A stretch of 64,000 bases of DNA from Gracilinanus agilis (Eukaryota), in assembly GCF_016433145.1 (NCBI RefSeq), contig NC_058133.1, forward strand, positions 261,563,836 to 261,627,835, given 5' to 3'. The notes beneath the pieces are model-generated. The model did not search any database. It was not told the DNA's origin and saw nothing but the letters and a program-made list of their open reading frames with translations. The position numbers were made by a program, and so were the translations under genes. Positions within the stretch are counted from its first letter, which is position 1. The number at the start of each line of letters is the position of its first letter. Shown here piece by piece: positions 1 through 64,000 of this stretch.

Positions 1-120
1 TGCCATTGAGTCACAAGTTTAATATATACAGAATTCAAACCCCATTTCACACAAAGGCACAAAGAAACTTCGCAGTTGCACAGAAAATACAAATTATGTC
101 ATGTCAAAAGAGCATCAGTG

Positions 121-478
121 CCAGCAGTAATACAATGACCCAGGACAATTCTGAGGGATTTATGGTAAAGAAAGCTACCCACATTCAGAGGAAGGACTGC
201 AGGAGAGGAAACACAGAAGAAAAACAACTGCTTGAATGCATGGGTCGGGGTGGACATGATTGAGGGTGTGGACTGGAAACTACCACACCAATGCAACCAC
301 CAACAATTTGGAAATAGGTCTTGATCAAGGACACATGACAAAAGGAGTGGAAATGTGCATCGGCCATGGGTGGGGGGAGTGTGGGGGGTGAAGGGGAAAG
401 TAGGAGCATGAATCATGTAACCATGTTAAAAATGAATATTAATAAATGTTTAAATTTAAAAAAAATTACAATAAAAAA
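121..478 (+). mobile_element. 5'-truncated opossum-type L1 3' end with poly(A) tail
   Basis: It contains the L1 3'-UTR words ggggaaagtaggagcatgaatcatgtaaccatg and an A-rich tail. A perfect 15-bp target-site duplication (TSD), aaaagagcatcagtg, lies at 106-120 and 479-493. Confidence 0.88.
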
Positions 479-1464
479 AAAAGAGCATCAGTGACTTCAA
501 GGTAGAGATAGTCTGGAATAGAACAAGGTCCAAGGCTGAATTCTAGTCACCTTATTATCAGTAAGCTAAGTCTAGGAATACTTTTCTCAGGCAGGAAGCC
601 CCTACTAGATGAGGTTTTGAGTAATTTTTGACCTTCATTGTCTAGAATCAGTTTTGAGCCCAAGTAGATGCATTTTAACCAAGAGAGAAATTGTTAACCT
701 CTTGATTGTTGGTTTGCTAAGAACTTAAAGTTTTCCAATAAGACTATAATGTTTTTCCAATAAGAAAAGGTATGGATCAAAAAAAAAAAGTGGAGTCAAG
801 ATTTTTATCTTAGATAACCCATCCTGTCTGGCTCTGACTAATATAAATGTAAAAAATGATTATGACTGAAATAATAATATAAATTAGTATTTTAATTAAA
901 GCCATGCTGATAGATAAAATCATTAGACCACGCGCTTGTAAGAATTCAAAACTGCCGCCCCAGCCATTATTACCTCCCATCTCTTCCTGAGTCTGCTGGC
1001 CAAGAGGCCACTCCCCCCTAACCCAGGAGATTTAAACTGTTCTCTGCATGGAGACGTAGGCGTCCCCACGCCCAAAGAACCGGAACCAGAAACCCGTTGG
1101 ACCACGGGAAATGTAGTTTGATAATTTCCACGTGTCCATAGAAAAAAAAAATATATATATATATACTTAAAGATGGCATCTCCCAAATTTCATTCTTACA
1201 CTAGCAGAGGAGAAGGGTCAACACACAGCTTTGCCAGACTGCTTTGATCTTTTGATGGGGTTCAAATAAAATATCTATTTGAAACTCTGTTTCTTTTATT
1301 AGCCTCCCACATTTTTATCCTTTTCTTTTAAAATTGAAGTGATTTATTATACAACAAAAACTTTTATTAATGAGAGGAGTCATAGAGAGTGGTTACAGCC
1401 ATCAACTACAGCTGGATCTGATGGGATTCACAGATTATGCCAACTAACCCTGTGTTTCTTTATG

Positions 1465-1770
1465 GCTCACAACTCTCTCTCTCTCTCTCTCTCTCTCCCC
1501 CTTCTTTCTCTCTCTCCCTTCTCTCTTATTTCTCTCCATCCTTCTCCCTATGACTATTTCTGTTTTGTCTGTTTACCTGTCTCTCCCTCTGTGTATGTTT
1601 TTTCTCACTCTCTATGTTCTTTCTGTCTCCATACTTCTCTCTGATAATCTCTTTTCTCTGTCTGTCTGTCTCTTAGTATCTATAGATATAGATAGATATC
1701 TCACCTAATATATATGTATGTGTATATATTTATATATATATATACATATATATATTTACACACACATATA
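1465..1770. repeat. (TC)n, pyrimidine-rich and (TA)n simple repeats
   Basis: Directly visible. Confidence 0.88.
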
Positions 1771-3459
1771 TAATCTACAAGCTTCATTTGGTTCTGAAAT
1801 GTACTCGATTTGAGTCCTCTTGTAGTCCTAAAGTGAAATAGATTTCTGAGTCTGTCTTACCCAAGAAATGATATACAGTACTCCAAATATGAATTATCTC
1901 GCCCCTCCCTACAATTTGTATTCACAGAAAAAATTGGTACACTCAGAGGATGACTACTTCCCTCACAAGTTCCTGGTTCCTCTGAGAGTCCTAAAACTAT
2001 ATTTCATAAGCCCCTACCAGTGAATTTACCTTAAATAATCAATCAGTAGATACAATTAGCTCAAAGTAAAGCAACTTCCTAAGAAGCAGATTCCTAAGGC
2101 ATTATAGCAGTAGCTACAAAATATTCTACCCCATAAACCTAGGATGTAAAAAATAATAAAGACACACAGAATCCATGGGAACAGTGGACTCAAACTTGGA
2201 GTATACTGGCAGTGAGGTATATGGGTAGTTGAGACAACTCCTGCTGCCAGCACCAAGAGACCACAAAATCTTTTCTCTTCCTGTGATGTTCTCATGCTGT
2301 GACCCTCTGAGTACACCTTATCCTCTGGGCTGCTTTGGTTTTCTCTTCTTCTTAACTTGACTGATGCCAGGACTATTTATTCTTATTTTTATTGTTCAGT
2401 CATTTCAGTAGTGTTAAATGCTCCATGACCTCATTTGGGGTTTTCTTGGCAGAGATATTGGAGTGTTTCATCATTTCTTTTTCCAGCTTATTTTACGTAT
2501 GAGGAAATTGAGGTAAATAAGGTGAAGTGACTTGCTCAGGACCACATAGTTAGTAAGGATCCAAGGCTAGATTTGAGCTCATGATGATGAGTCTTCCTGA
2601 CTCTATGCCACTTAGCTGCCCCCAATTCTCTCATATCTGTAATCAAGTGATCCTCCTTGAACCTGCTACTTGCCTCTGACACTATGTCTATATCGGTCTC
2701 TCTCTTTCTACTGAACAAGCATTTTCTCCATGAGATGCTTTTGTTGATGGGTCAAGAGAAGTTTCTTCTGACATCCTCAGAGAGATTCTCAGGAGTAATT
2801 AAAATTCCACAAAGAAGCTCATTGCCTCAAATATTCTCTCTGGATAGCAAACTTACTTTTTAAAGTCCACTGGGCATGGAGAATCTTCAGTCAGTCAATG
2901 ACCAATCTATTTTCCAGTTCAGTCAGGGAAACTATGTTCATACATTATAAAATAATAACAGGACATAGACAGGTTTCTGTCTACATTTTAATGTGAATAT
3001 GTCAACCTGTTTGGGAGGTTTTATACCTTGAAGGTACAGAAAAGAGTCCTACCAACAGTGTGTACATACCCAGAGAAAGGGCATCCTTCATCTGGCCATT
3101 ACTCTCTTCCATTGAGTCTTCTAGAGAAGCAACACCACAGGATGTGACTCCCTATGGCTAAGGCATTGTGCATAGTTGGAGGACTGCAAGGTGAGGTGGA
3201 GAGATGGAGATAATAGCTGGGGAAGAGAGGAGAGTAATGAGCATCTTACACCTACCTTGAGGCAAAACTATGCTTTTCTAGCATTAGTTAAGGCTATGTC
3301 TTTTAATTAGTTCTTTCCAGCTGAGTTAGCAATCCTTTCATAAAGAATTTACCCAAATAACACAAATGATGGATTAATGTTTCAAAAAGTTGTAGTGTCC
3401 AGAAATGCAAATCAATCAATAGCAGTCACTATCAATATTTCAGATTTCCATCACTGCTT

Positions 3460-3610
3460 NNNNNNNNNNNNNNNNNNNNNNNNNNNNNNNNNNNNNNNNN
3501 NNNNNNNNNNNNNNNNNNNNNNNNNNNNNNNNNNNNNNNNNNNNNNNNNNNNNNNNNNNNNNNNNNNNNNNNNNNNNNNNNNNNNNNNNNNNNNNNNNNN
3601 NNNNNNNNNN
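3460..3610. other. Assembly gap (N run); others at 9145-9276, 13404-13587, 27724-27898, 27905-28062
   Basis: Runs of n in the sequence. Confidence 1.
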
Positions 3611-3965
3611 AGTTAGAAGCAAAGCTGGGATTTAAACCTAGGCCTGTTTACTCTGGACCACTGTAGAGGAATCTCTCCCTCCTCCTGACCCGATCCTCTA
3701 ATGCCTTTCCTCACATAGAGAAGTTTGGAGCAGGGTTTTTTGAAAGTCTGTCATGTATAAGAGAGATTCAATTTATTTGACTCCAGAGAGCAGAAACCAG
3801 GAGTGATGAGTGGAAGTAACAAAAGAGAAAATTTACACTTGATGTCAAGAAAATTTTCTTAATCAATGGAGCTGCCCTGAAGTAGAATGGGCTGCCTCAA
3901 GTGGTGATGGACTGTCCCTCTTTTAGCTCCTCTTTTTTTTAGCCCCCCTTTTTTATTTTTAAAGC

Positions 3966-4175
3966 TAGCATTTGTATAACACTTTAAGAGAGCTTTACAA
4001 TTATTATCTCATTTGATCCTTACAACAACCCAGGGAGCTAGGTGCTAGTTATTATTATCCCTATTTTGCAGATGAGGAAAATTGAGGTCAACAGAGCCTA
4101 AGTGATTTGCCCCAAAACACGCAGCTAGTAAGCAATGAAGGCAGGATTTGAATTTGGGTCTCCCTGACTCTAGAA
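3966..4175 (-). mobile_element. MIR-type SINE (representative of many decayed MIR/MIR3 copies)
   Basis: It contains ctcatttgatccttacaacaacc..attttgcagatgaggaaa.tgagg..aagtgatttgccc... Confidence 0.8.
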
Positions 4176-4356
4176 CTTGTTCAGACAGATGCTGGATGAC
4201 CAACTAGCTATAGGGGTTGTTATAGTAGCGATCCTTCTGGTGTATGGATTAAACTAGATTGTCAGAAGACCCCGTGATCTTTCCTACAATTCTGTGGTTC
4301 TGCGATTTTTGCTGGAGGGAGGGGAGAAAGCCCCTTGAGGAAAAGGTCAATGATGA

Positions 4357-4605
<249 letters not shown>

Positions 4606-5026
4606 TGAGCAAGGAATAGAGTTTCTGTCCAGGGATTAGATGACAAGCAGAGCTGGAGAATGATGGGAATCAGGAACGTGGGGGCAGCCGGGATAGAATA
4701 GTTGTGAGAGGGAAGTATTAAGGTTTGGAGTGAGCAGGGAATATTGGGATTGTGGCTCAATAAAGAGTTTCACAGATGGGGAGGGGGACACATAGATGTG
4801 AGAGCAGACAATGAGAGTGAAGGAATGTGGGACCCAAAAGGAGGGGGGCCAGGGGATAGAGATCTGGTTCAAAGCTGGGCAGATTTGCTTTGTTATAGGG
4901 TCAAAGCTTTGTCTAAAGTCCTAATTTTCTTTTGCAACTGAATAAAATCTGTGTATACAGAAAAAACAATCATGGAATTATGGAATATTGAGAGCCTGGC
5001 AGAGAAGGATTCCAGGCAAGATCTAG

Positions 5027-5242
<216 letters not shown>

Positions 5243-6019
5243 CTGTCTCTCTCCATCCCTCATCAGCCCACCTCATGCCTTTCCCCTCTACCTCTCCCAG
5301 CCTCCTTTCTCCTTCCATCCAAACCCTTCATCCCTTGACAACCCTCTTCCATCTTCTATCCTTTCCAATCCACTCTCTTCCACAGTCAACACATTCCTCT
5401 TCCTGCCCCAGCTCCATAGAGTTCCAGACATATTTTCCAATCAAGCTTTTATTTTTTTAAAAGTCGTCTTGGGAAGAAAAAAAATAGAACAAAAAAATAG
5501 AAAAACAAAGAAAAACCAGAAACAAGCATTTGCAATAGCACCATAGAGTGGGGGCAGGGAAGGGGTAGGTAGGGTTGGGGAAGTGATCCTCCCGCAGGTG
5601 CGGGGCCGCAGCCTCGGCCAGCAGCGTTGGCAAGGGCTCTTGGTCTTCAGATCCCACCAAAGAGGTCTGTTTCTCTGTGCCCTTCAGAAGTCTCCCAAGA
5701 CCCCCTCCTCCAGAATTCCTGACCTTTCTTCATCTACATGCCTCAGGCTGGCTCCCAGAATGGCAGAGCTGGAAGGGACCTGACAGACTGGCTAGTCTAG
5801 ACTCTCCACCCTCCCACCCCGCCCCCATCCCCATCTTACAGAGGAAGAAACTGAAGCTTGGAAAGGGAAAATGAATGGTCTCGAGTCATGTTGCAGGGGA
5901 GCAGCAGACAAGAGTTCAGGACTCCTGATTCCTCAGGCCAGGGCTTTCTCTCCTAGCTCACGCTAATCCCTGAGGACTGCTGTTCCTATCTGGTCCTCCC
6001 TACCCCTTCTAGAGGGGCC

Positions 6020-6165
6020 CTATCTCTCTCTCTCTCTCTCTGTTTTTCTCCATGTATATGTGAGTCTGTCTTTATCTCTCTGTCTCTGTCTCATCTCTCT
6101 GTGTCACTGTCTAGCTCTCTGCCTCTGTCTCCTTTCTCTGTCTCTCCTCTGTCTCTGTCTCTTTC

Positions 6166-6196
<31 letters not shown>

Positions 6197-6560
6197 CTTT
6201 GTCTCTGTCCCTGTCTCTTCTTTCTCTTACTCTGTCTCTCTGTTTCTGTGTCTCTGTCTAGCTCTCTGCCTCTGTCTTCTTCCTGTCTCTCTCTCTGTGT
6301 GTATCTGTCTCTGATTCTGTCTCTCTGTCTTTGCCTCTCTGTCTCTGCCTCTGTCTGTGTGTGTGTTTGTCTTTGTTTCTCTGCCTCTCTGTATTTCTGT
6401 GTCTCTGTCTCTCCTTCCTCTTTCTCTGCCTCTCCTCTGTCTGTTTCTCTTACTCTGTGTCTCTGTCTTTCTGTTTCTGTGTCTTTGTCTAGCTCTCTGT
6501 CTCTCATCTCTTTTTCTGCTTCTCTTACTCCATCTCTCTCTTTCTGTTCTGTTTCTTCCT
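6020..6560. repeat. Complex (TC/TG/TCTG)n low-complexity tract
   Basis: Directly visible. The internal block tctgtgtc.ctgtctagctctctg recurs three times. Confidence 0.92.
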
Positions 6561-6845
6561 CTCCAAAAGGATAGCCCACCCCTCCCTTCCATGCTCCCTG
6601 TCTCTCTGCAAAGAATTGCTATCTGAAGGAGGGGGACGTCTTTCACATTCTAAGTCTTCCACTGGGCTTCTTGAGGTCTTCCTGTTTTCCCACACTCATT
6701 TCTTGTGCTCCTCCATTTCCTCTTCTGGTGGCCATGGAAAAGGTGAGGAAGAAGGAGATGCAGGTGAAAGGATGGAGACAGGATGGGCTCCTTCCCTTCA
6801 AGCTGGGATGGATGGGAGATAGTAGCTCCCACAGAGTAGTTTCAG

Positions 6846-6924
6846 GGGACTGAAGGCCAAGGGGGTGCATGTTCAGTCATGCTATGATTATGTTGAGCAG
6901 GAGCTCAGTTTCAAGGCAGGTTTG
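6846..6924 (+). pseudogene. Decayed partial copy of the 3' end of the PACSIN1 SH3 exon, including its splice donor
   Basis: 6856-6924 aligns by hand to 4507-4584 at 58/69 identities plus one 9-nt deletion. It reads AKGVHVQSCYDYVEQELSFKA-G|gtttg, against [25 protein letters not shown]|gtttg for the real exon. Confidence 0.88.
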
Positions 6925-9900
6925 GCCTCACTTACTTGCAGCAGTTAGAGTTTGGAGGTGGCCTGAGCATCTCCTGACTTTGGCTCACCCTGCCCTAGGG
7001 CCTTTGGGGGGCAGAGGGAATGGTCTTCTGGCTGAGTCACTGAGCTCGGCCCCATGTTTTGGGAAGTACTATAGGAGATGGGAATCCTGGTGCAGAGCTC
7101 AGCTGGGATCGTCACAGTTATACAATGCCTACTCTTTTTCCCATCCCTAAACCAGGGTTAGGGGAGCTGAAGGTGAGCTCCAGGTTGGTGGGTGGCCTTT
7201 CCCAGAGATTCATCCTCTTAGCATCTCTCTATGGCAGGGAGGGGTGGGTAATTGTCTCAGGGCAGCCATATTACCCTAGTTGTGGTTGCTGACCTCCATG
7301 GAAGGGGTTATCCCTCCAAATATATGCACACAAAGGTGCCCCCCCCCCGCCAGGAAACACTTGCTGCTTGGCTTCTAGGACTCTGAAATTCTGAAAGGGT
7401 CTGGCACCTTGCAGAGAAAATCAGAAACAGCAGTTCCCTTTGTCATAGAGAGTAGAGAAAAACACTATTTTGTCATGTTTAACATTTGGAATCCAAGGAG
7501 GGAGGCCCCTACCTCTTCCTCTATTTCTAGATATACCATGTGGACCCCGTTGTTCTTCTCTACTTCTGTTCATCTTCCCCTCCCCCTTCCCTTTCCCACC
7601 CTGGGGCAGGCACTGTGGGGATTCTGTTCCTAAGAGCCTGTGTGAGTGTATGGTTGAGAGCCATCCCTTGAGATCTTGGGTCTGGGGACCAGTTACTGGC
7701 AAGGGAGAAGAAGAGGAATTCCCATGGTGAGGGCAATGATTTTGTTCCTCTTGACCCACCTACCTCCATTCAAAATTCTAAGGTTAAACTTCTGTCCATC
7801 CTCCCCTTTCATCCTCAAGAGAGCTATTCTTAGAGAAACTGAGGTCACTCCCTACCCCCAACTCTAATGGACAGGACTCCATATGATTCCCAAAACACTT
7901 AGGAGGAAAACTGGACAGGGGAAGAGCAGCCTTTGTTCTTTAGAAGGTGGGAGCCCTGACACTTCAGCAAGGTGACTATTGCCTTTGTCAATACAGTAGT
8001 CCAACATCCCAGGAGTCTTCTTTTCTCCTTGATTCCTTCATCTTCACTTTGTCAAAGAAGTGGTGAGTTTGTTTCTACTGCCCTTCTCTCCCCACCTTCT
8101 TGGTCTGGGCAGGCTTGGACCATGGCCAGATGAGCTCAGAAGGTCTGGGGTAAATGGCTGATGGTCCCTACAGAGATGGAAGAATTTCCTGCTAAGGAAA
8201 GGTAGGAGATACTAAAGATAGAGGCTTCAAGGTCTTCACCTCCTCCTATCTGGACAACTGCAGGGGAGCCTGGAGGTAAACTTTATCCAAGCCAAAGGTC
8301 ATCAGCCTTGGAATAGAATGAGAGAAGATTCCACAGAACCTTCCCGGCCCCCATCCAGAGCATCCCCTCCCTACTGGAGTGTGTTGGGGTCCAGTAGCAG
8401 GGAGTGGTGTTGATGAAGGGTGCCTGGTGACCCATGAAGCTTTAGGGTCCCATGGCTGGGTCTCTCTGTGAAGCTAATGCCAATGGATGGCCATGCAGCA
8501 CCAGGTGAGACTTGATCTTAGCAGCTTTCCATCCCAGTCCTTAGAAATCTTCAGCCCTCCTCCTCGAGCATGTTAAACAGAAGTCCATTCTGCCAGCATC
8601 AAGATCCTTTATTTCTTAATCTGATCACCCCTCCCCCTTACCCTTTTATTGCTGCTAAAGCAGATGGAGGTCTGAGCCAGTGGGAACTGTGGAAGTGGAC
8701 TTTGAAGCTGAGGCCATGGACAAGCATCCCTTATCAGCCAGGGTCACAAAGAACCCCCAGAGAGAGTTCTTGAGTATTTTTTTTTGCCTCTGGATACCTT
8801 GACTATCATTTTCCTAGAACCCATCCTGAAGCTTTAACTCCCAGACTCTTTGAGCCCTTGATGCCCAGTGGCAGTCTTCTCAGAGGGACCTAATTGGAGT
8901 CTGACCTTTCCCTTGGGTCAAAGGCAGCCACCTGTTAGGTGCACTGCCCCTCTCCAGCTTTCCCCCACATCCACACATCTTCTCTTCCCACTTTTCTCCT
9001 CGCTACTGATTTCAGCTTTAGACTTCCACTCTAATCTGAGGTGGTCTGCAAAACTCAAAGCATCCTTTCGGGAAATTTTCGGTCAACATTGCACACACTT
9101 CCCATCTTCATCCCATCTGGACAGGCAGAAAGGGCCCAAGATTCNNNNNNNNNNNNNNNNNNNNNNNNNNNNNNNNNNNNNNNNNNNNNNNNNNNNNNNN
9201 NNNNNNNNNNNNNNNNNNNNNNNNNNNNNNNNNNNNNNNNNNNNNNNNNNNNNNNNNNNNNNNNNNNNNNNNNNNNGCCCAAAAGCAACTCTCTTCTCCA
9301 GGTTAGTCCTAAAGCCAATTAGGACAGTGGGACTCTGCCTCTTGTTTCCTCCTCTCCTCCCCTCCTTATATCCAATATTCCCTAGTCCATCCTTGTGGAA
9401 ACGCTGGCATACTTCTGCATCTTAGGACATGGACACCACTCTCTCTTACCGACAGGCCCAGAGACTTCTCTCTAGTTAGGGAAGGGAAGGGATTGCTGTT
9501 TACCCAATCTCTAAGTCTCCTTTGTCTTTCTGCTCTGGACTCCAACCTCTCCATGCCCTCAAGTCTTGCCCAGGGAATTGTTTGGGGAGCCTCCATCCCT
9601 TTTGACTGCTGAGAAGTTCTCATTCCCACACTGTCCTAAAAGAGCTACTACGTTGGCTTTCCCTCTGGCTTTTCTGGGACTTTGGGACTAGTTTCCACCC
9701 TGGACTTGCCTAGGCTAAAGGAGTATCTGCTAGGAAATGGGAGAAGACCAGTGGTGTTTTTCTATGGCTCCATAATAGACACAGCCCCATTCCTCCATTG
9801 CTGTCCATCCCCACTCTCACCCTACAACACACACACACATAAAAACACAAACAAACATATAAACTGTGATTGACTGAATTCAAACCATAAGCCTGTTGCT

Positions 9901-11924
9901 GTCCCTTGGATTTTATCTCAATTTGAATATCCTACACTCCTGGGGTCCCAGAAACCTCCTGAGATTTTCCTTCAGAGTCTGTTTCCAATCATGGACAAGC
10001 CCATGGAGAGACAAGGTGGTGCTGTAGAAAAGGTGCTGGCCGGGGGAGTTAGGTAACTAGTTCTTGTCTCATTTTCTGCCAAGAATTTGCTTAGCATCCT
10101 CAGGCAAGTTATTTCTCTCTGGATATCAGTTTCCTCTCTTGGAAAAGGAGAGGGTCAGACTGGTGGGTCCCTTCCAGCTTTACCATCCTATCATTTCAAG
10201 GACCAACAGAGGCCATTAGACCCATAGGAAGTGCCCAGCATCATCATGAGGAGGTGGTCAGACTTAGTGGCACCTTACCTGACAGCTGTCTTCAAGTGTC
10301 CAAAGAGCTGTCATTTGGAAAAGGAATTCAACTTGCTCTGCTTGGTCCCAAGAGGGAACAAAGAATAACGGATGGAAGTTAGAGAGGGATATTTTTTAGC
10401 TCAATAAAAGGCATAAACTTCTCATCAATTAGGTCTGCCCTAGAGTGAAATTGGGCTGCCGGAGGAGGTAGTGAGTTCCCTCCCACTGTAAGTGTTCAAG
10501 CTGAGATGAAATGACCCCTTATGGAAGATATCATATAGGGGGTGGTTTATTCAGGCAGGAATAGAACTAGAAGATCTCTGAAACCTCTACTAACTCTGAG
10601 ACTATAGTTCTGAGATTCCCAGGGACTAAGTGTGATTGGGAAAAAGTCTCAGAGGAAATAGAGGGACAGAGAGGTCAAGACCTGGACACAGACAAGGCCA
10701 GGGATGGGGACTGTGAGGTGGAAGTTTGGTAGGCTGCCTTCCCAAGGCCTGGAAATTGTCTTCATCCAGCTATAATCCTATTCTCTGGGCTCTTTAGCTG
10801 CCTATCCTACCAGTCGTGACTATGAGGACATCTTGGTCACCTCCCTTCCCTGTCCAGTTCCCAACACCTGTGCCACAGGTTCTTCCCTTAACTCCCTGCT
10901 CCTCCCTCCCCAACTCAAGGAAAATGATCACAGGGACATAGCCAGGGCTAAAGAGATAGATTAGGACTCAGCATTGGCTGTAATCCCAGGCTGCTACTTA
11001 TGACATTAGTAGCTTTGGGTGAGTTATTTCTTCTCTCTAGGCTCAGTTTCCTCCCTTGTAAAATGGGAGATGGGGAAGGGTTGACTCATTGTTTTGGATT
11101 TCATTGCCTTTCTCAACTTACTCCAGAGTGGCCAGGAAAGCTCGACGTCCATGACCTGGCTGAAATTGTTTCTTATGGCAATAGTTCTCCAAATAGTGAT
11201 GTGCCTGGGGATGTTTCTGTACCTTTGAGAGCACCCTTCCCAGCGAAAGCCCCAGGGACAGGAGCAAAGAAGGTGGAGGGGTGGAGTTAAGGCGAGAAAG
11301 GGAAACTACATCCAGAATTATGGTTTCCCTTGGACAAGTCAAGAAGAGTAGACACAGTCCTTTGACCAAGATAAAGTACTAATTCTGAAAGAGTCTGGTT
11401 CTACAACTCAGTGATATTCCCTCTGAGGGCCATTGTCATCCTCTTTACCCCCTTGCATGGGTGAACAGAGGCTACAGAATGAGATTCAGAGGCCCTGGCT
11501 TCAATCACCCTAAAAAGAATCCCAGGTCAGCCTCCAAATTGGTGAGGAGGAGTTGGTTAGGGAAGAGTCCTTCCACATGAATTAGAAATTCACTGGAACA
11601 AACAGGATTCCAAGTTGTCTGGTTCTGGGAGAAAACTGGCGACCCGATGTATATTACCATCCTTCCCTCTCTTCCCTTGTCCCATCTGCCACTAAACCTC
11701 TGAAGAATGTTCTCTTCATGGTCAACTCTGAGGTCCTAGAATGGGGCCTGGCGAGCAGATACAGTGACACGAGGCCATCCCATTGCTGTTTCATCATAGT
11801 CTGAGTTTGCATCTTTGTCCAACCTGCCTGTTCCCTCTCCCCTCTCTGTCCAACAGATATAATAGAGGGGAAGGACCCCAGGTCCCAATCAGACCCCCTG
11901 ATCCCTTGATAACCCCCCAAATCT

Positions 11925-11953
11925 ATGAATAAAGACAAAACTATTTTATTCAT
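11925..11953. terminator. Back-to-back AATAAA signals on both strands within a 9-bp inverted repeat
   Basis: The sequence is atgAATAAA (11925-11933), an 11-nt spacer, then TTTATTcat (11945-11953). GU/U-rich sequence follows on each strand. Confidence 0.4.
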
Positions 11954-13663
11954 GTATATGAGCTTGGTTTTTGGTGGGACCCTGGAAATGAGGGGGTGGA
12001 GAAGGTCCTTTTTGAAGAGTTGAGGCATGGGCCCAGGGTTTGGGAGCTCGAGTAGGCACTGGGGAAATGAAGGAATAGATCTGGGGGTGGGGATAGGGGA
12101 GGCAGAGGGGGAAGAGCCCAGTTTGCTGACATAATACAAGTTTCACTTATAGGTTCTTCTCAGGGTTGCCGAGGGGACCAAGGCTGGAAATCAAGTTTGT
12201 GAGATAGTCTCCTGTACTCCTGTGTGTCTGGAAGTATATGCTATACTTGCCCCCCCATCATCACACCTCCCATTCAATTCCTGTTCCTCCCACTTCCTGC
12301 AGCTCCCATCCCCATCCTGATGCCCTCCTCTTTCTAGCCCATCTGATCCTCCTTCCTTTTTCATTGACTCTTCTCTCCCTCAGATCCCTGACAGCTTTTC
12401 TACCTCAATGTTCTTCTCAGCCCTGGGTCTGAGGAAGGGGGCCAGGGTCAAGGAAAGGGGGAGAATCACCTGGAACTCCTGTTGGGGACAGAGCCAGGGA
12501 TGCTGTAGATAGGCCCTAGAGGGAATGGGAGTAGACAAAGAAAACCAGTTGCGCAAACCAGGTGCTAAGGGGGGAAGAAAGGGGAGGAATCAGACAGGAC
12601 AGGTTGGGACAGCAGGGACCTACCTGTATTGGCTGCTAAGGTCCCTTCCAACTCTTAAATGTGCGATTCTGTAATTGGGAGAGGCCAGAGGCACAGAGAC
12701 AGAAGCAACCCCTCTGTTGGAGCCATTCAGATGGCACAGAAGATGCCAGCAATCTGTTTGCTCACCCTCGGAAGTAAACTTTTCCCTTGGCAATAAAACT
12801 GCTGGGGGTAGAAAAGGACTATCCAGAAACTGGGGTTAACCCTCAGTACTCTGAGGCTCACTTTGGCTCCTACTCCATTTCTTAATTTGGAACTCAAGGG
12901 ACTTGGGTTCAGATCTTGGTCTAGTTCAGGCCACTTTGTCAGCTTTGGTAAATCTCAGAATCTCTTTGGGCCTCAATTCCCTCACCTTAATAGTGCAGGA
13001 ATTGGATTCTGTGACTTTGGAGGCTCCCAGCTGATGATCCTCAGATTCTTTGGGGGGACAGGAAGAGGAAGGAGCCAGTTTCCCTTAGACAAGCAGGTTG
13101 CCATGAGGCTGAGAGTCCTAGACCTTCTCATGAATACTCACAGCTATTTCCACCTGTCACCTCCTCACTCACAAGCACATACTCACACCTCATCAGCTGG
13201 CACAAGTACTGCCACCCTCACAAGTCTGCAAATAGACACATTCACAGAAACACTCCTGATGGGATGCGGAATCTCGAGGTCTGCTCACAAAGGAAATAAA
13301 CAGCTAATCTCTGTAGGGCTGGGGGTGGGATCCAGGACAATCCCACTGACCTGAGCTCAGCTCTAGCCCCACTGCCCTCCCTGCAGAGGCTCCATCAAGA
13401 AAGNNNNNNNNNNNNNNNNNNNNNNNNNNNNNNNNNNNNNNNNNNNNNNNNNNNNNNNNNNNNNNNNNNNNNNNNNNNNNNNNNNNNNNNNNNNNNNNNN
13501 NNNNNNNNNNNNNNNNNNNNNNNNNNNNNNNNNNNNNNNNNNNNNNNNNNNNNNNNNNNNNNNNNNNNNNNNNNNNNNNNNNNNNNNTCCTAGAGCCAGG
13601 AAAGGACTGGGGAATCATATCTCTTCCCTAACTCCCACTCTAGATATTCTCCCAAAGGCTTTC

Positions 13664-13878
13664 TTTTTTCCTTTTTTTTTTTTTTAAACCCTTATCATCC
13701 ATCTTAGAATTGATACTGTATATTTGTTCCAAAGCTGAAGAGCGAAAAAGGTGAGGCAATGGGGGGTAAGTGGTGTACATGGGGTCACACAGCTAGGAAG
13801 TGTCTGAGGCCAGATTTGAACCCAGGACCTCTCATCTCTAGACCTGGCTCTCTATCCACTGAATTACCACACTGCCTC
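13664..13878 (-). mobile_element. SINE1_Mdo-type SINE (representative; many more copies, e.g. ~17069-17255, 21110-21330, 29720-29910, 33930-34130, 34455-34650, 35137-35320, 45720-45915, 55010-55200, 55600-55825, 60165-60350)
   Basis: It has a tRNA-like head, the CORE region and a 3' cccattgcctagcccttac..ggaaggtaagggttt tail. A 15-bp TSD, ctcccaaagg(c/t)tttc, lies at 13649-13663 and 13879-13893. Confidence 0.88.
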
Positions 13879-14047
13879 CTCCCAAAGGTTTTCAGTGATA
13901 AAAGCTTCCTTTGGCAAGGGTAGGGATTGGGATGGAGACAGAGAGGCACCTACATTTTTCATAATGGCAGGCACTGGCCAGTTGGGTAGGATGTGGGGGC
14001 TTGAGGCTTCTTAGGCTTTTAAATTCCTTTATTCCATTCAACTAAAC

Positions 14048-14240
14048 CAGTGGTTCCCAAACTTTTTTGGCCTACCGCCCCCTTTCCAGAAAAAATATTA
14101 CTTAGCCCCCTGGAAATTAATTTTTCTTAAATTTTAATAGCAATTAATAGGAAAGATAAATGCACCTGTGGCCATCACCATTTTCCTGGATCGCTGCAGC
14201 ACCCACCAGGGGGCAGTGGCATCCACTTGGTGAATCACTG
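14048..14240 (+). mobile_element. hAT (Charlie-type) MITE, 193 bp
   Basis: The termini are cagtggttcccaaa ... tgaatcactg. A perfect 8-bp TSD, aactaaac, lies at 14040-14047 and 14241-14248. Confidence 0.9.
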
Positions 14241-14660
14241 AACTAAACTATCACCCCAGGCTTATGCTGAGAAGGAAAAATAGGAGAAAAACTGGCCTGA
14301 CCTCTTTCCCACCCTGATCCTTGGTCTTGGAGAATGATCCCTCTCACCTCACCCCAGATCCTAGCTTCATATCAAACTCCAGAGGTTCAAGGGGTACCAG
14401 GCTTAGAGCTAAAAAAGGCAGATCCTCCTATCACACTCATTTCTACCTCTTTGCTTTGGCTCATACATCCCCCTCCATACTATTCTCCCAAATTCCTTTC
14501 CAAATTCCAACTCATCCTTTAAACCTCCCTCATCTTCTTCCTCTGAAAAGCCTCCCCTGGCAACTCTCCCACCCAGCACACAGGATCCACCCCTCCTTCC
14601 CTCCCTCCTCCAAATCCTTACAGCTTGTTCTTAGGCACATATTGCCCCAGATTGCCATTT

Positions 14661-14666
14661 TTTATT
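14661..14666 (-). terminator. Candidate SPDEF poly(A) signal (AATAAA on -)
   Basis: This is the first AATAAA I found on the minus strand downstream of the SPDEF stop, about 820 nt away. There is no transcript evidence here. Confidence 0.45.
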
Positions 14667-14999
14667 TCTGTACACGTGTATGTATATGTGTATGTGGGCA
14701 CCTCCCCAACGAGACTGCAACTTCCTTCCACTCAAGGAGGAGCCTCTGATTTCCCTAGCACCCATCCTCCCACCCACCCTCACCCCTACCAAGCCCAAGC
14801 ACAGACTAGGTTCCCAGTGAACCTTTAGGGGATGAATTGTCAACAGAGAGACTGAGAACTGGCAGCAAGGAGCCCCTGGGAGACTCTCGTTGGGCTGGGG
14901 TCCCAGGGCGAGCCCAGGGAGTGGGAAGAGTGACAAGGAAGAGTTGGAAGAATCCTCCCTTGGGAGGTCATTCCAAGGGAGTCTCAAGTCCCAGAGACT

Positions 15000-15002
<3 letters not shown>

Positions 15003-15054
<52 letters not shown>
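15003..15054. repeat. (GT)26 microsatellite, probably in the SPDEF 3' UTR
   Basis: Directly visible, between the SPDEF stop and the candidate poly(A) signal. Confidence 0.95.
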
Positions 15055-15059
<5 letters not shown>

Positions 15060-15479
15060 CCCCAGTGGGGAACATAGAACAGGGCATGGGAGCAGGTGAA
15101 CATTTTGGGAGGAGAGTCAGGTTCAGCAATTTGGCCAGAGAAAGACCCCCACCCTCACAGGGTCCTAGTCCCCAAAGAATATATTTGTGCTTGTTCAAAG
15201 AGAAGCCCTCCCCAACACAGGCCCCTTGTACCTTGGACAGGGCTCAGCTCTGAGCAGGGCAAGGAACCAAGCTAGTAAGGAGCCTCACTGGTCCCCTTGG
15301 CCTGGGCACAGTTCCCAGCGGCCCTGGCTCAGGACAGGGGTTCTGGGTAGAGGAGGCAGAGCCTCGGATAGGGTTGGGGGGGCAAAGCTGAGGGAGAGGT
15401 AAGCCAGTGGGATGAGATCAGGGCGCATCTTGCTTTGTCCCTCTTCTGGCTCCCGGCCAGTACCCAGAGATGCTCCCAG

Positions 15480-15658
15480 TCAGACAGGATGCACAAACTG
15501 GTAAACCAATCGCTGGGAAATGTCAGGTTTGCGAATGATCCCCTTCTTGTAATACTGGCGGATGGAGCGGCTCAGCTTGTCATAGTTCATGGCCGGACGA
15601 TTCTTGCGGATGCCCCACAGCCGGGCTACCTGGGCTGAGTCCTCGATCTTGAAAATGC
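15480..15658 (-). CDS. SPDEF: SPDEF last coding exon, second half of ETS domain, stop TGA at 15482-15480
   Basis: The acceptor is catcctccAG (15660-15659). It reads (G)[58 protein letters not shown]. The five exons sum to 990 nt, giving 329 aa plus stop. Confidence 0.97.
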
Positions 15659-18600
15659 CTGGAGGATGTTTGTGATGTGAATGTAAGAAATCAGGGGAGG
15701 AGAGCAGGGCGAAGAACAGAGGGATAAGGGAAGAGAGATGGAGTTCATTTAGATCAGTTTGAGAATTTTGGATGGAGGGGGCGTTTGCAGAGTCTCTGCT
15801 CTAGACCAAACTGCAGAAGGGAAATAAAGGAGGCATCTGATGGGGAGGGGAGGGCAGGTAGTCTTCCCTCCTAAACCTCCCCTGCAAATCAGAAGTATAC
15901 CCAAAGTCTCATAATAAGTCTGTGAGTCCATCTTTGTGCCTTCAGGCAGAACTCTAGCTGGATCACTAAGGATGGAGAGCTCCCAGGTTGCCCTTTTCCT
16001 TTAAATCCACTTTCTAGGATGGGGCAACATTTTCTATTTTCTCTTGGATATGCATTTTGGCATTCCCTCAACCCATTCCACCAAGAAGCTTCTTCTAATT
16101 GTTCCCTACAGTTGCTCTTGCTGTAATCAGACTCTCCGCCATTCTTCAAGGCCAAGTTTGAGTTCTACCTATGTCCTCTTCACTACTTGAGTTCATGATG
16201 TTATTGTTCAATCTCATCGGACTCTATTTGACCCCACGGACGTTGACCATTGGCTTTTCTTGGTAAAGACACTGGAGTAGTTTGCCATTTCCTTCTCCAG
16301 GGTCCTCCTTTTACAAATGAAGACCTGAGGCAAATAGGGGTTCATTGACTTGCCCAAGGTTTCACAGTAGAGTGTCTGAGGCCAGATTTGAATTCAGATC
16401 TTCCTAACTCCAGACCTGAGGCTCTACATACTGCATCATCTAGCTTCCCAGTCCATAATGACTTTTCCCTTACAATCCCTAAAGAGGCCAGCAGCCTAGA
16501 GTAGTGAAAAGAGCATCTGACTGGTGTCAGAAGACGTGGGTTCAAATCCAGGCTTTAGTACTTATTGGCAATATGACTGTGGTCAAGCCACTTGGGCTTT
16601 TGAACAAAGCATTGGACAAAGTCTCACGTTAATCTTGTGAACAAGATGGGATCAATGGGGAATAAAAGACAGCAAGACTACATGGATTCAAAACTGATTG
16701 AATGACCAGATAATAATCATGATCATCATCATCAACATCATCTTATTAGTAATAGTTAGCAATTTTCATATAATCATTTCTTTTTTTTAAGATCTGTAAA
16801 GCACTTTACAAATATCCTATTGGATCCCCACAACTCTGGGAAATAGGTGTTATTATATATAACTCTCCTAATTGCTGAACATGCCATCTTTGTCCAGTAA
16901 CCACCAGGAGGGCTCGCTACTGAGGGAAATGAATCAGAATTTTTGGGGAGGAAATGAATTACATCAATCTCCACATGCTCACAATAAAGGCAACTGGAAC
17001 ACATCAGGAAGCTGCAACTAATTGGGAGAATGGAGCACGGGTTCTCCTTGGCAAAAGCAAATAGAAGGGTGGCAGCTAGATAGGTTAGTACAATTGAGAG
17101 CCAGGCAAGAGATGGGAGGTCCTGGGTTCAAATCTGACCTCAGACACTTCCTAGCTTTGTGATCCTGGACAAGTCATTTAATCCCCATTGCTTAGCCCTT
17201 ACTGCTTTTCTGCCTTGGAACCAATTGATTCCAAGATGGAAGGTAAGGGTTATTTGGTTGTTGTTGCTGTTGTTTTCTTTTTAAGATCAAATAGAAGATG
17301 AAGCTAATTTTGTCTTGTGGGGCAAAGGCAACAAGAAATGGCTCTTTGTGAGACATGAAGCCAACCACTTTGCATTGTTAATGTGGAGTGTAAGCAAAAA
17401 AGATCAACATGAAAATAAAAACATTTTTATATATTGATAACATCGGAGGCAGAGGGGGTAAGGAGGTAGAGAAATTATACGACAGCATCACTTTTGTTGT
17501 TATTGTTGGGCAGCTAGGTAGCACAACAGAGAGAGTGCTGGTCCTGGAGTCAGGAAGATTCATCTTCCCAAGTTCAAATCTGGCCTCACACACTTACTAG
17601 CTGTGTGACCTGGGCAAGTCATTTAACCTTGTTTGCCTCTGTTTCCTCAACTGTAAAATGAGCTGTGGGAAGAAATGGCAAACCACTCTAATATCTTTGC
17701 CAAGAAAACCCAAATAGAGTTACAAGTGATGGGATTGAACAACAAAAAACAACTTAACATTTGTTGCTACAGCATCATAGTCAGCATAGAGGAGGCTGGT
17801 GAAAAATATGTTGGAAAATAAGGTTCAGGATCAAGAAACCAAAAAAGGCTGAAAGATTGCAATTTACACAAAAACCATATATCATGAATATGTTACTCAA
17901 GAAGAGGAGCACCAAATAATCCTTCAAAAACTCTGAAAATAGCAATAACTGAACAGACAGAAAATGGATGGTTACTGATGTGTGGGATCATTCACAAAGC
18001 AGCTGTCAAAACATTAACTTGTTAAAGCAAAAAAAGAATCAAAACCAGAATTTTAAAAAAAGAATAAAAAGCCAAGCAGGAATTATTGTGTAGATGGGGA
18101 AAAAAACAACTCTAAAAAATGAATAGCTATTGACCAGGAAACACTTGAACACTAGTGTATATAAATGTGAAATTCTAACTATGAGGGTTTCTGAGAAACA
18201 TGGGAAGACTTGTATGAACTGATATAGAGTGAAGGAAAGACCAGAAAAAAACGATATACGCCATGACCATAGCTAGGTGGCACAGCATATAGGACAATGA
18301 ATCTTAGAGTTAGGAAAACCTGAATTTAAATCTGGTCTCAGACATTTACTAGCTGGGTGACCCTGGACAAGTCACTTAACCCCCATTGCCTAGCCCTTAT
18401 TGCTCTTCTGCCTTGGAACCAACACATGATATTGACTCTAAGACAGAAGGTAAGGATTTTTTTTAAAATACTTTTTTTAAAATATAGGATGGCTCTCTGG
18501 GAGTGGAAGGGGAAGGATACTGCTCATAACTATGATGATGTAAATAAAGATGACATCTATTGAAAACTTATTTTAAAAAATAAGTAAATAAGTGCTTATT

Positions 18601-18899
18601 GAATTTAATCATGTACAAGTCTTATAAAATAGAAAATCAAAAAGTTGTATGACCAGTAAAGGAGGTGGGATGAAGCTAGGCGTTTAGGGAGACCAAAGGA
18701 TAACAGAGAGTGAGTGCCTAAGGGCTACGATAGTACCCTTTTGCCCTTATAATGTTGAGATCTAGTCAAGAAAATCTCTCTGGTATGATTTATGGTAGAG
18801 CATGGATAAGTATTACACAGGATGAGAAGGTGTGAATAGATTTGTTTTCTTTTTTTCCTTGTTGGAAGGAGGATCTTTGCCAAGAACACAGATATAATG

Positions 18900-19310
18900 A
18901 AGTAGAAATCAATGTAAATAGAAGTCTCTAGTGGGATCTGTCCTTGGTTCTGTTTTGTTCATTTTTTTTAATCCGTGATTTGGATAAAGGCACAGACATC
19001 ATGCTTAGCAAATTTGCAGATGACACAATGTTGAATTAAGTAGCTACAGAATCAAAAAAACCTAAAAGATTCCAACAATTCTAAAATATAAGACCAGGTC
19101 TTATCAGATGAAATTTAGTGGTGACAAATGCAAAGTCAGATCTGGGTCTAAAAAAAAATTGCACAAGCTCATGATGGTAGAGGCATAGCTAGGTTTGTGT
19201 GAAAAAAGATGAAGGGGTCTTATTTGATTAGAAACTTGACAGGATTGTGATATGGAGGCCTAAAATGCTAATGTGATCTTAGATTGTATTAAGTGAGGCC
19301 AAGCATCAAA
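18900..19310 (+). mobile_element. CR1/L3 LINE RT remnant
   Basis: The decayed RT reads DLDKGTDIMLSKFADDT (19000-19030 region). Further L3 pieces lie near 16605-16712, 10270-10620 and 21640-21930. Confidence 0.75.
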
Positions 19311-19405
19311 AAAAAAATGACCATTCAACTCTGCCTGGTCAGAGTCTTCCCAGTGCCCAACGTGGCCCTTGCCACCATTCTCCTTCCTGAGAATTCTCCA
19401 CTCAC

Positions 19406-19552
19406 CTTTCTCCTTATTGAGCCATCGGATGAAGCGGCCATAGCTATGTGGTTTGAGCAAGAGCTCTTTAAGGAACTGCCAAAGGTGGATAGGCTGGCCA
19501 GAGCAGGAAGAGTCCACTTCATTGTTGTTCCAGGTCTCCTCGCTCCCCACGG
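19406..19552 (-). CDS. SPDEF: SPDEF coding exon, first half of ETS domain
   Basis: The acceptor is ctcctccAG and the donor is G|GTGAG; length is 147 nt. It reads (A)VGSEETWNNNEVDSSCSGQPIHLWQFLKELLLKPHSYGRFIRWLNKEK, with the ETS LWQFL signature. Confidence 0.97.
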
Positions 19553-19676
19553 CTGGAGGAGAGATAGACTACTGAGTCCTGGAGTGCCTAGAAGGGCTCC
19601 CCGTTTGTCTTGGCTCATCTGCACCCCTTCCCCTACTCCCTTACCACCCTAGACCCAAACCTCCCAAGGGTCTCAC

Positions 19677-19721
19677 CACAGACGTGCAGAGCTCCAGAAG
19701 TTCTCTCTTTCATCCAGGCGG
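19677..19721 (-). CDS. SPDEF: SPDEF 45-nt coding micro-exon (linker)
   Basis: The acceptor is ctgctacAG and the donor is G|GTGAGA. It reads (A)AWMKERTSGALHVC and keeps phase between the neighbouring exons. It is not shown in the ORF track. Confidence 0.92.
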
Positions 19722-20725
19722 CTGTAGCAGAAGGAAGGGCTTGATGAGAATCACAGAGACACCAGCCTGAGTGTCAGGGAAGAGGAAGGCAGGGACCTTA
19801 GGACCCTGGTCCAAGAGCTGGAAGAAACTTCAGAGGCCATCAAGTCCAAACCTCTTATTTTATAGATAAGGAAACTGAGGCCGGGAGGTAAAGTGATTTA
19901 CCCCATTAGAGGTGGGATTGGAACCCAAGTCCTCTGACTCAGACCCAGCCTTCTTTCTCCTGGACCATGTGGGGACTGAACTGCAGGGCTCAAAATAAGT
20001 GTATTATTAATGTGGAAAACAATAATAAGATCTGAGGATGCACTAAGAGATGTGGTATCCAGAAAGGAGGAGGAGATGGTCAGGGCATATCTAGAAGGTT
20101 CGGTTCTAGGGGTTCTGTTTAAAAGAATATTGGCATGTTGGAGCTTGTCCAGAGGAGGATGGCTCAGAATGATTGCAGGGATTTAAGTCAGAAGTATATG
20201 GCAGGGTAGAAGACAGGACTGGAGCTAGTGCTGAGGTTGGGAATGGGAATGGAATTAGAACTGGGAAAGGGACCACAAGTAGGGCTAGAACAGAGGATCA
20301 CGGAATTAGAACTGGAAGGGACCAGTCCAACTCCTCTCTCCCATTTTGCGTTTGAGGAAACGGAGTAATCAATGCAACTAGGAACTTCTGGGGTGGGATT
20401 TGAACCCCATCTTTGTGCCTGCAAGCTCAGGGTCCTCTATCCAACATATCAGGGAATGGGGGTGATGCAGGAGATGGGTTTGGGGGCCAAGATCAAAGGA
20501 CTTGTCTGTTTTCCCTAGAAGAGAGTAAATGACTTCCCACCTGGAGCCCAGATGTGTCTTCTTGGCATGTTCTGTTCCAGGATAAAGGTCAGTATAGGGT
20601 AGGATGTCACCGTGGTTAGTAGCAGCCAGTGAGGAGGAGCAGGAGAGTGCCTAGAACCCTTGCCCCTTGGGTTTGCGGTAGTCCAGCCTTTGCCCCACTG
20701 TCCTTCACCCCCTGCCCATGCCTAC

Positions 20726-20923
20726 CTGATTTCCAGATATCCAAGTGAGCGTGCAGAATATCACCACATAGAGGGGAGCGCTGGCGGAACTGCTCTTCTG
20801 ACATGGCACACAGCTCCTTGCCCCCCAGCTCTTGGAAGGCTTTGCCCACCGGAGGCAGCCGGTACTGGTGCTCTGTCCAAAGCAGCCACTTCTGCACATT
20901 TCCAGGACTCCAGTCACTGGGGT
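20726..20923 (-). CDS. SPDEF: SPDEF coding exon, PNT (SAM/pointed) domain
   Basis: The acceptor is cccaacAG and the donor is G|GTAGG; length is 198 nt. It reads (D)PSDWSPGNVQKWLLWTEHQYRLPPVGKAFQELGGKELCAMSEEQFRQRSPLCGDILHAHLDIWKS. Confidence 0.96.
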
Positions 20924-22509
20924 CTGTTGGGGGGAAAAGTTCTACTCTCAGTTCCTGAGACTACAATGCCTCTTCATGGGAAGGGGATTGAGGCTTCTCT
21001 ACACCTTTTCCCTTCCTAGTTCCCCAACACCTATTTTTTTCCTTTTCACAGGATATAGATAGGTTCCTTTTCTCCCCAACCAAACCCCTAAAAGCAGGGG
21101 TGAATTTTTATTTATTTTTTACTTTTTTTAAAAATGCATTTTTATTTATTCATTTTTAAGCCCTCACCTTCTGTCTTAGAATCAATACTAAGTATTAGTT
21201 CCAAGGGATAAGAGCCATAAGGTTAAGTGATTTGCCCAGGGTCACACAGCTAAGAAGTGTCTGAGGCTAGATTTGAACCCAGCATCTCCTGCCTGCAGGC
21301 CTGGCTCTCTATCCACTGAACCACCTAGCCACTCCGAGGCACACATTTTTAATCTTCCTTGTATCTTTCTCAAGTGCCCAGGACAGGACTAACCACATAA
21401 TGAGCAAACAATGGACAACCTCTGAGATCCTTTCCAATCCTGTGAAGTACTTATTGACATTAATGTTATGATGTGAAGGATCCCTTCCAAGATAGCTCTC
21501 TTGCCCCTAAGAAAGATATCTTCCCCCAAAGGCTACCAGAGCACATGCAATTCTAGCACCAAAGATTTATTCTTCTGGGTGTTGAAAGTTTTTGCAACTT
21601 TTTCCTGTTTAAGGTGAAATTTCTCAAGAATAAATGTAAAATCTTACACAGATTCAAAAAATCAATTTCACAAGTATAAAATAGCTATGTAGCAGTAGTT
21701 CAAGGGTGGGGAAAGATCTGGGGTTTTTAAGAAAACCCAATGTAAGACGCAGCATAGGGAAGTCAAAAATTACTTGAGTCTTAGTCTTCATTAAGAGAAA
21801 TCTTGTTCAGAAAACTCTATTCCATCCTGATCAGACAATGTTTGAAGTCAATTCTGGATGCTCATTTGATACTGACTCAATGGAGGGTGTCTATGGCAAC
21901 CTGGATGGGCCTGGAGGCTTAAGGAGAGATGGGATTAGAGTTGTGATTTCATTGATATTATGAAGAGATTCCTTCTATCTTCTCTGAAATTTAGAGACTT
22001 GCCCAGAGTCCTACAGCTATTATTATGTAACAAAGGCAGGTCTTGAATCCACATCTCTCTGTCCACTAGACCACACTGTCCCTGGATGCCATAGATGCAA
22101 ATTGAAAACTTATGAAGGGCTCAGGTAGCACAATGCTGATTGCATCCTACTAAAATCTCAGCTGTTTGCCTTTGCTCCTACACATCTGCTGCTTTACATA
22201 AGAGAAGAAAATCACACAATTACTCTGATTGAGTCCACTACAAATTTATGTTTTGTTGTAATTTAGTCATTTTCAATCATGTCTGACTCTTTCTGACTGC
22301 TTTTGGAGTTTTCTTGGGAAAAAAATACTGGAATGGTTTGCCATTTTCTTCTTTAGCTCATTTTACAGATGAGGAAACTGAGGCCAACAGGATGACAGGA
22401 CTTGCCCAGGGTCATACAGCTAGGAAGTGTCTAAGATCAGATTTGAAGTCAGATCTTTCTGTCTCCAGACCCAGAGTTCTTTCCACTGCACCACTTAGCT
22501 GCCCAATCC

Positions 22510-23670
22510 TATAACTCCTTTATCCATTCAATATTCCACTCTCCACAGAAGCTCTTCCAGACCTTTTCATCTCTCCTTAAATTTCACATGGCTTCCCCTC
22601 CTCATACTCTCTCAAGTGAGAACCTTGCCTTATATTTCCTTTTTTTTTTTTTAAACCATTACCTTCTTTCTTAGAATTTATACTTAGATATTGGGTCCAA
22701 GGCAGAAAAATGATAAGGGTTAAGTGACTTGCTCAGGATCACACAGCTAGGAAGTGTCTGAGGCCAGATTTGAACCCAGGACCTCTCATCTCTAGTCCTG
22801 GATCTCTATCTACCAAGCCACCCACCTGTCCCCCTTGCCATATATTTCATCCACTGTGAGCTTCCTCTTTTCTCCTCTTCCTCACCTCATATCACTCAGA
22901 TGCCTTCTAACACTAGCTCCTCCTTCATCTCTATCTCACAGAAACAGGTGGTCTTTCTCCTTACCAAAGCTAACCCTTCAATCTGCACAGCAGACCCCAT
23001 TCCATACCCTCTTCTCCAGCAGGTTGTCCCTTTCTGTCATCTCCATTTATCTTCAGTCTCTTCCAGTCTATTGGTTTCTTCCCAACAGCCTATGACTAGG
23101 CTCATGTCTTCCCTTATTCTCCAAAAACCCTTACCAGATCCTTCCATCCCTATTATCATCCTCTGTCTTCTCCCCTCTGTGGTCAGCTCCTTGAAAAGAC
23201 CATGCCCAACAGGTGTCTCCGCTTTCTCTGCTCTTATTTCTTAGTCCCTTGCAGTCTGGTATCTGACCTGTGGTTCCACTGAAACTCTTTACTCCAAAGT
23301 CAGCAATGATTTTTCCCACTCTTCATTCTTCTTGACCTCTCTGACACCTTTGATACTGCTGACCACTCTCTTCTGGACATTCTCTTCTCTCTAGGTTCTC
23401 ATTCTACCTATCCAGCTGCTTCCCCTCCATCTCCTTAGCTAGGTCCTCCTCCAGAACATCCTCTAAGTGTAGGTGTCCCTCAGGGTTCTGTTCTGGGTCC
23501 TCTTCTCTTCTCCCTCCAGACTAATTCACTTGGCCATCACATCAGCTCCTATAGATTTAATGGCCGTCTCTGTACTGATGATTCTCAAGTCTACCTTTTT
23601 GCTCTAAACTCTCTACCATCCCCCAATTTCACACTTCCATTTGCCTTTTAGATAGCTCAAATTGAATGTG
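22510..23670 (+). mobile_element. L2 LINE fragment with RT remnant, interrupted by a SINE1 (~22641-22833)
   Basis: The decayed RT reads [14 protein letters not shown]...DDSQVY near 23492-23596. The SINE is flanked by the TSD ccttgcc(t/a)tatatttc. Confidence 0.8.
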
Positions 23671-24247
23671 ACTTACTCAGGATCACAGGGCTAATGAGAC
23701 CAGTCTAGGCTTCAGATCCATCTGACTCTAGATCCATTTATCTACCCAGAAGGTTCATCGGTTTGTGATCAGATAAGAAACAGGAAAACTGGGTAGGATT
23801 ATATCTAAGTGGGGGACACACCAAGGTTTCCTTCTAAGGAAAATGGATGGGGCCAAGGGGTGGCCAAGAGAGATGCTGGCTATATATCAGGAAGCCTATT
23901 TGGCCTAGCAGCCCTTCTTTAGGCTTCAATTTTCTCTTTGTTGGTAAAAAAGAGAGTGTTGGAGTAGATAATCTCAAAGGTCCCTTTCTGAGGCAAACAT
24001 TCCATGGTTCCATGATATTATAAGTATGAATTAGCCTTGATGTCTGGATTCTGATTATTTTAGGCTGAGCTGTAATTCAAAAATCAGTGCTCTGAGGGTT
24101 ATTTTTCTTTCTTTTCCTTATATAAAGCCATCCTTTGTAGGTAAGTGCATTAAGGAGAGTTCCATGCTCTAGCCAAGAGAATTTGGGAGAAATGGCGAAT
24201 CCCGCAGGCCTGTGTTTATAGAAGCAGCCAGGTGGCGCAGTGGAGAG

Positions 24248-25217
24248 TGAAATATTGTGGATATTTATTGATGTTGTTGAGGAGGATGCTGGGGTAAAAT
24301 ACTTTGTTGATGTTCACAAAAGTATCTTTCAGCTCTCCCCTCAGAAGGAAAGCCAGGAATGACTTCCCTTCACCAGGCCAGTATGTACCTTACTTGGAGA
24401 CTATTTGCAAAAAATCTATTTACTTATATATTTATTTAGATTTAACATATATAAGTATAAGGATTAGTAACAAGGAAGCCTTAACACTAAAAGGAAACTA
24501 TCTCCACCTCATGGTGAACTCTTCTTTGTCATCCAGCTACTCTGAAACTGCCTAGCATTTATTAAAAAAAAAACCCAAACACTCTCTGACTACAATCTAA
24601 CTATAATCTTATTAAAATTAACTTAATATTATTAAAGATATTTTATAATAAATAAGGTAATAAATATAAAATATATAAAATTTTTATAATAAATAAATAT
24701 AAAATATAAAAAATAAATAAAAATAAATAGATAAAGTAAACACCAAGTCTGTCGGCCTAATATGGAAGAAGTTGGCTGACCAAAGGGTAACCCTGAGATG
24801 GCCCAGAGTCCAGGCAAACAGGCCTTCGATCTTTCTTCTCTCAGAACCATTCTCCACTAAAGCAGATCTGCCAACTTCTTTCTCCAAGATGAATTCTCAT
24901 GGTAAAGAGGGTAAGAAAACCTCTCCAGATGGTTTAGAGTTCTCTCTCCCCTAGAGAGAGCAAAGAACAAGGTCTGGGACGTCTATCTTCACCAGAAGCC
25001 AGAGAGAATTTCTCTAACTGACGCCAGTGAGTGAGTGTCCATAACTCTCCCAGCTCAGTCACCAACTGTCAGAATTTTATCTGCTTCTCACCTTCCAAAA
25101 GTTCGTGATGTCACACACAGCCCCGCTGCCTTGCCTGCAACCTCAGAGACCCTTTTTCTCAAAGTTCTTTTATCTTATCAGTACCTAATCAACAGATTTC
25201 CTAATTTCCTTACTACA
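24248..25217 (-). mobile_element. Probable solo ERV LTR (~970 bp) in a SPDEF intron, inserted into a MAR1-type SINE
   Basis: It has TG...CA ends with an imperfect 4-bp TSD (agag/atag). The MAR1 head (gcagccaggtggcgcagtgg) is on the left and continues (caggagtcagg..) on the right. There is an internal AT-rich tract at 24590-24740. Confidence 0.6.
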
Positions 25218-28200
25218 ATAGTCAGGAGTCAGGAGAACCCAGGTTAAAATCTGGTCTCAGACACTTAATAGCTGCATGATCCTGAGCAAGTAATTTAACT
25301 CAATTTGCCTCAGTTTCCTCATCTGCAAAATGAACCAGAGAAGGAAATGGCAAACTGTTCCGGTATCTCGGCCAAGAAAACCCCAAATAGGGTCATGGAG
25401 AGTCTGAAGTGACTGAACAACAATAACAAACAGATGCTGGTTATGAGATAATAAAATGTCGGTTTGCAAAGGAAAAGATCATTTGGTCCAATCCTTCCAA
25501 CAGGTCAAGATTTGAACCTTGTACCCACCAAGACCATTGATCTTTCTCCCTTATCCATAGCATCCAAAAACTCTTCAACCCCTACGAGCAAAGATGAGCT
25601 ATAGGCTAGTATAATGATACTAAAGGAAACCAGCCAGTGGACTAAGGAGTCTGGTATGGGGTCTTCAGTGGGATGGAGCTTGGCTGGTCTCTCTTCTGGC
25701 CCAGGGACTCACGTCTACCTCATAGAGATGAACACTGACCTTGAATGATAACAGTCATAGTAATAGCTACCATTCATACAGCACCTGTATGTGCCAGACA
25801 CTTTGCCAGCTTGAGGGCTGGGTCTAAAATCGGAAAGACTCATCTTCTTGAGTCCAAATCAAGGGAAACCTAGAGAAGTCATTTACCCTCCAATGAGCTG
25901 GAGAGGGAAATGGAAAACAGCTCCAGTAGCTTTGCCCTGAAAACCCCACATGGGGTAATGAAGAGTTGGACATGACTAAAGAACAATTATCATTCCCATT
26001 TTAGAAATGAGGAAACTGAAGCTACTTAGCCCAGATTTGCCCAGAGTCACACAGCTTGTAAGTTTTTGAGGCCAAATTGGAACTCGCACGTTCCCCACTC
26101 CTGCTCAAGCACTCTATCCTCTGGACCACCCAGTCGCCCCAATTTATTCAGCCTTTCTGCACCTCAACTCCTTGATCTGTAAGATGAAGATAACACTCCA
26201 CACCTGACCTAGAAGGAGAGAGTAGCTGATCAGGATCATGGGCCTGAGAGCAACATAAAAAAATTTGGCTTTCTATAGAAATATTGGTGTTATAGGGATA
26301 ACACTGGATTTGGAGCTAAAGGACCTGAGTTGGAATCCTGGCTCTGCTGTTTTTAATATCTCTGTAACTTGAGACCTCTCTCTTAACTTCTGTTTGCCTC
26401 TGTTTCCTCATCTGTAAAATGAAGGTGCTAGACAAGATGTTCTCTCTCTGCCTCCAGCAGTCTACAATTTCTGTTATTACAACATAAAAGGGCAGGTGGG
26501 GAAAGGAGGGGAGCTGAAAAATAAACAGACTATTTCACAGTTGTGCCTGGGGCTAACCTAGGTTCTGCTCCAATCCCCCTCTCCCCTCCTTTGGTCTCTG
26601 AAACTCAAAATAGGCACCCAGGAGGAGAGCCAGCCTGACCTTGGCATGGAGCCAGCGAGGTCTGGGCATCTCCTCAGAGGGATCCTTGCCTCCCGTGGCT
26701 GTCGGGTCATTCTGCTTCTCCTTCAGGGGCTTTGGGCCGGGGCTGTCTTAGATGTGGACAGAAGAATCCCCCCACCCCACCCCCACCACAACCACTCGGA
26801 GCCATCTGAAAGTAGAAGGGGTTGCCCGGGCAGGCGGGAGATTCCCCACTCCTGGGGTTCATCACACAGAGCCTGGAGGAACTCGTGCCAGGGATGTTAG
26901 AGAAGGGAACAGGTTGGACCAGATCCCCACCGAGTTCTCTTCCAGCTCTGAGGTCCTGTGATTTAGAGGCAGGGGAGGGGGTGAAAGATCTGCGGGCCCT
27001 TCCTGGGGATCCTTTCCCTTCCTCTTCTCCACCCTGTGCCCTACACAGCCTTTGTGGTTGGCAGGGAGGAGTAGGCATGGGGGCAGGGATGGCAGGAACA
27101 CAATGGGGCTCTCCTGATGAACACCCTGGTCCCAGGGGCCCAGTGCCCAGGCTCTGATGACCTGCCTCAGCTGCCCCTACTTAATCAGACCATTTTCTTG
27201 CCCATGTCAAAGCAATTTGTTCCTGTCTCCATTGTTCAGAGAACAGAGACACCTCCCTGGGAGCACCTGGGGTGGGGAGTGGGGAGGGTGGGAAAAGTCT
27301 CTGACCAGGGACACAGGCAGGGCTGGGAGCACTGATTTTGGGAGGAGGGGCCGGGACAGAGAAAGAGAGGACCAACCTGAGATCTGTGGGGAGACAGTGG
27401 GTCCCCTCCAGGGACAGGAGGAGGGCAGCTTTGAGGGGTCAAAATTTCCTGGACTCCAGGAAATATGGGAGGCACCGATGGCTCCAGAGCCCAGGCAGGG
27501 GCTGCCCTGTTCCCAGGGCAGGGAGGAGCTCAGAGTCAGTGGTTAGGGGCACTACTAGTGCAGATGGAAACTCTGGATAAGACAGGAAGGTTCAAACACA
27601 CGAGGACACAAAACTCAGGGGCTCCTTGGCTGCATCTCCTTTAAGGAATTATTTTGTATTAGATTATTGGAGCCTGATACATTTCAACAAACATTTATTC
27701 AGCCGTGCTATGTGCCAGGGGAANNNNNNNNNNNNNNNNNNNNNNNNNNNNNNNNNNNNNNNNNNNNNNNNNNNNNNNNNNNNNNNNNNNNNNNNNNNNN
27801 NNNNNNNNNNNNNNNNNNNNNNNNNNNNNNNNNNNNNNNNNNNNNNNNNNNNNNNNNNNNNNNNNNNNNNNNNNNNNNNNNNNNNNNNNNNNNNNNNNAG
27901 TCAGNNNNNNNNNNNNNNNNNNNNNNNNNNNNNNNNNNNNNNNNNNNNNNNNNNNNNNNNNNNNNNNNNNNNNNNNNNNNNNNNNNNNNNNNNNNNNNNN
28001 NNNNNNNNNNNNNNNNNNNNNNNNNNNNNNNNNNNNNNNNNNNNNNNNNNNNNNNNNNNNNNGAGAGATACAGACAGACAGATAGACAGACAGACAGAGA
28101 AACCTTTGCAAAACAGGTCTAGGATTCAAATCCTAACTTTTATGCATGCTAGCTATGAGACCCTGGGCAAGTCACTTATCTCTTATTGTACCCAGACAAC

Positions 28201-29169
28201 TCTCTCTCTTGAAAAACCCTCTGTCTTAGTATCAATTCTAAAAAAATGAGCAGCAAGGACTAGGCAATGGGGGTTAAGGGAATTGCTCGGGAGCCTACAA
28301 CTAGGAAATGTCTGAGGTCACATTTAAACTCAGGTCCTCCCATTTTCAGGCCTGGCTCTCAGTCCACTGAACTACCCAGCTGCCCCTTAGCAACACTCTA
28401 AGATAGGAGTACCTAACCTTGATTTTCTTGCCTTTTTTTTTTTTTTTTTTTTAAATATCACTGACTCCTTCAGTTGTCTGGCCAAGCCAAGCCTATGAAC
28501 CCCTTTCTCAGAATAATATTTTTACACAATTGAAGGAAATATTGACTTTCAGTCCCCCCTCCCCCTTCACAAGGTCCCTGAAATCTATCCCTGGGGCCCG
28601 TTTTTGAGGGGAGGGGGCCTGCAGACCCCAGGCTAAGAATCCTCTACTCCAAGACTTTGAGCAGCTCTAGATCTGCCCTGATGGAGGGAATATTAATGAG
28701 ATCACAGATTCTTTTCCTTTTTTCTTTTTTAAGTGCTGGTTATACAAGGATGGAGAAGAAGCCGGTTTGTGTCCTTGGGGATCTCAGTCAAAGGGAAATC
28801 TGACTTGGAGACAAGTAAGTATGACACAAAGCAGAGTGGGAGAAAGGTAAAGGGAGAGAGGGATGGAGAACCAGCAGAGAACACGAGGAAGGAGACTTCT
28901 CAGCAGCAGCAGCAGGGAGCCCAGAAGGATTCAGAGAGAAGCCAGAACCTAAGCCAGATGGCCCAGTGTAGCCCCCAATAGTGAGAGCAGGCCCCAGGAA
29001 AATAACAGCTGTAGCTTAGAAGTAGTCAGACTCGTAGCTTCCCCCCAACCCCAGCATGAGGACTTAATCTAATTCTTCCCCAAATACTAAATGTCCTTCC
29101 AAGAAATTACTGATGCAAGAATTCTATGAGAAACTTAGCCAGGTATTACACATTGACGTATTGATTTAT

Positions 29170-29385
29170 GTCATTGGGCCTGGAGTCAGAAAGAGCTGAG
29201 TTCAAATCCAGCCTCAAACATTTAGCTAGCTGTGTGCCCCCAGGCAAGTCACTTCACCTTGTTGGCCTCGGTTTCCTCATCTGTAAAATGAGCCAGAGAA
29301 GGAAATGACAAACCACTCTAGTGTCTCTGCCAAGAAAACCCAAAGGAGTCAGAAAGACTCAGACACAACTGAAGAGCAACAACAA
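29170..29385 (+). mobile_element. MAR1-type CORE-SINE (representative; also ~2390-2622, 16190-16460, 17507-17760, 22250-22505, 25240-25430, 31310-31980, 32880-33120, 37015-37280, 42150-42545, 61095-61320, 62740-62910)
   Basis: It has the CORE region plus the RTE-type tail gagaaggaaatg(g/a)caaaccactc.agt.tct.tgccaagaaaacccc...gactgaa.aacaacaa. Confidence 0.85.
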
Positions 29386-30451
29386 AAATTCACCCTCATT
29401 GTGTGTCCCAGTCCTGCTAATTCTCCCTTCACTACCTCTCTCAAACATCCCTTTTTCTTCTCTACTGCGGTGCAGACCCTCACCATATCACACCTGGCCT
29501 CTGGTTGCTTCTTATTCCAAGTCTCTCCAACTCCAATCAATCAGCCACCCAACTGTCAAACTGATCTTCAAGTTCAGTTCGGACTGACCTCTTACTCAAT
29601 AAAGTCCAGTGGCTCCCTATCACCTCCAGGATCAAAGAGAAAATCCTCTGGGTGGTATTCAAAGCCCCTCATAAATAGATCTCTTCCTATCTTTCTAGTC
29701 TTATACCTTTTTTTTTTTTTTTAACTTTTAATTTCTGTCATAGAATCAGTTCCGTGTATTGGTTCCAAGGCAGAAGAGCTGGAAGGGTTAGGCAATAGGG
29801 GTTAAGTGACTTGCCCAGGGTCACACAGCTAGGAGGTGTCTGAGGCTAGATTTGAACCTCCCCTCTCCAGGCCTGGTTCTCCATCCACTGAGCCACCCAG
29901 CTGCCCTGGGGCCATTTTTTTTTCCCTTTGGCTCCCAAGTCTAACCCACTTTCCACTGAATTATAAGAGAAGCAGAGATTTAGAATGCCACATAAAAGGG
30001 ACGCAACAAAGGCAGCTTCCATATTCCGTCCCACTCGGGCACATATTTTAGGGCCAGAAAAGCCCTGTTTTCTGTCGCTAGATGGTTTTTATTCTATGAA
30101 AGGTGAAGACTCGGGCTCCAGAAAAGGCTCGAAGGAAGTAACTGGCAGTAACTGCGCAAACTGCAGACCTTGGCCCAGCTCTGCTTAGGGCGAGCCATCG
30201 CTCAGCCTAGCCGCTAGCGACCTTGTGGTTGTTCCTCTGGCTGAGCCGTGCCATCATCCACACGGAAGGACGGAAGGCAGCCAGAAGTACTGGTTTGGGA
30301 AGCCGGTGGGAGGACCCAAGAAGGCGCCCAGTCGGAGTGGAGAAAAGAGTCAGGAGGCTGATAGAGCGGCGGGAGGACAGCCAGACAAGATGGCTGACCT
30401 ACCCAAGGGACAAAGCAATTGTGAAACTCCCAGAAAAAAAAAAAGCATGGG

Positions 30452-30577
30452 ATATTGGGGGGGGGGGGGGTGAAGGGGAAAGTAAAAACATGAATCATGT
30501 AACCATGGATAACTTCTAAAAAATAAAATATTTAAATCTTAAAAAAAAAAAAAGAAGGAAGCAGAAAAAAATAAAAG
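30452..30577 (+). mobile_element. Very short L1 3' end insertion
   Basis: It has the same gtgaaggggaaagta..catgaatcatgtaaccatgg words as 121-478 and an A tail. A 13-bp TSD, aaaaaagcatggg, lies at 30439-30451 and 30578-30590. Confidence 0.8.
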
Positions 30578-30769
30578 AAAAAAGCATGGGTGGCAAGAGA
30601 AAGAGAGGGTGGCTAGGCGGATAGAGGAAGCGTCTGGAGTCAGGACAGACCTGAGTTCAAAACCCACCTCAGGCTGAGATCCTCAGATCTAGCCTTGCAA
30701 ACATCGTCGTACTCCAGAGAAAGAACTGTTGGAGTCGGAATGTAGATGGAAGCGTAGGATTTTTCAGTT

Positions 30770-31020
30770 GTTTTTCTGGGTTTATGTTTTGGGGTTTGGG
30801 TTTTATAAGATGACTCACTTAACAAAATGAACAAGATGGAAATACGGTTTGCGTGATAATACATGTATAACCCAGATCCAATCGTCCGCCAGCTCCCGGA
30901 AAGGGAAGAGAAGGGAGGGAGGGAGATGAGTTCGATGGTATAACTTGGGGAAACTTGTGTGGAAATTTGTTATTCCACGTCATTGGTAATAAATAAGTAA
31001 AATGAATTAATACATTTTTT
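30770..31020 (+). mobile_element. Older L1 3'-UTR fragment
   Basis: It is homologous by eye to 53540-53770 (gtgataa..catgtataacccag..ttgc..gggaagggg..) and has an A-rich end. Confidence 0.6.
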
Positions 31021-32479
31021 TTAAACCTGGGAGGAACTCAGGTTCCACTGGACATGTAAAATCTTAAAGAATAAAAAGATTCAACAGGCTACCATTCCCA
31101 TCGTGCTAAATTCTTCTGCTCCTTCTCTCTGTCAAGTCCCAAACTCTTTTCTTCTGAACTAGTTATGAGACGTCTGCGTGGCCTGAACCCAAACACCTGC
31201 AGTGACAATACCATTGCTGAGAGGAAAATTGTTTTCCACACCCTCTGCCCCTCCATTTCCACTTACCAGCTCCTGAGATTACCTAGTAAAGTTAGTTAAA
31301 TTGAAAAAAAAAAAACTCACAAACTTTCTAGCTTTGTGACTCGGGGCAAGTCATTTCACCCCATTTGCCTCAATTTCCTCATCTGCAAGATGAGTGGGAA
31401 AAGGAAATGGCAGACCGCTCCAATATCTTTGCCAAGAAAACCCCAAATAGCTTCCTAGCTGTGCAACCCTGGGCAAGTGACTTCACCTGGTTTATCTCAG
31501 TTTCCTCATCTTTAAAATGAACTGGAAAAGGAAATGGCAAGCTTCTCCAGTGTCCCTGCCAAGAAAACCCCAAATGAAGTCACAAAGAGTTGGATGACTG
31601 AAAAATGACTAAACAAAAATAAATAAAACAAGGAAAGAACACACTGTATTTGGAGTCAGAAGGTTTGGGTACAAATCCAGCTTTGCTGAACCTTATGAGC
31701 CCATTTGGTACATTATCTATGTGACCCTGGACAAGTTCTCATTGTTGTTCAGTCATTCCAGGCAAGTCCAATTCTTTGTGACACTATTTGAGGTTTCATG
31801 GCAAAGATCCTGGAATGGTTTTCCATTTCCTTCTCCAGCTTATTTTACAGATGAGGAAACTGAGGCAAAAAGGGATAAGTGACTTGCCATGGGGCACACA
31901 GGTAGTGGTTTGCCATTTCCTTCTCCAGCTCATTTTACAAATGAGGAAACTGAGGCAAATATACCTCATTGCTATTCAGTGATTCAGTGGTTCACTGGTT
32001 CAGCTGGTGATTCAGTGGATAGAATGCTGAGCCTGGAGTCAGGAAGTCTTGAATTTAATTTTTTTTTAAATTTTAATCCTTACCTTCTATCTTAGAATAT
32101 TAGTTACTAATTCCAAGGGCTAGGCAATTGGGGTTAAAAGTAACTTACCCAGAGCCATAAGGCTAAGAAATGTCTGAGACTAAATGTGAACCCAGGACTT
32201 CCCAGTCTCCAGGCTTCTCGCTATATCCACTGAGCCACCTAGTTGCCCTCTGAGTTCAAGTCTAACCTCAGGTGCTTCCTAGCTGTGTCTCCCTTGTCAC
32301 TCAACCCGTTTGCCTCAACTTCCTCAACTGCTAAAATGTGGATAATAACAGCATCTCCCTTGTAGGTCTGTTGTGAAGATCAAATGACTAAATATTAATT
32401 GAAAGCACTTAGCATAATGCCTGGCACACAGTAAGTGCTTTCTTTGCCCCCCCACCCCTTCAGCTCTAAATCTGAAGTG

Positions 32480-33374
32480 ATTCATTTAATCAACCAGCCT
32501 TTGGTAAAAGCCATGCAACGACCAAAAAACAAAGCAGTGCCTGCTCTTCAGAAGTTTCCATTCTCCTGGGAGGAAACAACCTATTTCTTCTAGGAGGAAA
32601 TAACAGACAAGTTGGTGAAAACTATTTACAAAGAAATTAAAAGTAATTTTAGAGGAAGCCTCAAAGACTAAGAAGAATCAGGAAATGTCTTGTCTTGGAG
32701 GTAACACTTGAACTGAGCCTCAAAAGGAGCTGGAGATTTCAAGACATAGAGGTGAGGTAGGATCAAATGCCAGGATAATCTGGGCAAAGGCACAGAGACT
32801 GAGATGGAATGTCATGTACAGGGAACCAGTCTGACTGGATCATAAAGAATATGAGGAGGACTGTTGCGAGATGAAGTAAGTAAAGCAGTGGATAGAACAT
32901 CAGGACTGGAGTCAAAAAGGATATGAGTTCAAATCCAGCCTCAGACACTTCCTAGCTCTATGATCCTAGGCAAGTCACTTCACCCTGCTTGCCTCAGTTT
33001 CCTCATCTGTAAAATAAACTAGAGAAGGAAATGGCAAATCACTCCAGTATACTTGCCAAGAAAACCCCAAATGGGGTCAGGAAGAGTCGGACATGACTGA
33101 CTGAAAGGACTGAATGACAATAATGTGAGATGAATCTGGAAAAAGAGATAGGAATCAGATAATTAAAATGCCAGACTGGGGAATGGGCATTTTATCCTGG
33201 AGGCAATAGGCAGCCATTGACATTTTCTGAGAAGGAGAGTGCCATGATTAAACCTGTGTTTCAAAACGATTACCATTTTGGCAGCTTTGTGGAAGTCAGA
33301 TTAGAGGGGAAGAGACTGGAGGCAAAGAGAATAATCAGAAGTCCAGTCTAGAAGGAATGAAGCTTGCACTAGGG

Positions 33375-33424
<50 letters not shown>

Positions 33425-35700
33425 AGAAAGGAACAGAGAGAGGAGATGTTGTTGAGATAGAATGAGCAAGAATTAGAAACTGGATAGACAGAGAGGGTAA
33501 AGGACAGCGAAAAGAAGAGTCTAGCATAACTGTGAGGTTATAAGTTTGAGTGACTAGAAGAGTTGTCAGAAACAGGGAAAATAGGTGGAGGGATGGGTTG
33601 ATGGGAAGAGATAATAAGCTCTCTTTTGGATATGTAGAATGAATCTCAGGATGCCTTATGGGGCATTGGAGATGTCCAACAGGTCAATCAATAAATATTT
33701 ATGAAGCACCAATTATGAGCTAGTCACTGCTAACTGCTGGCAATATGAAAAGAGGTAGGTGATTGGTGATATGAGCCTGAAGCTCAGGAGAGAGACAAGG
33801 TCTGAATATATAGAACTGGGAATGATCTCATAGAGATGATCATTGAGCCACTAACAGTGTTGGCGAAGATGTGGCACGTGTGCAGAGTCGGCACTCAGGG
33901 AGCTGCTCCATTCCCCCTCTTCCCAGCACTTGGGGACTTTTTTTTTTTTTAAACCCTTGTACTTCGGTGTATTGTCTCATAGGTGGAAGATTGGTAAGGG
34001 TGGGCAATGGGGGTCAAGTGACTTGCCCAGGGTCACACAGCTGGAAGTGGCTGAGGCCAGGTTTGAACCTAGGACCTCCTGTCTCTAGGCCTGACTCTCA
34101 CTCCACTGAGCTACCCAGCTGCCCCACCTGGGGACATTTTTTGCATGGCCCATCTCTCTGTCCAGCTGCCCAAAGCAAGCACTTTCTCCCTCAACTCTCC
34201 ATTATCTGGGGGCTCACAGACAGCTTGAGTTTGCCCTCTTGGCACTCGAACTCTGAAAATGTTTGCCAACAAGACATGAGGTTGGCAAGAGAGAGTATAT
34301 ATATATATAGAGAGAAAAGAGGGTCCAGGGTAGAACTTTGAGGGATACACATGGCAGAATCTATGTGATGATCTAGCAAAGGATTCTGAGAATCAGAAGC
34401 CAGGTGGGAGGAGAATTACGGAAGAGAATTGTCACATAAACCCAGAAAAGAGGAGGCAGCTAGAAGGCTCAGGCAATGGAAAGCCAGACCCAGAGACAGA
34501 AGGTCCTGAGTTCAAATGTGGTCTCAGACACTTCCTAGCTGTGTGACCCTGGGCAGGTCTTTGTCTAGTTTTACTGCTCTTCTGTCTTGGAACCAATACA
34601 TAGTATTGGTTCTAAGATGGAAGGTAATAATTTCAAAAAAAAAAAAAAGAAAAAGAAAAAGAAAAAGAAACTTAGAAAAGAGAGACTATCCAGGAGGAAG
34701 GGTTGTTCATCAGATGCTTTAGAAAACTCAAGGAGGATACGGAATGAGAGAAATTTCAGTAATTAATACTAGTAAGTAATTAAAAGACTATTAGTAAACA
34801 TAAAAGAGACTAGCTCAATTGTGTGATGAGATTAGAAACTACATTAGAAGAGGCAGAGAAATGAGGGGAGAGGAAAGGGAAGAAATATATTGGAAAATAG
34901 CTTGAGGAGATGGTAGGGTCAAGTGAAAGTTTTTTAAGAGTGAAGAAGATCTGGCCATGTTGATGAGCATCAGAGAAGGAGCCAGTAGATAGGAAGAAAC
35001 TGAAGATTAGAAATTGAGCAAAGATAATCAAGGTGGCAGCTTACCAAAGGAGGAGGCAAATGGGCAAAAACAGGGTTAGCCCTGGTGAGAAGAGCCACCT
35101 CTTCATCAGGGGTTGGAGCAAAGAAGAGTATAGAGGGGAATCTAGGTGGCTCAGTGGATTGAGAGCCAGGCCTAGAAACTAAAGGTCCTGGGTTCAAGTC
35201 TGACCTCAAACACTTCCTAGCTGTGTAACTCTCTTAACGCCCACTGCCTAGCCCTCACCACTCTTCTGCCTTGGAACCAATACACAGTATCAATTCTAAG
35301 ACAGAGGGTAAGAATTGTTTTTGTTTTTGTTTTAAGAAGAGAATAGGAAATGATGACAGGAGGTTTTGAGGTATAGAATGGGGGGGAGGAGAAAGAAAGG
35401 TTATAGCAAAATGATTTATATTTTGAAATGAAGTCCTCTGCTGAGAGAAATAAGAGGCTTGAGCAGAGACTTTGAAATAGCCACTGTGGGCATCATGAAG
35501 GAATCAGTTAAGGAAAAAAAGAAGGATTGCCATACAGTGTTGAGAGGCTTGCTGAGGTCAAATAACATAATTTGGAGTGAACTCGGTCCACATGGTATGT
35601 GATTTCTTCCAGGACTATTAGGCAAATGCAAGAGGAGGGTAACTAGGGGAAAGCTTTGAAAGCGATAAACTGAGTCAGGATAAATATGATTGTTTGGGAG
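32480..35700 (-). mobile_element. Long decayed L2 LINE interrupted by MAR1, several SINE1 copies and a (TG)n tract
   Basis: The reverse complement near 33780-33850 has the L2 words atcatctctatg..gat..cccagttctatatattcag..ctctctcctgagcttcag. Boundaries are approximate. Confidence 0.65.
33378..33420. repeat. (GT)n microsatellite
   Basis: Directly visible. Confidence 0.95.
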
Positions 35701-38239
35701 CATAGGAGGAACAATTGGCAGGGGTAATGCTACCTATACTACAAATACTAGACTACATTATATCCTCTCTCTCTTTCTCTCTCCCTCTTTCTCTCTATTC
35801 TATCAATCTGTCTATAAACATAAAAACTATACTACATAAGTAGTACACTACAAATACTACAAATAATAATATTATTCCAACCCTCTAAGATTTTCAAAAT
35901 GTTTCCTTTACAGCAACTTGATGAGAAGAACACTGGATTTGGAGCCCAAAGACTTCAAAATTCAAATGCAGATTCTAAAGCTTACTACCTGCGTGGTCAT
36001 GGACAGACAACTTTATTCTTTGAGCCTCAGTTTCCTCATGTATAAAATGAGGATAATAAGATTTACACTGCCTCCTACACAAGAATGCAGAGAAGAAACC
36101 AGTCTCTAAACATTAGGGAACCAGATAACTCGTGCTATAAGTTATTATTATTAATGAGCAGCTAGATATCGCAGTGGATAGAGCATTGGATCTGGAGTCA
36201 GGAAAACATGAGTTCAAATCTGGCTTCAAAAGTGTCTTAGTTGTGTGACTCTGGGCAGGTCATTTAATTCTGTTTGTCTCTATTTCCTCATTTGTAAAAT
36301 GAGCTGCAGAAGGAAATGGCAAGCCACTCCAGTATCTTTTCTTTCTTTCTTTTTGGAATCAATACTAAGTATAAGTCAAAGAGCAATAAGGGCTGGGTTA
36401 TTGGGAATAAGTGACTTGCCCAGAGCCACACAGCTAGGAAGTGTCTGAGACCAAATTTGAACACAGGTCCTCCCCATCTCCAGGCCTGGCTCTCTACCCA
36501 CTGAGCTACCTAGCTCCACTATCTTTTCCAATAAAAAAAAAAAAAAACCCAAACAAACCCAAATGCGGAGTCAGGAGTCAGATGTGATTGAACAACAATT
36601 GTTATTAATTATAACAACAACAGAAATTACAGGAACAATAATCATAGGGCAGAGCTATTGAGTTCAGACTTATGCTGTTATTAATGGCTAATTAGGTGAT
36701 CTTAGGCTTGGTCCCAGGCTTTTTTCCTTCTATAAAACTTTTGTTTTTATTCCTATCCCTTAAGAAAGAAATCCTTTTTAAAAAAATACAATGCTATATC
36801 TTGCACTATGGGGAAAAAGAACAGGAGAGGCAAGGAATAGTAGCAGCAATAAGGAGAGATAATGAAGTGGTTGCACTCTTACATCTTTGGGATACCTGCA
36901 AGTAAAGGTTAAGTGGAATGAGAGCCCCTAGCTGGTGGTGAGCTTGGCTCATCTTCTCTCTCATCTGGATCATACTTCACCCCATATGTCTTCATTTCTC
37001 CAGTATTTTTATATTATTGTTGTCGTTCAGTCATTTTTCAATCATGTCCAACTCTTCCTGACCAACTTGGTATTTTCCTGGCAAAGATATTGCAGTGGTT
37101 TGCCATTTCCTTCTTCAGGTCATTTTACAGATGAGGAAACTGAGGCAAACGGGGTGAAGTGACTTGCCCAGGGGCACACAGCTAGTAAATGTCTGAGACC
37201 AGATTTGAACTTGAGAAGATGAGACTTTCTGACTCCATTCCTGCTGCTGCTCTATCCACTGGACCACTTAGCTACCCAGGGGTATTTGCATTAAATGATT
37301 GAAAGAGAAATGAAGTCACAAACGCATGGAGATACCCAGGTCCATGTCAACACCCAGAAAACAGATGCTCCAACATTGCCTTTCTCTAAACTGACACAAA
37401 ACCCTCCAGAGTTGCCAACTTGTCAGTCTGACACATTTCACAACTCACATCGATATAACTGCATTAAGGTTTCAGCATTTCCTTGGTCTCTGGAGCTGGA
37501 AGGGGCCTCAGCGGTGCCAATCGGTCTCATTTTGTAAAAAAGAGGAAATCAGGGCTGAGAGAGGCAAAGATCTCACACAAACCCCCCGGAACAGCTGAGA
37601 TTCCTGCACTGTTCTTGTGACTAAATCTGACCCTCTCTGCATTACACCTCGGTCCGCCCTTCCTCCCCACCCCCCCCATGAAGCAAGGCAGGGCAAGTAT
37701 TCTTTATCCCTATTTTATAGGATCTTTATAGCACAAAGAGACCCAACATCACCCAGCTCGGTAAATAACAGAGTGGGGGCTTGAAGCCAGGTTTTCTGAC
37801 CCCATTACCAGTGCTCTTTCAAACACGCCACACGGCGCAGATAGTGCAGAATTGCCAAGTGGCAGGGCTCAGGAATCTTATCCAGAGCTCTCCTTAATCT
37901 AACCAGAGACCAGCATAGCTTCTGGAACTACCTAGCCCAGTCTAAAGTCTCTGGGTCTAGGGACTCTGGGGTGTGGCATGAATTAGAAGGCACTGAAAAA
38001 AGAGTCCAGCTAGGACTGGGGTTGGGGTTCTGCTGAAGGAATGGATTCCACTCTTGTCTGGGGTGGTTTCTTCAAGCTCCTCAATGGGGAACATTAGGTC
38101 ACACATCAAGAGTAGACTGCAATAGGAAAAAGAAGTCTCAAATGGGGGCAATTTAGGGGAGGGCATAAAAAAAGGCAATAAGTTAGCTCCCACAATGGAT
38201 CTCAGTTCCCTCCTTTAAAAAAAAAAAGTAAGAAGATTT

Positions 38240-39110
38240 GACTGGATTCCTTAAAAGTCACTTCCAGTTCTGACATTCTATATTCTTTAATATTTTTTTC
38301 AGCTCACTCTATGTTCTTTATCTTAACAACATTCTATATTTGAAGATACTTTCCAGCTCAAACATTCTATGTTCTTTATCTTAACATTCCTTGTTCTAAG
38401 GTCCCTTCCAGCCCAAATATTCTATGTTCTTTGCCTTAACAACATTCTATATTTTAAGGTTCTTTCCAGCTCCAACATTCTATGTTCTTTGTTCTCTTCC
38501 AGCTTAGAGATTCTATATTCTTTAACAACATTCTATATTTTAAGGTCCCTTCCAGCTCTGACAGTCTATGTTCTTTGTCTTAACAACATTCTATGTTTTA
38601 AAGTCTTTTCCAGCCTAGACATTTTATGTTCTTTGTTTTAACAATATTCTATATTTTAAGGTCCCTTCCAGATCCAACAGTCTATGTTCTTTATCTTCTT
38701 TAAGATACTTTCCAGCCCAGATATTCTATGTTCTTTGTCTTAATAACATTCTATATTTTAATGTCCCTTCCAGTTCTGACATTCTCTATTCTTTATCTAC
38801 TTTAAGACACTTTGCAGCCCAGATAGTCTATGTTCTTTGTCTTAACAACATTCTGTAGTCTTAGGTCCCTTCCAGATCCAACAGTCTATGTTCTTTATCT
38901 TCTCTAAGGCACTTTCCAGCCCAGACAGTCTATGTTCTTTGTCTTAACAACATTCTATAGTCTTAGGTCCCTTCCAGCTCCGACATTCTGTCTTAACGTA
39001 CCATGTTCTAAGGCCCCTTCCAGTTCTGACAGTCTGTTTTGACATTCTAAGTTCTAATGACCTTTCCCCAGATTCCATATTCTAAACTCCAATATTCCAC
39101 ATTCTAGGGC
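38240..39110. repeat. Tandem array (~17 units) of a MIR3-tail-like unit with a 102-bp higher-order period
   Basis: The unit core is taaggtcccttccagctctgacattctatgttct. The word gtccc recurs at 38661, 38763, 38865 and 38967, a spacing of 102 = 44+58. Confidence 0.9.
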
Positions 39111-39384
39111 CCAAGTTTCCTTTCACCCTTGTGACTTGAGTTTATGGGCTCGGTGATTATGAGACTGACTTTTTTTTATGAGTACTACTTGACAGAGAAT
39201 GAGGCTTCCACCCTGGGTACCCATCAAGGGATATGTGTCGGGAGGGACATGGGCAAAGCTCGGTGAGAAATCCTCCTCCCTCTCCCACATTTCCAGCACT
39301 CTGAGGCTTTTTCTGGCTTCAGTGACTGAGAGTTTCTCTCTCCTGCCCCGACACCCAGCCTCCCCATGCGTCCCAGCGGCCCAC

Positions 39385-39805
39385 CTGCAGTGATGTTGAG
39401 CAGCTTGCAGGCAGTCTCAATGTCCTTCAGCACCTCCCCGACCACCATGGACTGTACTTGCTCTAATGAGTGCTCCTCCAGGGTCAGGTTACCTGGGGGG
39501 TAGTCTAGACCAGCCCCCTGGGCCTGGCTGTCGATGATGGGGCACTGCTCTGGCTCCTTGGGGGCCTCTTCACGGCCCCCATCGACAGGATCCTTCCCCG
39601 CCCAGGTTCCCTCTTCAGGGTATAGCATATCGAAGTAGGAGAGGTAGAAGGCCGACAAGCCCTGCTCAGGGGTGGCGGGCGGGCTGGGGCTCCAGCCTCT
39701 CCTCTCGGCCCCCGACCCCTTTTCCAGGCCGGTCCTTAGCCCCGTGTCAGGCAAGAGGTGGCGGGTTGGCGGTGGGGCGCTCAGGCCGGGGCTGGCGCTG
39801 CCCAT
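39385..39805 (-). CDS. SPDEF: SPDEF first coding exon (N-terminal 140 codons + 1 nt)
   Basis: The ATG is at 39805-39803. It reads MGSASPGLS...PEQGLSAFYLSYFDML...LEEHSLEQVQSMVVGEVLKDIETACKLLNITA, and the donor is G|GTGGG at 39384. An upstream acceptor (ctccacAG, 39833-39832) gives a 26-nt 5' UTR portion (39831-39806). Confidence 0.96.
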
Positions 39806-40130
39806 GGCTCCACTCAGGTTGACCGAGGTGTCTGTGGAGGGTAGAAGAACGAGGATTTCAGTTTCATCCCCAAAGTCCTGCTCCCCCCGCGGGGGCTGCT
39901 AAGCCTGTTAGGGGGATAAGAGACTGGGCAGGGACCCTGCCAGGCTCAGGGGCTTCAGGGTCATTGGGCAGCGAGAAGACCCAGCCGAGCTCTGGAAGAC
40001 ACAGACGTGCCACTAGAAAAGGGAAACGCACCGCGGCTAAGGCGAGATGGGGTGAAGGGAGGCCTCCCAGGCGTGGGGCGGTGGGACCGAGATCAAGGCG
40101 CCCGAGGGGAAAGGACTTCGCCTCCCCAGG
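39481..40130. promoter_or_regulatory. CpG-island-like region over the SPDEF first coding exon and its upstream flank
   Basis: About 34 CpG in 650 bp by hand count, against a strongly CpG-depleted background. A GC box-like ggggcgg lies near 40075-40081. Confidence 0.6.
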
Positions 40131-40735
40131 ATGCTGATTGGAGAAGGACAAGCTCTGCACATTTTAAAGGGTGCTGAACTCTCGAGTCTTTGCCTCCGGA
40201 GGGGGACACATGAACAACTACCATAACAGGAATAATAAGGAGGGCGGACAATCATATATTGCTTAATATAAATTAATCAATGGTGTTGCTTAATAAAATT
40301 GCTTCAACAAAGTCATTTACAGACATGACCTCATTGGATCCTCACAATAGCCTGTGATGCAGGAAGTGCTACAATCATTCTCAGGTGAGGGCTGAGGAAA
40401 CTTAAGACTCAGAAAAATGAAGAAAATTGCCAAGGTGAGTGGCAGAGGCAGTTCTCCCGGCTCCCGGTGGATAGATCCTCACTCTTACTCTTTACAGACA
40501 CCAGGCTGCCTTCAAGACAGATTTCCCCATGAATCAGGAACTAGAGGGCATGGATTTGAATTCAGTTCTGCTCCTTACTCTTGGTGACCTTGGGCAAGTC
40601 ACTCTTAATATTATTAATATTAACAACATTTATATATTACAATTAATGTAATTTATTAATGACATGTAAATGATAATTAATGATATTAATAACAATAATG
40701 TCATTTGTAAAAAGAAAGGCTTCAGAAACACTGTC

Positions 40736-40864
40736 TCCCTCCTGACCCCCAACCAGGCACCCAGCCTCACCACAATCCACTCATCCCAACCTCTGACTAG
40801 CAATGATATCGAGCAGCTTGCAGGAAGCCTTAATGTCCTTTAGCACCTCCCCAACCACCATGGA
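40736..40864 (-). pseudogene. Decayed partial copy of the 3' end of the SPDEF first coding exon, with adjacent intron flank
   Basis: 40800-40864 matches 39387-39451 at 57/65 with no gaps. It reads SMVVGEVLKDIKASCKLLDIIA against SMVVGEVLKDIETACKLLNITA. The intron words cacccagcctc and cc(a/c)acct are also shared. Confidence 0.92.
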
Positions 40865-40980
40865 TGGATCCTGGGTCCCTTCTAGTTTCAAATCTATAGT
40901 TCTAGAGTTTCTGATCTCTTCTGGTCTTACTCCTGGTACTCATTCAGTCAAGAAACACCATCAAGAAATAGCATTGTTGG

Positions 40981-41180
40981 GGGCAGCTGGGTGGTCCAGT
41001 GGATTGAGAGCCAGGCCTAGAGACGGGAGGTCCTGGGTTCAAATCTGGCCTCAGACACTTCCCAGCTGTGTGACCCTGAGCAAGTCACTTAACTCCCATA
41101 GCCTAGCCCTTACTGCTCTTCTGCCTTAGAACCAATACCTAGTATTGATTCTAGGATGGAAAGTAAAGATCTAAAAAAAA
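40981..41180 (+). mobile_element. Young SINE1_Mdo-type SINE
   Basis: The sequence is near consensus (ggggcagctgggtgg.ccagtggattgagagccaggcctagagacgggagg...). It is flanked by atcaagaaa(t/c)ag(c/t)attgt at 40960-40977 and 41181-41198. Confidence 0.9.
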
Positions 41181-41183
41181 ATC

Positions 41184-41366
41184 AAGAAACAGTATTGTCC
41201 ATCCTTCTGCCATCAAGAAACAGTATTGTCTGTCCTTCTGCCAATAAGAAACAGTATTGTCCGTCCTTCTGCCAATAAGAAATAGCATTGTCTGTCCTTC
41301 TGCCAATAAGAAACAGTATTGTCCATCCTTCTTCCATTAAGAAATAGTATTGTCCATCCTTTTGCC
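41184..41366. repeat. 31-bp minisatellite, 6 copies
   Basis: The unit aagaaacagtattgtccatccttctgcca(tc/at) starts at 41184, 41215, 41246, 41277, 41308 and 41339. Confidence 0.93.
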
Positions 41367-44300
41367 TCTAGGTTAAGCAGGTCCTTGTGGTAAAGGACTG
41401 ACCATCTTAACTCAGGCCTCTGATCTATTTCTTCAAAAAAAGGGTTCTTTCTTTCTTTCCTCAATAACCTATCCTAGTATCCCAACACACAAATGAGGAA
41501 GTGTCTTCAGAAGTCTAACTCCAAGCCTTTCTATGTAACCTAACCTGTTTCCTCTTGCCCTCTTATTTCCTCTTATTCTATCACCAGAGACAAAACAGAG
41601 AACGGAACCTTCTAATTGTACTATACCTAGGAATGTGTTGATAAATGTTTAACAACTGGCTTTCTGTGGGAGGTACCTAGAGCATTCTATGCTTCATATC
41701 TTAATAATATTCTATATTCTAAGGTCCCTTCCAGCTCTGACATTCTGTGTTCTGTATCTCAACATTCCAGGTTCCAAGGCAGAAGAGAGGTAAGGCCTAG
41801 GTAACTGGGGTCAAGTGACTTGCCCAGGGTCACACAGCTTGGAAGTATCTGAAGTCGCATTTGAACCCAAGACCTCCCATCTCTAGGCCTGACTCTCTTT
41901 CTATTGAGTTTTCTACCTGGTGGATTGATTTTTGACATCAAATCAGTTTGAGAATTCTAGAAATAAAATAAAAATCCAATATAGAACATTCTGGATTCCA
42001 TTTTATGTAAAATGAATAAACTTTATTCTTGGTCTCCCTAATAACCTGCTCTCTCTTCAATTCTATCCTAGTCTGAGGATGTCTAACTGCCCATCCTTTT
42101 AAGAGGATAGGTTTGCTTATCTCCTTAGAGAAAAATCAGCATGGTATATTGGGCAGCTATGTGGTACAGTGAGTATAGTGTCAGGCCTAGGGTCAGGAAG
42201 ATCTGAGTTCAAATGTGGCCTCAGACTCTTACTAGTTATGTGGCCTTGGGTAAGTCACTTCACCCTGTTTGCCTCAGTTTCCTCATCTTTAAAAGCAGCT
42301 GGAGAAGGAAATAGCAAACTACTAGCTGTGTGCCCCTAGGAAACTCACTTCACCCTGTTTGTCTCAGTTTCCTCATCTGTAAAAAGAGCTGGAGAAGGAA
42401 ATGGTCAATCACTAGCAGTGTGAACCTGGGCAAGTCACTTCACTCTGTTTGCCTCAGTTTCTTCATCTGTAAAAGAAGCTGGAGAAGGAAATGGCCAACC
42501 ACTTCAGTATCACTGCCAATAAAACTTCAACTGGGGCCACAAGGAGTTGATCATGAATGAAACAACCAAACAACAAAATAGTGAGTTGAATATTGGCCCT
42601 AGACTACCTGGTCTGGTCACTACTTCAGTCACTTACCGAAGCTAGGCAAGTAGCTTAATCTCTCTGGGTCTCATTTTTTTTCATAAGTAAAAAGAAAAGA
42701 TTAAACTCTGACCTATAAGGTTCATTGCCATTCTAAATATGTGGTGCTTTCTATGATTCTTTTGTACATTTACTCACACTAAAATATTTTTTTCACTTTT
42801 TAAGCACTGTATTTGTTGTTTGTTTTTTCCACACTAAAATATGAAGAACTCAATATCCCATTCCTTGACCCAGTGTCTAAAGAAAGCCCAGAAAGGGGGC
42901 AATGTTTAACTCAAAGGAATGAATTGAGAAAACGAGGTAGATTGGGCTCCATGATCTCTATTGGTCTCTTCCAACATTCTGCCATTTTGTGATGATGCTG
43001 GGGAGCCCTTCTGGTTGACCTCCAGGCATCAAGGGGAGTAAAGGAGACAGGCAGGGACAAGGTCTCCCCCCTCCTCGACATATAATTCATGATTATGGAG
43101 AGAAAAAGTGCAGGAGAATGAACGAACGAATCGCCAACTACTCTGGGAAAAGAAGGTTTAAGAAGGATCCTACCCAGGTCTTCAGACCCACAGGCAGAAC
43201 CAGAAGAATAAAAATCTGGCATGGAAATTGAATCCAGCTTTCTAGAGATTGTTAGTAAGAACAAGGAGGGGAAAAAAGGTTTCCTTTGGCTGTCTCTCCC
43301 TTCCTTGGGTTACTTGAAGTGACAAGGTCTGAAAGGTCAGAATGGGGTGGAGTGTGACAGGTTGGGGTGGGGGGAGACAGAGGGAAGGCCTGGAGAGAGT
43401 TCAGGTCCTTCTGTGCAAACACACGTGTATGCTGTGGGATGAGGTTATTTACCTAGGCATTCAGGACAGGCTGCACCAACAGCCTGGCTCTCCCTGTCCC
43501 TCTGTTCCCCGCCTCCTGGGCCCACACCCTTCCCCCCTACCCCAAGTCAGTGCCCCATTAACCACAAAGGTGTGGGAGTCCCTAGAGGTCCCCCATTCAC
43601 CACCATTTTCTTTCTTGTTCTCCAATCTGGGCCATATCCTCCCCCCACCCCCATTGCTGCCACGTTAGGACATATACTGCCAGTCCTGCTAGGCTGACTG
43701 CCAGGAAGAGCAGGATTTTCCCAAGAAGCAGGAGAACTCACTCCCCCCTTGTGCTGTGGCTATATTCTTGGCTTCAATCATGTGTAGGAAACAAGGATGG
43801 TTGCTGGGCTTTGGGGTTAGGGCGACAGGGGAAGGGACAAGTTGGGGAGTGGCAGAGTTTGCCAAACTTGGGAAAGAGGGAGCAGACAAGCCTCCCCCCA
43901 CCTTCCTGCTGCCACCCTGATGCCTCGTGCCCACACACCTGAAACCCAATCTCTTCCCACAAGCTCCTGAGGGATTGAAAAAGCTTTGATTAATTCCAAG
44001 TTCCAAGATTTCCTTTTGGGTCACTTTTTCCAAGTGAAAGAGAAGTTAATCATTAATCTTAAGGCTGTAATTGTCTGAAAGCTGTACAAAAGGTGGAAGG
44101 TGGTGGGGAACATTGCCCAGAGGGGAGTAGGGAGCTCCTTAGGACGGGGGGAGACCTCTTCTTGCCTAATCCAAGAGACTCAGGGGTGGCATTGCCCAGG
44201 CACCCCCACTAAGCTTACCAGCCAAGGAAGATGGGTAGCACTGGGGGACAGGGGTGCATGTCCTTGCACACCTCAATGGACCCATCTGTTCTTATCTTGC

Positions 44301-44554
44301 TCTTCGGTTTAGCTGGCTGGGAGTCTCTGAGTTGGCATGGTGCTATGGCAGAAAGAGACCGATATTTGGAACTGTGGGATTTAAGTTCAAAATCTGTCTC
44401 GAGGCAATCTTGAACAAATCACTGAACTTTTCTGGGTTTCTCCCTCCTACATGAGGGAGTTACCTGAGATGATGTGGGCAAGGCTCCTTCTGGCTCTAAA
44501 TTTTGTTGTTCTCTGAGCATCCTTTTGTTCACACTCTTTAGTAAAACTCTACAA

Positions 44555-44776
44555 CAGAAGTTCTTAACTTTTGGAGGGTCGTGGACCCCATTGATAGTCT
44601 GGTGGAGCTTATATACTGCTTGTGAGAGAAAAAAAATGTTTTTAAACAATTGAAGGAAATGCTCAATTTCAGTTAGAGGTTAGCCAAAATAGGCGTGTGA
44701 TTTTTTTTTTTCACCATCTAAGTTTATAGATCCCTCTGAAATGCATCTACAGACCCCTAAAAGGTTAATGGAACCA
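44555..44776. mobile_element. Old Charlie-type MITE fragment
   Basis: It starts cagaagttcttaacttt..ggacccc..agtctggtg and ends ..aaaggttaa... A related fragment lies near 28470-28650. Confidence 0.55.
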
Positions 44777-46164
44777 CGGCCCTACCAAAATCCCTAAAAG
44801 TAATTGACCTCGCATCTCTTGCTCCTCCAAAGCACCTGGCCCAACGCTGCCACACTATGTTCCTAAAACCCTTCTTGAATGTCACTGCCCTGGTCAAAAA
44901 CGTTCAACGATTCTCCACTGCCCATCACACCAAGACCAGAGTCTTCATCGTGGCCTTCAAGGTCCTCTTTGGCCACAAGCCAACTTGCCCCTCAAACCTT
45001 AGCTCACCCTGTCACCCCAACACACACAGTCACTGCTTTAATCAGAGCCGTTCCCTGTCATCCCCTATTTACAGTGGTCCATTTCTTCTTTCACTTATGC
45101 TAGGAATTCCTCCCTTGTTCCCCACCATGAACCGAATCTGTCTGTGATCATCTCTCATCATGGTAAAACGGGGCAAATCTCAGGGTTGTTATGGGAATCA
45201 AATGAGAGAATAAATGTAAAGTGCTTCCTTTACTGCCTGGGACCTAGTAAGCACTATATAAATATTAGCTAGTCTTATTAAAATAAATGCTGATTGACCG
45301 ACTGATAGCTTGTCCCACCTGCTCCATGAAGACTTCCCTGAGCATGCCAGCACCCCATTAAGTTCTCTCACGCCTATTACTATAATACTTAGATTCTACT
45401 GCACTATTCAGACCTTGATTATGTATCCAGGAATGCATTATTATCTACAGAGATTGTCTATAGAGCGGCTAGGAGATGGTGCAGTAGATTGAGCACTGGA
45501 CCTAGAATTGCAAAGACCTGAATTTGAATTCAGTCTCAGTCATTTATTTGCTTTGTAAACCTTGGGTAAGTCTCTTAACCTCTGTCTACCTCAGTTATCT
45601 CACCTATAAATAAATAATAAGTAACAAAGAGAGAATAATAGCACTAACTTCTCAAGAGTTGCTGAGATATATCTGTAAGATGCCTTGTAAGCCTTAAAGC
45701 ACTAAATAAATGTGAGTTGGGGCAGTTAGTTTGACTGAATAGATTGAGAGCCAGGTCCAGAGACTGGAGGTCCTGGCTTCAAATCTGACCCCAGATACAT
45801 CTAGATTTGTGATCCTGAGCAAGTCGCTTAATCCCCCATTGCCTAGGCCTTATTACTCTTCTGCCTTGGAACTGATACACAGTATTGATTCTAAAACTGA
45901 AGGTAAGGATTAAAAATAAATAAGTGTGAGCTATCTGAGCAACAAATAATTGCTAACTGTTTTTAATTATCTAATTGTTTTGCGTATAAGTTTTGAAATA
46001 TTGATTTCTTAGTTCAGTTATAAACTGCTTAAAGGCAAATATATCATGTGCTTTCCCACACCAGGCTATTCATGATGCAGGAAAATAGAACAGGCAATTA
46101 AAATACACGAAGAAACATTGAACATAGAATGTTAGTGTTAGAAGAGACCTGAGAGATGAACAAA

Positions 46165-46187
46165 TCTATCTATCCATCCCTCCTTCC

Positions 46188-46267
<80 letters not shown>

Positions 46268-46335
46268 GTCTGTCTTGTCTATCTATCTATCCATCCGTCC
46301 GTCCGTGCGTCCATCCGTCTGTCTGTCTGTCTATC
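46165..46335. repeat. (TCTA)n / (TCTG)n / (TCCG)n compound tetranucleotide repeat
   Basis: Directly visible. Confidence 0.95.
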
Positions 46336-47817
46336 TCTGGAAGTGAACTGCACCCATGAATCAGGTTTAGTCTTATTCTATCCACAATCACAGATTAGAG
46401 AGAAAGGAAGTTTTGTCTAAAGATAAAGATATAGATTCACAGAAAGTCCTCAGTTTCCTCATTTGTCAAACAAGCTGGAGAAGAAAACAGCAAACCACTC
46501 CAGTTCCTTTGCTAAGAAAACCCTAAATGGGGTTATGAAGAGTTGGACACAACTACAACAACTGAACAATAACAACAAATATATATGTAACTGACCTTTG
46601 CATAAACTGTTAATTAGGTTCATTATTATTCCGACTTTACATATGAGGAAACTGAGGCACAAGGCAATTAAGTGCTCATGGTCACACAGATAGTGTCTGA
46701 GGTAGGATTTCAAGTCAGGTCCTCCTGATTCTAGCATTCTGTGCCACTTAGCTGCCTCAGATCCTTTGTTTTATAGATGGGAAAACTGAGGTTCAGAGGG
46801 GGGGTATAGTGAATTCTCCAAGATTCTATGGGGAGAAAGTAGCAAAGCTGAGATTTGATCCCAGGTTTCCTGACTCAAAATTCAAGCTTCTTTCCACAAC
46901 ATCATGCTACATGATGACTTGCTATTGCCTGCTCTTCGATCTGTGAGAACCCACCCCAAACTGCCCTTGCCTCCCTGGAAAGGAAGGTTCTGGTTGGTCA
47001 GTCAGCTTCCGTTAGGACCAAGGGGCTGGGTGCTGCCTGGGTACAGCTTTGTCTCCCTGGGTGATGCCTCTGTCTTTTGCAAAATTTTAGCTGATTTTCT
47101 CTGGATTAAGCTACAGACATGGACGGATCAGCTTCTCTTTGCCATCCCCCCATTCCACTTCTGTACAAAGGGATTCTGGTAACAGCTGGTGTGGCCAGAG
47201 ACAGTCAGGGGTAGAGAGAGCTGTGAAGCAGGGGACAGAGAGGATTAAATAGCTCAGATGGCTCCAGCCCCTAGCCCCACCTAGAGAAGAAAGGAAAAAG
47301 TTGAAAGAACCAAGATGAGATCATGTCTCCTTTCTCCCATTCCTTCCCTGATGAAGCTGCTTCCTCTACAGCAACTTTGTCTCCCCAGTGCCCTCTAACT
47401 CCTTTCTCCCAAGCTTCCTTCTCCACCCCCCCCCACCCGCCCCATTTCTTATTTGCTCTGCCAGTTTCCTTTGGTTCCCTTAGAAATGGAGCCACAGTGG
47501 CACTGAAATCACTAGAAGGCTTAACCAGGACCCCGAACCCAGAGGCTACCAGAACTGAGGATTGTTGAGGACTGGCCTTGAGTTCCAAATGCTCAGTGCT
47601 TTCTACCTCTGTCACTGCACTCAGGATATATAGCTTAGCGATGAGGTAGGAGTTGGGTGTATGGGGCGTAGGAGTTAAGGCATCTTGCTCTGGTTTTAAT
47701 CTCACACCTAGCCCTAATCCCAAAGATGGTCAACCCTTCTCCAAAGTTTGTTCTGATGGTGGCGCCATATAATCATGTGGTATTAGGACTGGAAGATACT
47801 TTAGAGATTATATCATC

Positions 47818-48991
47818 CTGGGGTTCTTAGTCCTTAGAGTCTGAAATTAGTCTTTTGGTTGGTTGGTTGGTTTTTTTTAATAATTGTAACCCAAAAGTCT
47901 CAGTGCAGTTTTAAGCAATATAAATAGATATTTATATATGATATTTGGGGAGGTGGCATAGTGGATAAAGAATTAAGTTTGGAATCAGGAAGATTCATCT
48001 TCATCAGTTCAAATCCAGCCTTGGACCATTTTCTAGCTCCGTGACCCTGAGTAAGTCACTTTACCCTGGTTAGTTCAGGTCTTCATTTGTAAAATAAACT
48101 GGAAAAGGAAATGGCAAACCACTCCAGTATCTCTGCCAAGAATACCCCAAATGCGATCATGAAGAATTGAACTCAATTAAACAAGAACAACAAATGATAT
48201 CTAATTTACATAAGTATATAAAGTCATAAGTATATCGCTCATTTCTTTTGTGATCCTACATAGTTCGTTTTATGCACTGAAAAGCATTATTCTGGGTGCA
48301 GCTGGGTAGCTTAGTGGATTGAGAGTCAGGCCTAGACACGGGAGGTCCAAGGTTCAAATCCAGTCTCAGACACTTCCCAGCTGTGTGACCCTGGGCAAGT
48401 CACTTGACCCCCATTGCCCACCCTTACCACTCTTCCACATAGGAGCCAATACACAGAAGTTAAGGGTTTAAAAAAATAATAACAAAAAGAAGAAAAAAAA
48501 GGAAAGCATTATTCTGGCCACAGAATTAATACTGGAAGAAAAAATCGTGCATGTTATCTCCTGAGAAGGAACTGAAAGGTGAAAATTTGAAAGATTTAAG
48601 TTGTATGAACATGTCTCTCTCCCAAATGATACTTTAGCTGTGATATGGGAAGGGTAGAAAGGGGATGGGACATTTGAGGATAAATGCTATTAATAAATAC
48701 ATTAATTATTATTATTTTGCAAAAAGGAAGAGACTGGACTATCCAGAAGGAAAGCTTTGAACGTTTCATGTGGGATTTGTTATGTGGTTATGAAGCAAGC
48801 TAAACATCTAAGAGATTTGTGATTTCATTTATGTACAATCTTTTTTTGTACATGGAAATGCTTGGTTTATTCAGTTTTGTAAAATTTGGAATAAAAAAAC
48901 CAAAACCAAAAGTATTATTCTGAGAATAGATCCAGAGGTTTTACTAGACTGCCAAGGGGAGTCTGTGACACTAAAAAAATTCAGAACCCTT
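47818..48991. mobile_element. Old Charlie-type MITE split by nested MAR1 (~47948-48195), SINE1 (48296-48502) and L1 fragment (48517-48908)
   Basis: The ends are ctggggttctta.. and ..cagaaccctt. The MITE words aaagcattattctg|agaa..ccagactgccaa.. are continuous once the inserts are removed. An uninterrupted relative lies near 49800-49945. Confidence 0.7.
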
Positions 48992-50339
48992 ACTCTAATA
49001 CAACACACTCATTTTACAGATGGAAAGACAGACCTAGAAGAGAAGGACTTATCCAAGTTCACAGATCAAGCAAATGGCAGAGCTAGCACAAATCTATATT
49101 TAGCACCAGAGACCAATGCATCTGTCTTTAGACTATTCTCTCTCCAGACCCAATCCATCACTGGAAATGGCAAACTACTCCAGCATCTCTGCCAAAAACA
49201 CCCCAAATGAGATCATGAAGAATTGGACACAAATGAACAATGACACAAATTATATCTATTTTACATACATATATAAAATCATAAGTATATCACTCATTTC
49301 TTTTGTGATCCTATATATTTTACTTTATGCATTGAAAAGCATTATTCTGGCCACAGAATTAATATTGGAAGAAAAAATTACGAATGTTGCACAGAGGGAA
49401 AAGGGCACAGACTAAAATAGAGTGTTTGGTCACAATGAACTTTATGAATTCATAGATCCATTTTTTTTTCACCAACAGGTCAAAGGTAAGGAGACAGATT
49501 TCATCTTATCATGGAGACAAAGTTGCCTAGCAATCAGAATAAAGTGAAAAGGATTGTTTCAAAAGATAACAAGTTCCAGAGCAGCTTGGATAGAGTCAGT
49601 CCTGGAGGTGGGAGGTCTTGGATTAAAATCTGGCCTTTGATACCTTTTTGCTGTGTGACCCGGGACAAGTCACCTAACCTCAATTGTCTAGCCCTTACCA
49701 CTCTTCTGCCCTATGTATTGATTCTAAGATGGAATGTAAAGACTAAAAATTTAAAAAAAGGTAATGAGTTCCCCATCAACAGATACTTTCAAATAGGGCA
49801 GAGGTTTGCTAACTGTATTTCAATAAAATTGATTTCCTTTGTAATACTACATATTTTATTTTATGTACTTAAAAACATTATTCTGAGAAGGGGTCCACAA
49901 GTTTCAACAGACTGCCAAAGGGTGCCCATGACACAGAATCCCTGGGATTAGGATTAACATCTGGATGACCACTTCTCAGGGATATTCTGGAGATGATTCT
50001 TGTTTAGAAATGGATTTGTTTACAAATGAAGTCTCTTCTAGCTCTCAGATGATGAACTTCTAAGTTAGGAGGCAGCTCTCTTGGGAGCTTTTTCTCCAGA
50101 AAACTCCTTACTCTGGGTTGTTTTCTCTCTCCTTCCACAGTTTAGGACTCAGCTGAGGGATAGGCAAAGATTTAGGGCCTTGGCAAACAGCTGGAAGCTC
50201 GTGTACTCTTGGGGCCAGTGAGTAGGCTGGCTTGGGTTTCAGTTTCCTGGTTAGCAAGCCAGAACCTTGGAGAGAGCCGCAGGGTTGGGAGCAAGATCAG
50301 TGGGAAATTTTAGACCCTCCATGAGACTGGGCTCTTGTT

Positions 50340-50950
50340 AGGACTGAAACTTTTTCAGGCTTCTCAAGATATCATCTTATTCTGCCTGTTTTCTCTTTTC
50401 TACCTGTCCTCTCCTCTCTTTTACTTTTCTGTACTCTAAATCCTTTTTGCTTTTCTGTACTTTAAATCTCCACCCCCTTCTCTCTCCTCTATTCCTGCCT
50501 CTTTATCCCATCTCTCCCCACTTCTCTCTCCTCTTTATCTTTTTCCTCTTTCTAGTTTTATTCTTCTTTCTTTCTTCCTCATTACTTTCCTTCTCATTCC
50601 CTTTCTCCCAGAACATCCCTTTCCTTCTCCTAGCCTTTTATCTCTCTCCCATCTTTCTTTTTTCTTTCTTTCCTCCCTTTATCTCTCTCTCACTACTTCT
50701 ACTGTCATTCCCTTCTTTTCCATTCCTCCCCCTCTCCTCTATCTTTCTCTCTCCTCTATTTTCCTCTCTTCCCTCTCTCTCTCTTTCTTCCTCCTCTACT
50801 TTCTCTATGTACCATATGTCTTTCTCCTCTTTACCTCTCTTACTGCTTCCCTTCTCATCCCTCCCTCTCTTCTCTTCTTCTGTCTCTTCTCTTCTCTTCT
50901 CTTCTCTCTCTCTCCCATTTTTCCCTTCCTCCTCGCCTCTTTTACTTTAG
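50340..50950. repeat. Long polypyrimidine (T/C) low-complexity tract
   Basis: About 600 bp almost devoid of G. Confidence 0.9.
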
Positions 50951-51933
50951 TGTGATCCCACCTAACTAACTTATTCTGACCATTTTTCAGATCTAGTGTA
51001 TTTCTCATAGGCCTGAGATCTCCCCATTTGTCAGCGCCCTTGTATCACACCCTTCAGGTCACATTACACCAGGCCATACCTCCTACTCCTGACAAAAAGA
51101 GAATATTTTTGAGAGAAGGAGGGAGGCCTGGTCCAGGAGGAGTAACCTTTGTGGAAGGAGAGATGTAGTTCTCCCTGTCTACCTCTCCCCTATCACCTGA
51201 CATTGCCTAACCCTCTTCTTGGTTTTTCCCTTTTCCCCCGACCCCTGAGCACCTTCTCTCTCCACATCTCCCGAGTTCTTTACAGTTCTGCCGACAGGAA
51301 TGTTCAGCTCTGGGAGCAACTCCATGCCCCTAATGCCCAGGAGATGGAGGGATCTAGAGAATGGGAATATAAAAGAAAATAGGAAATCAACGGAGAGTGA
51401 CTGGGGATGGAGATGGGAAATGAGAGGAGTCAGAAGATGCCATTAATAAGAATAAGAATAACTAACATTTATATAGCACCTACTATTTGCCACATACTGT
51501 GCTAAGCATTTTATAAATATGATCTCATTTGATCCTCACCACAACCCTACCAAGTATGTAGAGGTATATGCTGTCCAGAGTCACAAAGCTGGTATGTCTG
51601 AGGTTGAATTTGAACTCAAGTCCATCCTGACTCTAGGCTCAGCACTCTCCACTAAATTACTGAACTGCAACATTAAGTTAATATAATATAATATTAGTGG
51701 AAGGAATATTGGACTTGGAGTCAAGATCTAGGCTCAGGTCCTAGTTTCAACACAATTAAATTTTTTTTATTTTAAAAATGTTAATTTAAATTAATTAAAT
51801 CAATTTATTAAGTAATGGATTATTAAATTAATTACAATTAAATTTAATTAAAAAATTTTTTAAAGTTACCTTCTGTCTTGGAATCAATACTGTGTATTGG
51901 TTTCAAGGCAGAAGAGCCCTAAGGGCTAGGCAA

Positions 51934-52584
51934 TGTAAGAGGGAAAATTTAGATATTTTATAGATATGTATTTAAAACGTGGCTGCCAGGAATCAACAGT
52001 TCTGATTGATTCCGTAATTAAATCAGACCCAAGTCATCATCGGGTTAAGGCAGTTTTATTTACAATTATGAAGGTAAAAGGTTTAGGAATAAAGAGAAAG
52101 GGAGAGAAGGTTAAAAGACTAAATAAATCAGGTTTCAAGCCTCAAGGCCTAGCAACCAGATAGGCTAATGCCTGCTTAAGGCAGAGTTTAGAAGCAGCCT
52201 AGGTAGGCCAAGGAAGTCAGCCTAACTTACCCACATGATCATTCAGAGTAGAAGCTGCCTGAGGTCTTAGCTGAGATCCTTCAGCACCAAGTTCAAAGCA
52301 GGAACTCCCTCCACAGGAAGTAGCCAACACACTTGAAGAGATGTGTCTTTCGTCACTTCCTGTGGGTCCACCTCTAATTCAAGTGGACAAATGGCAGTCT
52401 CTACACTGATTTGGACTGCCCAAAGGGCAGGCCCTTGTTCTAGATTTGTTACTTATTGTCACGGGTGGGTAACTCATCTCCCCCCACCCCTCCCCACTAA
52501 GGAAGGTGAGGAATTACATCATTTCTATGCCTAGGTTAAGTAAGAGTTTAGCTATGAATGCCTGGAGCTAATTCTATTTACACA
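51934..52584 (-). mobile_element. Solo ERV LTR (651 bp) inserted into a SINE1-type element
   Basis: It has TG...CA ends and a 4-bp TSD, gcaa, at 51930-51933 and 52585-52588. The SINE resumes (gggctaggcaa|tgagggttaagtgac). AATAAA lies on - at 52060-52055, about 120 bp from the 3' end. Confidence 0.85.
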
Positions 52585-53015
52585 GCAATGAGGGTTAAGT
52601 GACTTGCTCAGGGTCACACTAGTGTCTGAGGCCAAATTTGAACCCAAGTCCTCTCATCTCTAAGTCTGGCTTTCTATCCATGGAGCTGTCTAACTGCCTC
52701 CAGTTCGAATTCTTATTAGCTATGGAGCCACAGGCAAGTTGCTTAACCTCACTGGGTATCAAAGTTTCCTCATCTGTAAAAAGAGGATAATAACATTTCA
52801 ATTGAGCTACCTCACTGAGTTGCTGTGAGGAAAGGAACTTTTATTATTATTATTATTATTATTATTTTAAAGGGTTGCTGAAATATAAGCTCATTATTAC
52901 ACTCTTGCTTTGTTCACACTCTCTGTGAGTGCCGAGAGATGTTTTTTAAACCCTTACTTTCCATCTTACAATATTAAATATTGGTTCCAAGGCAAAAGAG
53001 CAGTACGGGCTAGAC

Positions 53016-53217
53016 CTGTGTTGACGAACCTATGGCATGCATGCCAGTTGGAGCTGCTCCCCTGCCCCTCTCCACAGGTACCCGAGGACATTTCTTACTT
53101 CACCAGCAGCCCAATGGGAGAGCTTCCTCCCTCCTCTGTCTGAGGTAAGGTGGGAGCTCAGACCAGCCTGAGGATTGCAGTTTGGGCACTCAGTCTCTAA
53201 AAGGTTCACCATCACTG
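53016..53217 (+). mobile_element. hAT MITE (202 bp) inserted into a SINE1-type element
   Basis: The ends are ctgtgttgacgaacct ... aggttcaccatcactg. The 8-bp TSD ggctagac/ggctaggc matches at 7/8. SINE sequence (..gagcagtacgggctag | gcagtgggggttaagtgac..) resumes on both sides. Confidence 0.85.
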
Positions 53218-53539
53218 GGCTAGGCAGTGGGGGTTAAGTGACTTGCCCAGAGTTACACAGCTAGAAAGTGTCTGAGGTCAGATTTGAACCCTGGACCTCT
53301 GGTCTCTAGACTTAGTGCTACTGAGCTACCCCGCTGCGCCCCACAAGAGATCTTTAATGACTTCATTTTGTCTCTTGAGGCCTCCATTTCCTCATGTGTA
53401 CAATGAGGATATTGAACTAGATGACCTCTAAGATCCTTTTCTATATTGATATTCTGAGTCTATAAGCAATCCAGGGCTCTTTTTTTCTCATTCACACTTG
53501 AGAAACTCATAGTAGAAACCTAGAAGAAAAACATACGAT

Positions 53540-53770
53540 TTATCATTTGTTTATATGGGTACGTGATTTAGGTTTTTGGTTCCAAAAGATTGCTCTATTG
53601 CAAAAATGAATAAATATGGAAATAGGTATTGAGTGATAACATTTGTACAACCCAGTGAAATTGCTTGTCGGCTCTGGGAAGGGGAAGGGAAGAGGGGAAG
53701 GAAGGAAAATGAATCATGGAAATATGGAAAATTATTTTTTAAAATAAAATAAAATAAAATTTTTTTAAAA
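53540..53770 (+). mobile_element. Older L1 3'-UTR fragment
   Basis: It contains the L1 3' words atgaatcatggaaa.. followed by an (aaaat)n tail. Confidence 0.65.
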
Positions 53771-54775
53771 AGCAACTCTTACTTATAGGGTCCAGTGAGA
53801 GACCATACTGTAAGGGAAAATGTTATAGACTAACTAAAGGGCCTCAGTCTTTGGGGACTGAGTCTGGGCTCTGAAATCTGACCAGCATCAGTGCCCCAAG
53901 GAGCAAAAAGTAGCCGTAGGGATTGACATTTGGAATATAACCCAGCAGAGGCTGAGGTATGGGTTCATTTGTCATGCTTTGTCTGGATAGGAACTTGGGA
54001 GGCCCAAGGCTATGTGGGAACTCGGTTGGATTTTGAGTCATTTCCCTCCCAGAAAACTAAATGGCGTAAGTGTTGCCTCACCCAGGTGTGGTGATGTTTC
54101 TGTGGGTGAGGAGCACTGTTTATACATTTGTTCTAACTGTACCTTTGAAATAACTATTCTTTCTAAAAGCTTAAATAGAAATAGGGAAGTGCTTTTAAAA
54201 ATATGGAAAGCTTAAAAGAAATATGGAAAAAGCCAAGTTTTGATGCTTTGTGATCCAACATTCTCCACTGACCAACTCAGTGGTCCACTCTCGATTCCCA
54301 GTCCCCTATATTGACAACCAACCAATCAATAAGCATTTATTGTTTTCTGTGCTCAAGGCACTGTGCTAGATAAAAAGACAAAGTGAGATTGTCCCTGCCC
54401 TCAGGGAGCTTACATTCTAGAGAAGGAAACAACATTACAAATATATATATTTGTACAAATGCACACATAGGCATATATACACATATATGATACCTATGCC
54501 TGTATATCCACATGCACATGTCTATATGTACAATCATGTGCACGTACGTGTACATATACACACAATAAATACATGCAATACTTTACAAAGAGAATATATT
54601 AGCAGTTGGAGCCTTCAGAAAGTCTCCTTATGGAATCCTTTCCATCCCATCCTTCAGGGTCAATCTATAGGGTGAGTGATGGTTTCCACTTAGGGCTTTT
54701 TCAATTCCCCTCAGCCAGTCACTGTCCTTATGAGAAGGAGGAGGGATATTATTAAAGACCATTCAGGCTCTAAAC

Positions 54776-54960
54776 CAGTGATTCCCAAAGTGGGCACCAC
54801 CGCTCCCCGGAGGGTGCTGCAGCGATCCAGGGGAGCTGGTGATGGCCACAGGTGCATTTATCTTTCCTATTAATTGCTATTAAAAAAAAAATTTCCAGGG
54901 GGCTAAGTAATATTTTTTCTGGAAAGGTGGCGGTAAGCCAAAAAAGTTTGGGAACCACTG
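54776..54960 (-). mobile_element. hAT MITE, same family as 14048-14240, opposite orientation
   Basis: The terminal inverted repeats (TIRs) cagtgattcccaaa / tttgggaaccactg match at 13/14. A perfect 8-bp TSD, ctctaaac, lies at 54768-54775 and 54961-54968. Confidence 0.92.
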
Positions 54961-55589
54961 CTCTAAACCATGGAAGCAGGGTCAGTGGCTATTGAAAAGG
55001 CATTTAGAGGGCAGGTAGTTGGTTCAGTGGTTAAAGATCCAGGCTTAGTGACAGGAAGTCCTGGGTTCAAATATGGTCTCAGACACTTCCTAACTGGGCA
55101 AGTCACTCCATCCCCATTGCCTAGCCCTTACCGTTCTTCTGTCTAGGAACCAATACACAATATTGATTCTAAGATGGAAGGTAAGGGTTTCAGGGAAAAA
55201 AAGAAAGAAAGAAAAGAAAAGGCATTTGGCACAATTTTCTTTGAGACCAGTTGGTTCCTTCTCCAAATGACAGATCATCCCATTTCTTTTCCCCAGTTTC
55301 TCTCATAATTTCTATCCCTCTTCTCCTCTTTCTCAGCATTTGGAAAAAAATTCTCAAAGAATCTTTATATTGGAAGGATTGAGAAAGCACATGGTCAAAG
55401 GTTATAACAGTCAGTCGGGGGGCCTCTGTTTCTTACTATATCAGGCACTTACTCCCTGTGTGACTTCATGTGGTCATTTCTCCTTTGTGGTCTCAGTTTC
55501 TTCAGCTTTGAAATGAGGGTGTTGGACTAATTGATTCAACTGAAGATCCCTTCCAACTCTAACATTCAAGGCTTCTAACAATCATATGG

Positions 55590-55627
<38 letters not shown>

Positions 55628-56019
55628 GTAACCCTTAACTTCTGTCTTAGAATTGATACTAAATATCCACTGTAAGGCAGAAAAGCCCTTACTAGGGCTT
55701 GGCCAATTGGAGTTAGGTGACTTGCCCAGGGTTACACAGCTAGGAAGTATCTGAGGCCAGATGTGAAGCCAGGACCTCTCATCTCCAGGCATGGCACTCT
55801 ATTCACTGAGTCACCTAGCTGTCCCCCTATTCCCTAATCGTATTGTCTTAGAGTTGGGAGAAATCCCAAAGGTCACCTAGTAGAACCCACATCTGAATAA
55901 TAATTTCTTCTACAACTTTCCTTATAAATGGTCATCCAATATTTGTTTAAAAGATCTCTCTTTAATGAAGGAGAACCTACCACCCTCTGTAGTCTCCCTC
56001 TCTCCTTTTTTCTGTTCAT

Positions 56020-56240
56020 TAGATAGATAGACAGATGGATGGACAGGAAAGCAGGCAGATGGGCAGACAGATGAGTGACAGAGAAACAGAGACAGGCAGA
56101 AAGACACAGAGAGACAGAAAGACAGAGGCAGAGACCAAGAGAGACAGAGACACAGAGAGAAAGAAACAGAGAGACAGACAGACAGAAATACAGAGAGACC
56201 AAGAGACAGAGACAGAGAGTCAGAGACAGAGAGAGAACAT
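56020..56240. repeat. (GA/GACA)n purine-rich tract
   Basis: Directly visible. Confidence 0.9.
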
Positions 56241-58646
56241 TTAAGGAGCACTTACACATGCCAAACACTATGCTTAGTGCTGATGATACAAATATAACTA
56301 AGCAAGGCTTACATTCAAATGGGAAACGACTACACATAAAGCAGGGCTAGAAAAGAGGATGGGGAAGTAGGAAGGTATCTGCTGGGGTAGGACATGAAGA
56401 AAATATTCCCAGGAATGTCCCAGATGTCTGAGTCCCCAAAAAGATGAGGTTAAAGCTCATCTATCAGAACCAAGGATTCAGTCCAAGGTGCTTGGAGAGT
56501 AGGACCATGGTAGTTTTTTCTTAAATCAAGCCTGGTGAAGAGTAGACCCAAAATAAATGCTTGTTTGCTCACTCAGTCAAGCTTCTATCTGCTCCTCTTA
56601 GCTTCTGTTTGTTGCTCCTAGTTCACAAGATTTAAAGCTGGAAAGGATCTTAGGGGTCATCTAGTCCAAACTCCTCATTTTACAGATGAGAAAACTGAGG
56701 CCCAGAGAGAGTAAGTGACTTATCCAAAGTCCCCTAGATGGTAAATGGCAGAAGGATGATTCAAACTCAGGGCCACCAGCTCCACATCCATTCCCATGTC
56801 CACTGCACCACACTCTCTCTAAATCCAACCTCCTCTTGCCCAGCATTTAAGATCTTCACCGTCTGATCCCAATCTAGCTATCTAAATTTACCACCTGCTA
56901 TACCACAATTTACACATATCTTCAAATCAAATTGTCTCCTCCTTGTCCTTGACATTGCCCCAAGCAATCTGGCCACCAGGTTTTTGCTCTTGTCCTCTCT
57001 ACCCTTTTTTAAAAAAATGTTTTGAAACTCATAAGGCCCAGTTCAACCCTCATATCTTTCACTAATTGGCCTGGCTTATGAGGTAGTGAGCTCCTCATCA
57101 ATGGATGGAGGGCAGCTAGAAAGCACAGGGGAGAGAGCAACAGGACTGGAGTTGGAAGGTCCTGGGTTCAGTTTGACCTCAGGCACTTCTTGGTAAGACC
57201 TGGGCAAGTCACTTAACCCTGATTGCCCAGTCCTTGCCACTCTTCTGTCTTAGAATTAATACTAAGAAGGTAAGAGGTTTTTTTAAGAAAATGAGGGTTG
57301 TATGGATGACTAATTGGCAAAGATGCTTTAGAAGGAATTCTTGTTCAAGTAGGCCCCTAATGTGCATCCCAGCTCTGATGTTCTATGAGTCTGTGATTCT
57401 GTGAAGTTTTTCTTAACTATTCCAGCCAGTATGAATTGCTTCCATGGAATATTTGGTGCTAAATTCCTACAGCACCAGGAAGGCATCTGTTTTACACAAT
57501 CTAGCTTTGATTGTATATATCCATGACTCATCTTTGTACATCTTGTTCCCCTGAAGAGATTGTAAGTTTCTTGAGGTCGAAGACCACATCTTATACCTTC
57601 TTTCTCTCACTGCACCTAGAACAGAGCTGGACACACAGAAGGAGCTCAAAACATACTTGTTGGTTAATCAAAATCTGAACCATTGTGAAAGGCTTTTTTG
57701 GGGGGTAGAGAATACAGGGATTTGATCCCCAAATGCTAAAGCCAATTTACACAGTGGTTTCAATCACTGGATTTGGGCTCAGGAAGACTCAAATTCAAAT
57801 CCTTTCTCAGATACTTGCTAAATGTGTGACCCTGGGCAAGTCATTTAAATCTCTATGCCTCAGTTTCCCTATCTACAAAATGAGGTTAATAAAAGTACTG
57901 TGTAAATGCTAGATGTTATAGTAGTTATCAGAACTAAGGACAACTTCTTAAACTTTGAAAGACACCCATTAGGACCAATAAATGGAAATCCTTCTTCACA
58001 CAGTGGTCAAGTACTTATGGGACTCGTCATCTGCAATCGTAGGCAGTATATTGTATGTTCTGAGTTTGGAAATTGTGTTACACCCTAGGTAGTTGTCTGT
58101 TGCTGCTTTCAGTGCTGAACAGATACAGAGGAAAGGACAAGTAGTTGTGAAAGATTAGAGAACGGAAGGGAAGTGGCAGAGAATCAGGGAAGGCTTCAAG
58201 TGAGAGGTGACCATTAGGCCGGACATTGAAATAGGGGAAGCATTTTCACAGAAGGTTTGCCCTAAATCCCCACTAGACTGTAAATTCCATGAGGGCAAGG
58301 TCTATGTGTCTCCCTTAAAGTTTGTTTCTTTGAGTGTGAATATATGAGACAGATCTCTGCCTCAGATCCAGAATGATCAATTGAACAAAGAGAAGTGGAG
58401 GCAGGGAATATAACCAGCTTTCTCTGGGAATTTCGCTGAGAGAAGAAAGTGAGATATAGCACAAGCTTCACTCTCATGGACCCAAGATCTGGTGGAAAGA
58501 TATATTGAGTCTCAACTCTGCTGCAAGCTCCTCTTTTCCTCTGAGAGGAGAGTGTGAGGCTAACTCACTCTCACTTTGTGCAACTCTGCCTCACTTAAAA
58601 TCCAATTCACATGCAAGTCAAGATATCACCCCATGATGTCACTGGT

Positions 58647-59081
58647 ATTATTTTATTTTATTTTATTTTATTTTATTTTATTTTATTTTTTAAAACTCTT
58701 ACCTTCCGTCTTGGAGTCAATACTAGGTAATGGCTCCAAGGCAGAAGAGTGGTAAGGGTAGGCAATGGGGGTCAAGTGACTTGCCCAGGGTCACACAGCT
58801 GGGAAGTGTCTGAGGCCAGACTTGAACCTAAGACCTCCCATCTCTAGGCCTGACTCTCAATCCCCTGAGCTGCCCAGCTGCCCCGTCACTGGTCTTTTTT
58901 TTTTTTTTTTTAATTTTTAAACCCTTAACTTCTGTGTATTGTCTTATAGGTGGAAGAGTGGTAAGGGTAGGCAATGGGGGTCAAGTGACTTGCCCAGGGT
59001 CACACAGCTGGGAAGTGTCTGAGGCCGGATTTGAACCTAGGACCTCCTGGCTCTCAATCCACTGAGCTACCCAGCTGCCCC
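58647..59081 (-). mobile_element. Two head-to-tail young SINE1-type elements of different 3' subtypes
   Basis: The first (~58647-58884) is flanked by gtcactggt and has the long 3' end. The second (~58894-59081) is flanked by ctggtcttttt and has the short caatacacagaagttaagg 3' end. Confidence 0.85.
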
Positions 59082-60869
59082 CTGGTCTTTTTTTTTTTTA
59101 AAGCAAAAGATGAACAACAATCTCTAAAAGTTTTGTGAGTATCAAATGAAGGAATCAGAGAATCTCGGCTTTGGAGGAGACCAAAGAATCATGGGCATAG
59201 AGCTAGAAGGAGCCTTGGAGATGATCTAATCCCTTCATTTTACACATGGGGAAACTAAGGCCCCAAATAAATGATTTCCTCAGGGGTAGTAATGATCAGA
59301 GCAGGGATTTAAACTCAGATCTTCCAGTTTCCAAAGACAGCACTCTATCTACCCTATGTTACCACATCCAAGAAGATATGAACTGTCATCTATCTGCTTT
59401 CTGACATTATACAGAAAGCATGCTGTAATCAGTGCTACTAAATGATTATTCATTTTCATGATTACTTATTTTTCCTCTACCAAAGTCTTCTTGGTGTGAC
59501 AGTAACCCTGGGTTTGTGAAGACTGCACCAGGGAAGCCATGCTTTGAATAGGGGTCTGGAGACATGTGTCTTGTCATCCAAGGACCAGCTTAGCTAAATT
59601 CAGAAGAGCTTATCTGCAGAAGTTTGGTTTTAGAATCAGAGATGCAAAACCTGTTTCTGAAGGGATGGAGGAATTATGAGTTGCTTCTGAGGAAGGAGGA
59701 ACTCCTATGGAAGAAGAGATCTCTGAGGGCCCTGATTAGGAGAAGGATTAGGAAATTGATTATAAGAGATTTCCCTGAAGTGAGAATGGAATGATATTGT
59801 CTAGAATTGGATTGAATTCAATTCATCAAAGACTGATTATTTGAGGCACCACATTAGGCCATGGGGCAGAGAGAAAAATTGAAAAAAGGATACACAGTCC
59901 CTGCCTTTGAGAAGTTCATAATTTAATGAAAGAGGAAGAATGAGCCATGTATACAATGAATCTTTTTAAAGGATGAATTAAAATGGGGAAAATGAAGAAC
60001 AAGATAAAAGGGCCAATGGGGAAAGATTGGGCTGGAGAAGGTCCCACCTGAGCTGGACCTGGAAGGAAGAAAGAAACTTTATGAGGTAGAAATATGGAAG
60101 GAATTTGTTCTGTGGCTTACACAAAGGTTACCAGGGCTACCAGCACCACCACCCTTTAAAATTATTTTTAACCCTTACCTTTCATTTTAGAATCAATACT
60201 AAGTATCAGTTCCAAGGCAGAAGAGCAGGATGGACTAGGTAATGGGGGTTAAGAGACTTGCCCAGGGTCACACAGCTAGGAAATATCTGAGGCGTGATTT
60301 GAACCTTGGATCTTTAAGCTTAGATCTCTATCTTGGCTGAAGGCCACCTAAACCTTCTTTTAAAAATTCTTTAAAGGTAATGAACAGAGTTTGAGTCCCT
60401 TGCCTGGGCAGGCTTCAAACTCAAATTCTCTGCCTCTAAATCCAGCACATTTTATACCATCCCAGGCTGCCTTGTGAACTAAGACCTTAGATCCAGAGCC
60501 AGAAGAAGCCTCAGGGTCCATCTAGTCCAACTCCTTTATTTTACTGATGAGAAATCGAGTCCCATAGAGATGACATCACTTTCCTCTAGTGACACAAGTA
60601 GTAAATGGCAACACCAAGATTTGAACCCAAATTCTCTGACTCAAATCTGATGTGGTTTCAAAAGCAAAGGAATCTGGATGATTTCCATTATCTCCAAAAC
60701 TCCATTCTTCCTTTGCCTACTGGACCCTCAGATCATTTATCATGTTGGGAGAAGCCAAGAGATGGAATTAAGGGGAAATAGTTGAGGAAGAGGTGGAGAG
60801 GATCTAAGTGGAATATAGTCATTGTGGAAGGAGAAGAGAGACAAATCATTGGAATATGGGGGGGGATGG

Positions 60870-61025
60870 TTTGGAATGAATTGAGATGAAATGGAATGGG
60901 ATAGGATAGGATGAGATAGGATGAAATGGGATGGGATGGGATGGGATGGGATAAAATGGAATGGGATGAAACTGGATAGGATAAGATGGAATGCAATGAG
61001 GTTTTAGGGTGGGATGGAATAGCAT
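60870..61025. repeat. (GGGAT/GGAAT)n pentanucleotide tract
   Basis: Directly visible. Confidence 0.88.
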
Positions 61026-63117
61026 GAATCACAGAATTTCAGATTCTTAACCAAATTTGAATAGGAATCCCTGTTATAGCAAGCCTCAAAAGGATAGCAA
61101 TGGATAGAGTCCCAGGCCTACAGTCAGGAAGACTTACTTCCTAGGTTCAAATCCTCAGATGTGACTCTGGGAAAGTCTCTTCACCCTGTTTGCCTCAGTT
61201 TCCTTATCTGTTAAATGAGCTAGAGAAGGAAACGGAAAACCACTCCCATATCTCTGCCAAGAAAACCCCAGAGTCCTGAAGAGTCAGACAAGGCTGAAAT
61301 GACTGAACAGCAACAAAAGTTTTTCTTTACATAGGCCAGTAATCTGCTTCTCCTTCGTTTTCAGCTATTTCTTCTAGTTCTGCCCACCGGGGCCAAGCAA
61401 AATAAGGATGGGATGGGATAATTTAGAGGCTATAGTCTCTCTGCTTTTTCATCATAGACACAGGCAGGTCCCTGGCAAGAGTTTCCCTGGAAAGGGGGGA
61501 AATTTGAGCCCTTGGAAAGTGGGAGAGAGGAGGTCACAGCAGGAAGAAGGAAAGTCCTCCTCCCTGTGTCCTAAGGAAAACAGAGCAAAGACAGTCCAGA
61601 CAGCTCCCTTTCCGGACGTCCATCCCATCTTCCATGACAGGCAGTTCAGTGAAATGGAGTGGAGGGTGTCTAGGGGCAAAAACTCTGGGCTGTGCCCCAG
61701 ATCCCAGGGAGGGGAGGAATCACCTGGGTTGGGCTGCCCAAGGGCTCAGCAGAAACATATGCAAACTAGTTTAGATAATGAACTGCCTTAAATGTCAGGA
61801 AGGGCCCTGGGCAACGTCTCCTTGTGTAAAGTTTGCTTTGGGAAGGGCTGCTCCACCTGACTGGCAGCTAGACTGGGGGTTGGGGAGGGGGGAGAGAATA
61901 AGATGAGATTATAAGAAAGGAAACTAGAGTGTGAAGGAAGGGATGGGGGGCCAGGTGAGGGGACCAGGGAGGGGAGGGCAATATAGCAGGTGAGATGGGA
62001 GACAGAGGAGGGGGGCAAGAAAGACCGAGGAGGGGACAGGAGGGAGACAGGGGGAGGGGAGAGGGATGGACAGAGTCCTTAGGGAAGGGCATAAGGGCAA
62101 GGGGAATGACTAAAAGTCTGCCAGAGCTCAGTGTCCCTTGCACAGAGCGGGATTTGCTCCCTTGCTCCCCGCAGCCATCTGGAGTCCCATCTCCAGAGTG
62201 AGCTTCTCCACCTGCCAGCCCCATGATGGCTCAGAGCAGAGCTCTTCCTGTCCTCCCTAGGGGAGCCCCAGACAGCTTCTGGCCTTGCACCCATGGCTTT
62301 CTACAGCTGCCATGTCTTGGATGATCAAGGTCCCCAAGGGGCTCTCCCTTGGAGGAGGGCGAGGGTGGATTACCTCAAACCCCAATGGGATACAGGGACA
62401 ACAATGCAGAGTGATTATCTCTGAGATATAAACAGGCAGCTCTGACCTCACTTCACGTCCCCACACAAAGTTGAGGGGCGCCTATTGGGTCTAGCCTCAG
62501 ATTGGGGTGCTGGGAAACCAAAGAATCTGCCATGGCTAAATAAATCTCCAGATTGGAACCAAATCTCCATTCCTCTCCTATCTTTTGGACTACCTGTCTC
62601 CCTCAGCCCATCCTAATCCTGCCTGTCTGGCAAGGTCCAGCTCATATTCCATTTCCTCCTCCAACTCTTCTAGATCTTTTGATTACATAGTTCAGTGACT
62701 TGCCCAGAGTCACACAGCTGGGAAGTGTTGCTGTTCAGGAACCTTCACGTGAGATGTTATCGGCAAAGATACTGGAGGTATTTGCTATTTCCTTCTCCAA
62801 CTCATTTGACAAATGGGGAAACTGAGATAAATGGAGTTAAGTGATTTGCCCAGGGTCACACAGCTAGCAAGTATTTGAGGCCACATTTAAACTCAGAAGA
62901 TGAGTCTTCCTGCACCATCTAATTTGGCTCATATCCTCATGGCTATTCAGAGGTTAGTTACCCATGAAAGAAGAATCATAGAAAGTAGATAAATATGAGA
63001 GAAGAAGCCCTGATGAACTTTAAGCTTAATTGCCAGTGACTCACTGCATGATGTTCAGTGAGTCGCCTCTCCTTGGTCCTCAGTTTCCTCCTCTATAAAG
63101 AAAGAATTGGACTAGGT

Positions 63118-63501
63118 CGGTGATGGCAAACCTATGGCACGTGTGTCAGTGCTGACACATGTAGGCATTTTTGATGACACACAGCCACATATAGAGAAGA
63201 ACAAGGCAGCATGCCGAGGATGAAACATTTGCTGTGGAGTAGTGTAGACACTCTGTGCACTATATATGACAATTCTACCTATATTAATTTACCTATTTTG
63301 GTTTAGTAAATACAGTTATAGGCTATATTTGATATGTATTTGTATTTGTATACTGTATTTGATAAAAGTGATACATTTTTGTTATTTAAACTATAAATAT
63401 CACCAAATTATGTTTTTTTCTTAAAGTGACACACCACCTGAGTTATGCTCGGTTTTTTGGCAAATTTTGACACACCAAGTTCAAAAGGTTGCCCAGCACT
63501 G
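63118..63501 (+). mobile_element. Non-autonomous hAT element (384 bp) with CAGTGATGG..AACCT-type termini
   Basis: The ends are cggtgatggcaaacct ... aggttgcccagcactg (12/16 inverted match). No intact 8-bp TSD was found. Confidence 0.78.
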
Positions 63502-64000
63502 TCTCTCAGTCCTTTAGCATTCTAATGCTCTTATGGTTGTAGAATTGTTCAATCAGCATTTATTAGGCTCTTTACTGGCTCTGACATTTATTGCTTGTGT
63601 GGCCACTTAGCCTCAATGGGACTCAGTTTCCTCATATGTAAAATCAAGGCAAAGACACCAGGGATATGATAAGAAGAATTAAATAGTCCAATGATGCATG
63701 CAAATGTCTTTGAAAAAGAAATGCTTCCTATCATTTTCCAGTACCACACAAAGCTGAGAGAGAGAAACTCATTTCAGGCCCAGATTTATATCCTATCTGG
63801 TCTGACAACATGGACATCAGAAGTGGACAAAAAGGGGCAGCAAAAAGTGGCTGGAATCAAGAGGACCTAGGTTCAAATCTGGCCTCAGACCCTTCCTGAT
63901 TGTGTGACTCTGGGCAAGTCACTTAACTCTGCTTAGTTTTTGCTTCTTTTCTATCTTAGCACTAATACTAAGACAAAAAGTAAGGTTTTTTTCAAGAAGT

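What the first reader, a model, noticed from the sequence alone, without database searches (positions are those of the whole stretch)
6846..6924. Decayed copy of the PACSIN1 SH3 exon end, with donor intact, downstream of the stop codon
Seen: 6856-6924 copies 4507-4584 (58/69 identical, one in-frame 9-nt deletion) and keeps the same GCAG|GTTTG donor. It reads AKGVHVQSCYDYVEQELSFKA. All three CpGs of the source have changed by transition (cgt>cat, cgg>cag, tacg>tatg), the signature of methylated neutral decay. An AG at 6844-6845 would define a 74-nt exon with the same phases (2 in, 1 out) as the real exon, but its pyrimidine tract is weak. Inference: this is a local genomic micro-duplication about 2.3 kb from its source, possibly inside the PACSIN1 3' UTR, where a live donor could cause cryptic 3'-UTR splicing.
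Basis: partly seen in the sequence, partly recalled or inferred. Interest (0 to 1): 0.7.

Follow-up and report, generated by a model that had tools for sequence, protein, structure and literature searches.

The report
Dead copy of PACSIN1 exon end
About 1.6 kb after the stop codon of an opossum's PACSIN1 gene lies a real but decayed 80-base copy of the end of that gene's second-to-last coding exon, an ordinary leftover of a small local DNA duplication with no sign of any function.

Summary
Window 6856-6928 (perhaps from 6852) is a same-strand copy of 4507-4588. That source is the last 73 nt of the penultimate PACSIN1 coding exon (4392-4579) plus 9 nt of its intron. The alignment scores about 20 SD above shuffles. 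There are 12 differences in 73 aligned bases and one 9-nt deletion. Homology stops abruptly on both sides, and there is no copy of the rest of the exon or of the last exon.

The copy carries intron bases, so it came from DNA or unspliced RNA, not from a retrocopy or a paralogue. It has decayed like neutral DNA. All three source CpGs were lost by transition. Seven of 11 exonic changes alter amino acids that are invariant in the real exon. The deletion sits between two GAG repeats.

The "intact donor" is weak: 70 of 211 GT sites in the same region pair with U1 at least as well. The candidate acceptor has a poor pyrimidine tract. Location inside the 3' UTR is plausible but unproven. Partial exon copies of this kind are already catalogued in vertebrate genes. 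Low interest.

The parts
4392..4579 (+). Real penultimate coding exon of PACSIN1 (linker with two NPF motifs and the first half of the SH3 domain). Donor GT at 4580-4581.
   Evidence: Translation. The 62-aa exon matches PACSIN chains in the PDB. Its last 24 residues are identical to the PACSIN1 SH3 chain 2x3w_D (the chain's residues are printed; the match is listed).
4507..4588 (+). Source segment of the duplication: the last 73 nt of the exon plus the first 9 nt of the intron.
   Evidence: Local alignment, blastn, repeat families D4 and D5.
5133..5242 (+). Last coding exon of PACSIN1 (second half of the SH3 domain), stop TAA at 5240-5242. It has no copy near the relic.
   Evidence: Translation. 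34 of 34 residues are identical to the PACSIN1 SH3 chain 2x3w_D, a better match than PACSIN2 or PACSIN3. No second match.
6852..6928 (+). The relic: a decayed same-strand copy of 4501/4507-4588 (core 6856-6928). 12 substitutions in 73 aligned bases, a 9-nt deletion, no CpG left.
   Evidence: No extension of homology on either side. No flanking direct repeat.
6920..6925 (+). Retained donor-like motif GTTTGG after GCAG. Identical to the real donor at -3 to +5, T to G at +6.
   Evidence: U1 duplex energy is -6.9 against -7.5 kcal/mol for the real donor. 70 of 211 GT sites nearby pair with U1 as well or better.
6844..6845 (+). AG that could act as an acceptor for a 74-nt pseudo-exon. The pyrimidine tract upstream is poor.
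   Evidence: Pyrimidine fraction 0.52 against 0.88 (real exon) and 0.76 (last exon).

Best explanation
The stretch is an inert relic of a single small DNA-level duplication within the PACSIN1 locus of an opossum. About 82-88 nt spanning the end of the penultimate coding exon and the first 9 nt of its intron were copied in direct orientation to a site 2.35 kb downstream, 1.6 kb past the stop codon. Two routes give the same end product and cannot be told apart here. One is a templated (copy-paste) insertion during break repair or a replication template switch. The other is a 2.35-kb tandem duplication of 4501-6851 whose second unit was later deleted except for its first 82 nt.

Since then the copy has drifted without constraint, through methyl-CpG transitions, amino-acid-changing substitutions and a slippage deletion. 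It probably lies in the long 3' UTR of PACSIN1 (inferred, about 60% likely). It most likely does nothing there. Its donor-like motif is no better than many chance GT sites around it.

Shown: the copy, its limits, its DNA-level origin and its decay pattern. Inferred: the mechanism of copying, the 3' UTR location, and the lack of function.
For: The match is real. It scores about 20 SD above shuffles and is the only non-repeat hit of 3900-5900 elsewhere in the window.

It crosses the exon-intron boundary, with 8 of 9 intron bases identical, so it was copied from unspliced sequence.

The limits are sharp. The remaining 115 nt of the constrained exon have no counterpart upstream of the relic, and nothing significant follows it (p 0.03 and 0.09, and the alignments are off register). 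No copy of the last exon exists.

Decay pattern:
- 3 of 3 CpGs lost by transition.
- 7 transitions and 5 transversions.
- 7 of 11 exonic changes are nonsynonymous, against a neutral expectation of 0.74.
- They replace A, L, R, R, D and G of the [10 protein letters not shown] stretch. The [23 protein letters not shown] stretch that contains it is 23 of 23 identical even in a distant vertebrate contig (L001).
- The 9-nt deletion is flanked by GAG on both sides.

In a contig of a related organism C that runs collinear through the region, conserved patches at 6728-6771, 7183-7212 and 7519-7569 were laid. Nothing at or above 80% likeness was laid over the relic.

The donor is unexceptional and the acceptor tract is poor.

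[quoted passage not shown] Thousands of unannotated exon-like targets are reported in human genes and their neighbourhoods (PMC9013439).
Against: No RNA data were available, so use of the donor or acceptor at some level is not excluded.

No orthologous sequence could be read, so neutrality rests on one pairwise comparison of 73 bases.

The reading frame of the copy is still open over 40 codons, although that is expected by chance for so short a stretch.

Two of the handful of low-copy local duplicate pairs in this window involve exon-intron boundaries (PACSIN1 and SPDEF). That is more than a uniform model predicts. Slower decay of pairs with one constrained partner explains part of this.
Confidence: 0.85

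Rival explanations
1. The relic is functional RNA sequence. It would be transcribed in the PACSIN1 3' UTR, and its kept donor (with a downstream acceptor), or the 74-nt pseudo-exon, would be spliced. That would create a 3'-UTR intron that marks the mRNA for nonsense-mediated decay, or a U1-binding site that affects 3' end processing.
For: CAG|GTTTG is kept at positions -3 to +5 while 12 of 73 bases changed. There is no canonical poly(A) signal between the stop and 10403, so the relic may be transcribed. The frame is open.
Against: 9 unchanged bases out of 73 at 16% divergence is not unusual. U1 pairing is 6 of 9, and 70 of 211 neighbouring GT sites match or beat it. The acceptor tract is only 0.52 pyrimidine. 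The relic was not among the patches conserved with organism C. No RNA evidence exists either way.
Confidence: 0.05
2. The insert was templated by nascent unspliced PACSIN1 pre-mRNA (RNA-templated break repair in cis) and not by DNA.
For: The copy is in the sense orientation, within the same transcription unit, and includes intron bases, as pre-mRNA would. A second exon-boundary copy exists in the neighbouring gene SPDEF.
Against: PACSIN1 is a neuronal gene (general knowledge, not tested here), so germline pre-mRNA would be scarce. Nothing in the sequence distinguishes an RNA template from a DNA template. There is no poly(A) tract and no target-site duplication.
Confidence: 0.05
3. The fragment comes from a paralogue (PACSIN2 or PACSIN3), from a processed retrocopy, or from another SH3 gene.
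For: At the protein level the 23-aa relic peptide hits PACSIN1 and PACSIN3 SH3 almost equally (E 0.17 and 0.19).
Against: The match continues 9 nt into the local intron with 8 of 9 identical. AKGV before the SH3 core is the PACSIN1 form, not the PACSIN2 or PACSIN3 form. 84% DNA identity to the local exon is high.
Confidence: 0.02
4. Chance similarity or an assembly artefact.
For: None beyond the short length.
Against: The score is about 20 SD above shuffles. A mis-assembly would give a near-identical copy, not a CpG-depleted copy 16% diverged with an indel. A public run (X1) holds 0.90 of the sampled 31-letter words of 6570-7570, though it may be the assembly's own sample.
Confidence: 0.01

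Closest known systems
Partial / inter-boundary / intronic exon duplicates (degenerate pseudo-exons) as catalogued by Exonize (PMC12343006) and by surveys of unannotated tandem exon duplications (PMC9013439, which cites the 2002 survey of common exon duplication in animals)
   Same: Same-gene, same-strand copy of part of a coding exon that crosses the exon-intron boundary. It lies in non-coding sequence of the gene or its neighbourhood and is degenerate.
   Different: It lies after the last coding exon, not in a neighbouring intron. It covers only about 40% of the exon. It has no partner copy of the next exon, so it cannot serve as a mutually exclusive or cassette exon.
Templated insertions from replication template switching or break repair (MMBIR-type MMB-TI, PMC8421209; polymerase-theta end joining)
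   Same: A short stretch copied from a nearby template in cis into a new site with no transposon hallmarks.
   Different: The MMB-TI signature in that paper is short insertions (its test set used 20-50 bp) from inverse-complementary templates within 100 bp. Here the copy is about 82 nt, in direct orientation and 2.35 kb away. Junction microhomology cannot be judged without the empty site.
Other exon-fragment relics noted by this scan in the same opossum genome (PTPN6 exon fragment s1-153938; MYO1E exon-derived filler s1-153835; SPDEF exon end s1-181977)
   Same: Small decayed copies of exon parts within a few hundred bases to a few kb of their source.
   Different: Those lie in introns; this one lies downstream of the stop codon. 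Only the SPDEF case was re-checked here.

Membership tests
Degenerate partial (inter-boundary) exon duplicate | Significant nucleotide similarity to a coding exon of the same gene on the same strand | tested here: met
   Score 66 against 19.3 +/- 2.3 for shuffles; blastn E 2.5e-8.
Degenerate partial (inter-boundary) exon duplicate | The match covers only part of the exon and extends across the exon-intron boundary | tested here: met
   73 of 188 exon nt plus 9 intron nt (8 of 9 identical). No match to the rest of the exon.
Degenerate partial (inter-boundary) exon duplicate | The target lies outside real exons and outside dispersed repeats | tested here: met
   1.6 kb past the stop codon. No other in-window hits for 6561-9144. 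No credible ORF nearby. No Rfam hit. Gene annotation and a repeat library were not available.
Degenerate partial (inter-boundary) exon duplicate | Loss of coding constraint | tested here: met
   7 of 11 exonic changes are nonsynonymous (neutral expectation 0.74), there is a 3-codon deletion, and 3 of 3 CpGs are lost. The real peptide is invariant in a distant vertebrate.
Functional duplicated exon (mutually exclusive or cassette) | Full exon length with both splice sites competent | tested here: not met
   About 40% of the exon is copied. Acceptor tract 0.52 pyrimidine. Donor 6 of 9 U1 pairs, not better than a third of nearby GT sites.
Functional duplicated exon (mutually exclusive or cassette) | Junction reads in RNA | not testable with these tools
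   No listed run is on record as RNA. The single read-laying run returned only DNA-like contigs and unrelated pieces.
Processed retrocopy fragment | Lacks intron sequence; has a poly(A) tract and target-site duplication | tested here: not met
   Intron bases are present. No flanking direct repeat. No A tract next to the relic.
MMBIR-type templated insertion (MMB-TI signature) | Short insertion (the paper's test set used 20-50 bp), inverse-complementary template within 100 bp, microhomology at the junctions | tested here: not met
   82 nt, direct orientation, template 2.35 kb away (against the definition read). Only a possible GAAG at the left junction.
PACSIN1 gene (identity of the source) | SH3 sequence of PACSIN1 and not PACSIN2 or PACSIN3; neighbour SPDEF | tested here: met
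   Last exon 34 of 34 identical to 2x3w PACSIN1 SH3, E 3e-20 against 2e-16 (PACSIN2) and 8e-14 (PACSIN3). The SPDEF PNT exon lies at 39386-39451 on the minus strand. Adjacency of the two genes in other mammals is from memory.

The most novel reading that the evidence does not exclude
The relic is transcribed in the PACSIN1 3' UTR of opossums. Its inherited donor is spliced to a downstream acceptor in neurons. This would create a lineage-specific 3'-UTR intron that subjects part of the PACSIN1 mRNA to nonsense-mediated decay. A gene would then have acquired a new post-transcriptional control element by copying its own exon end.
Probability: 0.04. Interest if true: 0.4.

Novelty: new member of a known kind. 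Interest (0 to 1): 0.1.

Why it matters
It matters little on its own. It is one more example of the small exon-fragment copies that litter vertebrate genes. It is useful as a neutral marker for dating and for annotation hygiene, because gene finders and protein-to-genome aligners can mistake it for an SH3 exon. Together with the SPDEF copy in the same window and similar notes elsewhere in this genome, it suggests that a genome-wide census of such local exon-boundary copies in marsupials could measure how often short cis duplications arise. That census could also show whether exon boundaries are over-represented.

Tried and rejected
- **Larger duplication.** blastn with word 7 of 3900-5900 against the whole window and permissive local alignments of 300 nt on each side found nothing collinear. 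tblastn found no second copy of either exon peptide apart from the relic.
- **Target-site duplication or leftover of a tandem unit around the relic.** None found.
- **Structured RNA in 5200-10500.** No Rfam match at E up to 1.
- **Another gene around the relic.** Only low-complexity ORFs.
- **Reads.**
  - The look-up of sequencing runs found one strong holder (X1, 0.90 of words) and 19 small runs of organism B holding 0.09. None is on record as RNA.
  - Read laying on 6560-9100 laid none of X1's holder contigs; its output states that a filter leaves some records out. It laid only unrelated purine-rich pieces from organism B.
  - A collinear contig of organism C is 97 nt shorter than the window between anchors 6771 and 7519. 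It is also shorter in every other interval (by 122, 4, 38 and 27 nt). Its length therefore says nothing about presence or absence of the relic.
  - The coding exons and the CT-rich repeat were deliberately left out of that single call.
- **Orthologues.**
  - The word search with the exon ORF returned many genomic exon ORFs from other species.
  - The one metagenome scan gave only distant vertebrate and invertebrate PACSIN-like contigs (best 72% identity). None was taken for human. L001 has no second copy in the 5.2 kb downstream of its exon.
- **Not done.**
  - N runs were left untouched.
  - I ran no further search on the 40-codon relic ORF. It has no start codon that would give a called gene of 30 aa or more.
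- **Literature.** A search for PACSIN1 with Monodelphis and exon duplication found nothing on this relic.

Full report
**Observation**

The two stretches were read directly. A local alignment of 4300-4700 against 6700-7100 pairs 4507-4551 with 6856-6900 and 4561-4588 with 6901-6928. It may also pair GAAG at 4501-4504 with 6852-6855. The score is 66, against 19.3 +/- 2.3 (maximum 27) for 300 shuffles. The repeat finder reports the same two blocks as families D4 and D5.

Over the 73 aligned bases there are 12 differences, 7 of them transitions. One 9-nt gap is present.
- 58 of 69 identical over 6856-6924.
- The peptide AKGVHVQSCYDYVEQELSFKA.
- Three CpGs changed by transition.
- AG at 6844-6845.
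- A 74-nt interval with phases 2 in and 1 out.

**Gene context**

- The source is the 3' end of the exon 4392-4579, whose donor GT is at 4580-4581. The exon encodes [62 protein letters not shown].
- The next exon, 5133-5242, encodes the rest of the SH3 domain and ends in TAA at 5240-5242.
- The last exon is 34 of 34 identical to the solved PACSIN1 SH3 domain (2x3w). It matches PACSIN2 and PACSIN3 less well.
- The exon tail is identical to residues 1-24 of that PACSIN1 chain (its residues are printed; the match is listed).
- SPDEF lies on the minus strand further along the window.

So the gene is PACSIN1, and the relic starts 1.6 kb after its stop codon.

**Extent and origin**

- A sensitive blastn of 3900-5900 against the whole window gives SINE-like multi-copy hits for 4036-4180. 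Besides those, the only notable hit is 4507-4588 to 6856-6928. Nothing else lies at the same offset.
- Permissive alignments of the 300 nt on either side are not significant and are out of register.
- The upstream 115 nt of the exon are as constrained as the copied part. They would still be recognisable if they had been copied, so the left limit in mid-exon is real.
- There is no copy of the last exon.
- The match continues 9 nt into the intron with 8 of 9 identical. The template was therefore unspliced: genomic DNA or, less likely, pre-mRNA. That excludes a processed retrocopy and makes a paralogue origin very unlikely.
- At the protein level the 23-aa relic peptide only finds PACSIN SH3 domains, PACSIN1 marginally first.
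- No direct repeat flanks the insert, and no dispersed repeat carries it.
- The final structure fits two routes equally well. One is a direct copy-paste insertion of about 82 nt. The other is a tandem duplication of 4501-6851 followed by loss of all but the first 82 nt of the second unit. These cannot be separated without an empty site from another species.

**Decay**

- All three CpGs of the source are TpG or CpA in the copy, and the copy has no CpG.
- Of 11 exonic differences, 7 change the amino acid. The expectation for random change in this sequence is 0.74.
- The changes hit R, R, A, L, D and G of the [10 protein letters not shown] stretch. The [23 protein letters not shown] stretch that contains it is 23 of 23 identical in a distant vertebrate contig (L001) and invariant across 17 other genomic exon ORFs.
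- The 9-nt deletion lies between two GAG triplets, as replication slippage would leave it.
- The Jukes-Cantor distance is 0.186 (bootstrap 95% interval 0.09-0.32), or 0.148 without CpG sites.
- Suppose most change is on the relic's side and the neutral rate is near 2e-9 per site per year. That rate is an assumption from general mammalian values, not measured here. The event would then be tens of millions of years old, roughly 50-100 million years, with a wide margin.

**Splice potential**

- The relic keeps CAG|GTTTG and differs from the real donor only at +6.
- In register with the 5' end of U1 it pairs at 6 of 9 positions. Its duplex energy is -6.9 kcal/mol, against -7.5 for the real donor.
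- Among the 211 GT dinucleotides in 5242-9140, 70 pair at least as well. Near-consensus sites occur at 6743, 7173 and 8505.
- The real donor is itself weak by sequence and presumably depends on its exon context. The relic has lost much of that context.
- The AG at 6844-6845 follows a tract that is only 52% pyrimidine.
- So "donor intact" is true but carries little weight.

**Is it in the 3' UTR?**

- There is no AATAAA or ATTAAA between the stop and 10403. The variant hexamers before the relic sit in an A-rich run without a convincing downstream element.
- A 132-nt N run at 9145-9276 was left untouched.
- Region 4168-13403 has no dispersed repeat that recurs three or more times within the window, apart from a CT-rich microsatellite, while 19% of the whole window is such repeat. 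It is also richer in G+C (0.50 against 0.44).
- A contig of a related organism C lies collinear with 6728-8681 in conserved patches. One of these has a single mismatch in 44 bases, at 6728-6771.
- These points fit a long 3' UTR but do not prove it.
- No gene-like ORF and no Rfam family is present.

**Reads**

- One public run (X1, organism A) holds 0.90 of the sampled words of 6570-7570. It may be the assembly's own sample.
- Nineteen small runs of organism B hold the same 0.09 share and are only guessed to be RNA.
- The single read-laying run laid none of the holder contigs of X1 or B; its output states that a filter leaves some records out.
- In organism C's contig nothing at or above 80% likeness lies over 6772-7182. 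The relic is therefore either absent there or as diverged as ordinary flank.
- The contig's shorter length in that interval is matched by shorter lengths in the other intervals. It is no evidence of absence.
- An assembly artefact is excluded independently by the 16% divergence and CpG depletion of the copy.

**Comparison with what is known**

- Exonize classifies within-gene exon matches as full-length, partial, inter-boundary or intronic. It reports that many more vertebrate genes have the last three kinds than have full-exon duplications, which occur in 4-7% of genes (PMC12343006).
- A survey of tandem exon duplications found thousands of unannotated exon-like targets in human genes and their neighbourhoods, UTRs included (PMC9013439).
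- The relic is an inter-boundary partial duplicate of that kind, sited after the last coding exon.
- It does not fit the published MMB-TI signature of short inverted templated insertions from within 100 bp (PMC8421209). The copying mechanism is therefore named only in general terms.

**Wider pattern**

- A self-comparison of the window finds very few low-copy local pairs.
- One of them is a second exon-boundary copy. SPDEF exon end 39371-39451 (minus strand) is copied at 40784-40864, about 88% identical, with weaker gapped homology for about 100 nt into the intron. The AG before the GT is lost.
- Earlier notes of this scan report similar relics elsewhere in this genome. Apart from SPDEF these are unchecked leads.
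- Pairs with one constrained partner stay detectable about twice as long, which explains part of the apparent excess.

**Limits**

- No contig taken for human was fetched or compared.

**Verdict**

This is an ordinary neutral duplication relic.

Noticed in passing
window 40718-40864 (-) versus 39315-39451 (-): A second exon-boundary relic. The last ~65 nt of a SPDEF exon (..SMVVGEVLKDIETACKLLNITA; 15 of 15 residues identical to the SPDEF PNT-domain structure 2dkx) are copied 1.4 kb away in the upstream intron at about 88% identity. Weaker gapped homology runs about 100 nt into the intron. The copy's donor context changed from CAG|GT to CTA|GT.
   Followed up: partly
window 6728-6771: A 44-nt patch about 80 nt upstream of the relic differs by one base from a contig of a related organism C, while most of the surrounding sequence is below 80% likeness. 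It contains a near-consensus donor-like motif, AAG|GTGAGG, with its GT at 6743-6744. It may be a conserved 3' UTR element.
   Followed up: no
window 6013-6560: A 550-nt CT-rich low-complexity block with a (TG)n core near 6170-6200 lies between the PACSIN1 stop codon and the relic.
   Followed up: no
window 4168-13403: About 9 kb around and after the PACSIN1 3' end has no dispersed repeat that recurs three or more times within the window, although 19% of the window is such repeat. There is no AATAAA or ATTAAA between the stop (5242) and 10403. An N run (9145-9276) sits in this zone and was left untouched.
   Followed up: partly
window 48503-48545 / 49336-49378 and 48908-48971 / 49871-49934: Two low-copy direct pairs (98% over 43 nt and 77% over 64 nt) at spacings of 833 and 963 nt. 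They may be remains of one local duplication in non-coding sequence.
   Followed up: no
window 41184-41366: A tandem repeat with a 62-nt unit, about three copies, about 90% identical, close to the SPDEF relic.
   Followed up: no
window 14048-14240 versus 54776-54960 (inverted): A two-copy inverted pair, 194 nt at 88% identity, 40 kb apart. It is not part of the multi-copy SINE families of the window.
   Followed up: no
window 6570-7570 (runs X2-X20): Nineteen small public runs of another organism (B, 9 studies, guessed to be RNA) all hold the same 9% of the sampled 31-letter words of this stretch.
   Followed up: partly

What the first reader, a model, noticed from the sequence alone, without database searches (positions are those of the whole stretch)
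40736..40864. Decayed copy of the SPDEF exon end (start of PNT region) 1.4 kb upstream of the real exon
Seen: 40800-40864 matches 39387-39451 at 57/65 with no gaps, reading SMVVGEVLKDIKASCKLLDIIA against SMVVGEVLKDIETACKLLNITA (3 synonymous, 5 non-synonymous changes). Homology continues past the exon into intron words (cacccagcctc; ccaacct vs cccacct), with a 7-nt insert (ctgacta) just before the old donor. Inference: this is a DNA-level duplication rather than a retrocopy, since intron flank is included. It is in the same orientation as SPDEF, upstream of the start-codon exon, so it could be a cryptic 5' exon using GAG|GTTGGG.
Basis: partly seen in the sequence, partly recalled or inferred. 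Interest (0 to 1): 0.7.

Follow-up and report, generated by a model that had tools for sequence, protein, structure and literature searches.

The report
Dead SPDEF exon-end copy in intron 1
A 147-base, decayed second copy of the end of an opossum SPDEF coding exon and the start of the next intron sits 1.4 kb away inside the gene's first intron, and it looks like an ordinary inert leftover of a small local DNA duplication, not a hidden exon.

Summary
Window 40718-40864 is a same-strand copy of 39316-39451. It is the only such pair in the window (blastn E about 1e-16 to 1e-19). The coding part matches at 57/65 with no gaps and gives the reported translations.

The gene is SPDEF on the minus strand. 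Its PNT and ETS exons hit PDB 2dkx and 1yo5, and the protein is 98% identical to Monodelphis domestica SPDEF.

The intron flank alone aligns better than all 5000 shuffles, so genomic DNA that still held the intron was copied. Homology stops abruptly at 40864/40865, and nothing else of exon 2 or its surroundings is duplicated.

All five amino-acid changes lie on the copy's lineage. Exon and intron parts differ about as neutral decay predicts (JC 0.17 against 0.30).

The copy is not upstream of the gene. The counterpart of the first coding exon of M. domestica isoforms X2/X4 maps to 44285-44219, so the copy lies inside intron 1. Its old donor is dead and no usable acceptor precedes it.

The scan has already noted several similar relics in this genome, one of them in this window (PACSIN1). 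Verdict: an ordinary duplication relic of low interest.

The parts
40718..40864 (-). The copy, 147 nt. 40798-40864 derives from the last 67 nt of SPDEF exon 2. 40718-40797 derives from the first ~69 nt of intron 2, with three indels.
   Evidence: (D13, D19). Homology ends abruptly at 40864/40865; the next 60 nt are 25% identical.
39316..39451 (-). Parent segment: the 3' end of exon 2 (39385-39451) plus the start of intron 2 (39316-39384).
39385..39831 (-). SPDEF start-codon exon. The acceptor ccctccacag| lies at 39832/39831, the ATG at 39805-39803, and the donor CAG|GTGGGC has its GT at 39384-39383.
   Evidence: (98% to M. domestica SPDEF).
44219..44285 (-). Counterpart of the first coding exon of M. 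domestica SPDEF isoforms X2/X4 (MGPLRCARTCTPVPQCYPSSLA...), with donor CTG|GTAAGC. It defines intron 1 as 44218..39832.
   Evidence: tblastn gives 16/21 aa, E 1.5e-7. The sequence was read. The frame into exon 2 was read by eye only.
40770..40797 (-).
   Evidence: Rough PWM scores of 1.4, 3.8 and 8.1 bits, ranks 74, 37 and 5 of 208 GT sites in intron 1.
20727..20930 (-). SPDEF PNT-domain exon (approximate limits).
   Evidence: ORF 20619-20960 hits PDB 2dkx (SPDEF PNT domain) at E 4e-41. tblastn.
15483..15659 (-). SPDEF last exon (ETS domain, C-terminal part). The N-terminal part of the ETS domain lies at 19392-19553.
   Evidence: PDB 1yo5 at E 3e-35; Pfam Ets; tblastn at 100%.

Best explanation
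The feature is an inert, neutrally decaying relic of a small local duplication of genomic DNA.

About 140 nt spanning the exon 2 / intron 2 boundary of SPDEF was copied once. The copy was placed in the same orientation about 1.27 kb away (1.41 kb start to start), inside intron 1 of the same gene. It carried no acceptor and only a fragment of the exon, so it was never a working exon. It has since accumulated substitutions and indels at the rate of the surrounding intron.

Shown here: the homology, its sharp limits, the inclusion of intron sequence, the position inside intron 1, decay on the copy's lineage, and poor splice signals.

Inferred: the copying mechanism. The most likely routes are template switching or gap-filling during replication or break repair. 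A larger tandem duplication later cut back by deletion is also possible. The age is also inferred. At about 0.15 substitutions per site on the copy's lineage it is probably tens of millions of years old, and older than the split of this opossum from Monodelphis.
For: - **Unique, significant pair.**
- **Intron flank homologous on its own.** 0 of 5000 shuffles reached it, so unspliced genomic sequence was copied.
- **No further colinear homology.** The other 380 nt of exon 2 has no partner anywhere between 40865 and exon 1, and nothing lies left of 40718. It is a stand-alone fragment.
- **Changes are on the copy.** The real exon reads LKDIETACKLLNITA, exactly as the solved SPDEF PNT chain 2dkx and all listed marsupial and eutherian SPDEF proteins do. 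All 5 amino-acid changes therefore lie on the copy.
- **Neutral pattern.** Identity is 57/67 in the exon part and 49/65 plus 19 gap columns in the intron part. The difference in substitutions is not significant (Fisher p 0.19). The Jukes-Cantor distances I worked out from these identities are 0.17 and 0.30. Their ratio of 1.8 is what is expected if only the parent exon is frozen and everything else drifts.
- **No sign of selection on the copy.** The differences are 3 synonymous and 5 non-synonymous, with 8 transitions and 2 transversions.
- **Poor splice signals.** The old donor is degraded and no acceptor precedes the copy. M. domestica gene models splice exon 1 straight to exon 2.
- **No RNA family.** Rfam found nothing.
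- **Common in this genome.** The scan's earlier notes list the same kind of relic repeatedly here, including one 34 kb away in this window.
Against: - No read data could be laid, so transcription or rare splicing of the copy is untested.
- No orthologous DNA could be fetched, so neutrality rests on one pair of short sequences (67 and 65 aligned bases), not on a cross-species rate comparison.
- A fairly good new donor (GTG|GTGAGG, about 8 bits on a rough matrix) has arisen 27 nt past the old one.
- The copy keeps an open 52-codon frame with an ATG.
Confidence: 0.86

Rival explanations
1. The copy is a cryptic or cassette exon in the SPDEF 5' leader. It would be spliced in between exon 1 and exon 2 in some tissue, adding a 26-codon upstream ORF (MVVGEVLKDIKASCKLLDIIASQRLG*) that could damp SPDEF translation.
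For: It has the sense orientation inside intron 1. It contains an ATG and an open frame. A new GTG|GTGAGG donor at 40770 ranks 5th of 208 GT sites in the intron.
Against: No acceptor precedes it: the best within 200 nt scores 2.7 bits against 9.0 for the real one. M. domestica models skip it. The substitution pattern is neutral.
Confidence: 0.04
2. The copy is a retrocopy of a fragment of unspliced SPDEF pre-mRNA. An endogenous reverse transcriptase would have made it, for example by template switching during LINE or SINE insertion.
For: A SINE-tail-like motif lies directly next to the sharp breakpoint at 40869-40912 (D9, E 0.05). Intron sequence would also be present in pre-mRNA.
Against: - By eye, no poly(A) and no target-site duplication flank the fragment.
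- On the + strand the neighbouring motif reads in the same direction as the copies in the nearby arrays, while the SPDEF fragment is antisense to it. A sense SPDEF RNA could not have been joined to it by simple template switching.
- The closeness of source and copy in the same orientation (1.3 kb) is what local DNA copying produces.
Confidence: 0.05
3. The copy is a constrained non-coding element. It would be kept because it binds a factor or pairs with the exon, for example as a splicing decoy or an enhancer.
For: Identity looks higher in the exon-derived part (85%) than in the intron-derived part (75%). Two of the three local unique direct repeat pairs in this window involve exon ends.
Against: - The difference in identity is not significant (p 0.19). 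It equals what is expected when only the parent exon is frozen.
- The exon-end bias is an ascertainment effect. The intron part alone scores 17, too low to be found in a window-wide search, so only pairs with a frozen parent stay visible.
- The two copies are direct repeats, not inverted, so they cannot pair in the RNA.
Confidence: 0.03
4. The match is due to chance or to an assembly artefact.
For: None found.
Against: E is about 1e-16 to 1e-19. The copies differ by 15-25% with indels, whereas assembly duplications are near-identical. One run of the same organism holds 0.80 of the sampled 31-mers across 39130-40970, though it may be the source sample.
Confidence: 0.01

Closest known systems
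Partial (intragenic, internal) gene duplications and their relics, as reviewed by Katju 2012 (PMC3449122, section 3.3)
   Same: Part of an ancestral gene, with a breakpoint inside an exon, was duplicated incompletely into the same locus. The derived piece then diverges by point mutations.
   Different: This piece is only about 147 nt. It has no promoter, no acceptor and no complete exon. It shows no sign of being recruited into a transcript, so it is debris, not a new gene structure.
Tandem exon duplication giving alternative or mutually exclusive exons (Kondrashov & Koonin 2001; Letunic, Copley & Bork 2002; cited from my own knowledge, not read here)
   Same: An exon-derived sequence lies in a neighbouring intron of the same gene, in the same orientation.
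   Different: Only the last 67 nt of a 447-nt exon is present. It has no acceptor and its donor is degraded. It lies ahead of the start codon, so it cannot swap with its parent exon.
Microhomology-mediated templated insertions (MMB-TI/MMBIR; Osia et al. 2021, PMC8421209)
   Same: A short stretch is copied from a nearby template and left as an insertion. Such events persist as germline or evolutionary variants.
   Different: That paper's search looks for templates within 100 bp that are the inverse complement of the insertion (its test insertions were 20-50 bp), flanked by microhomology. Here the copy is 147 nt, direct, and 1.27 kb from its template. The junction shows TGGA|TGGA in tandem, not a shared microhomology.
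Other decayed exon-fragment copies noted by this scan in the same opossum genome (PACSIN1 in this window; PTPN6, F2, TTLL12, protocadherin elsewhere)
   Same: They are 80-240-nt decayed copies of part of an exon, sitting 1-3 kb from the parent in intron or flank. The earlier follow-ups judged them inert relics.
   Different: Those are unchecked AI notes, and I re-derived only the PACSIN1 pair. Some are inverted or sit inside an L1. This one is direct and lies in intron 1.

Membership tests
Local partial gene duplicate (DNA-level exon/intron fragment relic) | Significant similarity to a parent exon in the same locus | tested here: met
   57/65 in the coding part. The whole pair has E 6e-19 and is unique in the window.
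Local partial gene duplicate (DNA-level exon/intron fragment relic) | Homology extends into non-coding flank, so genomic DNA and not spliced mRNA was copied | tested here: met
   The intron flank alone scores 17, against 8.0 +/- 1.4 for shuffles; 0 of 5000 reached it.
Local partial gene duplicate (DNA-level exon/intron fragment relic) | Neutral decay of the copy | tested here: inconclusive
   The pattern fits neutrality: all 5 amino-acid changes are on the copy, JC is 0.17 against 0.30, and Fisher p is 0.19. The sample is only 67 + 65 sites, and no cross-species rates could be obtained.
Processed retrocopy | Intron-less, with a poly(A) tail and target-site duplications | tested here: not met
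   Intron sequence is present. By eye, no poly(A) or flanking direct repeat is seen next to 40718 or 40864.
Tandem-duplicated alternative exon | A complete exon copy with acceptor and donor, and a compatible frame | tested here: not met
   Only 67 of 447 exon bases are copied, and the rest has no partner. The acceptor scores at most 2.7 bits and the old donor 1.4 bits.
Cassette exon or cryptic 5' exon | Splice junction reads in RNA | not testable with these tools
No listed run is on record as RNA.
MMBIR templated insertion | Template within about 100 bp, usually inverted, with microhomology at the junctions | tested here: not met
   The template is 1.27 kb away and the copy is direct. The pre-insertion site is unknown, so microhomology cannot be scored.
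SPDEF (identity of the host gene) | PNT and ETS domains most similar to SPDEF, and orthology to annotated marsupial SPDEF | tested here: met
   2dkx at 4e-41, 1yo5 at 3e-35, Pfam Ets, and 98% identity to M. domestica SPDEF over exon 2.

The most novel reading that the evidence does not exclude
The fragment has been exonised in opossums. It would use the new donor GTG|GTGAGG at 40770 and a weak upstream acceptor, and would be included in a minority of SPDEF transcripts between exon 1 and exon 2. That would place a 26-codon upstream ORF, derived from the gene's own PNT-region coding sequence, in the leader, where it could damp SPDEF translation.
Probability: 0.04. Interest if true: 0.4.

Novelty: new member of a known kind. 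Interest (0 to 1): 0.1.

Why it matters
It matters little in itself. It is one more small duplication relic in an intron, of a kind this scan has already met repeatedly in the same genome.

Two points are of modest use:
- It shows why such relics are noticed mainly at exon ends. A pair stays recognisable only where the parent copy is frozen by selection, so the exon bias is an ascertainment effect and not a mechanism.
- The copy is a fossil that can be dated once orthologous marsupial sequence is compared, and it marks intron 1 of SPDEF for anyone annotating this gene in didelphids.

Tried and rejected
- **Read evidence.** The look-up of sequencing runs listed one strong holder (organism A, 0.80 of the words) and about 19 weak holders of a second organism (0.09-0.14). 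From then on I kept 41055-41095 out of every search and script (written as N in my working copy) and worked beside them.
- **Orthologous DNA.** No cross-species DNA comparison was possible. A human SPDEF protein appeared in the hit list (P0016) and was not fetched or used.
- **Spliced model.** It was searched exon by exon, by reference only. The joined protein was not built or searched. The frame from exon 1 into exon 2 was read by eye.
- **Larger tandem duplication.** I looked for the rest of a 1.4-kb unit to the right of 40865 and to the left of 40718. Only MIR-like repeat hits turned up, none at the offset of the pair (~1410).
- **Fragment inserted into a pre-existing repeat unit.** A profile of the neighbouring 102-nt repeat unit hits 40617-40630 (profile positions 38-51, E 1.2) and 40873-40897 (positions 62-88, E 0.05). 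The hits are colinear but too weak to count.
- **PDB and Pfam on exon 2 and on the copy's 52-codon frame.** No domain was found. The 22-residue pieces match only the N-terminus of 2dkx.
- **Rfam on 39000-41050.** Nothing was found.
- **Microhomology at the sharp breakpoint.** TGGA occurs twice in tandem (40861-40868). That is not the single shared copy expected from microhomology-mediated joining, so I draw no conclusion from it.

Full report
**Observation**

The window was read at 39100-41100.
- A repeat search found a gapless 88-nt direct pair, 39364-39451 against 40777-40864, at 80% identity. A second block, 39347-39366 against 40753-40772, is shifted by 7 nt (D13 and D19).
- Sensitive blastn extends the pair to 39315-39451 against 40718-40864: 72% over 151 columns, E 6e-19.
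- Neither segment has any other partner in the 64-kb window.
The coding match is 57/65 without gaps. The two translations are as stated. There are 3 synonymous and 5 non-synonymous differences.
- Homology ends abruptly at 40864/40865; the next 60 nt are 25% identical.
- On the other side it runs about 80 nt into the intron with three indels.
- The intron flank taken alone gives a local score of 17. Shuffles averaged 8.0 +/- 1.4, and 0 of 5000 reached it. Other 108-nt windows of the same intron scored at most 13.

One detail stays open. Three aligners put it about 25 nt into the intron, which keeps the old donor GT in register. The two placements score almost the same.

**The gene**

The minus strand carries SPDEF.
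- The ORF at 20619-20960 matches the solved SPDEF PNT domain (2dkx, E 4e-41).
- 15483-15800 matches the SPDEF ETS domain (1yo5, E 3e-35).
- 19263-19568 holds the start of a Pfam Ets domain.
- Exon 2 (39831..39385, ATG at 39805) is 98% identical in protein to Monodelphis domestica SPDEF isoforms X2/X4, and 91% to sugar glider and koala.
- Earlier notes of this scan name the genome as the agile gracile opossum. I did not verify that name independently.
- The spliced model was handled exon by exon, by reference. The joined protein was not built or searched.

**Where the copy sits**

The two M. domestica isoforms begin with an extra exon, MGPSRYARTCAPVLQCCPSSL, joined directly to the 5' end of exon 2. 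tblastn places its counterpart at window 44285-44223 on the minus strand (16/21 residues, E 1.5e-7). It is followed by a strong donor, CTG|GTAAGC, at 44219/44218.

Intron 1 is therefore 44218..39832. The copy lies inside it in the sense orientation, about 3.35 kb after the exon-1 donor and 0.89 kb before the exon-2 acceptor. It is not upstream of the transcription unit, so it could only act as an internal exon and not as a 5' exon.

**Splice potential**

They are good only for ranking, so I calibrated them on the real sites here.

| Site | Sequence | Score (bits) | Rank in intron 1 |
|---|---|---|---|
| Real exon 1 donor | CTG\|GTAAGC | 9.2 | - |
| Real exon 2 donor | CAG\|GTGGGC | 8.7 | - |
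| Old donor, in register (40797) | CTA\|GTCAGA | 1.4 | 74 of 208 GT sites |
| New donor (40770) | GTG\|GTGAGG | 8.1 | 5 of 208 |
| Real exon 2 acceptor | - | 9.0 | - |
| Best acceptor within 200 nt upstream of the copy | - | 2.7 | 73 of 350 AG sites |

The sequence ahead of the copy is purine-rich. The fragment therefore lacks what an internal exon needs. The M. domestica models skip the region.

**Is the copy under selection?**

- The real exon reads LKDIETACKLLNITA, exactly as the solved SPDEF chain and every marsupial and eutherian SPDEF listed. All five amino-acid changes (E>K, T>A, A>S, N>D, T>I) therefore happened on the copy.
- Identity is 57/67 in the exon-derived part. It is 49/65 plus 19 gap columns in the intron-derived part. 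The substitution difference is not significant (Fisher p 0.19).
- The Jukes-Cantor distances I worked out from these identities are 0.17 and 0.30, a ratio of 1.8. That is what is expected if the parent exon is frozen by selection while the copy and both intron stretches drift. No constraint on the copy is needed.
- This also explains why such relics are spotted at exon ends. The intron part alone would not pass a window-wide search, so only pairs with a frozen parent remain visible.
- In the whole window there are just three local, unique, direct pairs. Two of them involve exon ends: this one and PACSIN1 at 4507-4588 / 6856-6928.

**Origin**

- Nothing else of exon 2 (39452-39831), its upstream region or the deeper intron is duplicated near the copy. 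The simplest history is a single event that copied about 140 nt and placed it 1.27 kb away in the same orientation.
- A 1.4-kb tandem duplication followed by a deletion starting exactly at 40865 would also fit, but it needs two events.
- A retrocopy of unspliced RNA is unlikely. There is no poly(A) and no target-site duplication, and the adjacent SINE-tail-like motif has the opposite sense.
- There is a weak hint that the two flanks are halves of one repeat unit split by the insertion. The profile hits are colinear but have E 1.2 and 0.05, which is not significant.
- The copying mechanism (template switching or gap filling during replication or repair) is inferred, not shown.
- Known microhomology-mediated templated insertions use much closer templates, sought as the inverse complement of the insertion (PMC8421209).
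- Partial intragenic duplications with breakpoints inside exons are a recognised class (PMC3449122).

**Age (inference)**

The copy's lineage carries about 0.15 substitutions per site. At mammalian neutral rates recalled from general knowledge (roughly 2-4e-9 per site per year), that suggests about 40-80 million years.

DNA runs of a second organism hold 0.09-0.14 of the sampled 31-mers of this region. If this reflects divergence and not coverage, it means about 3% per lineage. The copy would then be several times older than that split and should be present in that relative. This is a prediction, not a result.

**What could not be done**

Those places were kept out of all later searches and scripts.
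- There is therefore no RNA evidence, no independent read support and no orthologous DNA. The remaining uncertainty is whether the copy is ever spliced in, and how old it is.

**Verdict**

This is a real but ordinary relic: a dead 147-nt copy of the exon 2 / intron 2 boundary of SPDEF lying in intron 1. The cryptic 5' exon idea is not supported. The scan has found the same kind of thing before on other DNA of this genome and once in this window.

Noticed in passing
window 4507-4588 and 6856-6928: This is the PACSIN1 exon-end pair already noted by the scan. My whole-window self-comparison recovered it as a unique direct pair (74% over 82 columns, E 3e-8, 2.35 kb apart).
   Followed up: partly
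window 48503-48555 and 49336-49388: The third local unique direct pair in the window: 53 nt at 90.6% identity, 833 nt apart, in the region upstream of SPDEF. I did not examine its nature.
   Followed up: no
window 44219-44285 (minus strand): An upstream SPDEF exon carries its own ATG. By eye it reads in frame through the exon-2 leader into the normal start, as in M. domestica isoforms X2/X4. It is only 16/21 residues identical between the two opossums, so the N-terminal extension looks weakly constrained.
   Followed up: partly
window 19678-19770 (minus strand): The 15-residue insertion of M. domestica isoform X2 (GWCLCDSHQALPSAT) is encoded here at 100% identity. This implies two alternative acceptors (about 19770 and 19725) for this SPDEF exon in both opossums.
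   Followed up: no
window 38254-39125 and 41153-41397: There are two tandem arrays. One is a 58/102-nt-period array of a SINE-tail-like motif in SPDEF intron 2, just past the parent segment. The other is a 31-nt-period array in intron 1. A SINE (about 40975-41181) seems to have inserted at the array's edge, with a diverged target-site duplication: TCAAGAAATAGCATTGT to its left and TCAAGAAACAGTATTGT to its right.
   Followed up: partly
window 14043-14240 and 54776-54965: An inverted pair of 199 columns at 87% identity lies 40.7 kb apart, with each side hitting only the other in this window. It is probably two copies of a low-copy repeat.
   Followed up: no
window 40770 (minus strand): The copy has gained a good-looking donor (GTG|GTGAGG) where the parent intron reads GGGGAGG. 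On a rough matrix it ranks 5th among 208 GT sites of intron 1.
   Followed up: partly
They lie inside a SINE copy. They were left out of all later searches.
   Followed up: no
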